Source: Eledone cirrhosa | Lineage: Eukaryota | Reading direction: 5' to 3' | DNA length: 64,000 nt | NCBI GenBank assembly: GCA_964016885.1 | Contig: OZ024744.1 | Span: 95,356,001-95,420,000, forward strand | Shown: in pieces, positions 1 to 64,000 of the stretch | Layout of the letters: each line of letters starts with the position of its first letter | How positions within the stretch are numbered: the stretch's first letter is position 1 | Made by a program: the position numbers and the translations under genes | The notes under the pieces: model-generated | Databases searched by the model: none | What the model was told of the DNA's origin: nothing | Seen by the model: the letters and a program-made list of their open reading frames with translations, nothing else

Positions 1-3000
1 CTGTATCACATTAACTCTTAACATCCTGTACCGCATGAACCCACATTAACAAGACATTCTTGAAAAGTACAAAACAGTACTATGACTGTATTACATTAAC
101 TCTTAACGTCCTGTACCACGTGAAACCACATTGATAAGACATTATTGAAAAGTATAAAACAGTACTATGAGTGTATCACGTTAACTATTAACATCCTGTA
201 CCACGTGAAACCACATTAACAAGACATTGTTAAAAAGTACAAAACAGTCCTGTATCACATTAACTCTTAATATCCTGTACCACATGAAACCACATTAACA
301 AGACATTGTTGAAAAGTACTAAACAGTACTGTGACTGTATCACATTAACTCTTAACATTCTGTACAGCATTAAACTACATTCACAAGACATTCTTGAAAA
401 GTACAAAACAGTACTATGACTGTATCACATTAACTCTTAACATCCTGTACCACATTAAACCACATTAACAAGACATTGTTGAAAAGAACAAAACAGTACT
501 ATGACTGTATCACGTTATCTCTAATATCCTGTACCACATGAAACCACATTAACCAGAGATTCTTGAAAAGTACAAAACATTACTATGATCGTATCACATT
601 AACACTTAACGTCCTGTACCACGTGAAACCACTTTAAGAAGACATTCTTGAAAAATTCAAAACAGTACTATGACTGTATCACATTAACTCTTAAGATCCT
701 GTACCACATGAAACCACATTGATAAGACATTATTGAAAAGTATAAAACGGTACCATGACTGTATCACATTAACTCTTAACATCCTGTACCACGTGAAACC
801 ACATTAACAAGACATTCTTGAAAAGTACGAAACGATACTATGACTGTATCACATTAGCTGTTCTCATCCTGTACCACATGAAACCACATTAGCAAGACAT
901 TCTTGAAAAGTACAAAACAGTATTATGACTGTATCACATTAACTCTTAACATCCTGTACCACATGAAACCACATTAACAAGACATTCTTGAAAAGTACAA
1001 GATAGTACTATGACTGTATCGCATTAACTCTTAACATCCTGTACCACATGGACCACATTAACAAGACATTCTTGAAAAGTACACTACAGTACTATGACTG
1101 TATAATATTAATTCTTAACATCCTGTACCACGTGAAACCACATTAACAATACGTTCTTAAAAAGTTCAAAACAGTACTATGACTGTAGCACATTTACTCT
1201 TAACATCCTGTACCACATGAAACCACGTTAACAAGACATTCTTGAAAAGTACAAAACAGTACTATGACTGTATCACATTTGCTCTTAACATCCTGTACCA
1301 CATGAAACCACATTAACAAGACATACTTGAAAAGTACAAAACAGTACTATGACTGTATCACATTAACTGTTAACATCCTGTACCACATGAAACTACATTA
1401 ACAAGTCATGGTTGAAAAGTAAAAAACAGTACTATGACTGTATCACATTAACTGTTAACATCCTGTACCACATGAAACCACATGAACAAGTCATTGTTGA
1501 AAAGTACAAAACAGTACTATGACTGTATTACATTAACTGTTAACATCCTGTACCACATGAAACCACATTAACAAGACATTCTTGAAAAGTACAATACAGT
1601 ACTATGACTGTATCACATTAACTATTAACATCCTGTACCACGTGAAACCACATTAACAAGACATTGTTGAAATGTACAAAACAGTACTATGACTGTATCA
1701 CATAAACTCTTAACATCCTGTACCACGTGAAACCACATTAACAAATCATGGTTGAAAAGTACAAAACAGTTCTATGACTGTATCATATTAACTCTTAACA
1801 TCCTGTACTACATGAAACCACATTAACAAGACATTCTTAAAAAGTTCAAAACAGTACTATGACTGTATCACATTAACTCTTAACATCCTGTACCACATGA
1901 AACCACATTAACAAGACATTGTGGAAAAGTACAAAACAGTACTATGACTTTATCATATTAACTCTTAACATCCTGTACCACATGAATCCACATTAACAAG
2001 ACATTGTTGAAAAGTACAAAACAGTACTATGACTGTATCACATTAACTCTTAACATCCTGTACCACATTGGCCACATTAACAAGACATTCTTGAAAAGTA
2101 CAATATAGTACTATGACTGTATCACATTAACTCTTAACATCCTATACCACGTAAAACCACGTTAACAAGACATTCTTAAAAAGTTCAAAACAGTACTATG
2201 ACTGTATCACATTAACTCTTAACATCCTGTACCACATGAAACCACATTAACAAGACATTGTTGAAAAGTACAAAACAGTACTATGACTGTATCAAATTAA
2301 CTCTTAACATCCTGTACCACATGAAACCACATTAACAAGACATTGTTGAAAAGTACAAAACAGTACTATGACTGTATCACATTAACTCTTAACATCCTGT
2401 ACCACATAAAACCACATTAACAAGACATTCTTGAAAAGTACAAAACAGTACTATGACTGTATCACATTAACTCTTAACATCCTGTACCACATAAAACCAC
2501 ATTAACAAGACATTCTTGAAAAGTACAAAACAGTACTATGACTGTATCACGTTAACTCTCAACATCCTATACCACGTGAAACCACATTAATAAGACATTG
2601 TTGAAAAGTACAAAACAGTACAATGACTGTATCACATTTATTATTAAGACCCTGTACCACGTGAAACCACATTAACAAGATATTGTTGAAAAGTACAAAA
2701 CAGTACAATGACTGTATCACATTAACAAGACGTTCTTGAAAAGTACAAAACAGTACTATGACTGTATCACATTAACTGTTAACATCCTGTACCACATGAA
2801 CCCACATTAACAAGACATTCTTAAAAAGTTCAAAACAGTACTATGACTGTATCACATTAACTCTTAACATCCTGTACCACATGAAACCACATTAACAAGA
2901 CATTGTTGAAAAGTACAAAACAGTACTATGACTGTATCACATTAACTGTTAACATCCTGTACCACATGAAACCACATTAACAAGACATTGTTGAAAAGTA

Positions 3001-6000
3001 CAAAACAGTACTATGAGTGTATCACATTAACTGTTAACATCCTGTACCATATGAAACCACATTAACAAGACATTCTTAAAAAGTTCAAACAGTACTATGA
3101 CTGTATCACATTAAGTTTTAACATCCTGTACCACATGAAACCACATTAACAAGACATTGTTGAAAAGTACAAAACAGTACTATGACTGTATCACGTTAAC
3201 TGTTAACATCCTGTACCACATGAAACCACATTAACAAGACATTGTTGATAAGTACTAAACAGTACTATGACTGTATCACATTAACTGTTAACATCCTGTA
3301 CCATATGAAACCACATTAACAAGACATTCTTAAAAAGTTCAAACAGTACTATGACTGTATCACATTAACTCTTAACATCCTCTACCACATGAAACCACAT
3401 TAACAGGACATTGTTGAAAAGTACAAAACAGTATTATGACTGTATCACATTAACTGTTAACATCCTGTACCATATGAAACCACATTAACAAGACATTCTT
3501 AAAAAGTTCAAACAGTACTATGACTGTATCACATTAACTCTTAACATCCTGTACCACATGAAACCACATTAACAAGACATTGTTGAAAAGTACAAAACAG
3601 TACTATGACTGTATCACATTTATTATTAACATCCTGTCCCACGTGAAACCACATTAACAAGACATCGTTTAAATGTACAAAACAGTACTATGACTGCATC
3701 ACATTATTCTTAACGTCCTGTACCACATGAAACTTCATTAACAAGTCATTGTTGAAAAGTACAAAACAGTACTATGACTGTATCACATTAACTGTTAACA
3801 TCCTGTACCACGTGAAACCACATTAACAAGACATTCTTGAAAAGTACAAAACAGTACTATGACTGTATCACATTAACCCTTAACATCCTGTACCACATGG
3901 ACCACATTAACAAGACATTCTTGAAAAGTACAAAACAGTACTATGACTGTATCACATTAACTGTTAACATCCTGTACCGCGTGAAACCACATTAACAAGA
4001 CATTGTTTAAAAGTACAATACAGTACTATGACTGCATCACATTAACTCTTAACATCCTGTACCACGTGAAACCACATTAACAAGACATTGTGGAAAAGTA
4101 CAAAACAGTACTGTGACTGTATCTCCTTAACTGTTAACATCCTGTACCACATGAAACCACATTACCAAGACATTGTTGAAAAGTACAAAACAGTACTATG
4201 ACTCTATCATATTGACTCTTAACATTCTGTACCACATGAAACCACATTAACAAGACATTGTTGAAAAGTACAAAACAGTACTATGACTGTATCACATTAA
4301 CTGTTAACATCCTGTACCACGTGAAACCACATTAACAAGTCATTCTTAAAAAGTACAAAACAGTACTATGACTGTATCACATTAACTCTTAACATCCTGT
4401 ACCACATGAAACCACATTAACAAGACATTGTTGAAAAGTACAAAACAGTACTATGACTGTATCACATTAACTGTTAACATCCTGTACCACGTGAAACCAC
4501 ATTAACAAGTCATTCTTAAAAAGTTCAAAACCGTACTATGACTGTATCACATTAACTCTTAACATCACATACCACATAAAACCACATTAACAAGACATTC
4601 TTGTAAAGTACAAAACAGTACTATGACTGTATCACATTAACTCTCAACATCCTGTACCACATGAAACCACATTAACAAGACATTGTTGAAAAGTACAAAA
4701 CAGTACTATGAATGTATCACATTAACTCTTAACATTCTGTACCACATAAAACCACATTAACAAGACATTCTTAAAAAGTTCAAAACAGTACTATGACTGT
4801 ATCACATTAACCCTTAACATCCTGTACCACATGGACCACATAAACAAGACATTCTTGAAAAGTACAATACAGTACTATGACTGTATCACATTAACTCTTA
4901 ACATCCTGTACCACATGAAATCACATTAACAAGACATTGTTGTAAAGTACAAAACAGTACTGTGACTGTATCACATTTATTATTAACATCCTGTACCACG
5001 TGAAACCACATTAACAAGACATTGTTGAAAAGTACGCAACGGTACTATGACTGTATCACATTAACTCTTAACATCCTGTACCACATGAAACCACATTAAC
5101 AAGACATTCTTGAAAAGTACAAGATAGTACTATGACTGTATCGCATTAACTCTTAACATCCTGTACCACATGGACCACATTAACAAGACATTCTTGAAAA
5201 GTACACTACAGTACTATGACTGTATAATATTAATTCTTAACATCCTGTACCACGTGAAACCACATTAACAAGACATTGTTGAAATGTACAAAACAGTACT
5301 ATGACTGTATCACATTAACTGTTAACATCCTGTACCACGTGAAACCACATTAACAAATCATGTTTGAAAAGTACAAAACAGTTCTATGACTCTATCACAT
5401 TGACTCTTAACATCCTGTACCACATGAAACCACATTAACAAGACATTTTTGAAAAGTACAATACAGTACTATGACTGTATCACATTAACTCTTAACATCC
5501 TGTACCACATGAAATCACATTAACAAGACATTGTTGTAAAGTACAAAACAGTACTGTGACTGTATCACATTTATTATTAACATCCTGTACCACGTGAAAC
5601 CACATTAACAAGACATTGTTGAAATGTACAAAACAGTACTATGACTGTATCACATTAACTGTTAACATCCTGTACTACGTGAAACCACATTAACAAATCA
5701 TGTTTGAAAAGTACAAAACAGTTCTATGACTCTATCACATTGACTCTTAACATCCTGTACCACATGAAACCACATTAACAAGACATTTTTGAAAAGTACA
5801 AAACAGTACTATGACTGTATCACATTAACTGTTGACATCCTGAACCACATGAAACCACATTAACAAGTCATTGTTGAAAAGTACAAAACTGTAGTATGAC
5901 TGTATCACATTAAGTTTTAACATCCTGTACCACATGGACCTACATTAACAAGACATTGTTGAAATGTGCAAAACAGTACTATGACTGCATCACATTATTC

Positions 6001-8370
6001 TTAACGTCCTGTACCACATGAAACCACATTAACAAGACATTGTTGAAAAGTACAAAACAGTACTATGACTGTATCACATTAACTCTTAACATCCTGTACC
6101 ACATGAAACCACATTAACAAGACACTGTTGAAAAGTACAAAACAGTACTATGACTGTATCACATTAACTATTAACATCCTGCACCACATGAAACCACATT
6201 AACAAGACATTGTTGAAAAGTACAAAACAGTACTATGACTGTATCACATTAACTATTAACATCCTGCACCACATGAAACCACATTAACAAGACATTGTTG
6301 AAAAGTACAAAACAGTTCTATGACTGTATCACATTAACTGTTAACATCCTGTACCACATGAAACCACATTAACAAGACATTCTTGAAAAGTACAAAACAG
6401 TACTATGACTATATCACATTAACTCTTAACATCCTGTACCACATGAAACCACATTAACCAGACATTCTTGAAAAGTACAAAGCTACTATGACTGTATCAC
6501 ATTAACTCTTAACATCCTGTACCACATGAAACCACATTAACAAGATATTGTTGAAAAGTACAAAACAGTACTATGACTGTATCACATTAACTCTTAACAT
6601 CCTGTACCACATGAAACCACATTAACAAGATATTGTTGAAAAGTACAAAACAGTTCTATGACTGTATCACATTAACTCTTAACATCATGTACCACGTGAA
6701 ACCATATTAACAAGACATTCTTGAAAAGTACAAAACAGTACTATGACTGTATCACATTAACTCTTAACATCCTGCACCACATGAAACCACATTGACAAGA
6801 CATTGTTGAAAAGTACAAAACAGTACTATGACTGTATCACATTAACTCTTAACATCCTGTACCACATGAAACCACATTAGCAAGACGTTCTTGAAAAGTA
6901 CAAAACAGTAGTATGACTGTATCACATTAACTATTAACATCCTGTACCACGTGAAACCACATTAACAAGACATTGTTGAAATGTACAAAACAGTACTATG
7001 ACTGTATCACATTAAGTCTTAACATCCTGTACCACGTGAAACCACATTAACAAATCATGGTTGAAAAGTACAAAACAGTTCTATGACTCTATCACATTAA
7101 CTCTTAACATCCTGTACCACATGAAACCACATTAACAAGACATTGTTGAAACGTACAAAACTACTATGACTGTATCACATTAACTGTTAACATCCTGAAC
7201 CACATGAAACCACATTAACAATTCATTGTTGAAAAGTACAAAACTGTAGTATGACTGTATCACATTAAGTTTTAACATCCTGTACCACATGGACTTACAT
7301 TAACAAGACATTGTTGAAAAGTACAAAACAGTACTATGACTGTATCACATTAACTCTTACCATCCTGTACCACATGAAACCACATTAACAAGACATTCTT
7401 GAAAAGTACAAAACAGTACTATGACTGTATCACATTAACTATTAACATCCTGTACCACATGAAACCACATTAACAAGACATTCTTGAAAAGTAGAAAACA
7501 GTACTATGACTGTATCACATTAACTGTTAACATCCTGTACCACGTGAAACCACATTAATAAGACATTGTTGAAAAGTACAAAACAGTACTATGACTGTAT
7601 CAATTTAACTCTTAACATCCTGTACCACGTGAAACCACATTAACATATCATGGTTGAAAAATACAAAACAGTTCTATGACTGTATCACATTAACTCTTAA
7701 CATCCTGTACCACATGAAACCACATTAACAAGACATTCTTGAAAAGTACAAAAAAGTTCTATGACTATATCACATTAACTCTTAACATCCTGTACCACAT
7801 GAAACCACATTAACCAGACATTCTTGAAAAGTACAAAACTACTATGACTGTATCACATTAACTCTTAACATCCTGTACCACATGAAACCACATTAACATG
7901 TCATTGTTGAAAAGTACAAAACAGTACTATGACTGTATCACATTAACTGTTAACATCATGTACCACGTGAAACCACATTAACCAGACATTCTTGAAAAGT
8001 ACAAAACTACTATGACTGTATCACATTAACTCTTAACATCCTGTACCACGTGAAACCACATTAACAAGACATTGTTGAAAAGTACACAACAGTACTATGA
8101 CTGTATCTCATTAACACTTAACATCCTGTACCACGTGAAATCACATTAACAAGACATTCTTGAAAAGTACAAAACAGTACTATGACTGTATCACATTAAC
8201 TATTAATATCCTGTACCACATGAAACCACATTAACAAGACATTTTTGAAAAGTACAAAACAGTACTATGACTGTATCACATTAACTGTTAACATCCTGTA
8301 CCACATGAATCCACATTAACAAGACATTGTTGCAAAGTACAAAACAGCACTGTGACTGTATCATGTTAAA
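1..8370. repeat. 85-bp-unit minisatellite array (~98 units, open at the window start); lies upstream of the first visible TOGARAM1 exon, probably intronic
   Basis: Unit CTGTATCACATTAACTCTTAACATCCTGTACCACATGAAACCACATTAACAAGACATTCTTGAAAAGTACAAAACAGTACTATGA. Units start at 1 and 86, and the array continues with point variants to ~8370. Confidence 0.97.
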
Positions 8371-9006
8371 AATTTGATTGTATTTTTTCTTCCTTTGCAA
8401 AATTTCATAAGGATCTGCCCTTATGTAAAAATACAATAAACTTTTGAATTAACCAACCTGTTTTTAGATATTTTATGTTAAATCATTACAGAATGTTAAG
8501 AGATATTACTACAAATGTTCACATCTGTCCACCAGTAAAGATACTATAAACGTTTGAATTAACACATCTGTATTAGATATTTTCTGATAAATCATTACAG
8601 AATGTTAAGAGTTAATACTGCAAATTTTCACAACAATCTGCCCTCCAGTAAAGATACTATAAATATTTTAATTAACAAACCTGTTTTAGATATTTTCTAC
8701 TAAACCATTACAAGATATTAAGATACTATAAGAATCTGAATTAACAAACTGTTTTTCAATATTTTCTACTAAATTATTACAGGACGTTAAGAATTAATGG
8801 GCATTTTTGTAGAATCCTGTATTTTCACAAATTGTTGGTGGTTTTAAAAGGAATGGGACAACATTTTCCATGATTATTATCTCAATTGCCTACAAAGTTA
8901 AACATTGAACTTCACAAACTTGAATTCGTATAGAATTGTTAAATTATTGCTACTTCACGTAAAAACAGAATTGAAACTGAATATGAGATCTATTTATTTT
9001 ATTTAG

Positions 9007-9155
9007 GAATTAGACAAAGTCATTGGTCGCTTATTAGCTTTGATGGCTGTCAGCAAAGAATTCATCAGGAATGATGTAGAAAAGGCATTTGATGCTATGG
9101 TTGATAATATCACCTGTACGAAGGCTTTGCCGATCCTCATAACCAAAGGTTTAAA
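9007..9155 (+). CDS. TOGARAM1: TOGARAM1/FAM179B (crescerin) internal exon, TOG3 domain
   Basis: tttag|GAA...TTAAA|gtaag. Translates ELDKVIGRLLALMAVSKEFIRNDVEKAFDAMVDNITCTKALPILITKGL, resembling (from memory) vertebrate TOGARAM1 ELD...SNTFIREDVDKALRAMVNNVT. Ends phase 2. Confidence 0.9.
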
Positions 9156-9222
9156 GTAAGTAAAAATATTTAATATCTTTTGCTAATCTTCATAACCAGA
9201 CTTTGAAAGTAAAAATTATATA

Positions 9223-9253
<31 letters not shown>

Positions 9254-9450
9254 TGTTATATATTGTTATATATATATATATATATATTGTTATATATATA
9301 TATATGATCAAATGTTAATAAGGTTCATTGATTACTCAATGAATATAGTTTTACAATAGATTCAAAGCACTCAACAAGGAATTTTTCTGGAGTTATTAAT
9401 ATTATTCAAAATATTAATAAATGAAGACGTTCACATAATCAAAATATATG

Positions 9451-9512
9451 TTATATTATATATATTTCGGAGGTACTGTGCTGTTTTTTTAGTACGTCCT
9501 CATCAGATAAAA
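9451..9512 (-). ncRNA. Hammerhead ribozyme motif, inverted copy in the left palindrome arm
   Basis: Minus strand reads TTTTAT-CTGATGA-GGACGTACT...AGTACCTCC-GAAA-TATATATA-ATATAA, with one stem I mismatch relative to the + copy. Confidence 0.62.
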
Positions 9513-9615
9513 TACATAAATTGATGTACGACATACCTCAACTGTCTTGATGGTTTAATTTCTGCCAAGACTGAAATTAAACCATCAAGACAGTTGAGGT
9601 ACATCAATTTATGTA

Positions 9616-9677
9616 TTTTATCTGATGAGGACGTACTGAAAAAACAGCACAGTACCTCCGAAATATATATAATAAAA
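9616..9677 (+). ncRNA. Minimal type-I hammerhead ribozyme motif
   Basis: Stem I TTTTAT(9616-21)/ATAAAA(9672-77). Core CTGATGA at 9622-28. Stem II GGACGTACTG/CAGTACCTCC with one C-C mismatch. GAAA at 9660-63. Palindromic short stem III TATATA. AUA cleavage triplet ends at 9671. Confidence 0.75.
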
Positions 9678-9738
9678 CATATATTTTGATTATGTGAACG
9701 TCTTCATTTATTAATATTTTGAATAATATATATATATA

Positions 9739-10639
9739 TCATCATCATCATCATTTTACATCCGCTTTTCCCTGCTTGCAAGGGTGGGACGGGTCTTATT
9801 CAGCACAGCATCTCTCCACTCGTCACGGTCCCTCGTCATCTCCACCATGAGCTTCAATGATCTGAGGTCTGTTCTCACCACCTCCGCCCATGTTTTTCGT
9901 GGTCTACCTCTACCACGTCTTCCTTCAACTGGCATTTCCTGGCACTTCTTCACCCATCGGTCATCCTCCATGCACATCACATGTCCATACCACCTCAGTT
10001 TCCTCTCCCGTACACTACATTCTATCCCTCTCAAACACAGTCTCTCTCTCAACACATTTATGCTGGGTCGTTCATGCACATTTACACTGCACATCCAACG
10101 GAGCATGCTTGCCTCATTTCTCTCCAGCCGTCGCATATCCTCTGCAGTTGCTGCCCATGTCTCACTACCATGCAGCATCGCGCTCCTCACACAGGCATCA
10201 TACAACCGGCCTTTCGTACGCAGGGAGAAACCCTTCTTTGTCAACAGAGGAAGCAGCTCCCTAAACTTCTTCCAACCCGTCCTTATTCTAGATACTATGG
10301 CCTCGGAACACCCTCCTCCCATGCTAATCTGATCTCCTAGGTACCAGAAGCTATCCACCACTTCTATAGCGCCCTCTTGCATTTGAAAAATGTGTCTATC
10401 AGTGCGACTTCTACTGTCTAATTTCCCTGTACATCTACTGCATACATATTTCTCCTTACCTGTTAGTTTGCCTGCTATCCCACTGCATCTCTTGTGTACC
10501 CAGGATCTGCATTGTGTGCATTTTATAGAATTTATGCCAGTTCCTTTTCTGCATATCGAACATGGCCATTTCCCTGACGGAATCAGGGTTTTGTCCTCTT
10601 TTCTACTCATCAACACTTTTGTCTTAGCTAGATTCACTC

Positions 10640-10640
<1 letters not shown>
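9739..10640 (-). mobile_element. 5'-truncated RTE-clade LINE (ORF2 C-terminus, ~294 aa intact, with PHD-like finger) and (GAT)n tail, inserted in (TA)n
   Basis: Motifs VNLAKTKVL...FWYLG...SRIRTGWKKF...LHGSETW...LRWYGHV...GRGRPRKTW are typical of the RTE ORF2 C-terminus. The 3' end is ...GCAAGCAGGGAAAAGCGGATGTAAAA(TGA)n. Confidence 0.9.
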
Positions 10641-10670
<30 letters not shown>

Positions 10671-10825
10671 ATATTTGGGAAGGGGTTCTAATATTGCCAG
10701 AAAAATATAGTAAAACACACTCACTGTTTGGTTTGGTTTGGTTTTCGCTTCAGTATATCTTTATATTTCTATAAATAATTTAGATGGCAATCAATGTTTA
10801 TCATTTAAAAGATATAAATATAAAT

Positions 10826-10880
10826 ATAGTCACTCAGAGTTCTTTTGTCACACATGTCTGTGACATCATCAGTGATTACC
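10826..10880 (-). ncRNA. Degenerate hammerhead-like motif in a (TA)n-flanked segment
   Basis: Minus strand: ATCA-CTGATGA-TGTCACA-GACATG-TGTGACA-AAAG... Core and stem II are present, but the GAAA and cleavage site are altered. Confidence 0.3.
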
Positions 10881-10964
10881 ATGATTATATGGTTCCTCCT
10901 GCTGTGTTCCTATAATATTTTCTTATATATATGTATACATATATATATGTATATATATATTGTA

Positions 10965-11136
10965 AACATGGTTGGTGTTAAGAAGGGCATCCAGTTGTAA
11001 AGAAAAACACCCAAAACACAGCTCCATTGGAGCAAGGTTCGGTGTGGCCAACTGGCCAGACTTGTCTCGTGACGTGGATGATCCATCTAACCCGTGCAAG
11101 CATGGGAAAATACACATTAAATGGCGATGGTGATGG

Positions 11137-11191
<55 letters not shown>

Positions 11192-11349
11192 TGTGGTGGT
11201 GATGATGATTGTGATGGTGATGGTGATGATGGTGATGGTGATGAATGTGGTGGTGATGATGATTGTGATGGTGATGGTGGTGATGATGATGATTGTGATG
11301 GTGGTGATGATTGTGATGGTGATGGTGGTGGTGGTGGTGGTGGTGACGT

Positions 11350-11384
<35 letters not shown>

Positions 11385-11435
11385 GTGATGATGATGATGA
11401 TGGTGGTGATGGTGATTGCAGTAGTGGTGGTGACA

Positions 11436-11462
<27 letters not shown>
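10965..11462 (+). mobile_element. SINE 3' fragment with RTE-type tail, followed by an expanded (GAT/GGT)n microsatellite
   Basis: GGTTGGTGTTAAGAAGGGCATCCAG...CCCGTGCAAGCATGGGAAAATACACATTAAATG, then ~340 bp of GAT/GGT repeats. Confidence 0.75.
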
Positions 11463-11467
<5 letters not shown>

Positions 11468-11646
11468 CACCCTACAAACTCCCTATTGTTTCATTGTTAA
11501 TGTTTTAAAAGTATTAAATTCTCAATGTGCCGCCATAGCCATCTAGTATATAAAGATTCCCTTTGCCTTTGAATCATTGTCTTCTTTCTTTTTTCGTTTT
11601 TTTTTTTCCTTTTTTTAACCTTTTTCCCCCACATTATCTCTTCAAG

Positions 11647-11805
11647 GCAACGGAGTGTAGGCATAAGGAAAACGGCGTCTTCTTATATCATGGTTATTGC
11701 AAAAAAAGTTGGTCACCGCCGACTATTAAGTGGTGTTAAAGATTTGACAGATAAAATCCTGCAAGCCACATTAGACTGCCTGACTGATCCATGCAATGAA
11801 GTACG
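11647..11805 (+). CDS. TOGARAM1: TOGARAM1 exon (TOG3 HEAT repeats)
   Basis: Polypyrimidine tract then ttcaag|G...GTACG|gtaag. Translates (K)QRSVGIRKTASSYIMVIAKKVGHRRLLSGVKDLTDKILQATLDCLTDPCNEV(R). Phase matches both neighbours. Confidence 0.9.
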
Positions 11806-12003
11806 GTAAGAATAAAATTGAATTAATATTATATGTATTTTACTAGTGTAGGTACCCATAAAAAATGATTGGGTTTGTTTCTGTCACCTTTCAGTAAATC
11901 TTAATATTTTCTCTTGCTTTGATTCCTTCTTTCTGTAGTAGTTCATTCTGTCTAATTCAAATTGTTGTAGCTTTCAAGGAAAATGCTATTTTCTCTCTCT
12001 CTA

Positions 12004-12119
<116 letters not shown>

Positions 12120-12180
12120 AGAAAGTGAGGTTTTTTTTACAAAATGAAAAAAAAAATGAGGTGTCCTACACGAGTGAAAG

Positions 12181-12448
12181 TATAAGAAAAAAAGATGAAA
12201 TCGAAAATGCAACTGAAGTCTTTTTTTTTTTTTAAATATATATTTATTTGGTTCCTTTATCGGTTTCGCAGTTCTTCTGCTTTTCAAAAGTAGAATTGAG
12301 ATGGAGGAAACCACAAACCCTCCATCTCAATTCTACTTTTGAAAAGCAGAAGAACTGCAAAACCACCGCTAAAGGAACCAAATAAATATATATTTAAAAA
12401 AAAAAAAAGACTTCAGTTGCATTTTCGATTTCATCTTTTTTTCTTATA
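12181..12448. repeat. Long palindrome (arms 12181-12307 and 12319-12448, 11-nt loop) between (TA)n tracts
   Basis: TATAAGAAAAAAAGATGAAATCG...GAGATGGAGG aaaccacaaac CCTCCATCTC...CGATTTCATCTTTTTTTCTTATA. Confidence 0.9.
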
Positions 12449-12456
12449 TATATATA

Positions 12457-12479
12457 TAACAGGTCCATTCATGTAGGCG

Positions 12480-12552
<73 letters not shown>

Positions 12553-12785
12553 TAAAAGATACCTACATGAATGGACCTGTTATTTTTCTCTAAAAAAAAT
12601 GTTTCCTATTCCGGCCTGCCTGTCCCTTCAATCTTGTTCATTTCTCATTCTTTCTTCTGATGAAGGACTAACGTCCAAAACTTTAAGATACTCTTCCTGC
12701 TATTTCAAGCGTTAAATTTATATATTCCTTTCATATACTCTACCGTTTGTGTTGTTATTTCTCTTTACCTTTTACATATATATGT
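12457..12785 (+). mobile_element. Probable Penelope-like pLTR remnant: short inverted repeat around (TA)n plus a degenerate hammerhead motif
   Basis: TAACAGGTCCATTCATGTAGGCGTCTTTTATA-(TA)n-TATAAAAGATACCTACATGAATGGACCTGTTA. At ~12657 the sequence reads CTGATGAA-GGAC-TAAC-GTCC-AAAAC, i.e. GAAA changed to AAAA. Confidence 0.45.
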
Positions 12786-12896
12786 GTGTGAAAAGTAAAC
12801 GGAAAAAATACAACAGAGAAGGAAGTACAATAAAGATGGTACATGTTCAGTAAATACAAATAAATAAATAAGTATATAAGTGTTCTCTCTCTTTCA

Positions 12897-13420
12897 CTTG
12901 CTGCCTCCGTCTCTCTCACTCTCCCCCATCTCTCACTATTATAAGCTCACGCGCTGGCCATGCCGCGGTCTTGGCAGACAGAATAGAGAAGGCATTTCCC
13001 TGGAGGATGATGAGGGAGACGCATTGGAAGGGCCATTCCAGCTCGCAAGGCTCACGCCTGTGGGTAGCCAACTCCGTGTCAATGGTAGTGTGTAGGGAGG
13101 TGACCCTAGGGCCAAAAACACCAGATGTCTCCACCCGCCGGTGTGAGCCTCTCGAACTGGAATGGCTCTTCCAATGCTGTTGCTGATCCTGGTGTCTGTG
13201 GTGTGAAGCAGCTGAGAGGACAAGACTCCCTCCTGGACAGGACGCTAGTCTATTGCAAGGTTAAACCCCCAGCTATTGCTGATGATACTCATTTTCAGCT
13301 GAATATATTGCAGTAACGTGAAATGAAGTGTTTTGCTCAAGAACACAGCACACAGTTGAACCCATCAAATTATGGTCGTAAGTCCAACACCCTTACCACT
13401 AGGCCACACTCCTCCACCTC
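12897..13420 (-). mobile_element. tRNA/CORE-like SINE head (13190-13420) joined to a GC-rich body with a 45-bp internal hairpin
   Basis: The head shares TTCTTGAGCAAAACACTTCATTTCAC with other SINEs here. Inverted repeat at 13021-13065 / 13133-13177. Confidence 0.6.
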
Positions 13421-13460
13421 TACAAACTATAAACTATATTATTGAAATATTTTCTTTTAG

Positions 13461-13587
13461 ATATTTTGGTAAGGAGATTCTTTTCCTGTTGATGGAAAAC
13501 CCAAGTCTAGAACTACAGCTGGAGAAATATCTTCCTTCAGAATCCCTCAATACTATGAAGAGTCAAATAGAGAACTTGAATAAGAAG
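13461..13587 (+). CDS. TOGARAM1: TOGARAM1 exon (end of TOG3)
   Basis: ttttag|A...AAGAAG|gtaagg. Translates (R)YFGKEILFLLMENPSLELQLEKYLPSESLNTMKSQIENLNKK, like vertebrate RYYGRKMLFFMM...LEKYVP...NLQQK. Confidence 0.9.
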
Positions 13588-13649
13588 GTAAGGGGACCAT
13601 TTGTTTTAGTTACTCCTCCACCTCCTCCTTGTTCCTTTTTAGATATAAT

Positions 13650-14860
13650 CATTGTCAGCATTATCATCATCGTCGCCATCATCATCGTCATCATCATCAT
13701 CATCACCAACATGATCATCATCATTATTATATCGCCATCATCATCATCATCATCATTGTCATCATTATTACTATCACCACCACCACCACCACCACCACCA
13801 CCACCACCACCACCACTACCATCATAACCACCATCATCATCACCAACATGATCATCATCATCACCAGCATGATCATCATCATTATTACTGTCACCACCAC
13901 CACCACCACCACCACCACCACCACTACCATCATAACCACCATCATCATCATCATCATTGTCATCATTATTACTATCACCACCACCACCACCACCACCACC
14001 ACCACCACCACCACCACCACTACCATCATAACCACCATCATCATCATCATCATTGCCATCATCTCCATCATCATTGCCATCATCACCATCATCATTGCCA
14101 TCATCACCATCATCATTGCCATCATCACCATCATCATTACCATCATCTCCATCATCATTGCCATCATCACCATCATCATTACCATCATCACCATCATCAT
14201 TGCCATCATCACCATCATCATTGCCATCATCACCATCATCATTGCCATCATCACCATCATTATTGCCATCATCTCCATCATCATTACCATCATCACCATC
14301 ATCATTACCATCATCACCATCATCACCATCATCATTACCATCATCACCATCATCATTGCCATCATCTCCATCATCATTACCATCATCACCATCATCATTG
14401 CCATCATCACCATCATCATTACCATCATCACCATCATCATTGCCATCATCTCCATCATCATTACCATCATCACCATCATCATTGCCATCATCTCCATCAT
14501 CATTACCATCATCACCATCATCATTACCATCATCACCATCATCTCCATCATCATTGCCATCATCATTGCCATCATCACCATCATCATTGCCATCATCACC
14601 ATCATCATTGCCATCATCACCATCATCATTGCCATCATCACCATCATCATTGCCATCATCACCATCATCATTACCATCATCACCATCATCATTGCCACCA
14701 TCACCATCATCATTGCCATCATCACCATCATCATTACCATCATCACCATCATCATTGCCATCATCACCATCATCATTACCATCATCACCATCATCATTAC
14801 CATCATCACCATCATCATTGCCATCATTACCATCATCATTACCATCATCACCATCATCAT
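13650..14860. repeat. Compound (CAT/CAC)n microsatellite with a 21-bp higher-order unit
   Basis: CCATCATCACCATCATCATTG/TTA repeated across ~14055-14860. Abuts the 3' tail of a minus-strand SINE at ~14860-15090. Confidence 0.95.
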
Positions 14861-15529
14861 TTTACATCTGCCTTTTCATGCTGTTGTGGGTTGGATGGGT
14901 TGTTACAGACCAAGTCGGTACTGAACCAGAGCTACTGTGATCCTAGACAGGTCAGAAGACCACATCTCACTTAAATACACTCTTGTTTTGGCATGGTTTT
15001 TTTTTTTTGTTTGGTATGGCTGATTGCTCTCCCTAATGTCAACCGCTTTACAGAGTGTACTGGGTGCATTATATCATGGCACCAGCACTAGAGAGTCCTC
15101 TCAATGCTTTGTCTGACATGGGTATTTTGGAGGGCCTTTTTTTTTAAGTGTGGTGGGGGAGTAGCAGCCCACAACAGACATGTGGTAGAGAGATACATAA
15201 CTGAGTATTTAGGTTGCAATGGCGTTTGATGTGAGACTTGCCAGTATGATAGCAATAAAGTCATAGAAAGCCAGTTGGAATGTTTGTAAAATAGAAATGT
15301 ACTACTTATTGATTGAAAAATTGTTAGTGTTATGACACCCCCCCCCCTCCTATCAGTATTACTGATCTTTGTAACATCTCTAAATAGTAAAAACCTATTT
15401 CTCACCTGTAACATAGAAATGTTCTTGAACTGATTGATTGAGAAATGTTAGTTTTAACGACCCCCTTATCAGTGTCATTGATCTTTGTAAAATATCTAAA
15501 AAGTAAAAACCTATTTCTCTCACCTGCAG

Positions 15530-15615
15530 GGTTTGGTGGAAATGTCTTATGACATATCATCAGCTCCTCATTCAGCTAAGTCTTTGTCGTCATCAAGGAC
15601 AGGATCTGCTGCAAG
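15530..15615 (+). CDS. TOGARAM1: TOGARAM1 exon (TOG3-TOG4 linker)
   Basis: ctgcag|GGT...GCAAG|gtaaac. Translates GLVEMSYDISSAPHSAKSLSSSRTGSAA. Phase 0 in and phase 2 out fit the flanking exons. Confidence 0.82.
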
Positions 15616-16973
15616 GTAAACTTGTGATATTACTGGCTTTTGTTTTTTGTTGTGTTTTTTTTTTGCTTGTTTGTTGTTGTTTGGAGGGCAGGGGATTTTT
15701 ACATTCTATAATGAAACCAATTCTCAAACTGCTCCCCTCCCAGGGTTAAAATAAGGAGATAATCATCAATTTTTAACCATGAAAGTTGTTTTTATAACAT
15801 GATTAATCTAAATAATAAAGAAAATAATAAAAATAATAATTATAAATAGTCAACCATAATAATACACCATTTGTGATATATACGTATGTAGTTGATAACT
15901 GGGCAAAAAGAGTACTCAATACAAAAGTAGAATTTAAATATTCATTTTATTAAGGTTAAATACTGAGTCTGTGATAAGCAGGCGAAACTCAAGAAGTAAC
16001 AAGACTCCCTATTTAGCCTTAACAAAATGAATATATATATGTGTGTGTGTCTGTGTGTGTGTGTGTATAAATATATATATACGCACACATGCACACATAT
16101 ATCCATGCATGTGCGTGTGTGTATAACTATTTAAAATTTGTCTGTCATACATACATATAGTACATTTCCTATATCAGTCATATTACAACAAGTTGTTAAG
16201 TTTGCATTCCAATCACAAAGTCCTAGGTTCTAACAATCACAAAGTCCTAGGTTCTAAATCCTACACTTGTCCCTGTAAATAGTTATTTCTCTAAAGTTGC
16301 TCATACATTTAATCCTCTCATGTCATTTGTACATATATGTTAAATATTTATGCAATTATGTCTCAGAAATAAATTATCAACATATTCTTATTTTTAATCA
16401 CTTCCACATGCCAGTAATCAATATATACTATAGGGTTTCTCTTATGCAAACCATTAATTGATCAAACCACAAATTTCCCATATTGTCCATATATCCAGTA
16501 ATTGTATCATTGTCCATATATCCAGTAATTCTGGTATATATATTGCATACCAATCATGGACTCCAAAAATGGACTGCACTGGTCCACTAGCAATAAAAAA
16601 ACAAAACACAGCTAGTATTTTTTATTGTATGATAATATGGTAGTTTTTTATATTAGATACAGTGGCAGGACTATTTTTTTTTAAATCCTGCTAGAAACAT
16701 TGCAAATTAATCTTTTCTCAAAAAGAAAACCTCGTATTTTATATATAGTTAAGGATGTTATATAATGTAGTATATGGATCTCTCCTCTGTGACTCTTAGT
16801 GTAAAGTCAAGAAGAGAGACGGATCCAGTGGTGTCTGGGTGCACGAGCTAAAAATTCACATGTGCATCTATGTCTTTGAAGATGTTGGAAATCTTACCAG
16901 CTTCTTCATGTGCAGAACTATTTAATTCTTGTTGACAATCAAATATGAATTTAAAATGACTGGTATATAACTT

Positions 16974-17300
16974 TTAACGTACTGTACCATGTAAAACCAC
17001 ATTAGCAAGACATTCTTGAAAAATACAGAACAACACTATGATTGTATCACATTCAAAATGAAAGTCTTTAATACTAAAAACTTTCACAATGATCTGTCTG
17101 CTAGTAAATATACTATAAACATTTGAATTAACAAACCACATTAACAGGACATTCTTGAAAAGTACAAAACAGCACTATGATTGTATCACATTAAATATTA
17201 GCCTTTATGTTAATCTAATACTGCAAATTTTCACAACAATCTGTCCTCTAATAAAGATACTATAAACATTTGAATTAACAGACATGGTTTTAGATGTTAA
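16974..17300 (+). mobile_element. Dispersed TTAA-bounded element sharing the 85-bp satellite unit (putative MITE)
   Basis: Starts TTAACGTACTGTACCATG. Contains CATTCTTGAAAAGTACAAAACAGCACTATGATTGTATCACATTAA and the TCTGTC..AGTAAAGATACTATAAACATTTGAATTAAC module also seen at 8520-8750 and 44150-44350. Confidence 0.55.
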
Positions 17301-17436
17301 AAGATAAAGATTTGTTTACGTAGCTAAAATTTATTTATTTTATAAAGTATGATTAACCCTTAATTATTAAATATCCTCTGTATAAGTATATTTTTTTTTA
17401 AATTTATACAACCATGATTTTCTTATCCTATTGCAG

Positions 17437-17626
17437 TTTATTAAATGTTCAAGCAAGTGTAAAGCGCCCTATGTCATATAAGAATAATGAAATGGTACAG
17501 GAAGAAATAAAAGAAATGAACAAACACCTTTCTGCTAATGACTGGCGTGTTCGACAGAAAGGTCTAGAAAATTTCAAAGAATTATGTGATTCAAATCCTA
17601 AGATTATTTCAACGAATATCACTCAG
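17437..17626 (+). CDS. TOGARAM1: TOGARAM1 exon (start of TOG4)
   Basis: ttgcag|T...ACTCAG|gtttgt. Translates LLNVQASVKRPMSYKNNEMVQEEIKEMNKHLSANDWRVRQKGLENFKELCDSNPKIISTNITQ, with the TOG HEAT-A DWRVR motif. Confidence 0.9.
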
Positions 17627-17739
17627 GTTTGTTTCTCCTTCCTGCTAAGTCTTCCAATTCGAAGCACCACATGTTCATTTTCCCAGCAGTCATCTTCACA
17701 TGTACATACATGACCGGACTCGTATGTCATTGATTTCTT

Positions 17740-20700
17740 ACAGTTTAGAATAGGTACACCATATCACTATGTGTCTATCTGGTTTACAATAGGTACACTG
17801 TAACTCTGTATGTTGTAAGTCTGTGTGTATCTGGTTTAGAATAGGTACACTATATCCCTGTGTGTATCTGGTTTACAATAGGTACATTCTATCCCTGCGT
17901 TGTATGTCTGTGTATATCTGGTTTAGAATAGGTACACTGTATCCCTGTGTGTTGTATGTCTGTGTATATCTGGTTTACAATAGGTACACTGTATCCCTGT
18001 GTTGTATGTCTGTGTATATCTGGTTTACAATAGGTACACTGTATCTCTGTGTTGTATGTCTGTGTATATCTGGTTTACAATAGGTACACTGTATCCCTGT
18101 GTTGTATGTCTGTGTATATCTGGTTTACAATAGGTACACTGTATCCCTGTGTTGTATGTCTGTGTATATCTGGTTTACAATAGGTACACTGTATCCCTGT
18201 GTTGTATGTCTGTGTATATCTGGTTTACAATAGGTACACTGTATCCCTGTGTTGTATGTCTGTGTATATCTGGTTTACAATAGGTACACTGTATCTCTGT
18301 GTTGTATGTCTGTGTATATCTGGTTTACAATAGGTACACTGTATCCCTGTGTTGTATGTCTGTGTATATCTGGTTTACAATAGGTACACTGTATCCCTGT
18401 GTTGTATGTCTGTGTATATCTGGTTTACAATAGGTACACTGTATCTCTGTGTTGTATGTCTGTGTATATCTGGTTTACAATAGGTACACTGTATCCCTGT
18501 GTGTTGTATGTCTGTGTGACTGGTTTACAATAGGTACACTGTATCTCTGTGTTGTATGTCTGTGTGTATCTGGTTTACAATAGGTACACTGTATCTCTGT
18601 GTTGTATGTCTGTGTATATCTGGTTTACAATAGGTACACTGTATCCCTGTGTTGTATGTCTGTGTATATCTGGTTTACAATAGGTACACTGTATCTCTGT
18701 GTTGTATGTCTGTGTATATCTGGTTTACAATAGGTACACTGTATCCCTGTGTGTTGTATGTCTGTATATCTGGTTTACAATAGGTACACTGTATCCCTGT
18801 GTTGTATGTCTGTGTGTCTGGTTTACAATAGGTACACTGTATCCCTGTGTTGTATGTCTGTGTGTATCTGGTTTACAATAGGTACACTGTATCTCTGTGT
18901 TGTATGTCTGTGTATATCTGGTTTACAATAGGTACACTGTATCTCTGTGTTGTATGTCTGTGTATATCTGGTTTACAATAGGTACACTGTATTCCTGTGT
19001 TGTATGTCTGTGTGTATCTGGTTTACAATAGGTACCCTGTATCCCTGTGTTGTATGTCTGTGTATATCTGGTTTACAATAGGTACACTGTATCCCTGTGT
19101 TGTATGTCTGTGTATATCTGGTTTACAATAGGTACACTGTATCCCTGTGTGTTGTATGTCTGTGTGTCTGGTTTACAATAGGTACACTGTATCTCTGTGT
19201 TGTATGTCTGTGTGTATCTGGTTTACAATAGGTACACTGTATCTCTGTGTTGTATGTCTGTGTATATCTGGTTTACAATAGGTACACTGTATCCCTGTGT
19301 TGTATGTCTGTGTATATCTGGTTTACAATAGGTACACTGTATCTCTGTGTTGTATGTCTGTGTATATCTGGTTTACAATAGGTACACTGTATCCCTGTGT
19401 GTTGTATGTCTGTATATCTGGTTTACAATAGGTACACTGTATCCCTGTGTTGTATGTCTGTGTATATCTGGTTTACAATAGGTACACTGTATCCCTGTGT
19501 GTTGTATGTCTGTGTGTCTGGTTTACAATAGGTACACTGTATCTCTGTGTTGTATGTCTGTGTATATCTGGTTTACAATAGGTACACTGTATTCCTGTGT
19601 TGTATGTCTGTGTGTATCTGGTTTACAATAGGTACCCTGTATCCCTGTGTTGTATGTCTGTGTATATCTGGTTTACAATAGGTACACTGTATCCCTGTGT
19701 GTTGTATGTCTGTGTGTCTGGTTTACAATAGGTACACTGTATCTCTGTGTTGTATGTCTGTGTATATCTGGTTTACAATAGGTACACTGTATCCCTGTGT
19801 TGTATGTCTGTGTGTATCTGGTTTACAATAGGTACACTGTATCCCTGTGTTGTATGTCTGTGTATATCTGGTTTACAATAGGTACACTGTATCTCTGTGT
19901 TGTATGGCTGTGTATATCTGGTTTACAATAGGTACACTGTATCCCTGTGTTGTATGCCTGTGTATATCTGGTTTACAATAGGTACACTGTATCCCTGTGT
20001 TGTATGTCTGTGTATATCTGGTTTACAATAGGTACACTGTATCCCTGTATTGTATGTCTGTGTATATCTGGTTTACAATAGGTACACTGTATCCCTGTGT
20101 GTTGTATGTCTGTGTGTCTGGTTTACAATAGGTACACTGTATCTCTGTGTTGTATGTCTGTGTATATCTGGTTTACAATAGGTACACTGTATCCCTGTGT
20201 TGTATGTCTGTGTATATCTGGTTTACAATAGGTACACTGTATCCCTGTGTTGTATGTCTGTATATATCTGGTTTACAATAGGTACACTGTATCCCTGTGT
20301 TGTATGTCTGTGTATATCTGGTTTACAATAGGTACACTGTATCCCTGTGTTGTATGTCTGTGTATATCTGGTTTACAATAGGTACACTGTATCCCTATGT
20401 TGTATGTCTGTGTATATCTGGTTTACAATAGGTACACTGTATCTCTGTGTTGTATGTCTGTGTATATCTGGTTTACAATAGGTACACTGTATCCCTGTGT
20501 GTTGTATGCCTGTGTGTCTGGTTTACAATAGGTACACTGTATCTCTGTGTTGTATGTCTGTGTATATCTGGTTTACAATAGGTACACTGTATCCCTGTGT
20601 TGTATGCCTGTGTATATCTGGTTTACAATAGGTACACTGTATCCCTGTGTTGTATGTCTGTGTATATCTGGTTTACAATAGGTACACTGTATCCCTGTGT

Positions 20701-21335
20701 TGTATGTCTGTGTATATCTGGTTTACAATAGGTACACTGTATCCCTGTGTGTTGTATGTCTGTGTGTCTGGTTTACAATAGGTACACTGTATCTCTGTGT
20801 TGTATGTCTGTGTATATCTGGTTTACAATAGGTACACTGTATCCCTGTGTTGTATGTCTGTGTATATCTGGTTTACAATAGGTACACTGTATCCCTGTGT
20901 TGTATGTCTGTGTATATCTGGTTTACAATAGGTACACTGTATCCCTGTGTTGTATGTCTGTGTATATCTGGTTTACAATAGGTACACTGTATCCCTGTGT
21001 GTTGTATGTCTGTGTATATCTGGTTTACAATAGGTACACTGTATCCCTGTGTGTTGTATGTCTGTGTATATCTGGTTTACAATAGGTACACTGTATCCCT
21101 ATGTTGTATGTCTGTGTATATCTGGTTTACAATAGGTACACTGTATCCCTGTGTTGTATGTCTGTGTATATCTGGTTTACAATAGGTACACTGTATCCCT
21201 GTGTTGTATGTCTGTGTATATCTGGTTTACAATAGGTACACTGTATCTCTGTGTTGTATGTCTGTGTGTATCTGGTTTACAATAGGTACACTGTATCCCT
21301 GTGTTGTATGTCTGTGTGTCTGGTTTAGAATAGAT
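17740..21335. repeat. 50-bp-unit minisatellite (~70 units), intronic, highly homogeneous
   Basis: Unit TGGTTTACAATAGGTACACTGTATCCCTGTGTTGTATGTCTGTGTATATC. Confidence 0.97.
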
Positions 21336-21369
21336 ACATGCATGTTCTGTTATTAAATATGCCTATATT

Positions 21370-21714
21370 CACACACATGCACACAAATACCTATACACAT
21401 ATACACTCACAAACACTTACACATGCACATACATATACACCCATATACTTACAGTTGCACATATTCATATACCTGCACATACACACATGTACATACACAC
21501 ACGCACACACACGCACGCACACACATGCATACACATGCACATACTCCCATGTTTTCACTTACACACACACACACACACGCACATTCATACATGCACACAT
21601 ACATACATACATACACACACATACATAAGTACATACATTCATACATACACACACACATACATACACACATACATACACACATACACACACATACATACAC
21701 ACAAACACACACAC

Positions 21715-21765
<51 letters not shown>

Positions 21766-21780
21766 TACACACACACACAT

Positions 21781-21820
<40 letters not shown>

Positions 21821-21909
21821 ACATACATACATACAAATACACATACATACATATATACATACACACACACACACACACACATAGGTACATACATTCATAC
21901 ATACATACA

Positions 21910-21947
<38 letters not shown>

Positions 21948-21952
21948 TACAT
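21370..21952. repeat. (CA)n/(CATA)n compound microsatellite
   Basis: Seen directly. It explains the HT/YI/CV low-complexity ORFs. Confidence 0.95.
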
Positions 21953-22021
21953 TTCTCAGTTTATGTCCGAGTAAATATATGTTTTTTTGTTGTTGTTTTT
22001 TCTTCTCTTTTCTTTCAACAG

Positions 22022-22238
22022 ATCTTTGATAACTTTTTACCTCGGTTACAAGATGCTAACAGTAAGCTGAATTTATCAGCTTTAAAAATATTACTTGATG
22101 TGATACCTATTATCTATCCATCAATGGAACAGGTCATCACCTTGACTGTTAACTATGTCAGCACAAACCTATCCTCCAAAAACATGGAAATTCATAATAT
22201 CACTATAAAAATTTTGGATCTATTAATATATTGGTTAG
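22022..22238 (+). CDS. TOGARAM1: TOGARAM1 exon (TOG4)
   Basis: caacag|ATC...TTAG|gtaagt. Translates IFDNFLPRLQDANSKLNLSALKILLDVIPIIYPSMEQVITLTVNYVSTNLSSKNMEIHNITIKILDLLIYWL, like vertebrate IFDAFKSRLHDSNSKVN...NLNSKN. Confidence 0.92.
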
Positions 22239-22269
22239 GTAAGTTTCTTTGTGGATATTTCATTGGGGC

Positions 22270-22950
<681 letters not shown>

Positions 22951-23062
22951 TGATACCTTATAAGTAATACCTTAAGGTACCCACATTGTGGAGTGCTTAC
23001 ATCTGTTTAAACAAAAATTGGTTGATTGCTTGATCAACCAACATGTGTATATTTGTCTGTGT

Positions 23063-23101
<39 letters not shown>

Positions 23102-23159
23102 AGATTCAATTAATGTTTTTATTTTTATTTATACTTCTTTTTATTTGTTTCATCACTAG

Positions 23160-23243
23160 AACCAAGCATTTTACTCCGACCTTTTACAAACCAAGTCACA
23201 AGTAACGCCCGAAAATGTTCAGAAATTATACCAAAAATTGCTG
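23160..23243 (+). CDS. TOGARAM1: TOGARAM1 exon (TOG4)
   Basis: cactag|AA...GCTG|gtattt. Translates (E)PSILLRPFTNQVTSNARKCSEIIPKIA, like vertebrate LLLQPFC...EKLA. Phase 1 in and phase 1 out. Confidence 0.85.
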
Positions 23244-23624
23244 GTATTTATATTTTTTTTCCTTTTATAAGAAAGCTTTTTGTAAGAAATAGCATTTTTT
23301 TTAATCAAATCCTAGAAAAAAGTCACACGACAAAATAATATTATATTTAAATACTGTAAAAAAAGAGAATTTAATTAAAACAGGAGAAACATATCTATAA
23401 AGATATAGGAAGAAAAAAAGAAGAAAAACATTTACCATATTTCCTGGAGTCAAAGACGCTATTTTTTTCATAAAATAAATCTCAAAAATTTACTATGCAT
23501 CTTGGAAACCGAGGGTTGCGTTTCTCATAGGCATATCCTAACCCCAGAGGAAAATTATTTATGCTAGTCAGTAATCTGAACTCCTGTGTAAGACCTCTCA
23601 ATGAAGTGTATAAATTATATTTAG

Positions 23625-23880
23625 TTAACCCTTTAGCATTTAAACCAGCCATATCCAGCCAGAATTCTCTCACCTCTTTCTGGTCAAACCAGCTGTAACT
23701 GGCCACTCATATTGATATTATGATATTGTTCTCAAAATAAATAATATCAAAATCTCATAGATTCAATATTATGTGGGATAAAGCCTTTCTTTGTCGTTAT
23801 TGATTTTTTTGTTCTTTTCTCTATTTTCCCTTTTTCAATTCCTATATATGATAGTAAATGTAGAGTAATGCAAGGGTTAA
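23625..23880 (+). mobile_element. piggyBac-type MITE family A
   Basis: TTAA|CCCTTTAGCATTT...TAATGCAAGGG|TTAA. Homologous to 24467-24680, 33972-34199 and 45855-46080. Confidence 0.75.
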
Positions 23881-23929
23881 AGTAGTAAATAAACAAAAGT
23901 GTCATAAAAAAAAATTTTTAATTGCACTC

Positions 23930-24323
23930 TCAAGGGCGATGACACACGACCGTGACCTCTTGTGTCACGCAGTAATACAGAAGACCTGACCCCCCATGGT
24001 TACAAGCCCAAGCTGAAGCATATAGACAATATGCCCCCACACCCTCCCACTGCAAAGTGGTCGTGGAGGTGCCACGGCAAAAAAGGACCCAGCCCACACT
24101 GTAAAGTGGTCATGTAGGCGCCACGGAAAAAAAGCACCCAGCACTCACTGTAAATGAGGTTCGTGTTAGGAAGGGCATCCAGCTGTAGAAATCAAGCCAA
24201 AATCAGTTCCCATATGAGCAAGACATGGTCAGCCGACCGGCTACTGCCCACAACAGGACAACCCGTCTAACCCATGCTAGTGTGAAAGAATGGACGTAAA
24301 ACGGTGATGATGATGATGATGAT
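23930..24323 (+). mobile_element. SINE with internal duplications and RTE-type (GAT)n tail
   Basis: ...GTTAGGAAGGGCATCCAGCTGTAGAAA...CCCATGCTAGTGTGAAAGAATGGACGTAAAACGGTGATGATG. Confidence 0.7.
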
Positions 24324-24466
24324 ATATACACAGTCACAAAAATGTATGCCCATATGGCCAGAGTATGGTTGACGAGGCAACTGACGAGTGATATTGTTAC
24401 ATGTTGTGTGTCAATATTGCTGATATTTTCGCTCTCTTCTGACAACCCGATTTTAAGGGAACATTA

Positions 24467-24680
24467 TTAACCCTTTAGCATTTAAACTGGCCATATCCGG
24501 CCAGAATTCTCTAACCTCTTTCTGTTCAAACTGGCTGTAACTTACCATTCATACTGATGTTAAGGTATTGTTCTCAAAATAAATAACATTGAAATTTCAT
24601 AGATTTAATATTATGTGAGATAAAGCCTTTACCAGAAAAATACAATAGTATATATAGAGTAATGTAAATGGTAAAGGGTT
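24467..24680 (+). mobile_element. piggyBac-type MITE family A
   Basis: TTAA|CCCTTTAGCATTTAAACTGGCC...GGTAAAGGG|TTGA; homologous to the 23625 copy. Confidence 0.72.
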
Positions 24681-24959
24681 GAATGACAAAAGAAGTAAAA
24701 CTGCACTATGTTAAAAGGGTTTGCCAGTAAATATTAATAACAAAACTTGTTTCATGTTATTTTTTGTTTCTTTTTTTGTTTCTTTTTTTTTGGTTGTCAA
24801 AATTGGGGTGCGTCTTCAAGGGCAAAGCATGTTCGACGACAGGGAATATGCTAATTTCCAATTTAAACCTCTTTTTCCTAGCCAAAATTGTAACTTTTTT
24901 GCTGACCCCTTTTCCTTGTATATTTTTTTCTTCAACATATTATTATTTTTAGTATGTTA

Positions 24960-25595
24960 GTGTGGTAGATTGGCAAAATGCTTTGCAGTGTTTGGTATGG
25001 TCCTCTACCTTCTGAGTTCAAATCCCACCAAGGACAACTTTGTCTTACATCCTTCAAGGGATCAATAAAATAAAGTACCAGTAAAGTACTGGGGTCGATT
25101 TAATCGACTTTCTCCTCCCCAGAAATTGTTGGTCTTGTACCTGGTTTAGAAAGCGCGTCAGACACCCTACTTTGCAACATAGAGTTACGGCCCTTTACGT
25201 TCTGAGTTCAAATCCCACTGAGGTTAACTTTGCCTTTCGACCTTACAGGGTCGATAAAATAAAGTACCAGTAACACACTGGGATAATTACTGGCCTTGTG
25301 CCAAAAGTAGAAACAGTTATTAGTTTATTATTGGTTGGCTCCTGGTCAGTAGGGATTTATGTAAGAACTTTTTATGAGAGGGCGGTGGACTGGAAATATC
25401 GGTAGAACGTCGGACAACATGCTTTGCGGCATAAAGTTATGCCCCTTTACATTCTGAGTTCAAATCCCGCAGAGGTTAACTTTGCCTTTCATCCCTATGG
25501 GATCAATAAAATAAAGCACCAGTAATGCACTGGGTTGACTTTATTGACTTTCCTCTCTCCCTAAAATTGTTGGCCTTGCACCTAAATCAGAAACT
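24960..25595 (+). mobile_element. Three tandem tRNA-derived SINEs with a Deu/Nin-like central domain
   Basis: Each has a B-box-like GAGTTCAAATCC, then GCCTTTCATCC..GGGGTCGATAAAATAAAGTACCAGT, and a 3' end GGCCTTGTGCC...AGAAA. Confidence 0.75.
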
Positions 25596-25602
25596 ATTAT
25601 GT

Positions 25603-25711
25603 AATACATATAAAAATGAGAAAACTCATTGCTAGAACAGCCATTAAAACAGCTAAACCAGCTGTTTTAATGGCTGTTCTAACAATGAGTTTTCTCATTT
25701 TTATATGTATT
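25603..25711. repeat. 52-bp-arm palindrome with a 5-nt loop
   Basis: AATACATATAAAAATGAG...TAAAACAGCT aaacc AGCTGTTTTA...CTCATTTTTATATGTATT; one mismatch. Confidence 0.92.
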
Positions 25712-25919
25712 TAATCAAATACACTCTCATTTCAACTTGATCAGACACAATATTGTTTTAACATTATGTAATACTTTTCACACCACTTTAATAATGAAAA
25801 TTTTATTTATTTTACTAAATTCCTTCAAATTCTTGGTTATTTTCAAAAATGAACTGAAACACAATAAAAAAAATTGCTAATGAAAGGGTTAACATTTTTT
25901 TCTTTTGTTCTCTTTGCAG

Positions 25920-26179
25920 AGTTAGTAGAAAAAGAATACAAGTTGAAACCAAAACAAATGGAAATGTACATTTTGCCATTAGTACTTCATCTTATTAACT
26001 GTGTTAACAGTAGTGCGACTGTTCAGGGCGGCAATTGCAACTTGAGACGGGCAACTACTCATCTGATATGCATTCTAAACCAACAGATGGGGCATTCATT
26101 GATGGATAAGTTCTCTCAACTGGTCGGAGTTACTACCAGACATCAGCAATACCTCCAGGAGGTTATAAATATTACCTGA
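25920..26179 (+). CDS. TOGARAM1: TOGARAM1 last coding exon
   Basis: ttgcag|AG...TGA. Translates (E)LVEKEYKLKPKQMEMYILPLVLHLINCVNSSATVQGGNCNLRRATTHLICILNQQMGHSLMDKFSQLVGVTTRHQQYLQEVINIT*, like vertebrate GGNIRTATAKL...QMGQNLL. Confidence 0.92.
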
Positions 26180-26539
26180 AGAATTATTTAAAGAATTCTT
26201 TTTTTAATCGGGACACAACAATATTAATAACAACAACAAAAGAACCAGTAAGATTTAGAGAAAGGAAAAAAAAATGACTATTTTTTTAAAACTAATGCAC
26301 ATGATTGAATTTTATCTTTTTTTTTTTTTTTAATCAAATCTGACACACATTTATATTAATTATAAAAACTAACGTAATATACAGAAATTTAATTTATAAA
26401 TACAAATGGTAGTGATATAATGAAAAAAAAAAATAATCCCTTTCTGAAGTGATCATATAAGTCGATGGCTTGAGAAAACAAATGTAATTATGATAGTTCA
26501 TGCAGGTGAGTTCAGTTTATATATAGCTTATCTGTGAAG

Positions 26540-26545
26540 AATAAA
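26540..26545 (+). promoter_or_regulatory. Candidate polyadenylation signal of TOGARAM1
   Basis: AATAAA ~360 nt after the stop, followed by a T-rich stretch and a genomic A26 run at 26571-26596. Confidence 0.35.
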
Positions 26546-27181
26546 TGATCTATTTTGTTTTGATTTAAGTAAAAAAAAAAAAAAAAAAAAAAAAAATCAA
26601 GGTTCTCGGTGAAGAATGGTTTGACAAAAAGAATTCTATCTTGCATTTCTCACATATTTTCTTTGCAAATGCTTCATACACAAAGAATATTGATGAGTGA
26701 GCAATGAAGACTTTTAAAACTTATACAATTTTTCATGATATTGCATATATTATTTTGGAGAAGAAAAAAAAAGTGCTTATTTGATTCTAGATCATTTTAT
26801 TTTAATTCAAATTATCAAAGATGTGATCTGGTTTCGATCTATAGAACATTATATTGAAAATCCTTTTTTTTTTATATATATAATTTTTATTTATTTATTT
26901 ATTTATTATTATTTTTAATTTTTATATGTAACATTCTCTGCAAACGTTGAGTTATTTTAAGAATAAGTTGGGTAACATAGAAAATGAGATTTAAAATTGT
27001 GAACAATGAGAATTATTATAATGAAAGGAGGCAAAGGTAGATGTAATTGGGGCGATGGGAGTGATTGGGGTGATGGGAGTGATTGGGGTGATATTCATTT
27101 TGTTAAAGCTCTTATTTTTAATTTTAATTTTAATTTTAATTTTAATTTTTTTGTTCGTGTTTACTAAGTAAAATTATTATA

Positions 27182-27700
27182 TTAACCCTTTTCTTAACAT
27201 ATTTCTAATGAAAGACACTGCTGCTTATAGTTTCCAAATAATCAAGAATTTGGATGGATTTAATAATATAATAAACTTTCTTGTTATTAATTTGGTATTT
27301 GGAACTTAACTTAACAAAGGTTTGTTTTTTTTACATAAAATTATGATGCAAGGTTTCTAGATAAATATAAACACTTTAAAATAAATAGTTTAGTACCATA
27401 GAACTAGGGGTGGTTTCTGGTGGTTTGGTACCAAAAGAGTTAAAACAAATAGTTTAGTATCATAGAACCAAGGCCAGTTTCTGGTGGTTTGGTACCAAAA
27501 TGGTTAAAATAGATAGTTTAGCACCATAGAACTAGGGGTGGTTTCTGATAGTTTGGTACCAAAAGGGTTCAAACAGATAGTTTAGTATCATAGAACTAGG
27601 GGTGGTTTCTGATAGTTTGGTACCAAAAGGGTTAAAACAGATAGTTTAGTATCATAGAACCAAGGCCAGTTTCTGGTGGTTTGTACCAAAAGGATTAAAA
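27182..27700 (+). mobile_element. piggyBac-type MITE family B with its right terminus tandemly amplified (~5 x 64 bp)
   Basis: Starts TTAACCCTTTT. The unit TAGTTTAGTACCATAGAACTAGGGGTGGTTTCTGGTGGTTTGGTACCAAAAGGGTTAAAAC repeats from 27386. Confidence 0.7.
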
Positions 27701-27889
27701 CTACAGCAATGCAACTCTTCCTTCAATTGTGATAACAACATTAATAATGATAATAACAGAAAATGACGGAAATGGTTCTATGATACTATCATCGTGATTC
27801 TAATCTTGATGGATCAGAATCATGAGGCAGTGATTATTTTGATGAGCAGTTGATCCCTACATGTGTATCCCCATATCAAAATTTTAGCA

Positions 27890-30390
27890 GTTCTAAACTA
27901 ATACTGTGTAGTTATAAATCTAATACTGTGTAGTTCTAAATCTATTACTGTGTAGTTCTAAATCTAATACTGTGTAGTTCTAAATCTAATATTGTGTAGT
28001 TCTAAATCTAATACTGTGTAGTTCTAAATCTAATACTGTGTAGTTCTAAATCTAATACTGTGTAGTTCTAAATCTAATATTGTGTAGTTCTATATCTAAT
28101 ATTGTGTGGTTCTAAATCTAATACTGTGTAGTTCTAAATCTAATATTGTGTGGTTCTAAATCTAATATTGTGTAGTTCTAAATCTAATATTGTGTAGTTC
28201 TATATCTAATATTGTGTGGTTCTAAATCTAATACTGTGTAGTTCTAAATCTAATATTGTGTGGTTCTAAATCTAATATTGTGTAGTGCTAAATCTAATAT
28301 TGTGTAGTTCTATATCTAATATTGTGTAGTTCTAAATCTAATATTGTGTAGTTCTATATCTAATATTGTGTGGTTCTAAATCTAATACTGTGTAGTTCTA
28401 AATCTAATATTGTGTGGTTCTAAATCTAATATTGTGTAGTTCTAAATCTAATATTGTGTAGTTCTATATCTAATATTGTGTGGTTCTAAATCTAATATTG
28501 TGTAGTTCTAAATCTATTACTGTGTAGTTCTAAATCTAATATTGTGTAGTTCTAAATCTATTACTGTGTAGTTCTAAATCTAATACTATGTAGTTCTAAA
28601 TCTAATACTGTGTAGTTCTAAATCTAATATTGTGTGGTTCTAAATCTAATATTGTGTGGTTCTAAATCTAATACTGTGTGGTTCTAAATCTATTACTGTG
28701 TAGTTCTAAATCTAATACTGTGTAGTTCTAAATCTAATACTGTGTAGTTCTTAACCTAATATTGTGTAGTTCTAAATTTAATATTGTGTAGTTCTAAATC
28801 TAATACTGTGTGGTTCTAAATCTATTACTGTGTAGTTCTAAATCTAATATTGTGTGGTTCTAAATCTAATATTGTGTAGTTCTAAATCTAATACTGTGTG
28901 GTTCTAAATCTATTACTGTGTAGTTCTAAATCTAATACTGTGTAGTTCTAAATCTAATACTGTGTAGTTCTAAATCTAATACTGTGTAGTTCTAAATCTA
29001 ATACTATGTAGTTCTAAATCTAATACTGTGTAGTTCTATATCTAATATTGTGTGGTTCTAAATCTAATAGTGTGGTTCTAAATCTAATACTGTGTAGTTC
29101 TAAATCTAATACTGTGTAATTCTAAATCTAATACTGTATAGTTCTAAATCTATTACTTTGTAGTTCTAAATCTAATACTGTGTAGTTCTATATCTAATAT
29201 TGTGTGGTTCTAAATCTAATAGTGTGGTTCTAAATCTAATACTGTGTAGTTCTAAATCTAATATTGTGTAGTTCTAAATCTAATACTGTGTAGTTCTAAA
29301 TCTAATATTGTGTAGTTCTAAATCTAATACTGTATAGTTCTAAATCTATTACTTTGTAGTTCTAAATCTAATACTGTGTAGTTCTATATCTAATATTGTG
29401 TGGTTCTAAATCTAATAGTGTGGTTCTAAATCTAATACTGTGTAGTTCTAAATCTAATACTGTGTAGTTCTAAATCTAATACTGTATAGTTCTAAATCTA
29501 TTACTTTGTAGTTCTAAATCTAATACTGTGTAGTTCTATATCTAATATTGTGTGGTTCTAAATCTAATAGTGTGGTTCTAAATCTAATACTGTGTAGTTC
29601 TAAATCTAATATTGTGTAGTTCTAAATCTAATACTGTATAGTTCTAAATCTATTACTTTGTAGTTCTAAATCTAATACTGTGTAGTTCTAAATCCAATAC
29701 TGTGTAGTTCTTAACCTAATATTGTGTAGTTCTAAATCTAATACTGTGTAGTGCTAAATCTAATACTGTGTAGTTCTAAATCTAATACTGTGTAGTTCTA
29801 AATCTAATACTGTGTATTTCTTAACCTAATATTGTGTAGTTCTAAATTTAATACTGAGTAGTTCTGAATCTATTACTGTGTAGTTATACATCTAATACTG
29901 TGTACTTCTAAATCTAATACTGTGTAGTTCTAAATCTAATATTGTGTAGTTCTAAATCTAATATTGTGTAGTTCTAAATCTAATAGTGTGTAGTTCTAAA
30001 TCTAATACTGTGTAGTTCTAAATCTAATACTGTGTAGTTCTAAATCTAATACTGTGTACTTCTAAATCTAATACTGTGTAGTTCTAAATCTAATACTGTG
30101 TAGTTCTAAATCTAATACTGTGTAGTTCTAAATCTAATATTGTGTAGTTATAAATCTAATATTGTGTAGTTCTAAATCTAATATTGTGTAGTTCTAAATC
30201 TAATATTGTGTAGTTCTAAATCTAATATTGTGTAGTTCTAAATCTAATAGTGTGTAGTTCTAAATCTAATACTGTGTAGTTCTAAATCTAATACTGTGTA
30301 GTTCTAAATCTAATATTGTGTAGTTATAAATCTAATATTGTGTAGTTATAAATCTAATATTGTGTAGTTCTAAATTTAATATTGCGTAGT
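27890..30390. repeat. 22-bp-unit minisatellite (~110 units)
   Basis: Unit GTTCTAAATCTAATACTGTGTA. Confidence 0.97.
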
Positions 30391-30916
30391 AAGTTTACAT
30401 TTTATATGGTAAATGATGGTTAAAAGACTTAAAATGTTTATAAAATGTTTAAAATAGCCATTGCATTACAAATGTTTCTCAGACTCAGAGAATATCCAAC
30501 CCTGGGTCATTACAACTGCCTCAAAGATATGTGCAGTTTTAAAATTTCCTTAAAATAACCACTGTTATGAGGATTATGAAAGGGAATGTTATGGTAGTGT
30601 TTATAGTGTTCTTAATATAGTGGAGTAGTGAAGAGTGAAGATGGAATAGGGTACCATAGTAAATGCATTCGTCCTTCTTTATGTGAATTTCAAATCCTAT
30701 TGTGAGAAAGGTGACCTTCACCTTTCATCTCCTCAAAGGTCAAGAAATTAACTAGTAGGTATGTAGTGCTGGTGAGGTGTTAAATCTACTATGCCATCTT
30801 ACATGCCAATATAAAGTTTCAGGTTTAGGGGATAGGATGTGGCAATTATAATAACTATGAAGTCAGTTTGTGATAGTTATGATTACCTTGAAGATGTTTA
30901 CTTGTATGCACAAACT

Positions 30917-31482
30917 TTAACCCTTTCATTATAATTTGTGCGTTTCAGATAATTTTGAAAATAAGGTTTATCAGAACACTTTCATTAGTATTTGAAACAT
31001 CATTTTACAAACGTACTTAGATAAAGTTATGATGCAAGAGTTTTAGATAAATATAAACACTTTAACCCTATTGTTACCATATTTCTAATGGATGATACTG
31101 TCAACGATTTTTTAATTATTTTGAAAATGATCAACAATTTGAAGGGACTTAGTAACATAACTAACTTCCTCATTATTAAGCTGATGTTTGGAACACCATT
31201 TTACAAACGTTCTTAGATATAATCATTATGCAAAGTTTTTAGATAAATATAAACACTTTAACGCTTCTGTTATCATATTTCTAATGAAAAACAGAGCCTA
31301 TGATTTTTTAAATAATTTTGAAAATAATCAAGAATTTGGAGAGGTTTAGTCACTAACTTTCTCATTATAAAGTTGGTATTTATGATGGAAGATTTTTAGA
31401 TAAATATAAATACTTGAAAGCAAACTAGTTTCTAATGTTGAACCACAGACAGTTTCAGACAGTTTGGTATGAAAGAGGTTAA
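30917..31482 (+). mobile_element. Tandem partial copies of MITE family B
   Basis: TTAACCCT/TTAACGCT starts at ~30917, 31062 and 31258. Shared ATTTCTAATG...TTAGATAAATATAAACACTTTAA blocks; ends AAAGAGGTTAA. Confidence 0.6.
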
Positions 31483-31659
31483 ATTCACTTCTCACCTGTC
31501 AAGTGATTAATTACTACATAATTACTCATGTCTACTATACATTTTTAATTACTACTATACTATATATATAGCTAGAGGTGACTGGTATATATTATATATT
31601 GACTAATGACTAGGCTAGGGTTATCCACTATAGGCTTCTATTGATAGTTCTAAAGTCTA

Positions 31660-32185
31660 AAGTCTTTTTCGAGTCCAGAGGCTCATCAGGCTAGTGTTTG
31701 TGAAGTGACTGAGAGTAAAAGACTCTCCTCCCCTGGACAGGACACCAGTCCAGCACAGAGTTAAACTCCCAGCTATTGCTGGTACTCACTTTCAGCTGAG
31801 TATACTGGAGCAACATGAAATGAAGTGTTTTGCTCAAGAACACAACACACAACCCAGCCCAGTAATCAAACCCACATTATGATCATAAGTCCAACACCCT
31901 TACCACTAGGCCACACACCTCCACTGAGTATACTGGAGCAACATTAAATGAAGTGTTTTGCTCAAGAACATAACACACAACTCAGTACAGGAATCGAACC
32001 CATGGCATTATAACCGTAAGTCCGACAACCTTACCACTAAGCCACACACCTCCACTAAGTATACTGGAGCAACATGTAATAAAGTGTTTTGCTCAAGAAC
32101 ACAACACACAACTTAGTCCAGGAATCGAACCCATGACATTATGATCGTCAGTCCAACACCCTTACCACTTAGCTACAAGCCTCCA
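31660..32185 (-). mobile_element. CORE-like tRNA SINE with three tandem head repeats
   Basis: The block ACTGGAGCAACATGAAATGAAGTGTTTTGCTCAAGAACAC...TTACCACTAGGCCACAC occurs three times. Confidence 0.75.
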
Positions 32186-32347
32186 TTACTGAAAGTTTCA
32201 AATGTCTAATATACATTTACTGAGGTCTACTATAAAGCTGCAAATAGCAAGTAATATATTTATTAATGGTTATGCTAGGATAGCGAAAGTGCATAGTAAT
32301 GGCGGTATATCAGTTCTATAAACTATAGTCAAAGATATGATTTAGTG

Positions 32348-32379
<32 letters not shown>

Positions 32380-32417
32380 TGTATGTATGTATGTATGTAT
32401 GTATGTATGTATGTATG

Positions 32418-33015
32418 TCAGGTCACCAGTTGGTGCTACTGGTAACATGTATCCCAGTACAAACTGTCTCATGGTCGGGTCATTGGCGACTAAACTGACA
32501 ACCCCACCAAGGTTTCTTGGTTAGGAGGGTGACTTTGGACATCCTGCAGGACTAAAAACAAAACCTGTCAAAGAGCAAAGGAGCTCTTAAGAGTCAATGG
32601 CCATCCAAAATCACCGGGAGAGATGACCCCTTAGCCTTTGTCAAGGCAGAATTCTAGGGGAAGGAAAACTCTCTGCAACCCTGATGGTATCCAATGATGT
32701 TGACTTGTTGTTCTTTTTGGTAAATATCATCTTGGTTAAGAGAGTGGGACTGGCTTTGTACAGTGCCTTTGCTCACTATAAAAGCTTCATGGCACAGGCA
32801 TTGCTTTATATCTGGAGATCTCTCTGCACTTGTCGTCACATGGTACCATGGGCCCAGCACTATGTGTCAATAATTGTCACAAGTGTAGTGTTTGTACCAG
32901 AGTTTTCAAGTCGCTGGCTGGACTAAGAAGTCACACTCGTTCAGCGCATCGGTAGGGGTTCTCCTACATGGATATAAAGTAGTGGCCGTACTCGAAAACG
33001 AGTTGGCAGCCACCA
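32418..33015. mobile_element. Unclassified ~600-bp interspersed element inserted in (TATG)n
   Basis: Higher-GC island bounded on both sides by (TATG)n; no credible ORF. Confidence 0.45.
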
Positions 33016-33971
33016 TGTATGTGTGTATGTATGTATGTGCATGTGTGTATGTATGTTTGTATGTGTGTGTATGTATGTATGTGTGTATGTATATATGATG
33101 TACAAGTATGTATGTGTGTGTATGTATGTGTGTATGTATCATGTATGTATGTGTGTTTATATGTATATATGTATGTATCTATGTATGTGTGTGTGTATGT
33201 ATGTATGTATCTATGTATGTATATATATGTATGTTTGTCTAACCCATGCTAGCATGGAAAGTGGAGATTTAACGATGATGATGATGTATGTATGAGTTAT
33301 GTATGTATGTATGATGTATGTATGTATATGTGTGTGCATGTGTGCATTTGAATATATGGAGAACAACTCTTGTTTTAACTCTATCATCACCATAGTTCTA
33401 AAGAAATACACTGCCTATGTATTTCAATTAATTTTGAAAAATACCAAACATTTTTGAGGAATTTAATCAAATAAGTAAGCTGATATTCAGAACATTACTT
33501 TAGAAAAATTTCTAAAATTAAATTATGATGGAAGGTTTTAATATAAAAAGAAAGAATCCATCGACTTTCATCAAATCAGTCCGAGAAAACAATGTTTCCG
33601 TTGGTCTTTCCAATTGCTAACACTATCTATCGGTTGTAACTCCAGCTAGAAGGAGCAATGTGAAATAAAGTGTCTTGCTCAAGGACATAAGGCATCTCCC
33701 AGTCTGGGAATCGAACTGACAACCCTACGATTGCGAATCCAGTTCTCTAACCAATCAGCCACACGCCTTCACTTATAAAGATAGCATAAAGATAAACATT
33801 TTAAAATGTATAGTTTTATATCATAAATCTAAAGCAGTTTCAGGAGGTTTGGTATCGAAAGGGTTAACTTATGTGATGTTAAAAATATAACTATAACAAT
33901 GTGTTCTTTTAATTTTATTTTCCGTTAAATTTGCTCCTTTTCCATTTGACTCTAACTTTAAACACTAAACC

Positions 33972-34199
33972 TTAACCCTTAGCATTTACATTACTCCATA
34001 TTTACTGTTGTATTTTTGTGGTAAAGACTTTATCTTATATAATTGTCTCATATAATATCTAATCTACAAGATTTTGATATTATTTATTTTGAGAACAATA
34101 CGTTAACATCAGCATGAGCAGCTGGTTATGGCCAGTTTGAACAGAAAGAGTTGAGAAAATTCTGGCCGGATATGGCCAGTCTAAATGCTAAAGGGTTAA
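33972..34199 (-). mobile_element. piggyBac-type MITE family A
   Basis: TTAA|CCCTTAGCATTTACATT...AAATGCTAAAGGG|TTAA; reverse complement of the 23625/24467 copies. Confidence 0.75.
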
Positions 34200-34641
34200 A
34201 CTGACTGTAAACCTAATTGTAAACTCTGAGGCCATAAAGCCCTAATTCTAATGCCAAATTACTTATCCTAAACCCAAACCCTGATGCCTATATGCTGCAG
34301 TAAAGCTGGGAGGAAGGTTTGAGAGGAGGACTGACTGCCTCTCTACCCAAACAGAACAGCAGTCATGGTTGTGTTGTTGAGAAGGGTAGTTTTTAGATTT
34401 GTTCTCATGTGTCTTCTACTGTATGTAGCCCAGGGTGGGGTGATTGACCGAAACTGATAACAGATCTGAATCACTTTTCACTGTTATGGTTCACCTTCTT
34501 ATAGAGAGATTTCAGAAAAATAGAATGAAATTTATATTGTTTAATGTGTCTGTGTGTGCATGTGCGCATGTGTGCATTCCTGCATGCATGCATGTGACTG
34601 AATAAGAATGTTACATATAATGTGTGTATATATGTTACATG

Positions 34642-34705
<64 letters not shown>

Positions 34706-35114
34706 AAATAAGGTAGTTTTCACTTTTTGTTGGTAAAAATTAAACTTGTGGAGTGATTAGGCAACTGTTAATGAAGAGGCAGCTTACCAGATATATCTCT
34801 CAACGTGTATAATTGAGTCCTGCAAGATAATATTCCAGGTGTTAATCCATTAATCCATGGGTATTTTTCAGGTTTCAAGGTTGGCTGACTGGAGAGACTG
34901 GAGAGATGGAGGGATTGGATGGATGGGTGGCTAGTTGTGGTTGGTTTAAAATTGTTGCAGAAAGAATGTTTGAGAGTTAGACTGTTGTGTTAGAAGCAAG
35001 CAAATTTTTTTGTCATCATCAGCACTATCATCATCATCGCCATCAGCATCATTGTCATCTAATATTAAGTTTCCATGCTAACAGAGGTTGGATGGGTCAT
35101 CACAAACTAATTCA

Positions 35115-38100
35115 TTGAGCTGAAGAGACAGTTGATGAATGTAAGTTGAGCTGAAGAGACAGTTGATGAATGTAAGTTGAGCTGAAGAGACAGTTGATGA
35201 ATGTAAGTTGAGCTGAAGAGACAGTTGATGAATGTAAGTTGAGCTGAAGAGACAGTAGATCAATGTAAGTTGAGCTGAAGAGAGTTGATGAATGTAAGTT
35301 GAGCTGAAGAGACAGTAGATCAATGTAAGTTGAGCTGAAGAGACAGTAGATCAATGTAAGTTGAGCTGAAGAGAGTTGATGAATGTAAGTTGAGCTGAAG
35401 AGACAGTAGATCAATGTAAGTTGAGCTAAAGAGACAGTAGATCAATGTAAGTTGAGCTGAAGAGACAGTTGATGAATGTAAGTTGAGCTGAAGAGACAGT
35501 AGATCAATGTAAGTTGAGCTGAAGAGACAGTAGATCAATGTAAGTTGAGCTGAAGAGAGTTGATGAATGTAAGTTGAGCTGAAGAGACAGTAGATCAATG
35601 TAAGTTGAGCTGAAGAGAGAGTTGATGAATGTAAGTTGAGCTGAAGAGACAGTAGATCAATGTAAGTTGAGCTGAAGAGACAGTAGATCAATGTAAGTTG
35701 AGCTGAAGAGAGTTGATGAATGTAAGTTGAGCTGAAGAGACAGTAGATCAATGTAAGTTGAGCTGAAGAGACAGTTGATGAATGTAAGTTGAGCTGAAGA
35801 GACAGTAGATCAATGTAAGTTGAGCTGAAGAGACAGTAGATCAATGTAAGTTGAGCTGAAGAGACAGTAGATCAATGTAAGTTGAGCTGAAGAGACAGTT
35901 GATGAATGTAAGTTGAGCTGAAGAGACAGTAGATCAATGTAAGTTGAGCTGAAGAGAGTTGATGAATGTAAGTTGAGCTGAAGAGACAGTAGATCAATGT
36001 AAGTTGAGCTGAAGAGACAGTAGATCAATGTAAGTTGAGCTGAAGAGACAGTAGATCAATGTAAGTTGAGCTGAAGAGACAGTTGGTGAATGTAAGTTGA
36101 GCTGAAGAGACAGCAGATCAATGTAAGTTGAGCTGAAGAGACAGTTGATGAATGTAAGTTGAGCTGAAGAGACAGTAGATCAATGTAAGTTGAGCTGAAG
36201 AGACAGTAGATCAATGTAAGTTGAGCTGAAGAGACAGTAGATCAATGTAAGTTGAGCTGAAGAGACAGTTGATGAATGTAAGTTGAGCTGAAGAGACAGT
36301 AGATCAATGTAAGTTGAGCTGAAGAGACAGTAGATCAATGTAAGTTGAGATGAAGAGACAGTAGATCAATGTAAGTTGAGCTGAAGAGACAGTTGGTGAA
36401 TGTAAGTTGAGCTGAAGAGACAGTTGGTGAATGTAAGTTGAGCTGAAGAGACAGTTGATGAATGTAAGTTGAGCTGAAGAGACAGTAGATCAATGTAAGT
36501 TGAGCTGAAGAGACAGCAGATCAATGTAAGTTGAGCTGAAGAGACAGTTGATGAATGTAAGTTGAGCTGAAGAGACAGTAGATCAATGTAAGTTGAGCTG
36601 AAGAGACAGTAGATCAATGTAAGTTGAGCTGAAGAGACAGTAGATCAATGTAAGTTGAGATGAAGAGACAGTAGATCAATGTAAGTTGAGCTGAAGAGAC
36701 AGTTGGTGAATGTAAGTTGAGCTGAAGAGACAGTAGATCAATGTAAGTTGAGCTGAAGAGACAGTTGGTGAATGTAAGTTGAGCTGAAGAGACAGTAGAT
36801 CAATGTAAGTTGAGCTGAAGAGGCAGTAGATCAATGTAAGTTGAGCTGAAGAGACAGTTGGTGAATGTAAGTTGAGCTGAAGAGACAGTTGATGAATGTA
36901 AGTTGAGCTGAAGAGACAGTAGATCAATGTAAGTTGAGCTGAAGAGACAGTAGATCAATGTAAGTTGAGCTGAAGAGACAGTTGGTGAATGTAAGTTGAG
37001 CTGAAGAAACAGTAGATCAATGTAAGTTGAGCTGAAGAGACAGTTGGTGAATGTAAGTTGAGCTGAAGAGACAGTTGATGAATGTAAGTTGAGCTGAAGA
37101 GACAGTAGATCAATGTAAGTTGAGCTGAAGAGAGTTTATGATTGTAAGTTGAGCTGAAGAGACAGTAGATCAATGTAAGTTGAGCTGAAGAGACAGTAGA
37201 TGAATGTAAGTTGAGCTAAAGAGACAGTTGGTGAATGTAAGTTGAGCTGAAGAGACAGTAGATCAATGTAAGTTGAGCTAAAGAGACAGTTGGTGAATGT
37301 AAGTTGAGCTAAAGAGACAGTTGGTGAATGTAAGTTGAGCTGAAGAGAGTTGATGAATATAAGTTGAGCTGAAGAGACAGTAGATCAATGTAAGTTGAGC
37401 TGAAGAGACAGTAGATGAATGTAAGTTGAGCTAAAGAGACAGTTGGTGAATGTAAGTTGAGCTGAAGAGACAGTTGATGAATGTAAGTTGAGCTAAAGAG
37501 ACAGTTGGTGAATGTAAGTTGAGCTGAAGAGACAGTTGATGAATGTAAGTTGAGCTGAAGAGACAGTGGATCAATGTAAGCTGAGCTGAAGAGACAGTTG
37601 GTGAATGTAAATTGAGCTGAAGAGATAGTTGATGAATGTAAGTTGAGCTAAAGAGACAGTTGGTGAATGTAAGTTGAGCTGAAGAGACAGTTGATGAATG
37701 TAAGTTGAGCTGAAGAGACAGTAGATCAATGTAAGTTGAGCTGAAGAGACAGTAGATGAATGTAAGTTGAGCTAAAGAGACAGTTGGTGAATGTAAGTTG
37801 AGCTGAAGAAACAGTTGATGAATGTAAGTTGAGCTAAAGAGACAGTTGGTAAATGTAAGTTGAGCTGAAGAGACAGTAGATCAATGTAAGTTTAGCTGAA
37901 GAGACAGTAGATCAATGTAAGTTGAGCTGAAGAGACAGTAGATCAATGTAAGTTGAGCTGAAGAGACAGTTGATGAATGTAAGTTGAGCTGAAGAGACAG
38001 TAGATCAATGTAAGTTTAGCTGAAGAGGCAGTAGATCAATGTAAGTTGAGCTGAAGAGAGTTGGTGAATGTAAGTTGAGCTGAAAAGACAGTTGGTGAAT

Positions 38101-38660
38101 GTACGTTGAGCTGAAGAGACAGTTGATGAATGTAAGTTGAGCTAAAGAGACAGTTGGTGAATGTAAGTTGAGCTGAAGAGACAGTTGATGAATGTAAGTT
38201 GAGCTGAAGAGACAGTAGATCAATGTAAGTTGAGCTGAAGAGACAGTTGATGAATGTAAGTTGAGCTGAAGAGACAGTAGATCAATGTAAGTTGAGCTGA
38301 AGAGGCAGTAGATCAATGTAAGTTGAGCTGAAGAGACAGTTGATGAATGTAAGTTGAGCTGAAGAGAAAGTTGATGAATGTAAGTTGAGCTGAAGAGACA
38401 GTTGATGAATGTAAGTTGAGCTGAAGAGACAGTTGATGAATGTAAGTTGAGCTGAAGAGACAGTAGATCGATGTAAGTTGAGCTGAAGAGACATTAGATC
38501 AATGTAAGTTGACCTGAAGAGACAGTTGGTGAATGTAAGTTGAGCTGAAGAGACAGTATATAAATGTAAGTTGAGCTGAAGAGACAGTTGGTGAATATAA
38601 GTTGAGCTGAAGAGACAGTTGGTGAATGTACATTAAATAGTTAAGCTGAAGAAACAGTAA
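35115..38660. repeat. 31-bp-unit minisatellite (~113 units) with two main variants
   Basis: GAGCTGAAGAGACAG[TTGATG|TAGATC]AATGTAAGTT. Confidence 0.97.
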
Positions 38661-39918
38661 CTATAACCTAGTTTCAATTCAATTGACTATAAAAAGTCAT
38701 GCATAAATAAAGTTATGCAGTAACTATAAAAAGTCTAAAATCTGTCTCGAGCCCAGAGGCTCAGCAGGCCGGTACTTATCTCAGTTTCTGTGGCATTAAG
38801 CAACTGAAAGTACAAGATTTCCCCTTAGATAGAACACCAGTCCATCACAGGGCTTAAAGCTCCAGTTATTACTGCTGGTTCTCATTTTCAGCTGAGTATA
38901 CTGGAGCAATGTGAAATGAAGTGTCTTGCTCAAGAACACAACATAAAACCTGGTCCAGGAATCGATAGTTTCAATTCAATTGACTTTACTACTTTCCAAC
39001 AGTGGTTGACTTCTTTGCCCCCATCCCTACTCCCACCCTGCCTCCTATTTTAAAAGAAATTATTAATATGAAATAACCAAATAGTACCCATTACCTTTCT
39101 GGGTTCTCCTACACTATGGAGGAATCAAGATGACTGAGTGTTTTTTATTTGCGTTGTCACAGATTGGTAGAAATATATGAGCAAGTGGGTTCCAATGAGA
39201 TAGATTTTTTGAAAGGAAAGACGAATCTTCTGCCAATCTTTCTTCTCCAGAAATCTCATCTATCTCTCTAGTTTATATAAAGAAAAGAAAAGAAAAAATA
39301 GCTAAAAAAAAGCTTGTAGTCAGTTTGGTTTAGGTTAGTGTTTTTGTAAGAGTTTATTAAAGCAGAAACTATTGTGATATTAGTAAAATAAACAGATAGT
39401 TGAAGAGTTCAACAAGGGGAATAATTGTTGGATGATGTTAATGAATCCATATATACCAGAAAATGTTTTTGTTTATTTGTTGTTGTTTAGTTGGGGGGTT
39501 GTTGTTTTGTTTTTTGTTTTTTTATTGTTTTGTTTTTTTGTCCTTTTTTGGGGGGTTCTTTCTTCAAAGTACTTTCAAGTGAATGGGTGTAGTAAGTAGT
39601 GGGTGCATTGCAACATTGAAGGGAATGTGTAAGTCTGTGTTGAGTATGTTACGTGCCTTAGAAAGGGATAAAAGATGGCCACAGCTTGAGCTGTTGATGT
39701 TACTCTTTATTTATTTATTTATTTATTTATTTATTATTTTGTTGTGTTTTCATTGGGGGAGAAGAGGTGTCTAATTTGGTGCATGGGGTTTCTGTTTATT
39801 GTTATTAAGAATAGCAGATGATACAGTGGATTGGCTGAGTTGCGAGTTCAAATCCCTCCCTGCCAAGGTTGACTCTGCCTTTCATCTTACCAAGATCGAT
39901 AAAATAACTTGTCTAATA

Positions 39919-40224
39919 CAATGGAACCTCGGTTCATGAACTTAATTCGTTCCTGAAAGCTGTTCGTCATCAGAAATGTTCGTAAACTGAAGCTATTTTT
40001 CATCAAAGGAAATGCTGAGAGACAGAGAGAGAGATTGTGTGTGAAAGACAGATAGATATCACCACAGTAAGTGATGCTTTCCCGCCGATACTCCAAGCTT
40101 GTCAGAAACATTGTTGCCGGCTTGCATGTACGTTACTCAAGACACCGTTCATGAACCGAGACATTTTCGTGAACCAATTTGTTCATAATGAGAGGCATTC
40201 GTGAACTGAACCGAGTTTTCACTG
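39919..40224. mobile_element. Tc1/mariner (pogo/Tigger-like) MITE nested in a SINE
   Basis: TA|CAATGGAACCTCGGTT...AACCGAGTTTTCACTG|TA with a TA target duplication. The SINE 5' part lies at ~39825-39916 and its 3' part at ~40227-40297. Confidence 0.8.
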
Positions 40225-40465
40225 TAAGGGGAAGAGATGATATAATCAACTTTTCCACACCCTTACAAATTGATAGCCTTGTGCCTAAATTAGAAATCTT
40301 TAATAATGATGGCAGAGAAAATGATTAGGATAATATTTTTATGTGTTTATAAAACAAAAGATTAATTACAGATTTCAGTTTGAAAGAAAAGGAAAATGAA
40401 TTATAAAAACTATCAAATTTTAAGCAGTTTCTGATTATTTCTTTACAATTGAACCTGTGTTGTAT

Positions 40466-40518
<53 letters not shown>

Positions 40519-40750
40519 TATATATATGTATTTTCTATTTCAAAAAATGCTTCTTTTTTTTTTAAGAAAAAAAAAACAACTGAATTTGTATTAAACTAAA
40601 CTCACATTTTTACTTCTATTTTTTTTTTCCCTTAAAAAAATTGCAAATTACCATGAATTCTAATTAATACAATTAATTACAAAACAAACTAAATCTATAA
40701 TATTAATTAAAGATATAATTTCTGGTAAAACATATAAGCATTAAAAATGA

Positions 40751-40808
<58 letters not shown>

Positions 40809-41112
40809 TCAGGCTGTATATTGCTACCACTGAATTACAGTGAGGAAAAAAAAATGTAATAAAGATTAAAAAAAGAATTATTTGTAAATACGTACATTCA
40901 TTCCTTTCAGATCATCGAATTTACCAGGAAAAATTATTTTCTCCCGAAATATATTGATTAAAGTTTCATTCTTTGTATTTAAAACGACCTCATTGCTCTA
41001 TAAGTAAATAATATAATATATATTGATTTGAATTTTTTTTTTTTTGTTTTGTTTGATATAGATTATTATCCAAAGCAAAATATTTAAATGTACTCTCACA
41101 CAGTTATATATA

Positions 41113-41173
<61 letters not shown>

Positions 41174-41174
41174 T

Positions 41175-41308
41175 GGAAAAGAGTCAGGACCCCGACAGCT
41201 GAGCTCTGGCTGTTTTGACAGCTAGATCCAAATGCTAGATCCAAACTAGATTCGGATCTAGCTGTCGAAACAGCCGGAGCTCAGCTGTCGGGGTCCTGAC
41301 TCTTTTCC
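41175..41308. repeat. 59-bp-arm palindrome in (TA)n containing the 3' half of a hammerhead motif
   Basis: Arms 41175-41233 and 41250-41308. The right arm reads CTGTC-GAAA-CAGC...GCTG-TC, with stem III ACAGC/GCTGT and a GUC site. Confidence 0.8.
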
Positions 41309-41679
41309 TATTACCCACTCTACTACTCTAAGTATCGAGTACTCTGGTGCGTTATGGTCCACCTGGTTTCTTACCACTCTTACTCTTTCTTTGTTATATA
41401 TATATATGTGTGTGTATATATATATATATATGTGTGTGAGTGTGTGTGTGTATGTATATATATATATATATATATATAGTATTAAGGATACTATTTATAG
41501 TTATGTATATACTAAAACTTTTTATAGTTATATATATTTTAAACCCTAAACAGTGAAAGACAGTAATTTATTACTACCTTATTACCAGTAAGATAAATAG
41601 CTCAATGTAATAACATCAGTTGTTCTACAGAGCAGTTATATAGAATTCACAGGAATCAAAGTTCTGTTCAAAGCATTTA

Positions 41680-41731
41680 TTAGCTTACAATTGTTTCATC
41701 CAAACCGAGGCTTGGAGTCTTCGGAGCAATT
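41680..41731 (-). ncRNA. Degenerate minimal hammerhead motif
   Basis: Minus strand: TTGCT-CCGAAGA-CTCCAA...TTGGAT-GAAA-CAATTG-TA-AGCTAA. Palindromic stem III and a GUA site; one core substitution (CUGAAGA to CCGAAGA). Confidence 0.45.
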
Positions 41732-41947
41732 TTTCAATGATTGTTTACATATATATATATATATATGAATATATGTACGAATAAAATTTGTTTGTGTAGA
41801 TAAGTGTACAAACAAAAACAAAACAAGTTAGATTGCTTACCAAAGTATTTTTCTCAACATGGTCCTTGTAGGTTACAGTAACAGTCCAATAAGAGGGGTC
41901 AGAGTATAGTATCGAGGTGGAAGATCATGGAGTAATAATGTTTTCAA

Positions 41948-42140
41948 ATGTATAGGAAAAACAAACACTAAGCGTGAAGTATAGAAAAGAAGGGAAGAAT
42001 TTTATCAAAAGTTCATTCTTTCACACATGTTTCAATACAATATTATACTATATGTATTAATACTATATGTATTAAAGAATGAACTTTTGATAAAATTCTT
42101 CCTTTCTTTTCATGCCTAGTGTTTGTTTTTCCTATACATT
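41948..42140. repeat. Inverted repeat (~70-bp arms) abutting (TA)n
   Basis: AATGTATAGGAAAAACAAACACTA...ATCAAAAGTTCATTCTTT / AAAGAATGAACTTTTGAT...TAGTGTTTGTTTTTCCTATACATT. The spacer contains a tandem TACTATATGTATTAA duplication. Confidence 0.85.
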
Positions 42141-42384
42141 TATATATATATAATATGCCATGTAGGTAACACGGTAAAAACCTCCCAGTTCCACACTGTA
42201 AACGTGGTTGGTGTTAGGAAGGGCATCCAACCGTAGAAAACCCGCCAGACAGTCCTATGCGAGCAAAACAACCACTCTTGCTTCAAGTGGGAAAACTCCT
42301 GTCCAAACCCATGCAAGCGTGGAATATGGATGTTAAACGACGATGATGATGATGATGATGATGATATCATTTCATTTTTTTTCA

Positions 42385-42715
42385 TTTCATTTTACGTCCG
42401 CTTTTTCCCTGCTTGCAAGGGTGGGACGGGAACTGATTCTGGCTTGATTTCTACAGCTGGATGCCCTTCCTAACACCAACCTCATTTACAGTGAGTGCTG
42501 GGTGCTTTTTTTACCGTGGCGCCTACACGACCACTTTGCAGTGGAATGATAGGGACCCCGGTCCCTATTATCTCATTTCTACAGCTGAGTAAACTGGAGC
42601 AATGTGAAATAAAGTGTCTTGCTCAAGGAAACAACACATCACCCAGTCTGAGAATTGGACTCACAACCTTTTGATTGCAAGACCAATGCTCTAACCACTA
42701 AGCCATGTGCCTCCA
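42385..42715 (-). mobile_element. Full-length young tRNA/CORE-like SINE with RTE-type tail
   Basis: Near-identical reverse complement of 59534-59863. A-box-like TGGCTTAGTGG, CORE-like CCTTGAGCAAGACACTTTATTTCAC, tail CTTGCAAGCAGGGAAAAAGCGGACGTAAAATG. Confidence 0.85.
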
Positions 42716-43174
42716 TATACATATACATATATATATATATATACATATGTGTATGTATATAGTTATTTATATATGCATATGCGCATGTGTAGTTGTGGTT
42801 GATTGAACATGTGTGTGGAAATAAGTATGAAGAAAGATTACATAACACACCTCAGATCATATAAATTATTTATATATAAGAATATATTGTTGTAACCACA
42901 ATATTGGAGCTATAATTAATACCCTGGTGTTGATGAGAGCCAATTGTGTTGCAATCATGATACTTCAGATTTTTAAACCTCCATGTTGCCTCTTGAAGTT
43001 ATAACCAAAAATCATTTCAGGGCTTGGCTAGAATTATTTTCTTACAAAAATAATGATTGCTCTATAATAATTATATACTTAATGAGTATACTTTGTGCTG
43101 TGTTACAAAATTTCCCACAATCACTTGTTCACCAATACACCAACCACTAAGGAAGGGTTATTCTGAGTATATGG

Positions 43175-43235
43175 ACAGTTAACTGATGAGACCTTGCCAG
43201 GTTGAAAATAAGATCCCTCTATTTGTTAAACCTGT
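43175..43235 (+). ncRNA. Hammerhead-like motif with intact core but non-canonical cleavage site
   Basis: ACAGTTAA-CTGATGA-GACCT-TGCC-AGGTT-GAAA-ATAAGA-TCCC-TCTATTTG-TTAAACCTGT. Stems I, II and III can form; the site reads UUG. Confidence 0.5.
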
Positions 43236-43584
43236 ATATTCTCTATCGTATTAGAAACACTTTCTTATATTTAATTAATTCATCATGTATATAGATCTAC
43301 AAAGTTTATATATATATGTGTGTGTTTGTATATATGTTTGTGTGTGTATATATATATATATATGTGTGTGTGTGTTGTTTGTATATATGTAAGTTTATAT
43401 ATATTCATCTTAACTTACAATTCCCTTCAAAATAATTACAACATTGTGTTATGAGTGTAAATTAAAAACTGTGACGCTTAATATTAAGACACAACTGCGT
43501 AGAATTACAAAGAAAACCATATTAATTGATAGTTATAAATTATAAGTCTTTAAAAGCCACATTATCGCATCTTTTGAGTATTAT

Positions 43585-44014
43585 ACACATTATCAAGGTT
43601 ACCTTCAGAAATGGACATGTCAAATTTTATATATATTAACTTTTAACACATTATCGAGGTTACCTTTGTAAATAGACATGTCAAATTTTATATATATTAA
43701 CTTTTAACACATTATCGAGGTTACCTTTGGAAATAGACATGTCAAATTTTATATATATTAACTTTTAACAAATTATCGAGGTTACCTTCAGAAATAGACA
43801 TGTCAAATTTTATATATATTAACTTTTAACAAATTATCGAGGTTACCTTTGGAAATAGACATGTCAAATTTTATATATATTAACTTTTAACAAAGTATCG
43901 AGGTTACCTTTGGAAATAGACATGTCAAATTTTATATATATTAACTTTTAACAAAGTATCGAGGTTACCTTTGGAAATAGACATGTCAAATTTTATATAT
44001 ATTAACTTTTAACA
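43585..44014. repeat. 61-bp tandem repeat (~7 units)
   Basis: Unit ACACATTATCGAGGTTACCTTTGGAAATAGACATGTCAAATTTTATATATATTAACTTTTA. Confidence 0.92.
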
Positions 44015-44382
44015 TCTTGAAAAGTACAAAACAGTACTATGACTGCATCACATTAACAAGATAAGACATTCTTGAAAAGTACAAAACAACACTATTACTG
44101 TATCACATTGAATATTAAAGTTTTTACTCTAATACTGCAAATCTTCACAACAATCTGTCCACCAGTAAAGAATCTATAAACATTTGAATTAACAAACTAC
44201 ATAAAACCAAATTAACAAGACATTTTTTTAAAGTAAAAAAAAACAGCACTATTACTTCATTGCATTAAAGATTATCATCTTTATTTTGGTTTACTGCAGA
44301 TTTTCACTATGATTTGTCCACCAGTAAAGATACTATAAACATTTGAATTAACATACCACATGAAACCACATTAGCTAGACAT
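44015..44382 (+). mobile_element. Dispersed element homologous to the 85-bp satellite unit and to 16974-17300
   Basis: TTGAAAAGTACAAAACAGTACTATGACTGCATCACATTAA...TCTGTCCACCAGTAAAG...ACCACATGAAACCACATTAG. Confidence 0.6.
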
Positions 44383-44972
44383 ATACTGATACATACATAC
44401 ATTCATACATACATACATACACACATACATTCATACATACATGGTGATGATGATGGCTGCCCCCTCGTTATCGAGTATGGCCATTACACGATATACCATT
44501 ATTAATAATTATTAATTAATTCTATCGTGCAATGCCTGTACGTGAAGATTGTTTTTAAAGTGAGGAAATACTGTGCACTGAGCCAATCACATTCTCTGAG
44601 CGACAGTAGCTATAACCCGAAAAGAAGAAAAGATCAACATCATACATACATACATGCAAATATAGATACATACACACATACATATATAAATACAAACATA
44701 TACACACACACATATACATATATAAATATATATATAAATACATACATATATTTGAAATCATTATATATATATATATATATATACACATGTGTGTGTATGT
44801 ATGTATGTATATGTGTGTGTATGTATGTATATGTTAAATTATTTACATTTGTTTGAAGGTGAAAAAAACAATGCTATGTTGATGAGACCAAAATATGAAT
44901 CCATAGCAGTTCTCTCAGATTGTCCTTTTTTGGTTTGGTTTGGTTTTGATGTTGTTTTTTTTTTGTTTTGTT

Positions 44973-45004
<32 letters not shown>

Positions 45005-45190
45005 GGGGGTTAAGTATGTTAATACAATCATGATTTTTTTCTTAATTTCCGGAAATTATCTCCCTCATTTGGGGTTGATAATTTTCAACCACTAGGTTTT
45101 TGTTTACCTTCTCTGCATTCAGTAAAACTCCCTACCATGTTGTCTTTGTTATTTATATGCATATATATATATATATATACATATACATAC

Positions 45191-45292
<102 letters not shown>

Positions 45293-45385
45293 ATATATAT
45301 ATCTATAATATGTGTGTATTATATATGTATGTACATACATATGTCTATATATATATATATGTATACATATGTATGCATATGTGTG

Positions 45386-45489
<104 letters not shown>

Positions 45490-45854
45490 TATATTTGTGT
45501 ATGTGTATGTGTAATTTTACAATGCTTGAATAAATTCAGGCAATTATTCTTATTTAATGATGGAATTTCCATAATATTCTGAGATTCTGAGATTTTGTTA
45601 GCCTGGTTTTCACCCTAGATTTTTTTACTTTACTCTGTATTTAACATGATTCCTAAAGAGGAACCAAGAATTGTGACCAGCAGATAATTTCAGCAATTTA
45701 GAAAGACCAATCAAAACATTGTTTCCTTGGTCTAATCTGATAATCAGCTTCTTTTCTTTTCCTTTTTTCCTCCTTTAAGAACCCCCCCCCCCCAAAAAAA
45801 TGCCTCTATTTTTAAATATGATAGAATATATTATTCAAAGGTTATTAAAAATGT

Positions 45855-46080
45855 TTAACCCTTTACCATTTACATTACTCTATGTATACTATTATATTTT
45901 TGTGGTAAAGGCTTTATCTTACATAATTATCTCACATAATATCGAATCTACGAGATTTTGATATTTATTTTGAGAACAATACCTTAACATTGGTATGAGT
46001 GGTCAGTTATAGTTGGTTTGAACAGAAAGAGGTAAAAGAATTCTGGCCGGATAAGGCCGGTTTATATGTTAAAAGGTTAA
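45855..46080 (-). mobile_element. piggyBac-type MITE family A
   Basis: TTAA|CCCTTTACCATTTACATT...AAAAGG|TTAA. Confidence 0.72.
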
Positions 46081-46784
46081 ACATGATAGAATATATTATT
46101 CCAAGGTTTATTAAAAATGTTTAAATACATATACCTCATATATGTAATGATAATGTAAGTATATTTTGTTTTTATTTCCAAGAAAAATTATAAATTTGAA
46201 ATTTTAAAACTGTGGAAAAAAAATTAAAGTTGTGGAAAAAATAGGAATATTTTTCATCTTAATTGATTTTGTTTTTTTTAACTTTTTGTGGGCTGGGGTA
46301 ATATGAAACACACCTGTGATTATGTTATGTTTTAATATTCTTTTATATATTCCTTCCATCTTCCCACCTTCATGTTTTATTTATAATCTTTAAACATCAC
46401 ACACTAATATATACAAACACACAGTCACATTGCACAACACAAACACACTTGAGTGTACAAACACAGACATTCAAGCATACACTTGTGAACACTAACATGT
46501 GAATACACATACACAAACACTCACGCAAACATATATATATAAACACACATATGCAAACTAATACATACACCCACATAATACATACATACATACATTAGAA
46601 TGCTCATGTGTTACAAACTATATTATTATTAAAAACAAAATTTGTTTTTGCTCTAACATGGTGGATACCTAAATGTATTTGTGAGTGGATAATAATAATA
46701 TAATATAATTATTCTTCACTCTTGAATATGTATATTATCATTATTTTTCACAAAATAAAGAAACCATTATTTTTCACACAATAA

Positions 46785-47193
46785 GGCGGTGAATTGGCAG
46801 AATTGTTAACCCATCAGACTAAGTACTTTGCAGTATTTCTGTACATTCTGAGTTCAAATCCTGCCAAGGCCAACTTTGCTTTTCATCCTCACTGGGGGCC
46901 GATAAAATAAAAAATAGTAGTCCAGTACCTCAGTTGATTTAACTAATTTTCCTCTCGCCCCCACTCACAAAATTTCTGACCTTGTGTCTATGTTGGAAAC
47001 ATTATTTGTCACAGAATATCAACCCCTTTAAAATTTCACTGTTTTCTTTTTTCTTTGAGTTTTGTGGAAAAAAAAAAAGAAATGAAATTGAACATTAATT
47101 AAAACAATCAAACAAAATGAAGTGAATCCTATTTTCAATAGTGTTATTATTTTTTTTTTTCAAATTGAAAATATATTTATAAGGCTGTAGTAA

Positions 47194-47247
<54 letters not shown>

Positions 47248-48552
47248 AGTCTGAGTTCAAATCCCACCAAGGTTAACTTTGCCTTTCATCCTTACGGGGT
47301 CGATAAAATAAAGTACCAGTAATGTACTGGGTAATTGCTGGCCTTGTGCCTAAAGTAGAAATAATAATAATTATTATTATTATTACTAACAGAAAAACCA
47401 CTCTTCGGGTGGTTTTCTGCTAACATGTGTAGTGTGTATATTGATATTATACACAGGTATAATATATACAGGTAGATATGATACATCAAATAAAATCGTA
47501 ATTGACAATATAAACAAATTGAACGAAGATGTTGTTACACTGTCTTATGTAATCAGTAACGTAATCCATGATACATTAAAAAAGACGATATTATATATAA
47601 ACTGCATTAGGAGAAAATTAGTGACAGAAATTCAGTATGTTTATTTAAGTGATTGCCACCGGAAGTGTTGACATCACACACTCTCTCTTTCCATATATAT
47701 GGTAGTTGAAGTGGTGGTGGTGGTGGCAACGATATAGCGGAAGTGCAACTTTGAAAAGAAGTCAATTTTAAATTATTTATTTTTACGAAATTTAGTAGAT
47801 AAATTATGTAATATTCATTCATTATTTATTCAAAGAGCGGTAGATTGGCAGTATCGGTAGAGGGTCGGACATGCTTTCCAGCATAGTTACGTCCCTTTAC
47901 AATCTGAGTTCAAATCCCGCCGAGGTTAACTTTGCCTTTCATCCTTATGGGGTCGATAAAATAAAGTACCAGTAATGTACTGGGTAATTGTTGGCCTTGT
48001 GCCAAAAGTAGAAACAATTATTTATTCAAAGTAATCCAACTTATTTTACTAACAGGATAAAAAAAAATAAACCGTACGCAGTCCCGAAGACCTTCCTTTA
48101 TTATATTTTAGATTGTTCTTTGAGTCTCAGTCATTGATGTTATTTAACTGGAAAGTTTGCTTAAATGAATATCAAGCCCTACCTGCAGCCTCAGACATTC
48201 AGGACGTATTGGAGGGTTCTTGCTGTTCCCAGCAAGCATGCTTTTTGAAGTGTTCCAAAAAACGGAGCTGGACTAATCTTCTTTATTATTATTATTAATA
48301 TTATTAGTATTCCCATCCCTCAAAAATTGCTGGCCTTATGCCTAAAGTAGAAACAATCATTATTATTATTATTGGGTTGGCAGTATCAGTAGAGCGTCAG
48401 ACACCATGCTTTGCAGCATGGAGTTATGTCCCTTTGCGTTCTGAGTTCAAATCCCACCGAAGTTAACTTTGCCTTTCATCTTTAAGGGGTCGATAAAATA
48501 AAGTACCAGTAATGTACTGGGTAATTGCAGCCCTTGTGCCTAAAAGTAGAAA
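46785..48552 (+). mobile_element. Cluster of Deu/Nin-like SINEs (~46785, 47250, 47835, 48375) separated by (TTA)n
   Basis: Repeated GAGTTCAAATCCC..AGGTTAACTTTGCCTTTCATCC..GGGGTCGATAAAATAAAGTACCAGT. Confidence 0.75.
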
Positions 48553-48589
48553 CAATTATTATTATTATTATTACAGTTGCATTTATCTT

Positions 48590-48892
48590 GCTTTATGTTC
48601 ATACGAGTTATCACCAAGTCACAACCAGTGACCTCAAGAGACAACAAGCTCCGCCATGTTCAAGAAAGAACATACACACACACACATGTATCTTTAGGTG
48701 TTTAGACTTGTGATGTACTTATATTGACATAATCTTCCTTAGTATATGGGCAGTTCCCATTAGTACTATCTTTTGTATTTCTCCTATACGCGGGTTTCCT
48801 GGGATTTGCGATAAGTAATCATTAGCCCCCTTAGGTATCATTCCTAGAGCGCCTACAACCACTGGTATTGTTTTAGTTCTCAATTCCACATT
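48590..48892 (-). mobile_element. 3' fragment of an RLE-type (R4/Dong-like) non-LTR retrotransposon
   Basis: TKTIPVVVGALGMIPK...IQKIVLMGTAHILRKIMSI*, the C-terminus of restriction-like-endonuclease non-LTR ORFs; bounded by (TAA)n. Confidence 0.7.
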
Positions 48893-48911
48893 TTTTATTA
48901 TTATTATTATT

Positions 48912-49318
48912 GTTCTTTGTGTCTCAGTCATTGATGTTAGTTAACTGGAAAGTTTGTTGAAATGAATATCAAGCCACTACCTGCAACCTCAGATATTCAG
49001 GACGTATCGGAGGGTTCTTGCTGTTCCCAGCAAGCATACCTTTTGAAGTGTTCCAAAAAGCGGGGCGGGGCCAATTTTCTTTAACCATCCCTGGAAACTT
49101 TTTGAGATAGTACCTAGTGCGCCTATGACAATCGGGACCACTTTGACTTCATGGCAGTTCCAAATCCTTTTTACCGCCCACTTTAAGTCCTGGTATCGGT
49201 TAATTTTCTACCTCTCCTTCTATTGCACTCCCGTGTCGAATGGGCAGGCTACATCTACAATCAGGCACGATCTTTTTTCCTTGTCCAAAACCACCAGGTC
49301 AGGTCCATTGTGTTCCAG

Positions 49319-49319
<1 letters not shown>
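48912..49319 (-). mobile_element. 3' fragment of an RLE-type (R4/Dong-like) non-LTR retrotransposon; a shorter related copy lies at ~48113-48280
   Basis: Manual translation: LEHNGPDLVVLDKEKRSCLIVDVACPFD...KINRYQDL...VVPIVIGALGTI...LQKVCLLGTARTLRYVLNI*. PD..D..K nuclease signature with stops; (TAA)n on both sides. Confidence 0.75.
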
Positions 49320-49357
<38 letters not shown>

Positions 49358-49614
49358 GTTATCATCATCATTATTATTATTATTATTATTGGAATGGCAG
49401 TAATTGGTAGAGCGTCGGACAAAATGCTTAGCAGCATAGAGTTACAGCCCTTTATGTTCTGAGTTCAAATCCCGCCAAGGTTAGCTTTGCCTTTCTTCCT
49501 TATGGTGTCGATAAAATAAAGTACCAGTAATGCACCACAATCAATTCAATTGACTTTTGCACCACTCCCCCACCAAAAAAATTGTTGGCCTTGTGCCTAA
49601 ATCAGAAACCATTA

Positions 49615-51016
49615 CGTGACGTGGCAACAAAGCCACAATTCAAACCTTGCTTGACCAAAATGGGCGTATGTTACTCGAACCCAAGCAGATGTGTGAGGCT
49701 TTTCAGCAGCACTTTGCCCAACTGTTTGGAAGCAGCGGCGGGCCGGATCAGAGTATGAACTTCAGTGCATTCCTCGAGGGACTGCTACAGCTCTCGACAA
49801 CCGCAGCGCAGTATTGCGAAAAGCCGATAACAGCAGGTGAAATATGGGAATCGATGTCTGACTGCACGAGAGGTAATTCACTAGGTTTGGATGATGGTCT
49901 GCCCTACGCACTTTATGCCAGACTTGTTCAACGTCCTCTTGGTAGATGTCTACTACAACTGGCAGTAGAACGAGAGCATTCCCAGTTTTGTAAGCCAGGG
50001 AGCAGTGGCACTGCTGAGAAAAGACTCCTTGACAGAGCTGCAGTCCTGGATCAGGAAAAGACTGAGGGATAGCGCTTGGGAGCTGGAATGTCTCCAAGCG
50101 CTCACCGCCATCTACCAGCTGGGCACTGATATCGGTGGAACATCCACCTCAGCATTCTATAGAGGGCTATTGGAGGGGAAGAGCGATGACATTCTTGGGG
50201 AGACCCTGGGCATCAAAGACGATCAGCTGTTCGCTCTCTTCAAGAGAACTTTCAGCCCGGAGCCTATGAACAACTTGCAGAAATCCCTGGCCTAGCAGTG
50301 CTACCGGGGAGCATTGCCGGTTCAGGATAAGCTCTACAGGCACGGAGGTGCTGTCAGCCAAGCCTGTCCGAGATGCACGCAGGGCAATGAAACCATCCTG
50401 CACGTACTCGTTCAGTGCCTGAGAATTGCTGACTTGTGGGGCATATAGGATGGATCCAGTTATCGACTGAGTCCATTGTGAAGATAGCCCCACCATCCTC
50501 CTTTAAAGAGGATGAAGGGCAGGCAGTTTTCATTTGCCTGGTGGCCATGGCGAAAGAGATTGTGTGGTGGACAAGGTTGAAAGGATTGAAGACGAACACT
50601 TTCCTCTCTGGCCAATCCCTGATTAACTTTTTCAAGTTTCATTTGAAGAGGAAAATCAGGGTGGAGAGACAAGTGCTGTCTTCTAGTAAGTTTGTTGAAA
50701 GGTGGGTGAAAGTGGCGAGTCTGGTCCGAGTGAACGGGCCCGCTCTGAGTATGTGACTGTAGACTGAGGAGTGGAAAACTGAGAGAGGGCGCTTACCCTA
50801 TTGGCCAGGGTGGCCGTGGTCTTTTGTGTGGTTTTGGACACAAGTGACCCTTAGAAGTTTCCCCCTATTGGGGAATTGTTGTTGTTTGAATTTTTTTTAT
50901 ATTTCTATCTTCTTGTTATAACCTTTTTTACACGACCAAAACCCACTTTGTATTGTCCTGTACCGTTCTGTGCTGTCTGTAATGTTTTTCTTCATGTTAG
51001 CCCTTGTGGCCAATAA
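49615..51016 (+). mobile_element. 5'-truncated, internally deleted Tx1/L1-clade LINE with an 11-bp TSD
   Basis: Homologous to ORF2 of 54885-60070 (KQMCEAFQQHFAQLF; ELQSW; CPRC..NETILH; KEIVWWTR). AGAAACCATTA occurs at both 49604-49614 and 51017-51027. Confidence 0.85.
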
Positions 51017-51022
51017 AGAAAC

Positions 51023-51053
<31 letters not shown>

Positions 51054-51629
51054 GATATTATTGTTAATATTATTACTATTAATTTATATTGAAAAAAAGT
51101 ATATTAGTTTTCAAATTGTGTTATTAAGAGCAGAAAAATTATTGTTAAACAATAATAACCCAAGTCACTGTTTACAAATCAATATTATTGTAAACATATC
51201 AGATATATTGATATATTTGGTGATCACTGTTATTCAAATTAGAAAAGAAAAAAACAAAAGAAAAGAAAAAAAAGTATATTTAACACAGGTATCGGTTGAT
51301 TTTGTATTACGTGTTGTGAAAGTACTAAAATATATTTTCTGTTACTAACATTTAAAATTAGTACAACTCACAAATATGTAAAGTATCTTTTTGTTTTTTT
51401 GCGTGTGGCTGGTTTTATTACAATAAAAAATATATATAAATGAACAAATAAATATATATGAATGAATAAATAAATAAAAAAATAAATAAATGAGGACAAG
51501 CTACAAAGTTATTGAAGTAAGAAAAAATGTTGTTGAGTCGCACATATTAAAAACTACTCTTCTGAGTTAATTTTTATTTATTAATTTAATTTTTCACTTT
51601 TTTTTCTTCATTTTATTCGTTAAAGTGAA

Positions 51630-52050
51630 GGCGCATGCATGGCTTAGTGGTTAGAGCATTGGGTTTGCAATCAAAAGGTTGTGAGTTAGATTCTCAGACC
51701 GGGTGATGTGTTGTTTCCTTGAGCAAGACACTTTATTTCACGTTGCTCCAGTTTATTCAGCTGTAGAAATGAGTTACGATCCTGCCAAATCAATGGTTGG
51801 CAGTAGTTCCAGCTGCACGCATTGAAAGACTGGTGTAGTGGTTCTGAGAACAATGTGGCTTTGTAGATGACCAATGCAAATTGACAATGGAAAGGCGCTC
51901 CCGATTGAGTTAGAAGAGAACTATTGACCTTCAGGAGAAGCAGCGACCCCTGATTCAAATATGAAGTACACCAAATCCAATACTCCTAGGGGCAGCCCTG
52001 GTTCTTTTTATTTGCGAGTGTAGACTCAGCGAGATTAGATTAGATTAGAT
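51630..52050 (+). mobile_element. tRNA/CORE-like SINE with an alternative body and (TTAGA)n tail
   Basis: Head near-identical to 59534 up to GAAATGAG, then an unrelated body ending GATTAGATTAGATTAGAT. Confidence 0.7.
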
Positions 52051-52113
52051 TTATTTGTTGAGGGATTGGTTGTGGTGGGTGGGGGTGGGAAGGTACCTCT
52101 ACTGCTGGTGGCA

Positions 52114-52146
<33 letters not shown>

Positions 52147-52527
52147 TTGCTGTTGACGAAGATGATGGTGATGGTGGTGATGATGGTGCTGATAGTGATG
52201 GTGATGATGATGATTGTGACTGATGATGAGAGAAAGTTTCTCACAATTCTCTCAATACAAAATGAATACCAGGCACATAAAATATGATAAATACCAAATT
52301 ATATTTTTGTTTGTAATTTGTGAAATTTACATTTCCAACCTTTAAGCCTGCAAGATGGTTGAATAACATCCATGAGCTTGGCTGGTCTCTGTTGGGGATC
52401 CAGCTGGATCAGTTGGAGCCAGTTGCTTCTGACAGGACCCACTGGAAGAAGTGTTTGAGGACTCTGCCCCCACGACCCTCTCTGGAATAAGTGGGGGAAG
52501 AAGCAGAAAGAAGAGAAAGAAGCATAT

Positions 52528-52892
52528 TTAACCCTTTAGATACCAATCTGGCCAAAACCAGTTCTTGTTCTATGAAATAAAAGCACCCATTTTAAAGGTC
52601 TCTAATTTATATTAAAATCTTCCAATATAATTTTATATAAGAATCTTTCATTAAGTTGCTACCTTTGTTACCAACCAGGCCAAAACTGGCTCTGGTTCTA
52701 TGAAATAAAGTCACCTATTTTAAAAGCTTCCAATTCAAATTAAAATCTTCCAATGTATTTTTATATAAGAACCTTACATTAAGTTACTATCTAAGTAATT
52801 AAATAATTAATAATTTTAGAAAAATCCCTCAAAATTCTTCATTAATTAAAATAGAGAGTATTTGATTAGAAATGCAGTCATGAAAGGGTTAA
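52528..52892 (-). mobile_element. piggyBac-type MITE family B-like
   Basis: TTAA|CCCTTTAGATACCAA...ATGAAAGGG|TTAA with an internal ~140-bp duplication. Confidence 0.6.
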
Positions 52893-53069
52893 AAAACTTG
52901 AAACTGCAGCCAGTATTGCAAATTTTCATATGGAAACATTGAAACAGCAAACACAATACCATCAATTCCATCAGGGAACGTGCACTGCTTTTATTACCTT
53001 CCTTGCTCAGACATACTGTAACATTACTGACAAGAACTACAATGTATTTGAGTATAATCTATAAATGCT

Positions 53070-53720
53070 GGCACCACGATAAAATGTGCCCGGTCCATCC
53101 TATAAGGTGGTTGTGCTGGTGACATGACAAAAAGTGTTTAATCTATCCTGTAATATGGTTGTGCTGGTCACATGACAAAAAAGTGCCCAATCTATCCTGT
53201 AAGGTGGTCATGCTGGTGACATGTCAATAAAATGCCCAGTCTATCCTGTAATGTGGTTGTGTTGAGATATGACAAAATGTGCCCAGCCTAACTGTAATAT
53301 GATTTTGCTGGTCACATGACAAAAAGCACCCACTCCATCTTGTAATGTGGTCATGCTGATGACATCACAAAACGCATCCAGTCCACTATGTTTGATAATC
53401 AGGCTAGTCACTTGACAAAAAGCACCCAGTCCATCCTGTAAGGTGGTCGTGCTGGTGACACAACAAAAAACACCCTGTCCACCCTGTTCACCCTGTAATG
53501 TGATAGTGCTGGTCACATGACAAAAAGCACCCAGTCCATTCTGTGATGTGGTTGGCATTAGAAAGGGCATCCAGTCATAGAAACCAAGCCAAAATACAGA
53601 ACCATATGAGTAAGACATGGTCTCCTGACCTGACTTGTCTCATAATGTGACAACAACCCATCTAAACCATGCAAGCATAGAAAAATAGACGTTAAACAAT
53701 GATGGTAATGATGATGATGA
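53070..53720 (+). mobile_element. SINE with an internal ~55-bp segment tandemly amplified ~9 times and an RTE-type tail
   Basis: Repeats of TGCTGGTCACATGACAAAAAGCACCCAGTCCATCCTGTAA, then GTTGGCATTAGAAAGGGCATCCAG...GCAAGCATAGAAAAATAGACGTTAAAC(GAT)n. Confidence 0.7.
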
Positions 53721-53838
53721 TTAACATCATCTATCATCATCATCATAATCATCATCATCGTTTAACAGCCATCTTCCACACTAGCATGGGTTAGACAGGT
53801 AGAGAGATAACAAGTATTACATAAATCTATGCAGCATA

Positions 53839-54101
53839 CTTGGAATCAAGTAGCACGCATCCCTTTTGGTCTTTCAAAGACTGAATCGTGGACTTGTTGC
53901 CACTTTTCGCCTCTGCCACTCAGGCCCAGCTAACAGCTTTCTTTTGCTAAAAGCTATGGATTCTTATCTAATTGCTCTCTTGAGAGAGCAAGACCACCTA
54001 TTGATGACGATGGCTCCCATCAAGTGGTGCTTAACTAAACTACTTATCCATCTACTGTAGGCTTTATGCGTTGGTAGCAACATGTTCAGCTTCTAGTATC
54101 C
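53839..54101 (-). repeat. 263-bp near-exact copy of an internal segment (57275-57537) of the neighbouring Tx1 LINE
   Basis: Identical 64-aa ORF-track peptides at 53866 and 57302. The only differences seen are TACGCGTCGG versus TATGCGTTGG. Confidence 0.92.
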
Positions 54102-54499
54102 TTTGAGTCCTCTCCTGATTATATCTGCCATTGTTAGTTGAATTCAGGCAACATTCAGAAAGAAATACAGAAGAAATACTGAAACAGGTTCATTGCAGTC
54201 CCCATAAGGGCTATATGATTGTCCCCACTCTGAATCGAATCTCTCCCCACCATACATAGATATGACTACTCACCACCTCTGCTCTACTTGTTACTGTCAT
54301 TAAAAAGAGAATTTGAAAAATAGAAAGAATCTGTATTATGAAATGACCTTTTATGTTCTGAGTTCAAAGCCCACCAAGGTTAGCTTTGCCTTTCATCCTT
54401 ACGAGGGTCGATAAAATAAAGTACCAGTAATGCACTGGGGTCAAGTTAATCAACTTTCCCTTCCCCCAAATTACTGGCCTTGTGCCTATTGTAGAAATC

Positions 54500-54858
54500 A
54501 TTATAAGAGAGAAGATATTTCTCCCACTGTCTGTCCATCACAAAATATATGTAGAAGGAGGGGGGAAAAGGGAATGAGTGAAAAATTGTTGTTGAAAGAA
54601 AAACGGTGAGAGAGAGGGGGGTGTGTTGGAAAGACAGATAGATACTTTAAAGAGTACTTCAACAATAACGTGATGTCATATTATCAAATTGTCATATTTC
54701 AATATCTTTCATTAGGAAACGTTTTCTCTGAACTTTACAAAGGTGTTTTCCATTGTTGTATGCATAAAACAACAACTTTTCGCTCCTCCCATTTTCCCTC
54801 CTTCTACATATATGTCTGACAAACAGACAGAGAGAAAAACAGCTTCTCTTTTATAATA
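54500..54858. mobile_element. Foldback/MITE-like element with ~95-bp imperfect terminal inverted repeats
   Basis: ATTATAAGAGAGAAG...ATATATGTAGAAGGAGGG...TTGTTGTT versus AACAACAA...CCCTCCTTCTACATATAT...CTTCTCTTTTATAAT. Confidence 0.6.
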
Positions 54859-54884
54859 TATATAGATAGAAAGATAGATATATT

Positions 54885-57800
54885 TCTTTATTTGCTACAA
54901 GGCCATACAAGAAATTGGACAATACAAAGATTTTACATACAATCGTGTAAAAAATTTTAACATAAAAATTCAACAATCAAAATCCCCAATAAGGAGGAGG
55001 CGTTACAAATGAGTTGTTTTATACCCCATAGATTGAACAACCCTTAACTCCAGGAGCATGTTTTGCAAGTGCTCCTTTCTTCTTTTCACTCTCTTCCTCA
55101 ACCTACAGGTTTATAAACAGAGAAGGCCCAATCACTCGGCCATTTTCGCTTCATTCACCCACCTTTCAGTAAATTTACTGGGGTGCAGTGCCTCTCTCTC
55201 CACCCTGATTCTCCTTCTAAAGTGATACTTTTTGTTGTCCGGAGAGAAAGGCATCTGTCCTCAGTCCTCTCAACCTCGTCCACCATATAACTTCTTTCAC
55301 CATAGCTACCATACAGAGGAAAACCGCCTCTCCTTTGTTTTTGAAAGAGGCTGGCAGTTTGATCTTTACTATGGACTCGGCAGTCAACTGGATTTGTCCC
55401 ATACGTGACAGCAGTTGTTTTGCATAGTTCCACAGGTCGGTTATGCCCGGGCAGTGTACAATTGCGTGCAGGACGGTTTCAATGTCCCGCTCGCATCTTG
55501 GACACGTCCTCTTTGAAGGATCCCTGCCAGGGCATCCATGCCTGTAGATCTTGTCTCGAACTGGTAGAGCTCCTCGGTAGCACTGCTAGGCCAGGGACCT
55601 CTGGAAGTTGTCCATAGGTCCTGGGAAGAAAGTCCTACTGAACAGACTGGTTTGCTCATCTTCTTTGACGCCCAGAGTCTCTCCAAGAACGTTATTGCAC
55701 TTGTACCGTAATAACCCTCTATCGAATGACAAAGTGGAGTCTCCACTGATTGCTGTGCCCGCTTGACAGAGGACTGTGAGCACCTGAGCGCATTCGATAT
55801 GCCAGGCACCCATTTCTTCAGTCTCTGCTTGACCTAGGACTGCAGCTCCATCAGCGAGACAAGTTGCGGAAATGCTTGTCTCATAAATGGAGCCCACACC
55901 GGTTGGTCGGTGAGGAATACCTGGAGATGCCGTAGCCTCAGAGCGTGTTTGCGCATCATCAGCCACTGCATTCCCAGCCATCCGTTGGAAGGGTGTTGGC
56001 AGTAGACGGATCTCCTCACCAGTGGAGCCTGCTTCTTCCACAGGAACTGGAAGAGCATGCGTTCCATCTTGGTGAGGTATTCACGGGGACAAGGCATGAC
56101 AGTCAAGCAGTAGTAGATGACGGATGCTAGGAAAGTGTTCGCCACCTCCGCTCGACCTTTCAAGGATAGTTTGCACTCTGGCCACTTCTGGGTGAGCGCA
56201 AATACCTTGGCTATGACCTCGTTCCAGTTTTTCTCCAGCTGGAGGTCTGGACCGAACCAGACCCGGAGCAATTTCACCGGTCCTTCCGTCCAGCGCCCAA
56301 TGACACTGTCGGGCAGCATCGGTTTGCCTCTCCACGTTCCTAGTTGCAAACTGACAGACTTGTCCGGGTTCAGTTTTGCTCCTGTTCAGTTTTCCTTCAG
56401 TAAGTTGCTGATCGACCCAATTTCCGAGGTTTTTGACACCATTACTGTCACGTCATCGCCATAAGCCGACACTGCTTTTCGCAGTCCTGGTTCCAAAGGG
56501 ATGCCCTGCTGAAGCTCTAGCTTCTGCAGTAGTGGCTCGAGAGTCAGCACGTATAGAATGGTGGGGAGAGGGCATCCCTGTCGGATGAAACGCGTGATTC
56601 AGAACAGCTCCGATAGGTAGCCATTCACCTTGACTGTCGAGCAGATGTTGGTGTGCATGGCCGTGATCCAGCCTCTGAAGACGAGTCTGAAACCGGCCGT
56701 CTTGAGAACTGTTTCCAAGTATCGATGGTCAACCCTATCAAAAGCCTTAGACTGATCTAAATTGATCAGCGCCCCACCGAAGCCGGGTTTACACCCCACC
56801 CTCTCTATGATGTATCTCATTGAGGTTGGACCTGGTTGGGATTGCACACATTTCTGCTTTTCCCCACCAGGTTCTCGACAACAAGCACTAGCCCTGTTGC
56901 TAGCACCTTGGCCAAAATCTTTAACTCTGTGTTTAGGAGAGTTATGTGCCTGAAATTGCTTATTTCATCCCCTTTGTTCTCGTCTTTCCTGATCAGCGTT
57001 ACTATGCCTCTGCCTACAGAACTGGAAATTCTTTCGTTCTGCTGCCAGTTGCAGTAGACGGCTTCGAGGATGCCTATGTAAAACTCATAGGGTAGACCAT
57101 CTAGAGCGTCCCGTATCTCAGCGGCTGTGATCGGTCTTTCTCAGTACTTCGCATCCATGCTCGAGAGTCACGGTAGGCCGTCGAGGTGTGAATCGAAGTC
57201 CATTGTGCCCCGTTCGGTGCACCACTCTGCTCAAACAGTTGTGCAAAGTGCTGCTGGAAAGCCATGCACATCTGCTTGGAATCAAGTAGCACGCATCCCT
57301 TTTGGTCTTTCAAAGACTGAATCGTGGACTTGTTGCCACTTTTCGCCTCTGCCACTCAGGCCCAGCTAACAGCTTTCTTTTGCTAAAAGCTATGGATTCT
57401 TATCTAATTGCTCTCTTGAGAGAGCAAGACCACCTATTGATGACGATGGCTCCCATCAAGTGGTGCTTAACTAAACTACTTATCCATCTACTGTAGGCTT
57501 TACGCGTCGGTAGCAACATGTTCAGCTTCTAGTATCCGGATCCCTGTCTATGCGTTCTATCATGGTTGATTATGCAGGTGACTAATTTGTGGTCCAAATA
57601 GGCAACCATGAACATTTGTGGACAGCTTAACATTTTCTTGTCTCTCTCTCTAATTATGAATCTGTCTAAATATGATATAGATGTCCCACTGTGATTTGTC
57701 CATGTCCACTGTGGTGCAGTTGGGAAATCTAGTTGATATCTATCGGCCAGTTGGAATCGGCCGATTAAATTTTTTAGGCTGTTGCACCCCGCTCTATTGA

Positions 57801-60070
57801 GACATGTTCCTAGATAGTCCCAACGTGCATCCAGGATACCATTCCAGTCCCCCACTAAAAGCAAGGAGCGAGACCTTCCCAGAAAAGACTAGATGCTTGA
57901 AGAAGTCTGGTCGGGGCATAAACGGCCACCAGTATGAAGGTTCCACTTCCACCACTGTTCACATCTAGGACCACTAGTCTACCCTCTGAGTCCAAGTATA
58001 TTTCCTGTATTCCGAGGTCCAGGTTTTTCCGAAACAAACAGCCACTCCCCCTCCACCTCCTGGCTGACAGAGAGATACGTAGATCTCAAAGTCATCAAAG
58101 ATGGGGTTAGTTGCTTCTTGTTGTGGATCCTGGACTCGCTGATGGCCATCACATCTATACCATGTGACCTAAGGTCATTTAAAAGTTGGCCCTGTTTCCA
58201 GGGCATCCCTAGGCCATGCACATTCACACTTCCAACTCGTATATTTGCCATGTTGGTGGAGAAGAGTTGGCGAAAAGACGAAAAGATACACTTACCTTTT
58301 CGTTTCCTGGATATCGGGTTGTTTAATCTCTATTTGGGTGTTGTTGGGGGTGTTGGGTGGGGTGTGGAAACATTTTAATAGGACGCGGTTTATGGGTTTC
58401 AGACAAGAGTTTCCAACGTCCTGCGAAAATTGGTCTTTTAGTTTGTTGTAGGTTTCTATTGGAACCCTTATCATCTTTAGGTGTGGTGCAATGTCTGATT
58501 TTCTAAAAGTTTTCCCCTCGGTTTCCCATTTGGGGACTTTGGAGATGACCTCCATTGGGTTTTTGTTTTTTGTGTTGATGTATGCGTATTGTTATTGAGA
58601 TTTTTGTTTGTTGTTCGTTTTGTAATTTTCTTTTGATGATGGGCATTTGTGTTTGGGGTGGTGTTGGTGTTTGTTTTGCTGGTAGGGGGGGGGGGGGGGG
58701 TGATTGTGGTGGTATTTGTGTTGTTGTTGTTTGTGTTGGTGTTTGAGTATTTGTGTTGGTGGTCGGTGTGTTTGTGGTTTTGCGGTGTCTCTTTTTTTGT
58801 TCTTGGATTTCTGATGCTCTCCTTCATCCTCACTTGGGGACGGAGAGGTAGCCTCGTCTGATGAATCGTCATCAGGGGCGTGTGGGAGGGATATGTTGTG
58901 TAGTGATGGTGTGTTTGTGTGTGTGATTGTGGTAGTGGGATGGGGTGGGACTGTTTTTCAGGGGAATTGTTTGTTTTTTTCTGTTGTTTGTGGTTGAGCA
59001 GTTGTTGGTTTTTGTGTATTTGCTTTTTTTTTGTGTTGCTGTTGTGGTGGTGGTTTTGGTGTTGGTGTTGGCAAAGGTACTTTTTTGCTGGTGTTTGTTC
59101 GTAAGAGGGGACAGGAGGTCTTTAAATGCGATGTGCTAGAGCATTTAAAACAATGTCGTCTCCCCCCTTCTGCCGAAATGTGAATGTAATTTGTGTTGTC
59201 CACTGGCACTCTTTCTGGGATCTTGGAAATTCTGTCTTGTTTCATTTGGACTAGAATTGCAAGCTTGTGCCATTCCAGGTGTTTCTTGTGGATTTTTGTA
59301 TCGAAAGGATTGTCTTCTTCCTCCTCCAAGAACCCTGCCATAATCCACCAGATATTAATATTTGGTGGTATGTTTGTAATATTTATTTTCTGTGTCCTTT
59401 TTCCCATGTATGTAGGGGAAAAGATGTATTTGATAAAGGTGACCGGGATCACCAAGTATTTTTGTGCAAGGGCCTCGCTTTTGAAAAGCACCGAAATGCT
59501 TCCATATTGTTTAGCCCTTTGTATGAAATATATGGAGGCACATGGCTTAGTGGTTAGAGCATTGGCCTTGCAATCGAAAGGTTGTGAGTTCAATTCTCAG
59601 ACCGGGCGATGTGTTGTTTCCTTGAGCAAGACACTTTATTTCACGTTGCTCCAGTTTACTCAGCTGTAGAAATGAGATGATAGGGACTGGGTTCCCTATC
59701 ATTCCACTGCAAACTGGTCGTGGAGGTGCCTCAGCAAAAGAGCACCCAGCACTCACTGTAAATGAGGTTGGTGTTAGGAAGGGCATCCAGCTGTAGAAAT
59801 CAAGCCAGAATCAGTTCCCGTCCCACCCTTGCAAGCAGGGAAAAAGCGGACGTAAAATGAAATGTTTATCCCTCCTTTCTGAAACAGTACAGAGAAGCCC
59901 GGAATACCTCGGCCTGGGGATGGTGTCTACATTTTGTGCTTATAAAAAAAATTTGTTGTAGATTACCAGGGGTTTAACTTAATTGGGTGCCTGAGAGTAA
60001 AATGTTCAACCCACGAAAGCCAAGAAGATAGGGTTAAGTAAAAAGGTATTCGACAAACCGAACATGTATT
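54885..60070 (-). mobile_element. Near full-length degenerate Tx1/L1-clade LINE (ORF1 gag-like zinc knuckle; ORF2 APE-RT-C-terminal zinc motif); 5' end approximate
   Basis: ORF1 has CFKCSSTSHLKTSC (CX2CX4HX4C). ORF2 starts at 58251 with MANIRVGSVNVHGL and contains GDWN, SYLDR, LDQSKAFDRVDH, QGCPLSP, SAYGDDVTV (~56455) and CPRC..ETVLHA. Many frameshifts. Confidence 0.9.
59534..59863 (+). mobile_element. Full-length tRNA/CORE-like SINE with RTE-type tail, inserted into Tx1 ORF1
   Basis: GGAGGCACATGGCTTAGTGGTTAGAGC...CCCTTGCAAGCAGGGAAAAAGCGGACGTAAAATG. ATGAAAT flanks both sides, and removing the SINE rejoins an open frame as ...RDKHFIQRAKQYGSI. Confidence 0.85.
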
Positions 60071-60149
60071 TGTTGTGCTATGGTACAATGAAAGTAATAG
60101 TTACAGAGCAGTAAGCATGTGGGACTGCAGTGGTGGAGAGCATGAAGGA

Positions 60150-60600
60150 ACTTAGTTGGATACTTTTAAGGTTACAGGCCCTAACACAACCAAAATGCTA
60201 AACAATGCGGTCCCCGGGCAAAAATTTGAAATCTTTTTCAGTCAAGAAAATTTGTTAAACATAAGTAATGCACATGCAAAGTTTAAAAAAAATTGGTTGG
60301 GTACTTCTCGAGTTACAGGTCCTAATGCAACCAAAATGCTTCAAAAAATCGGTTTTTCGCCTAGTACAGTCCCTGGGGCAAACAATAAGAAAATCTTTTT
60401 TGCTCAAAATACTTTAAAACCTAAAATATGCTGTTTTTCGCCTAATGCGGTCCCTAGAGCATTGAAAATTTGAAATATTTTTGACTCAAAACACTCACAC
60501 ATGTGTAAAGTTTGAAAAAAATCGATTGGGTGGTTCTCGAGTTTTAGGGAGTCAGACAGACAGACATTCTCTGTTTTAGATATATAGATATATATATATA
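60150..60600 (+). mobile_element. Non-autonomous Helitron/HINE-like repeat
   Basis: Internal repeats AAAGTTTAAAAAAAATTGGTTGGGTACTTCTCGAGTT and an end (CAGA)n-TTCTCTGTTTTAGATATATAG resemble non-autonomous rolling-circle elements; pattern recognition only. Confidence 0.4.
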
Positions 60601-62279
60601 TGTTTTTTTTCATTCAAGATATCATCACCATCATCATAATCCCTGCTACCAGAGGTTGAATAGATTATTACAGACCATGTCAGTACTTACCGCACTTCTC
60701 CGCATCAAAGACGCTTCATCCTCAAGGACGCACCTTGATTTTAACAACCAAAAATTTGTAAAAAAATAATAAACAACTTTCAGCCTCCAGGACGCATGGT
60801 AGATTTTTGAGACTTACTTTAGGAAAAAAGTAGCATCGGTAATTGAAACTACTGATTTCTAAGATGGGCTGGGTGGCGTTGGGAGGCGTATCTCATTTAC
60901 ATACACTCCTACACACAACCGAGTGTGCTGGGCACATTTTATCATGTTACCAGCACTAAGGATGTTGTCATTCATGTCTTTGACACAACTGAAGAGACCC
61001 CGACCCTTTGTTTGGCAAGTTTTCTACAGCTGGAACATCTTCTATCATCAACTATTTTACAGAGTGTACTGGGTGTGTTTTATTGTGGCACCAACACTAG
61101 GGAGGTTATCATGTCTTTGACACAATTGAAGAGTCCTCTCTACTTTTTGACAGAGAATAAATAAATTACTTAATGAAATGATAACAAAATCAAGATTAAA
61201 AAAATACCAAATAAATAACAGAAAACGAAAGAAAAAAAAAAGGAAAATAAAACAAATGTGCCCAGGACATTCTGTAGTGTGCAGGAGTGTATGTAAGTGA
61301 GGTGTGCTACCCCATTAGCATCCAGCTCATCTGAGAGAGCAGTGGTCCCAATTAAGTCCTGACATGGTCTGTAACAACACAATATGTTGTTGCTTGGTGA
61401 AGGCGAGTGGCTTTGTAGTTATGAGTTCAGCTCGTAATCATAAGGTCATAAGTTCGATTCCCGACAGTGCACTGTATCCTTGAGCAAGACACTTTATTTC
61501 ACGTTGCTCCAGTTCACTCAGCTGGCCAAAATGAGTTGTACCTGTAATTCAAAGGGTCAGCCTTTCACATTCTGTGTCACACTGAATCATCATCATCATC
61601 ATCACTATCATTTAACATTCATCTTCCATACTAGCATGGGAACTATGTTAAGGGTTTGCATGTTTGTGGAATGCTCAGCCACTTGCACGTTAATTTTATG
61701 AGCAGACTGTTCCGTTGATTGGATCAACTGGAACACTCATCGTCGTAACCAACAAAGTGCCTTCATTCATTTCTGTTGTTGCTTGAGTTTCATCAGGTGT
61801 GAGAATAAGTGTCCCAGCAGAACAAACTCTTCATAAAATGAATGTGCAAGGGATTGAGCATTCCACGTGCATCTGTAACCTTAAAGTAGTTTTTAACCCC
61901 CTTGGTGCTGCAGGTGACTGAATGTGCCGTCAGAGTAATCTCCCCTTAATACATAATACAGTATCAAGGGAAGCAATTCATTAAAAAAATTCAGCCTCCA
62001 TAAAGTTAAAGAGAAAAGGCTGGCCCATGGAATTACAGGTACAACTCATTTTTGCTATCTGAGTGGACTGGAGCAATGTGAAATATAGTGTCTTGCTCAA
62101 GGAATCAAACTCACAACTTTATGATTGTGACCTGAACACCTTAACCATTAGGTCATACACCTTCACAGCATGAAAATATATAAGAAAGATTAGAAAAGAA
62201 AAAAAAAATGCAATTGTGAAGATGACACAGCCCTGTCGTTACTTTGTTGAGTTTACTATCATAATGTTGCACTAGCCCC

Positions 62280-62660
62280 TGCAATTCTTCCACTTAATTC
62301 AGCCTCCTACCTTCCATAACTTGTGAACACGGCCCTGAGATACTTGAACTTCTCTACCTGCTTCAGTAGTACTCCACTCATTTATAGAGTGCACTGTGCA
62401 AGCTTCCTTGAGGGGATGAGTGTCTCAGTCTTCACAGCAATGATTTTCATTTTTGTAACACTTGGCAACAAACCTAGCAAGTGCATGTTGGAGATCACCT
62501 TCTGATGAGTTAAGTAATATCATGTCATCTGCAAATTCCAGTTGACTGATCCTACCACTTTCAATCCTGTTCATGCATGAAGGTTTTGAACAGGAGAGGT
62601 GACAATATGAACTCTTGTCAGTGTCTGATACCCACATTGAACAGTTTCAACTTAGCACTA
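62280..62660 (-). mobile_element. Degenerate RTE-like RT fragment
   Basis: ISQLEFADDMILL...GDLQHALARF, followed downstream by VEKFKYL. Confidence 0.65.
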
Positions 62661-62679
62661 TTTGTCCAAACACAAACAC

Positions 62680-62990
62680 AAATACTCGAACTAAGGAAGA
62701 AATTAGAGATAAGAGGGATCGGATGTTGTTTGCTCGAGAGAAGGCTACGTTGGTATGGTCACGTGATGCGCATGAAAGACGACAGCTGTATAACAAAGTG
62801 CAGGGCAATAAAGATAGATGGTAGCCACGGAGTAGGCAGACCCAGAAAAACCTGGGACGAGCTGATAAATTCCGACCTCACACACTTACACCTCTCCAAG
62901 ACAATGTCACTGGACCGAGAGCTTTGGCGGTACTCAGTAATAGAGAAGACCAGCGTTACCTAAATACAAAGTAAAACCTACTACAGTCAG
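62680..62990 (+). mobile_element. RTE LINE 3' fragment
   Basis: ERRLRWYGHVMRM...GRPRKTWDELI...DRELWR, homologous to the 9756-10640 ORF. Confidence 0.8.
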
Positions 62991-63054
62991 TAGGCATCTC
63001 TAACAAAATACACCCCCGTCCCACCACCCCCACCCCATCCACACCGCCCCTTTC

Positions 63055-63468
63055 AATGTAAAGTTATGTTGGTGCCACAAAATCCAGGCCGAAACAAATG
63101 AGATCGTGTAGGTGTCACGAAAAAAACACACAGTGCACGCTGTAATGTGGCCGTGTAGGCAACACGGTAAAAACCTCCCAGTCCCACACTGTAAATGTGG
63201 TTGGTGTTAGGAAGGGCATCCAGCTGTAGAAAACCTGCCAGACAGTCCACGCTGTAATGTGGCCGTGTAGGCAACACGGTAAAAACCTCCCAACCCCACA
63301 CTGTAAATGTGGTTGGTGTTAGGAAGGGCATCCAACTGTAGAAAACCCGCCAGACAGTCCTATGCGAGCAAGACAACCACTCTTGCCTCAAGTGGGAAAA
63401 CTCCCGTCCAAACCCATGCAAGCATGGAACACGGACGTTAAACGATGATGATGATGATGATGATGATA
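63055..63468 (+). mobile_element. SINE with an internal duplication and RTE-type (GAT)n tail; a related copy lies at ~42160-42365
   Basis: GTAGGCAACACGGTAAAAACCTCCC...AGGAAGGGCATCC occurs twice; ends GCAAGCATGGAACACGGACGTTAAACGATGATG. Confidence 0.75.
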
Positions 63469-64000
63469 TCAGGACAACAAGAAGCTGACCATCGATCTCA
63501 TACTCCTGCAGAACCCTCTACAGCAGGCCCTGTGGAATGCGTTCATATATCTTTTTGTGGTTTATGAAACAAACATACACCTCTTGGCAATACTCGCATG
63601 ATTTCTCCAAGACCTGCCACAGTGTGAATATTTGGACATACAGTTGTGCTGTATCAGGGGCAAAAACCATACTGTTTGTCAGCTAGCTTGGAATTGTTAA
63701 TATCACTACATATCTTTGTCAGACAATTAGTATAGACTTTAACAAGGGGGCTTAACAAGGAGATCCTTCTCTAATTAGAGTAAGCTCTCTTGTCTCCCTT
63801 GATTTCTGTTATGAATGAAATCATTTAACATTTTCTCACGCACACCACAAACCTGTCTCACACCAATTTTGGCTTACATTTAATTGTGTTCCAGGAATTC
63901 CATATAAAAATTCTAAAACGTTTTTGACAGATTTCTGTGTGACAGACAAACAAATATTGTTATACAGTTAACATAAAATAGGTTATAACCATTGAAAAAA

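Follow-up and report, generated by a model that had tools for sequence, protein, structure and literature searches.

This study revealed that the palindrome in an intron of TOGARAM1 of Eledone cirrhosa is a single insertion, made up of two head-to-head, 5'-truncated pseudo-LTR ends of a Hydra-clade Penelope-like element (PLE, a retrotransposon) within a (TA)n tract. In the window, i.e. the whole stretch of 64,000 nucleotides that was analysed, this locus is ordinary by itself and is one of many such insertions; the family behind it offers a usable test of the insertion mechanism. We consider it quite probable that the palindrome arose by reverse transcription of capped sense RNA from primers provided by both cut target strands. 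If this is true, the question of a sense versus an antisense template would be settled and the one-ended tail of these elements explained. Hundreds of young copies with readable ends provide exact coordinates (+1, +176 and +268 of the element) for a biochemical test, and the family copies already distinguish fold-back from two-strand priming.

Structure of the insertion

The whole palindrome is carried by the intron at 9157-11644 of TOGARAM1, a gene on the + strand whose downstream exon begins at 11645. The initial annotation had placed it in this gene, which is borne out by the identity of the upstream exon to an Octopus sinensis protein (Table 1); a PDB search with the exon gave no match. 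The palindrome of about 160 bp described at the same time is real. Its inverted arms (9394-9529 and 9599-9734) show 97% complementarity and extend inward as far as a spacer of 9-10 nt, and in the predicted fold 9399-9562 is paired with 9572-9729 through helices of 54, 74 and 28 bp. Of the limits originally proposed (9399..9729, with (TA)n on either side), the right one holds at 9729. On the left, the arm goes on for a further 92-97 nt to 9307/9302, and the full feature is 9302-9729. The former left limit is the mirror image of the short end, and the element extends 97 nt beyond it. In element numbering, where +1 is the A of a TCACT initiator-like motif and TATATAAA (TATA box) stands at -32, the whole left, long arm corresponds to +13 to +273 (window 9562-9302).

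The two arms are unequal: two substitutions in the left arm each break a ribozyme pair, and the right, short arm lacks 7 nt after 9598 and, with them, a conserved splice-donor-like motif. As the arms differ at 2 of 148 compared positions, the insertion is young. The deletion (9598-9599) sits in the arm that is sense to TOGARAM1. Loss of the donor-like motif may be due to chance, the deletion lying between two 3-nt repeats, or to selection against a cryptic donor.

An assembly artefact, in the form of a fold-back read chimera, has a practically negligible probability. No sequencing-run contig examined covers the entire stretch, which speaks for a chimera, but the arms differ by two substitutions, the 7-nt indel and the 97-nt tail, dozens of loci repeat the same build with fixed ends, and three runs, belonging to two studies, have contigs that contain opposite-strand joints. 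Contigs from four runs, of unrecorded kind, showed C>T and G>A family variants.

The right side of the palindrome adjoins a 5'-truncated LINE with a (CAT)n end, which we take to be of the RTE type, at 9739-10630 (-) within the (TA)n. A 334-aa open frame on the - strand (9756-10760) lies over this LINE, whose family was also found beside other element copies (locus L225). A (TA)n-TTG-TTATAT unit is present at 9272-9301 and again at 10640-10676, flanking the insertion and the LINE together; it may represent a target duplication, or merely a unit of the microsatellite.

Table 1 Features of the insertion in the window and map of the parent element (element positions carry a plus sign).
Feature	Position	Strand	Remarks
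TOGARAM1 exon, 5' of the insertion	9007..9156	+	96% identity to Octopus sinensis TOGARAM1-like protein
Left target flank	9217..9301		(TA)n microsatellite with TTG interruptions
Tail of long arm	9302..9398	-	element +177 to +268/+273; without counterpart in right arm
Long arm, portion common to right arm	9399..9562	-	element +13 to +176
Hammerhead motif, long arm	9451..9512	-	core (CUGAUGA) from 9506, predicted cut after 9457
Junction, hairpin loop	9562..9571	+	short arm begins at element +2; one base common to both arms
Short (right) arm	9562..9729	+	element +2 to +176
Hammerhead motif, short arm	9616..9677	+	core (CUGAUGA) at 9622, stem II 9629-9659, predicted cut after 9671
Right target flank	9730..9738		(TA)n; resumes at ~10640 after later LINE insertion
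Element, donor-like G/GTATGT	+38/39
Element, ribozyme core	+69
Element, ribozyme cut	+118/119
Element, short end	+176
Element, long end	+268		+273 in some copies
Element, ATG	+325
Element, unit			3.8 kb

Hammerhead motifs

Each strand carries a type I hammerhead motif, which comprises a 9-bp stem II with a C.C mismatch and an 11-nt loop, followed by GAAA, a 6-bp stem I and an AUA cut site. The self-complementary AUAUAUAU stands where a stable stem III would be. A hammerhead model gave two matches in the window, which form one inverted pair. A complete minimal type I hammerhead had been reported for each arm. The motif is indeed found on both strands, and the short-arm version is the commonest form among the fetched family copies, whereas the long-arm version is not intact: a substitution at 9490 breaks a stem II pair and another at 9453 breaks a stem I pair.

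Two checks had been suggested for this assignment. In the search against Rfam, no hammerhead model matched at E up to 10, and only generic hairpin matches were returned, all below the gathering score. Stem covariation was examined among 15 sequences of the window's own and sister families, which were chosen via a stem filter and are mutually related (both of which favour the result). Eight of the nine stem II pairs vary on both sides, 98.8% of cells are paired against 38-55% in slid controls, and two-sided change is absent from stems I and III. The covariation of stem II across these sister families is support for a hammerhead, not proof. In the sister families, A-U or G-U often takes the place of the first G-C pair of stem II. 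The 23-nt core had 7,092 exact matches in the genome, compared with none for the reversed control, and its occurrence thus exceeds chance.

With regard to known ribozymes, the minimal metazoan PLE hammerheads, in the parts of Cervera and de la Pena (2014, PMC4209133) devoted to them, are likewise of type I, with a long stem II and a short palindromic stem III, and opposite-strand pairs 100-700 bp apart are on record there. As monomers, they were not cleaved in vitro (PMC4209133). The conserved C.C mismatch of stem II and the AUA cut triplet distinguish the present motif from those described there. Non-LTR retrozymes, as presented in the relevant portion of a preprint (bioRxiv 10.64898/2026.07.22.740005), share the short non-coding unit, the type I hammerhead and kinship with PLE pseudo-LTRs. 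They are defined by tandem direct repeats, whereas the units of the insertion are inverted and derive directly from a coding element by truncation. We rejected this identity, which requires at least two tandem direct hammerhead units, as the inverted pair is the only arrangement present.

Parent element

When the 3.0 Gb Eledone cirrhosa genome was searched with the right arm, 1,227 candidates were found and 40 of them were scored. The window's own family has 916 exact 30-mer matches genome-wide. The 23-mer matches given above cover this family together with sister families; of the first 80 places, about 51 represent a sister family with 70-77% identity. The copy number is about a thousand, or several thousand if sister families are included. 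A DNA search with the ribozyme of a more distant sister family gave no candidates, so that family is absent from the samples described below.

Copies of the family are 5'-truncated, have fixed 3' ends and lie in (TA)n as their target. The palindrome end was first joined to GIY-YIG and RT sequence in three long copies, and in 17 of 20 loci selected by RT DNA the endonuclease and the same 3' end were found downstream. A search for longer genomic copies linked to these two domains had been suggested as a check; the copies found confirm the Penelope-like origin, the domains being those of the Hydra clade. In four tandem copies the palindrome segment recurs 5' of the ORF, which identifies the segment as the pseudo-LTR. 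Partial tandem copies and inverted 5'-truncated copies, by which a pseudo-LTR is recognized (the tail being optional), were both found.

The RT contains a YRDD motif and has a weak match to PF00078 (E 0.0011). Pfam gave no match for the endonuclease and missed most of the RT, the motifs being read from translations. Across 23 long loci there was no intact ORF, and the longest open piece was 444 aa. The element protein exhibits RW(R/C), DKT and YRDD, a CxCx5C linker, no CCHH, and CxxC/CxH round a conserved E and N; an N-terminal RWR/RWC, which is of the RWK type, and DKT where DKG would otherwise stand are present in the four tandem copies. The definition of the Hydra clade given in PMC8557442 includes the CxCx5C linker, the absence of CCHH, and CxxC and CxH flanking E and N. 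By its protein motifs, its (TA)n target and its hammerhead, the element is assigned to this clade, within which it is a new family. Neptune and Nematis were rejected, as the element has neither a CX2-5CxxC linker nor CCHH in its EN.

The clade as characterized in the relevant sections of Craig et al. (2021, PMC8557442), including Hydra-1_Obim of Octopus bimaculoides, is also alike in its C-terminal GIY-YIG, RW(R/K) and DKT, in the linker, the absence of CCHH and the CxxC and CxH motifs just listed, and in its 3'-end hammerhead and (TA)n target. Nevertheless, the protein and the ribozyme stems of the window family differ from those of Hydra-1_Obim when compared by eye. The unit is 3,810 bp at locus L055, whereas Hydra-clade units are generally under 3 kb, a typical and not a defining trait; the greater length is due to a long 3' UTR. 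The family also has a clear pseudo-LTR with tandem and inverted copies, while the list in PMC8557442 has Hydra-1_Obim without a pseudo-LTR.

Some of the loci (L095, L096 and L097 on C4; L174 and L176 on C1) have shared flanks and are segmental duplications of one insertion. Three database proteins (P0047, P0057 and P0064), named GATA zinc finger-like, uncharacterized and LRR coiled-coil, match the RT region of the element and are likely mis-annotated retrotransposon pieces.

Pairing of long and short ends

In nearly all scorable head-to-head insertions of the family, one arm has a tail of 92-97 nt that its partner lacks. Pair classes were assigned by hand from BLAST tables in three sets of loci. 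The first set, which is score-biased and includes 30 loci found with the tail, comprised the 106 best-scoring loci at 92 distinct places. It contained 47 head-to-head insertions; interrupted or complex cases were excluded (L084, L099, L106 and L137), and all 43 scored pairs combined one long with one short end. For the second set, predictions were written beforehand, and the first 80 of the 7,092 core matches by position were taken (79 after one duplicate). An inverted partner was present in 40 of these 79 unselected insertions: 30 were long plus short, one was short plus short (L220), one was ambiguous (L173) and eight had a lost end. The proportion of 30/31 corresponds to P=1.5e-8 against 0.5, and that of 30/32 to P=1.2e-7. 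The third set was drawn from a second Penelope-like family, of which the first 30 of 16,696 matches represented 28 places. Twelve of these were inverted, with 10/10 scorable pairs long plus short (one called by eye) and two unscorable. A long plus long pair was found separately in this second family at L019, and the pairing is therefore a strong tendency with exceptions.

The 5' reach of the two arms was also compared. It was greater in the short arm in 24 pairs, greater in the long arm in 14 and equal in 5 among the 43 pairs of set 1; the corresponding figures for the 30 pairs of set 2 were 19, 8 and 3. Arm junctions show an overlap of 0-12 nt, or filler. The arms overlap by at least 100 bp in 13 of the 79 insertions of set 2.

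These results bear on fold-back or self-priming, in which the first cDNA or an antisense RNA would snap back and serve as its own template for the second arm, an idea put forward for the Penelope palindromes of rotifers in a part of PMC3846280. Junctions often lie within short quasi-palindromes near +2 to +10 and private variants are common to both arms, both of which favour such a process. However, a snap-back copy is limited to the sequence of its template, yet the short arm is the longer one in the 5' direction in the 24/43 and 19/30 pairs just mentioned, the tail being in the long arm. In these pairs, each arm thus holds sequence that is missing in its partner, which makes a fold-back copy of the long arm impossible. 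In addition, many pairs have zero overlap between their arms, junctions often show filler and not a hairpin, and the +1 ends with an extra G described below indicate sense RNA. We therefore regard fold-back as unlikely.

Partner arms have the same base at 208 of 239 polymorphic positions, compared with 136 expected. They differ by 3.5%, versus 5.6% between insertions, and eight variants are private to a pair. Gene conversion or one source locus would produce the same agreement. At L149, one tail piece is placed tail-to-tail across (TA)n.

Ends of the arms

Among the 124 arms of set 1 and the 20 long loci, 59 begin within +1 to +20, 19 of them exactly at +1, and a single arm begins between -1 and -7; most of the remaining arms run upstream. 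In set 2, the 90 anchors, some of which are spurious, comprise 36 that run upstream, 8 at +1, 8 at +6 and 0 at -1. Over half of the arms extend upstream of +1. The equal number of ends at +6 and +1 in set 2 suggests that local quasi-palindromes also shape the junctions. An extra G precedes +1, where the element has C, in 10/19 cases in set 1 plus the long loci and in 6/8 in set 2, although it can also be read as a base of the opposite arm in 5/10 and 4/6 of these, respectively. An extra G is a known trace of cap copying. Judged from DNA, +1 would be the start of a capped sense RNA.

At the other extremity, the long end was located by direct reading; BLAST gave a position near +281, because the alignment ran into (TA)n. 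In the BLAST tables of sets 1 and 2, the ribozyme cut (+119) is not the start of any arm. This is relevant to two further accounts of the tail asymmetry, namely a symmetric intermediate that is trimmed by the endonuclease or resolved by it, the latter being the origin given for the tail in a section of PMC8557442, and a circular, ribozyme-cut RNA template, as suggested in part of PMC4209133. In their favour, the sequence round the short end is AT-rich and has itself been the target of later insertions (L106, L216). Nevertheless, a ribozyme-cut circle predicts ends at +119 and no +1 edge, which is the opposite of what was observed, and the in vitro data of PMC11167929 trace the tail to two start sites of the RT. 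Taken together, these accounts appear quite improbable.

The donor-like motif is exact in 57 of 80 arms and conserved across sister families. A pyrimidine-rich YAG (TAG or CAG) was observed about 17 nt before the ATG (L055 oriented 3215-3545; L063, L047 and L059). The donor-like site at +39 and this YAG suggest a putative 5'-UTR intron in which the two start sites and the ribozyme would lie. A search pattern written for a single presumed splice junction of the element had 0 matches, which has no bearing on splicing generally.

Mechanism of insertion

In the account that we favour, namely priming by both target strands, the endonuclease would cleave both strands inside (TA)n. One 3' end would prime at the near site (+176) and the other at the far site (+268) of an uncleaved, unspliced RNA. 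Short AU patches adjoin both sites and could base-pair with the target. Each cDNA would then proceed toward the RNA cap, and the two cDNA ends would be united by microhomology or filler. The near-strict pairing suggests that a single complex serves both sites; with strand displacement, one RNA might suffice for the two. To our knowledge, PLE-type RTs have no RNase H. The ribozyme would be duplicated because it is located between the cap and the nearer start site. For arms that extend upstream of +1, the template would have to be a tandem read-through RNA, or the RT would have to jump between templates. The long plus short build, the greater 5' reach of either arm in different pairs, the +1 edge and the lack of a start at the ribozyme cut favour two priming events on capped, uncleaved sense RNA over fold-back.

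Related systems offer partial precedents. Penelope/Poseidon elements (Drosophila, Adineta Pen2a and anole PAc) are alike in their head-to-head inverted 5'-truncated copy, their one-ended tail, a pseudo-LTR with TATA and a TCACT initiator-like motif, and two fixed outer ends. In contrast, the tail here measures 92-97 nt instead of 30-40 bp and is confined to the 5' UTR; the insertion contains no ORF, so only the two ends remain. In LINE-1 twin priming, both target strands likewise prime and a head-to-head inversion is joined by microhomology, but each arm copies a different part of one RNA, priming being at the poly(A) tail and at a random internal position. The present insertions differ in that the two start sites are fixed and a single stretch is often copied in both arms.

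The experiments presented in the relevant sections of PMC11167929 show that the anole Poseidon protein cuts and extends both strands in vitro and starts reverse transcription at two internal RNA sites, ribozyme cleavage being unnecessary; the protein is predicted to be a dimer. Our model agrees with these data, but no difference in start site between the strands was seen in that study, which counts against it. Inverted truncated copies, one-ended tails of 30-40 bp and opposite-strand hammerhead pairs are already in print (in parts of PMC8557442, PMC3846280 and PMC4209133), and passages of the first two treat the way in which PLEs produce such copies and tails as an open question. The pairing counts, the cap-like G and the two-strand priming account were not found in the literature searched, which was largely without subscription papers.

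Predicted consequences for the host pre-mRNA

It had been proposed that the sense ribozyme is masked by its antisense arm in the TOGARAM1 pre-mRNA. The secondary-structure model agrees: it predicts a 156-bp duplex in which stem II has a pair probability of 0, and forcing the ribozyme fold would cost about 101 kcal/mol. The same model makes the active fold of the monomer improbable even alone. The term self-silenced ribozyme was an overstatement, as the arrangement is an ordinary insertion product (an inverted partner occurs in 40/79 unselected insertions) and PLE hammerhead monomers were not cleaved in the assays of PMC4209133. Given this lack of monomer cleavage, masking probably changes little. 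The predicted ribozyme-hiding dsRNA is likely a passive by-product.

A more elaborate view would be that the palindrome has been retained as a regulatory device of TOGARAM1, with A-to-I editing or the antisense arm acting as a switch for the ribozyme. Two stem-breaking changes are present in the antisense ribozyme and none in the sense one, which is intact, the donor-like motif is lost from the sense arm, and hyper-editing is very high in octopus (in the data given in PMC5625713), all of which are in line with such a role. However, three mutations are too few to show selection, the insertion is young and by extrapolation one of about a thousand, and unmasking would have to overcome both the predicted cost and a monomer fold that is itself unfavourable. 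This makes a regulatory role very unlikely.

ADAR editing of the arms would be plausible. In the relevant parts of PMC5625713, octopus and lizard Penelope are reported as heavily hyper-edited, and octopus as showing exceptional hyper-editing and long, near-perfect dsRNA whose repeat source is unassigned. A rough extrapolation from the 13/79 insertions of set 2 gives roughly a thousand hairpins with at least 100 bp of overlap for the family group. The self-contained 100-170-bp palindromes of these elements are a candidate dsRNA source for octopus hyper-editing. The combined proposition, that the palindromes record one complex priming both strands at two fixed sites of a capped, uncleaved sense RNA and that a major source of the long dsRNA behind octopus hyper-editing lies in the thousands of copies, double-stranded from the outset, that several such families have left, is put forward tentatively, its chances being slightly less than even.

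Other hammerhead-bearing families and repeats

The second Penelope-like family has a CxxC linker, a CCHH-type endonuclease and 16,696 exact ribozyme-core matches. At its loci (L222-L251, C1:0.3-11.4 Mb), it exhibits a 60-nt tail and the same long plus short bias. Several of its 5' ends lie near -55 from the core, and open RT-EN pieces reach 428 aa. Further hammerhead families cluster in the same (TA)n tracts (L010:2230-2580; L118:470-810; L089:2030; L117:435), and the single palindromes at L010 and L118 also look long plus short. Stem III is palindromic in each hammerhead family, with letters that differ between families.

At 12657 (+) of the window, a CUGAUGA core followed by a short stem, also present at L118:340, is possibly another hammerhead-bearing repeat. 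Finally, the window contains a 31-nt tandem unit in about 110 copies (about 35100-38650), an 85-nt tandem unit near 8000-8430, and a skewed composition from its start (1-8400).
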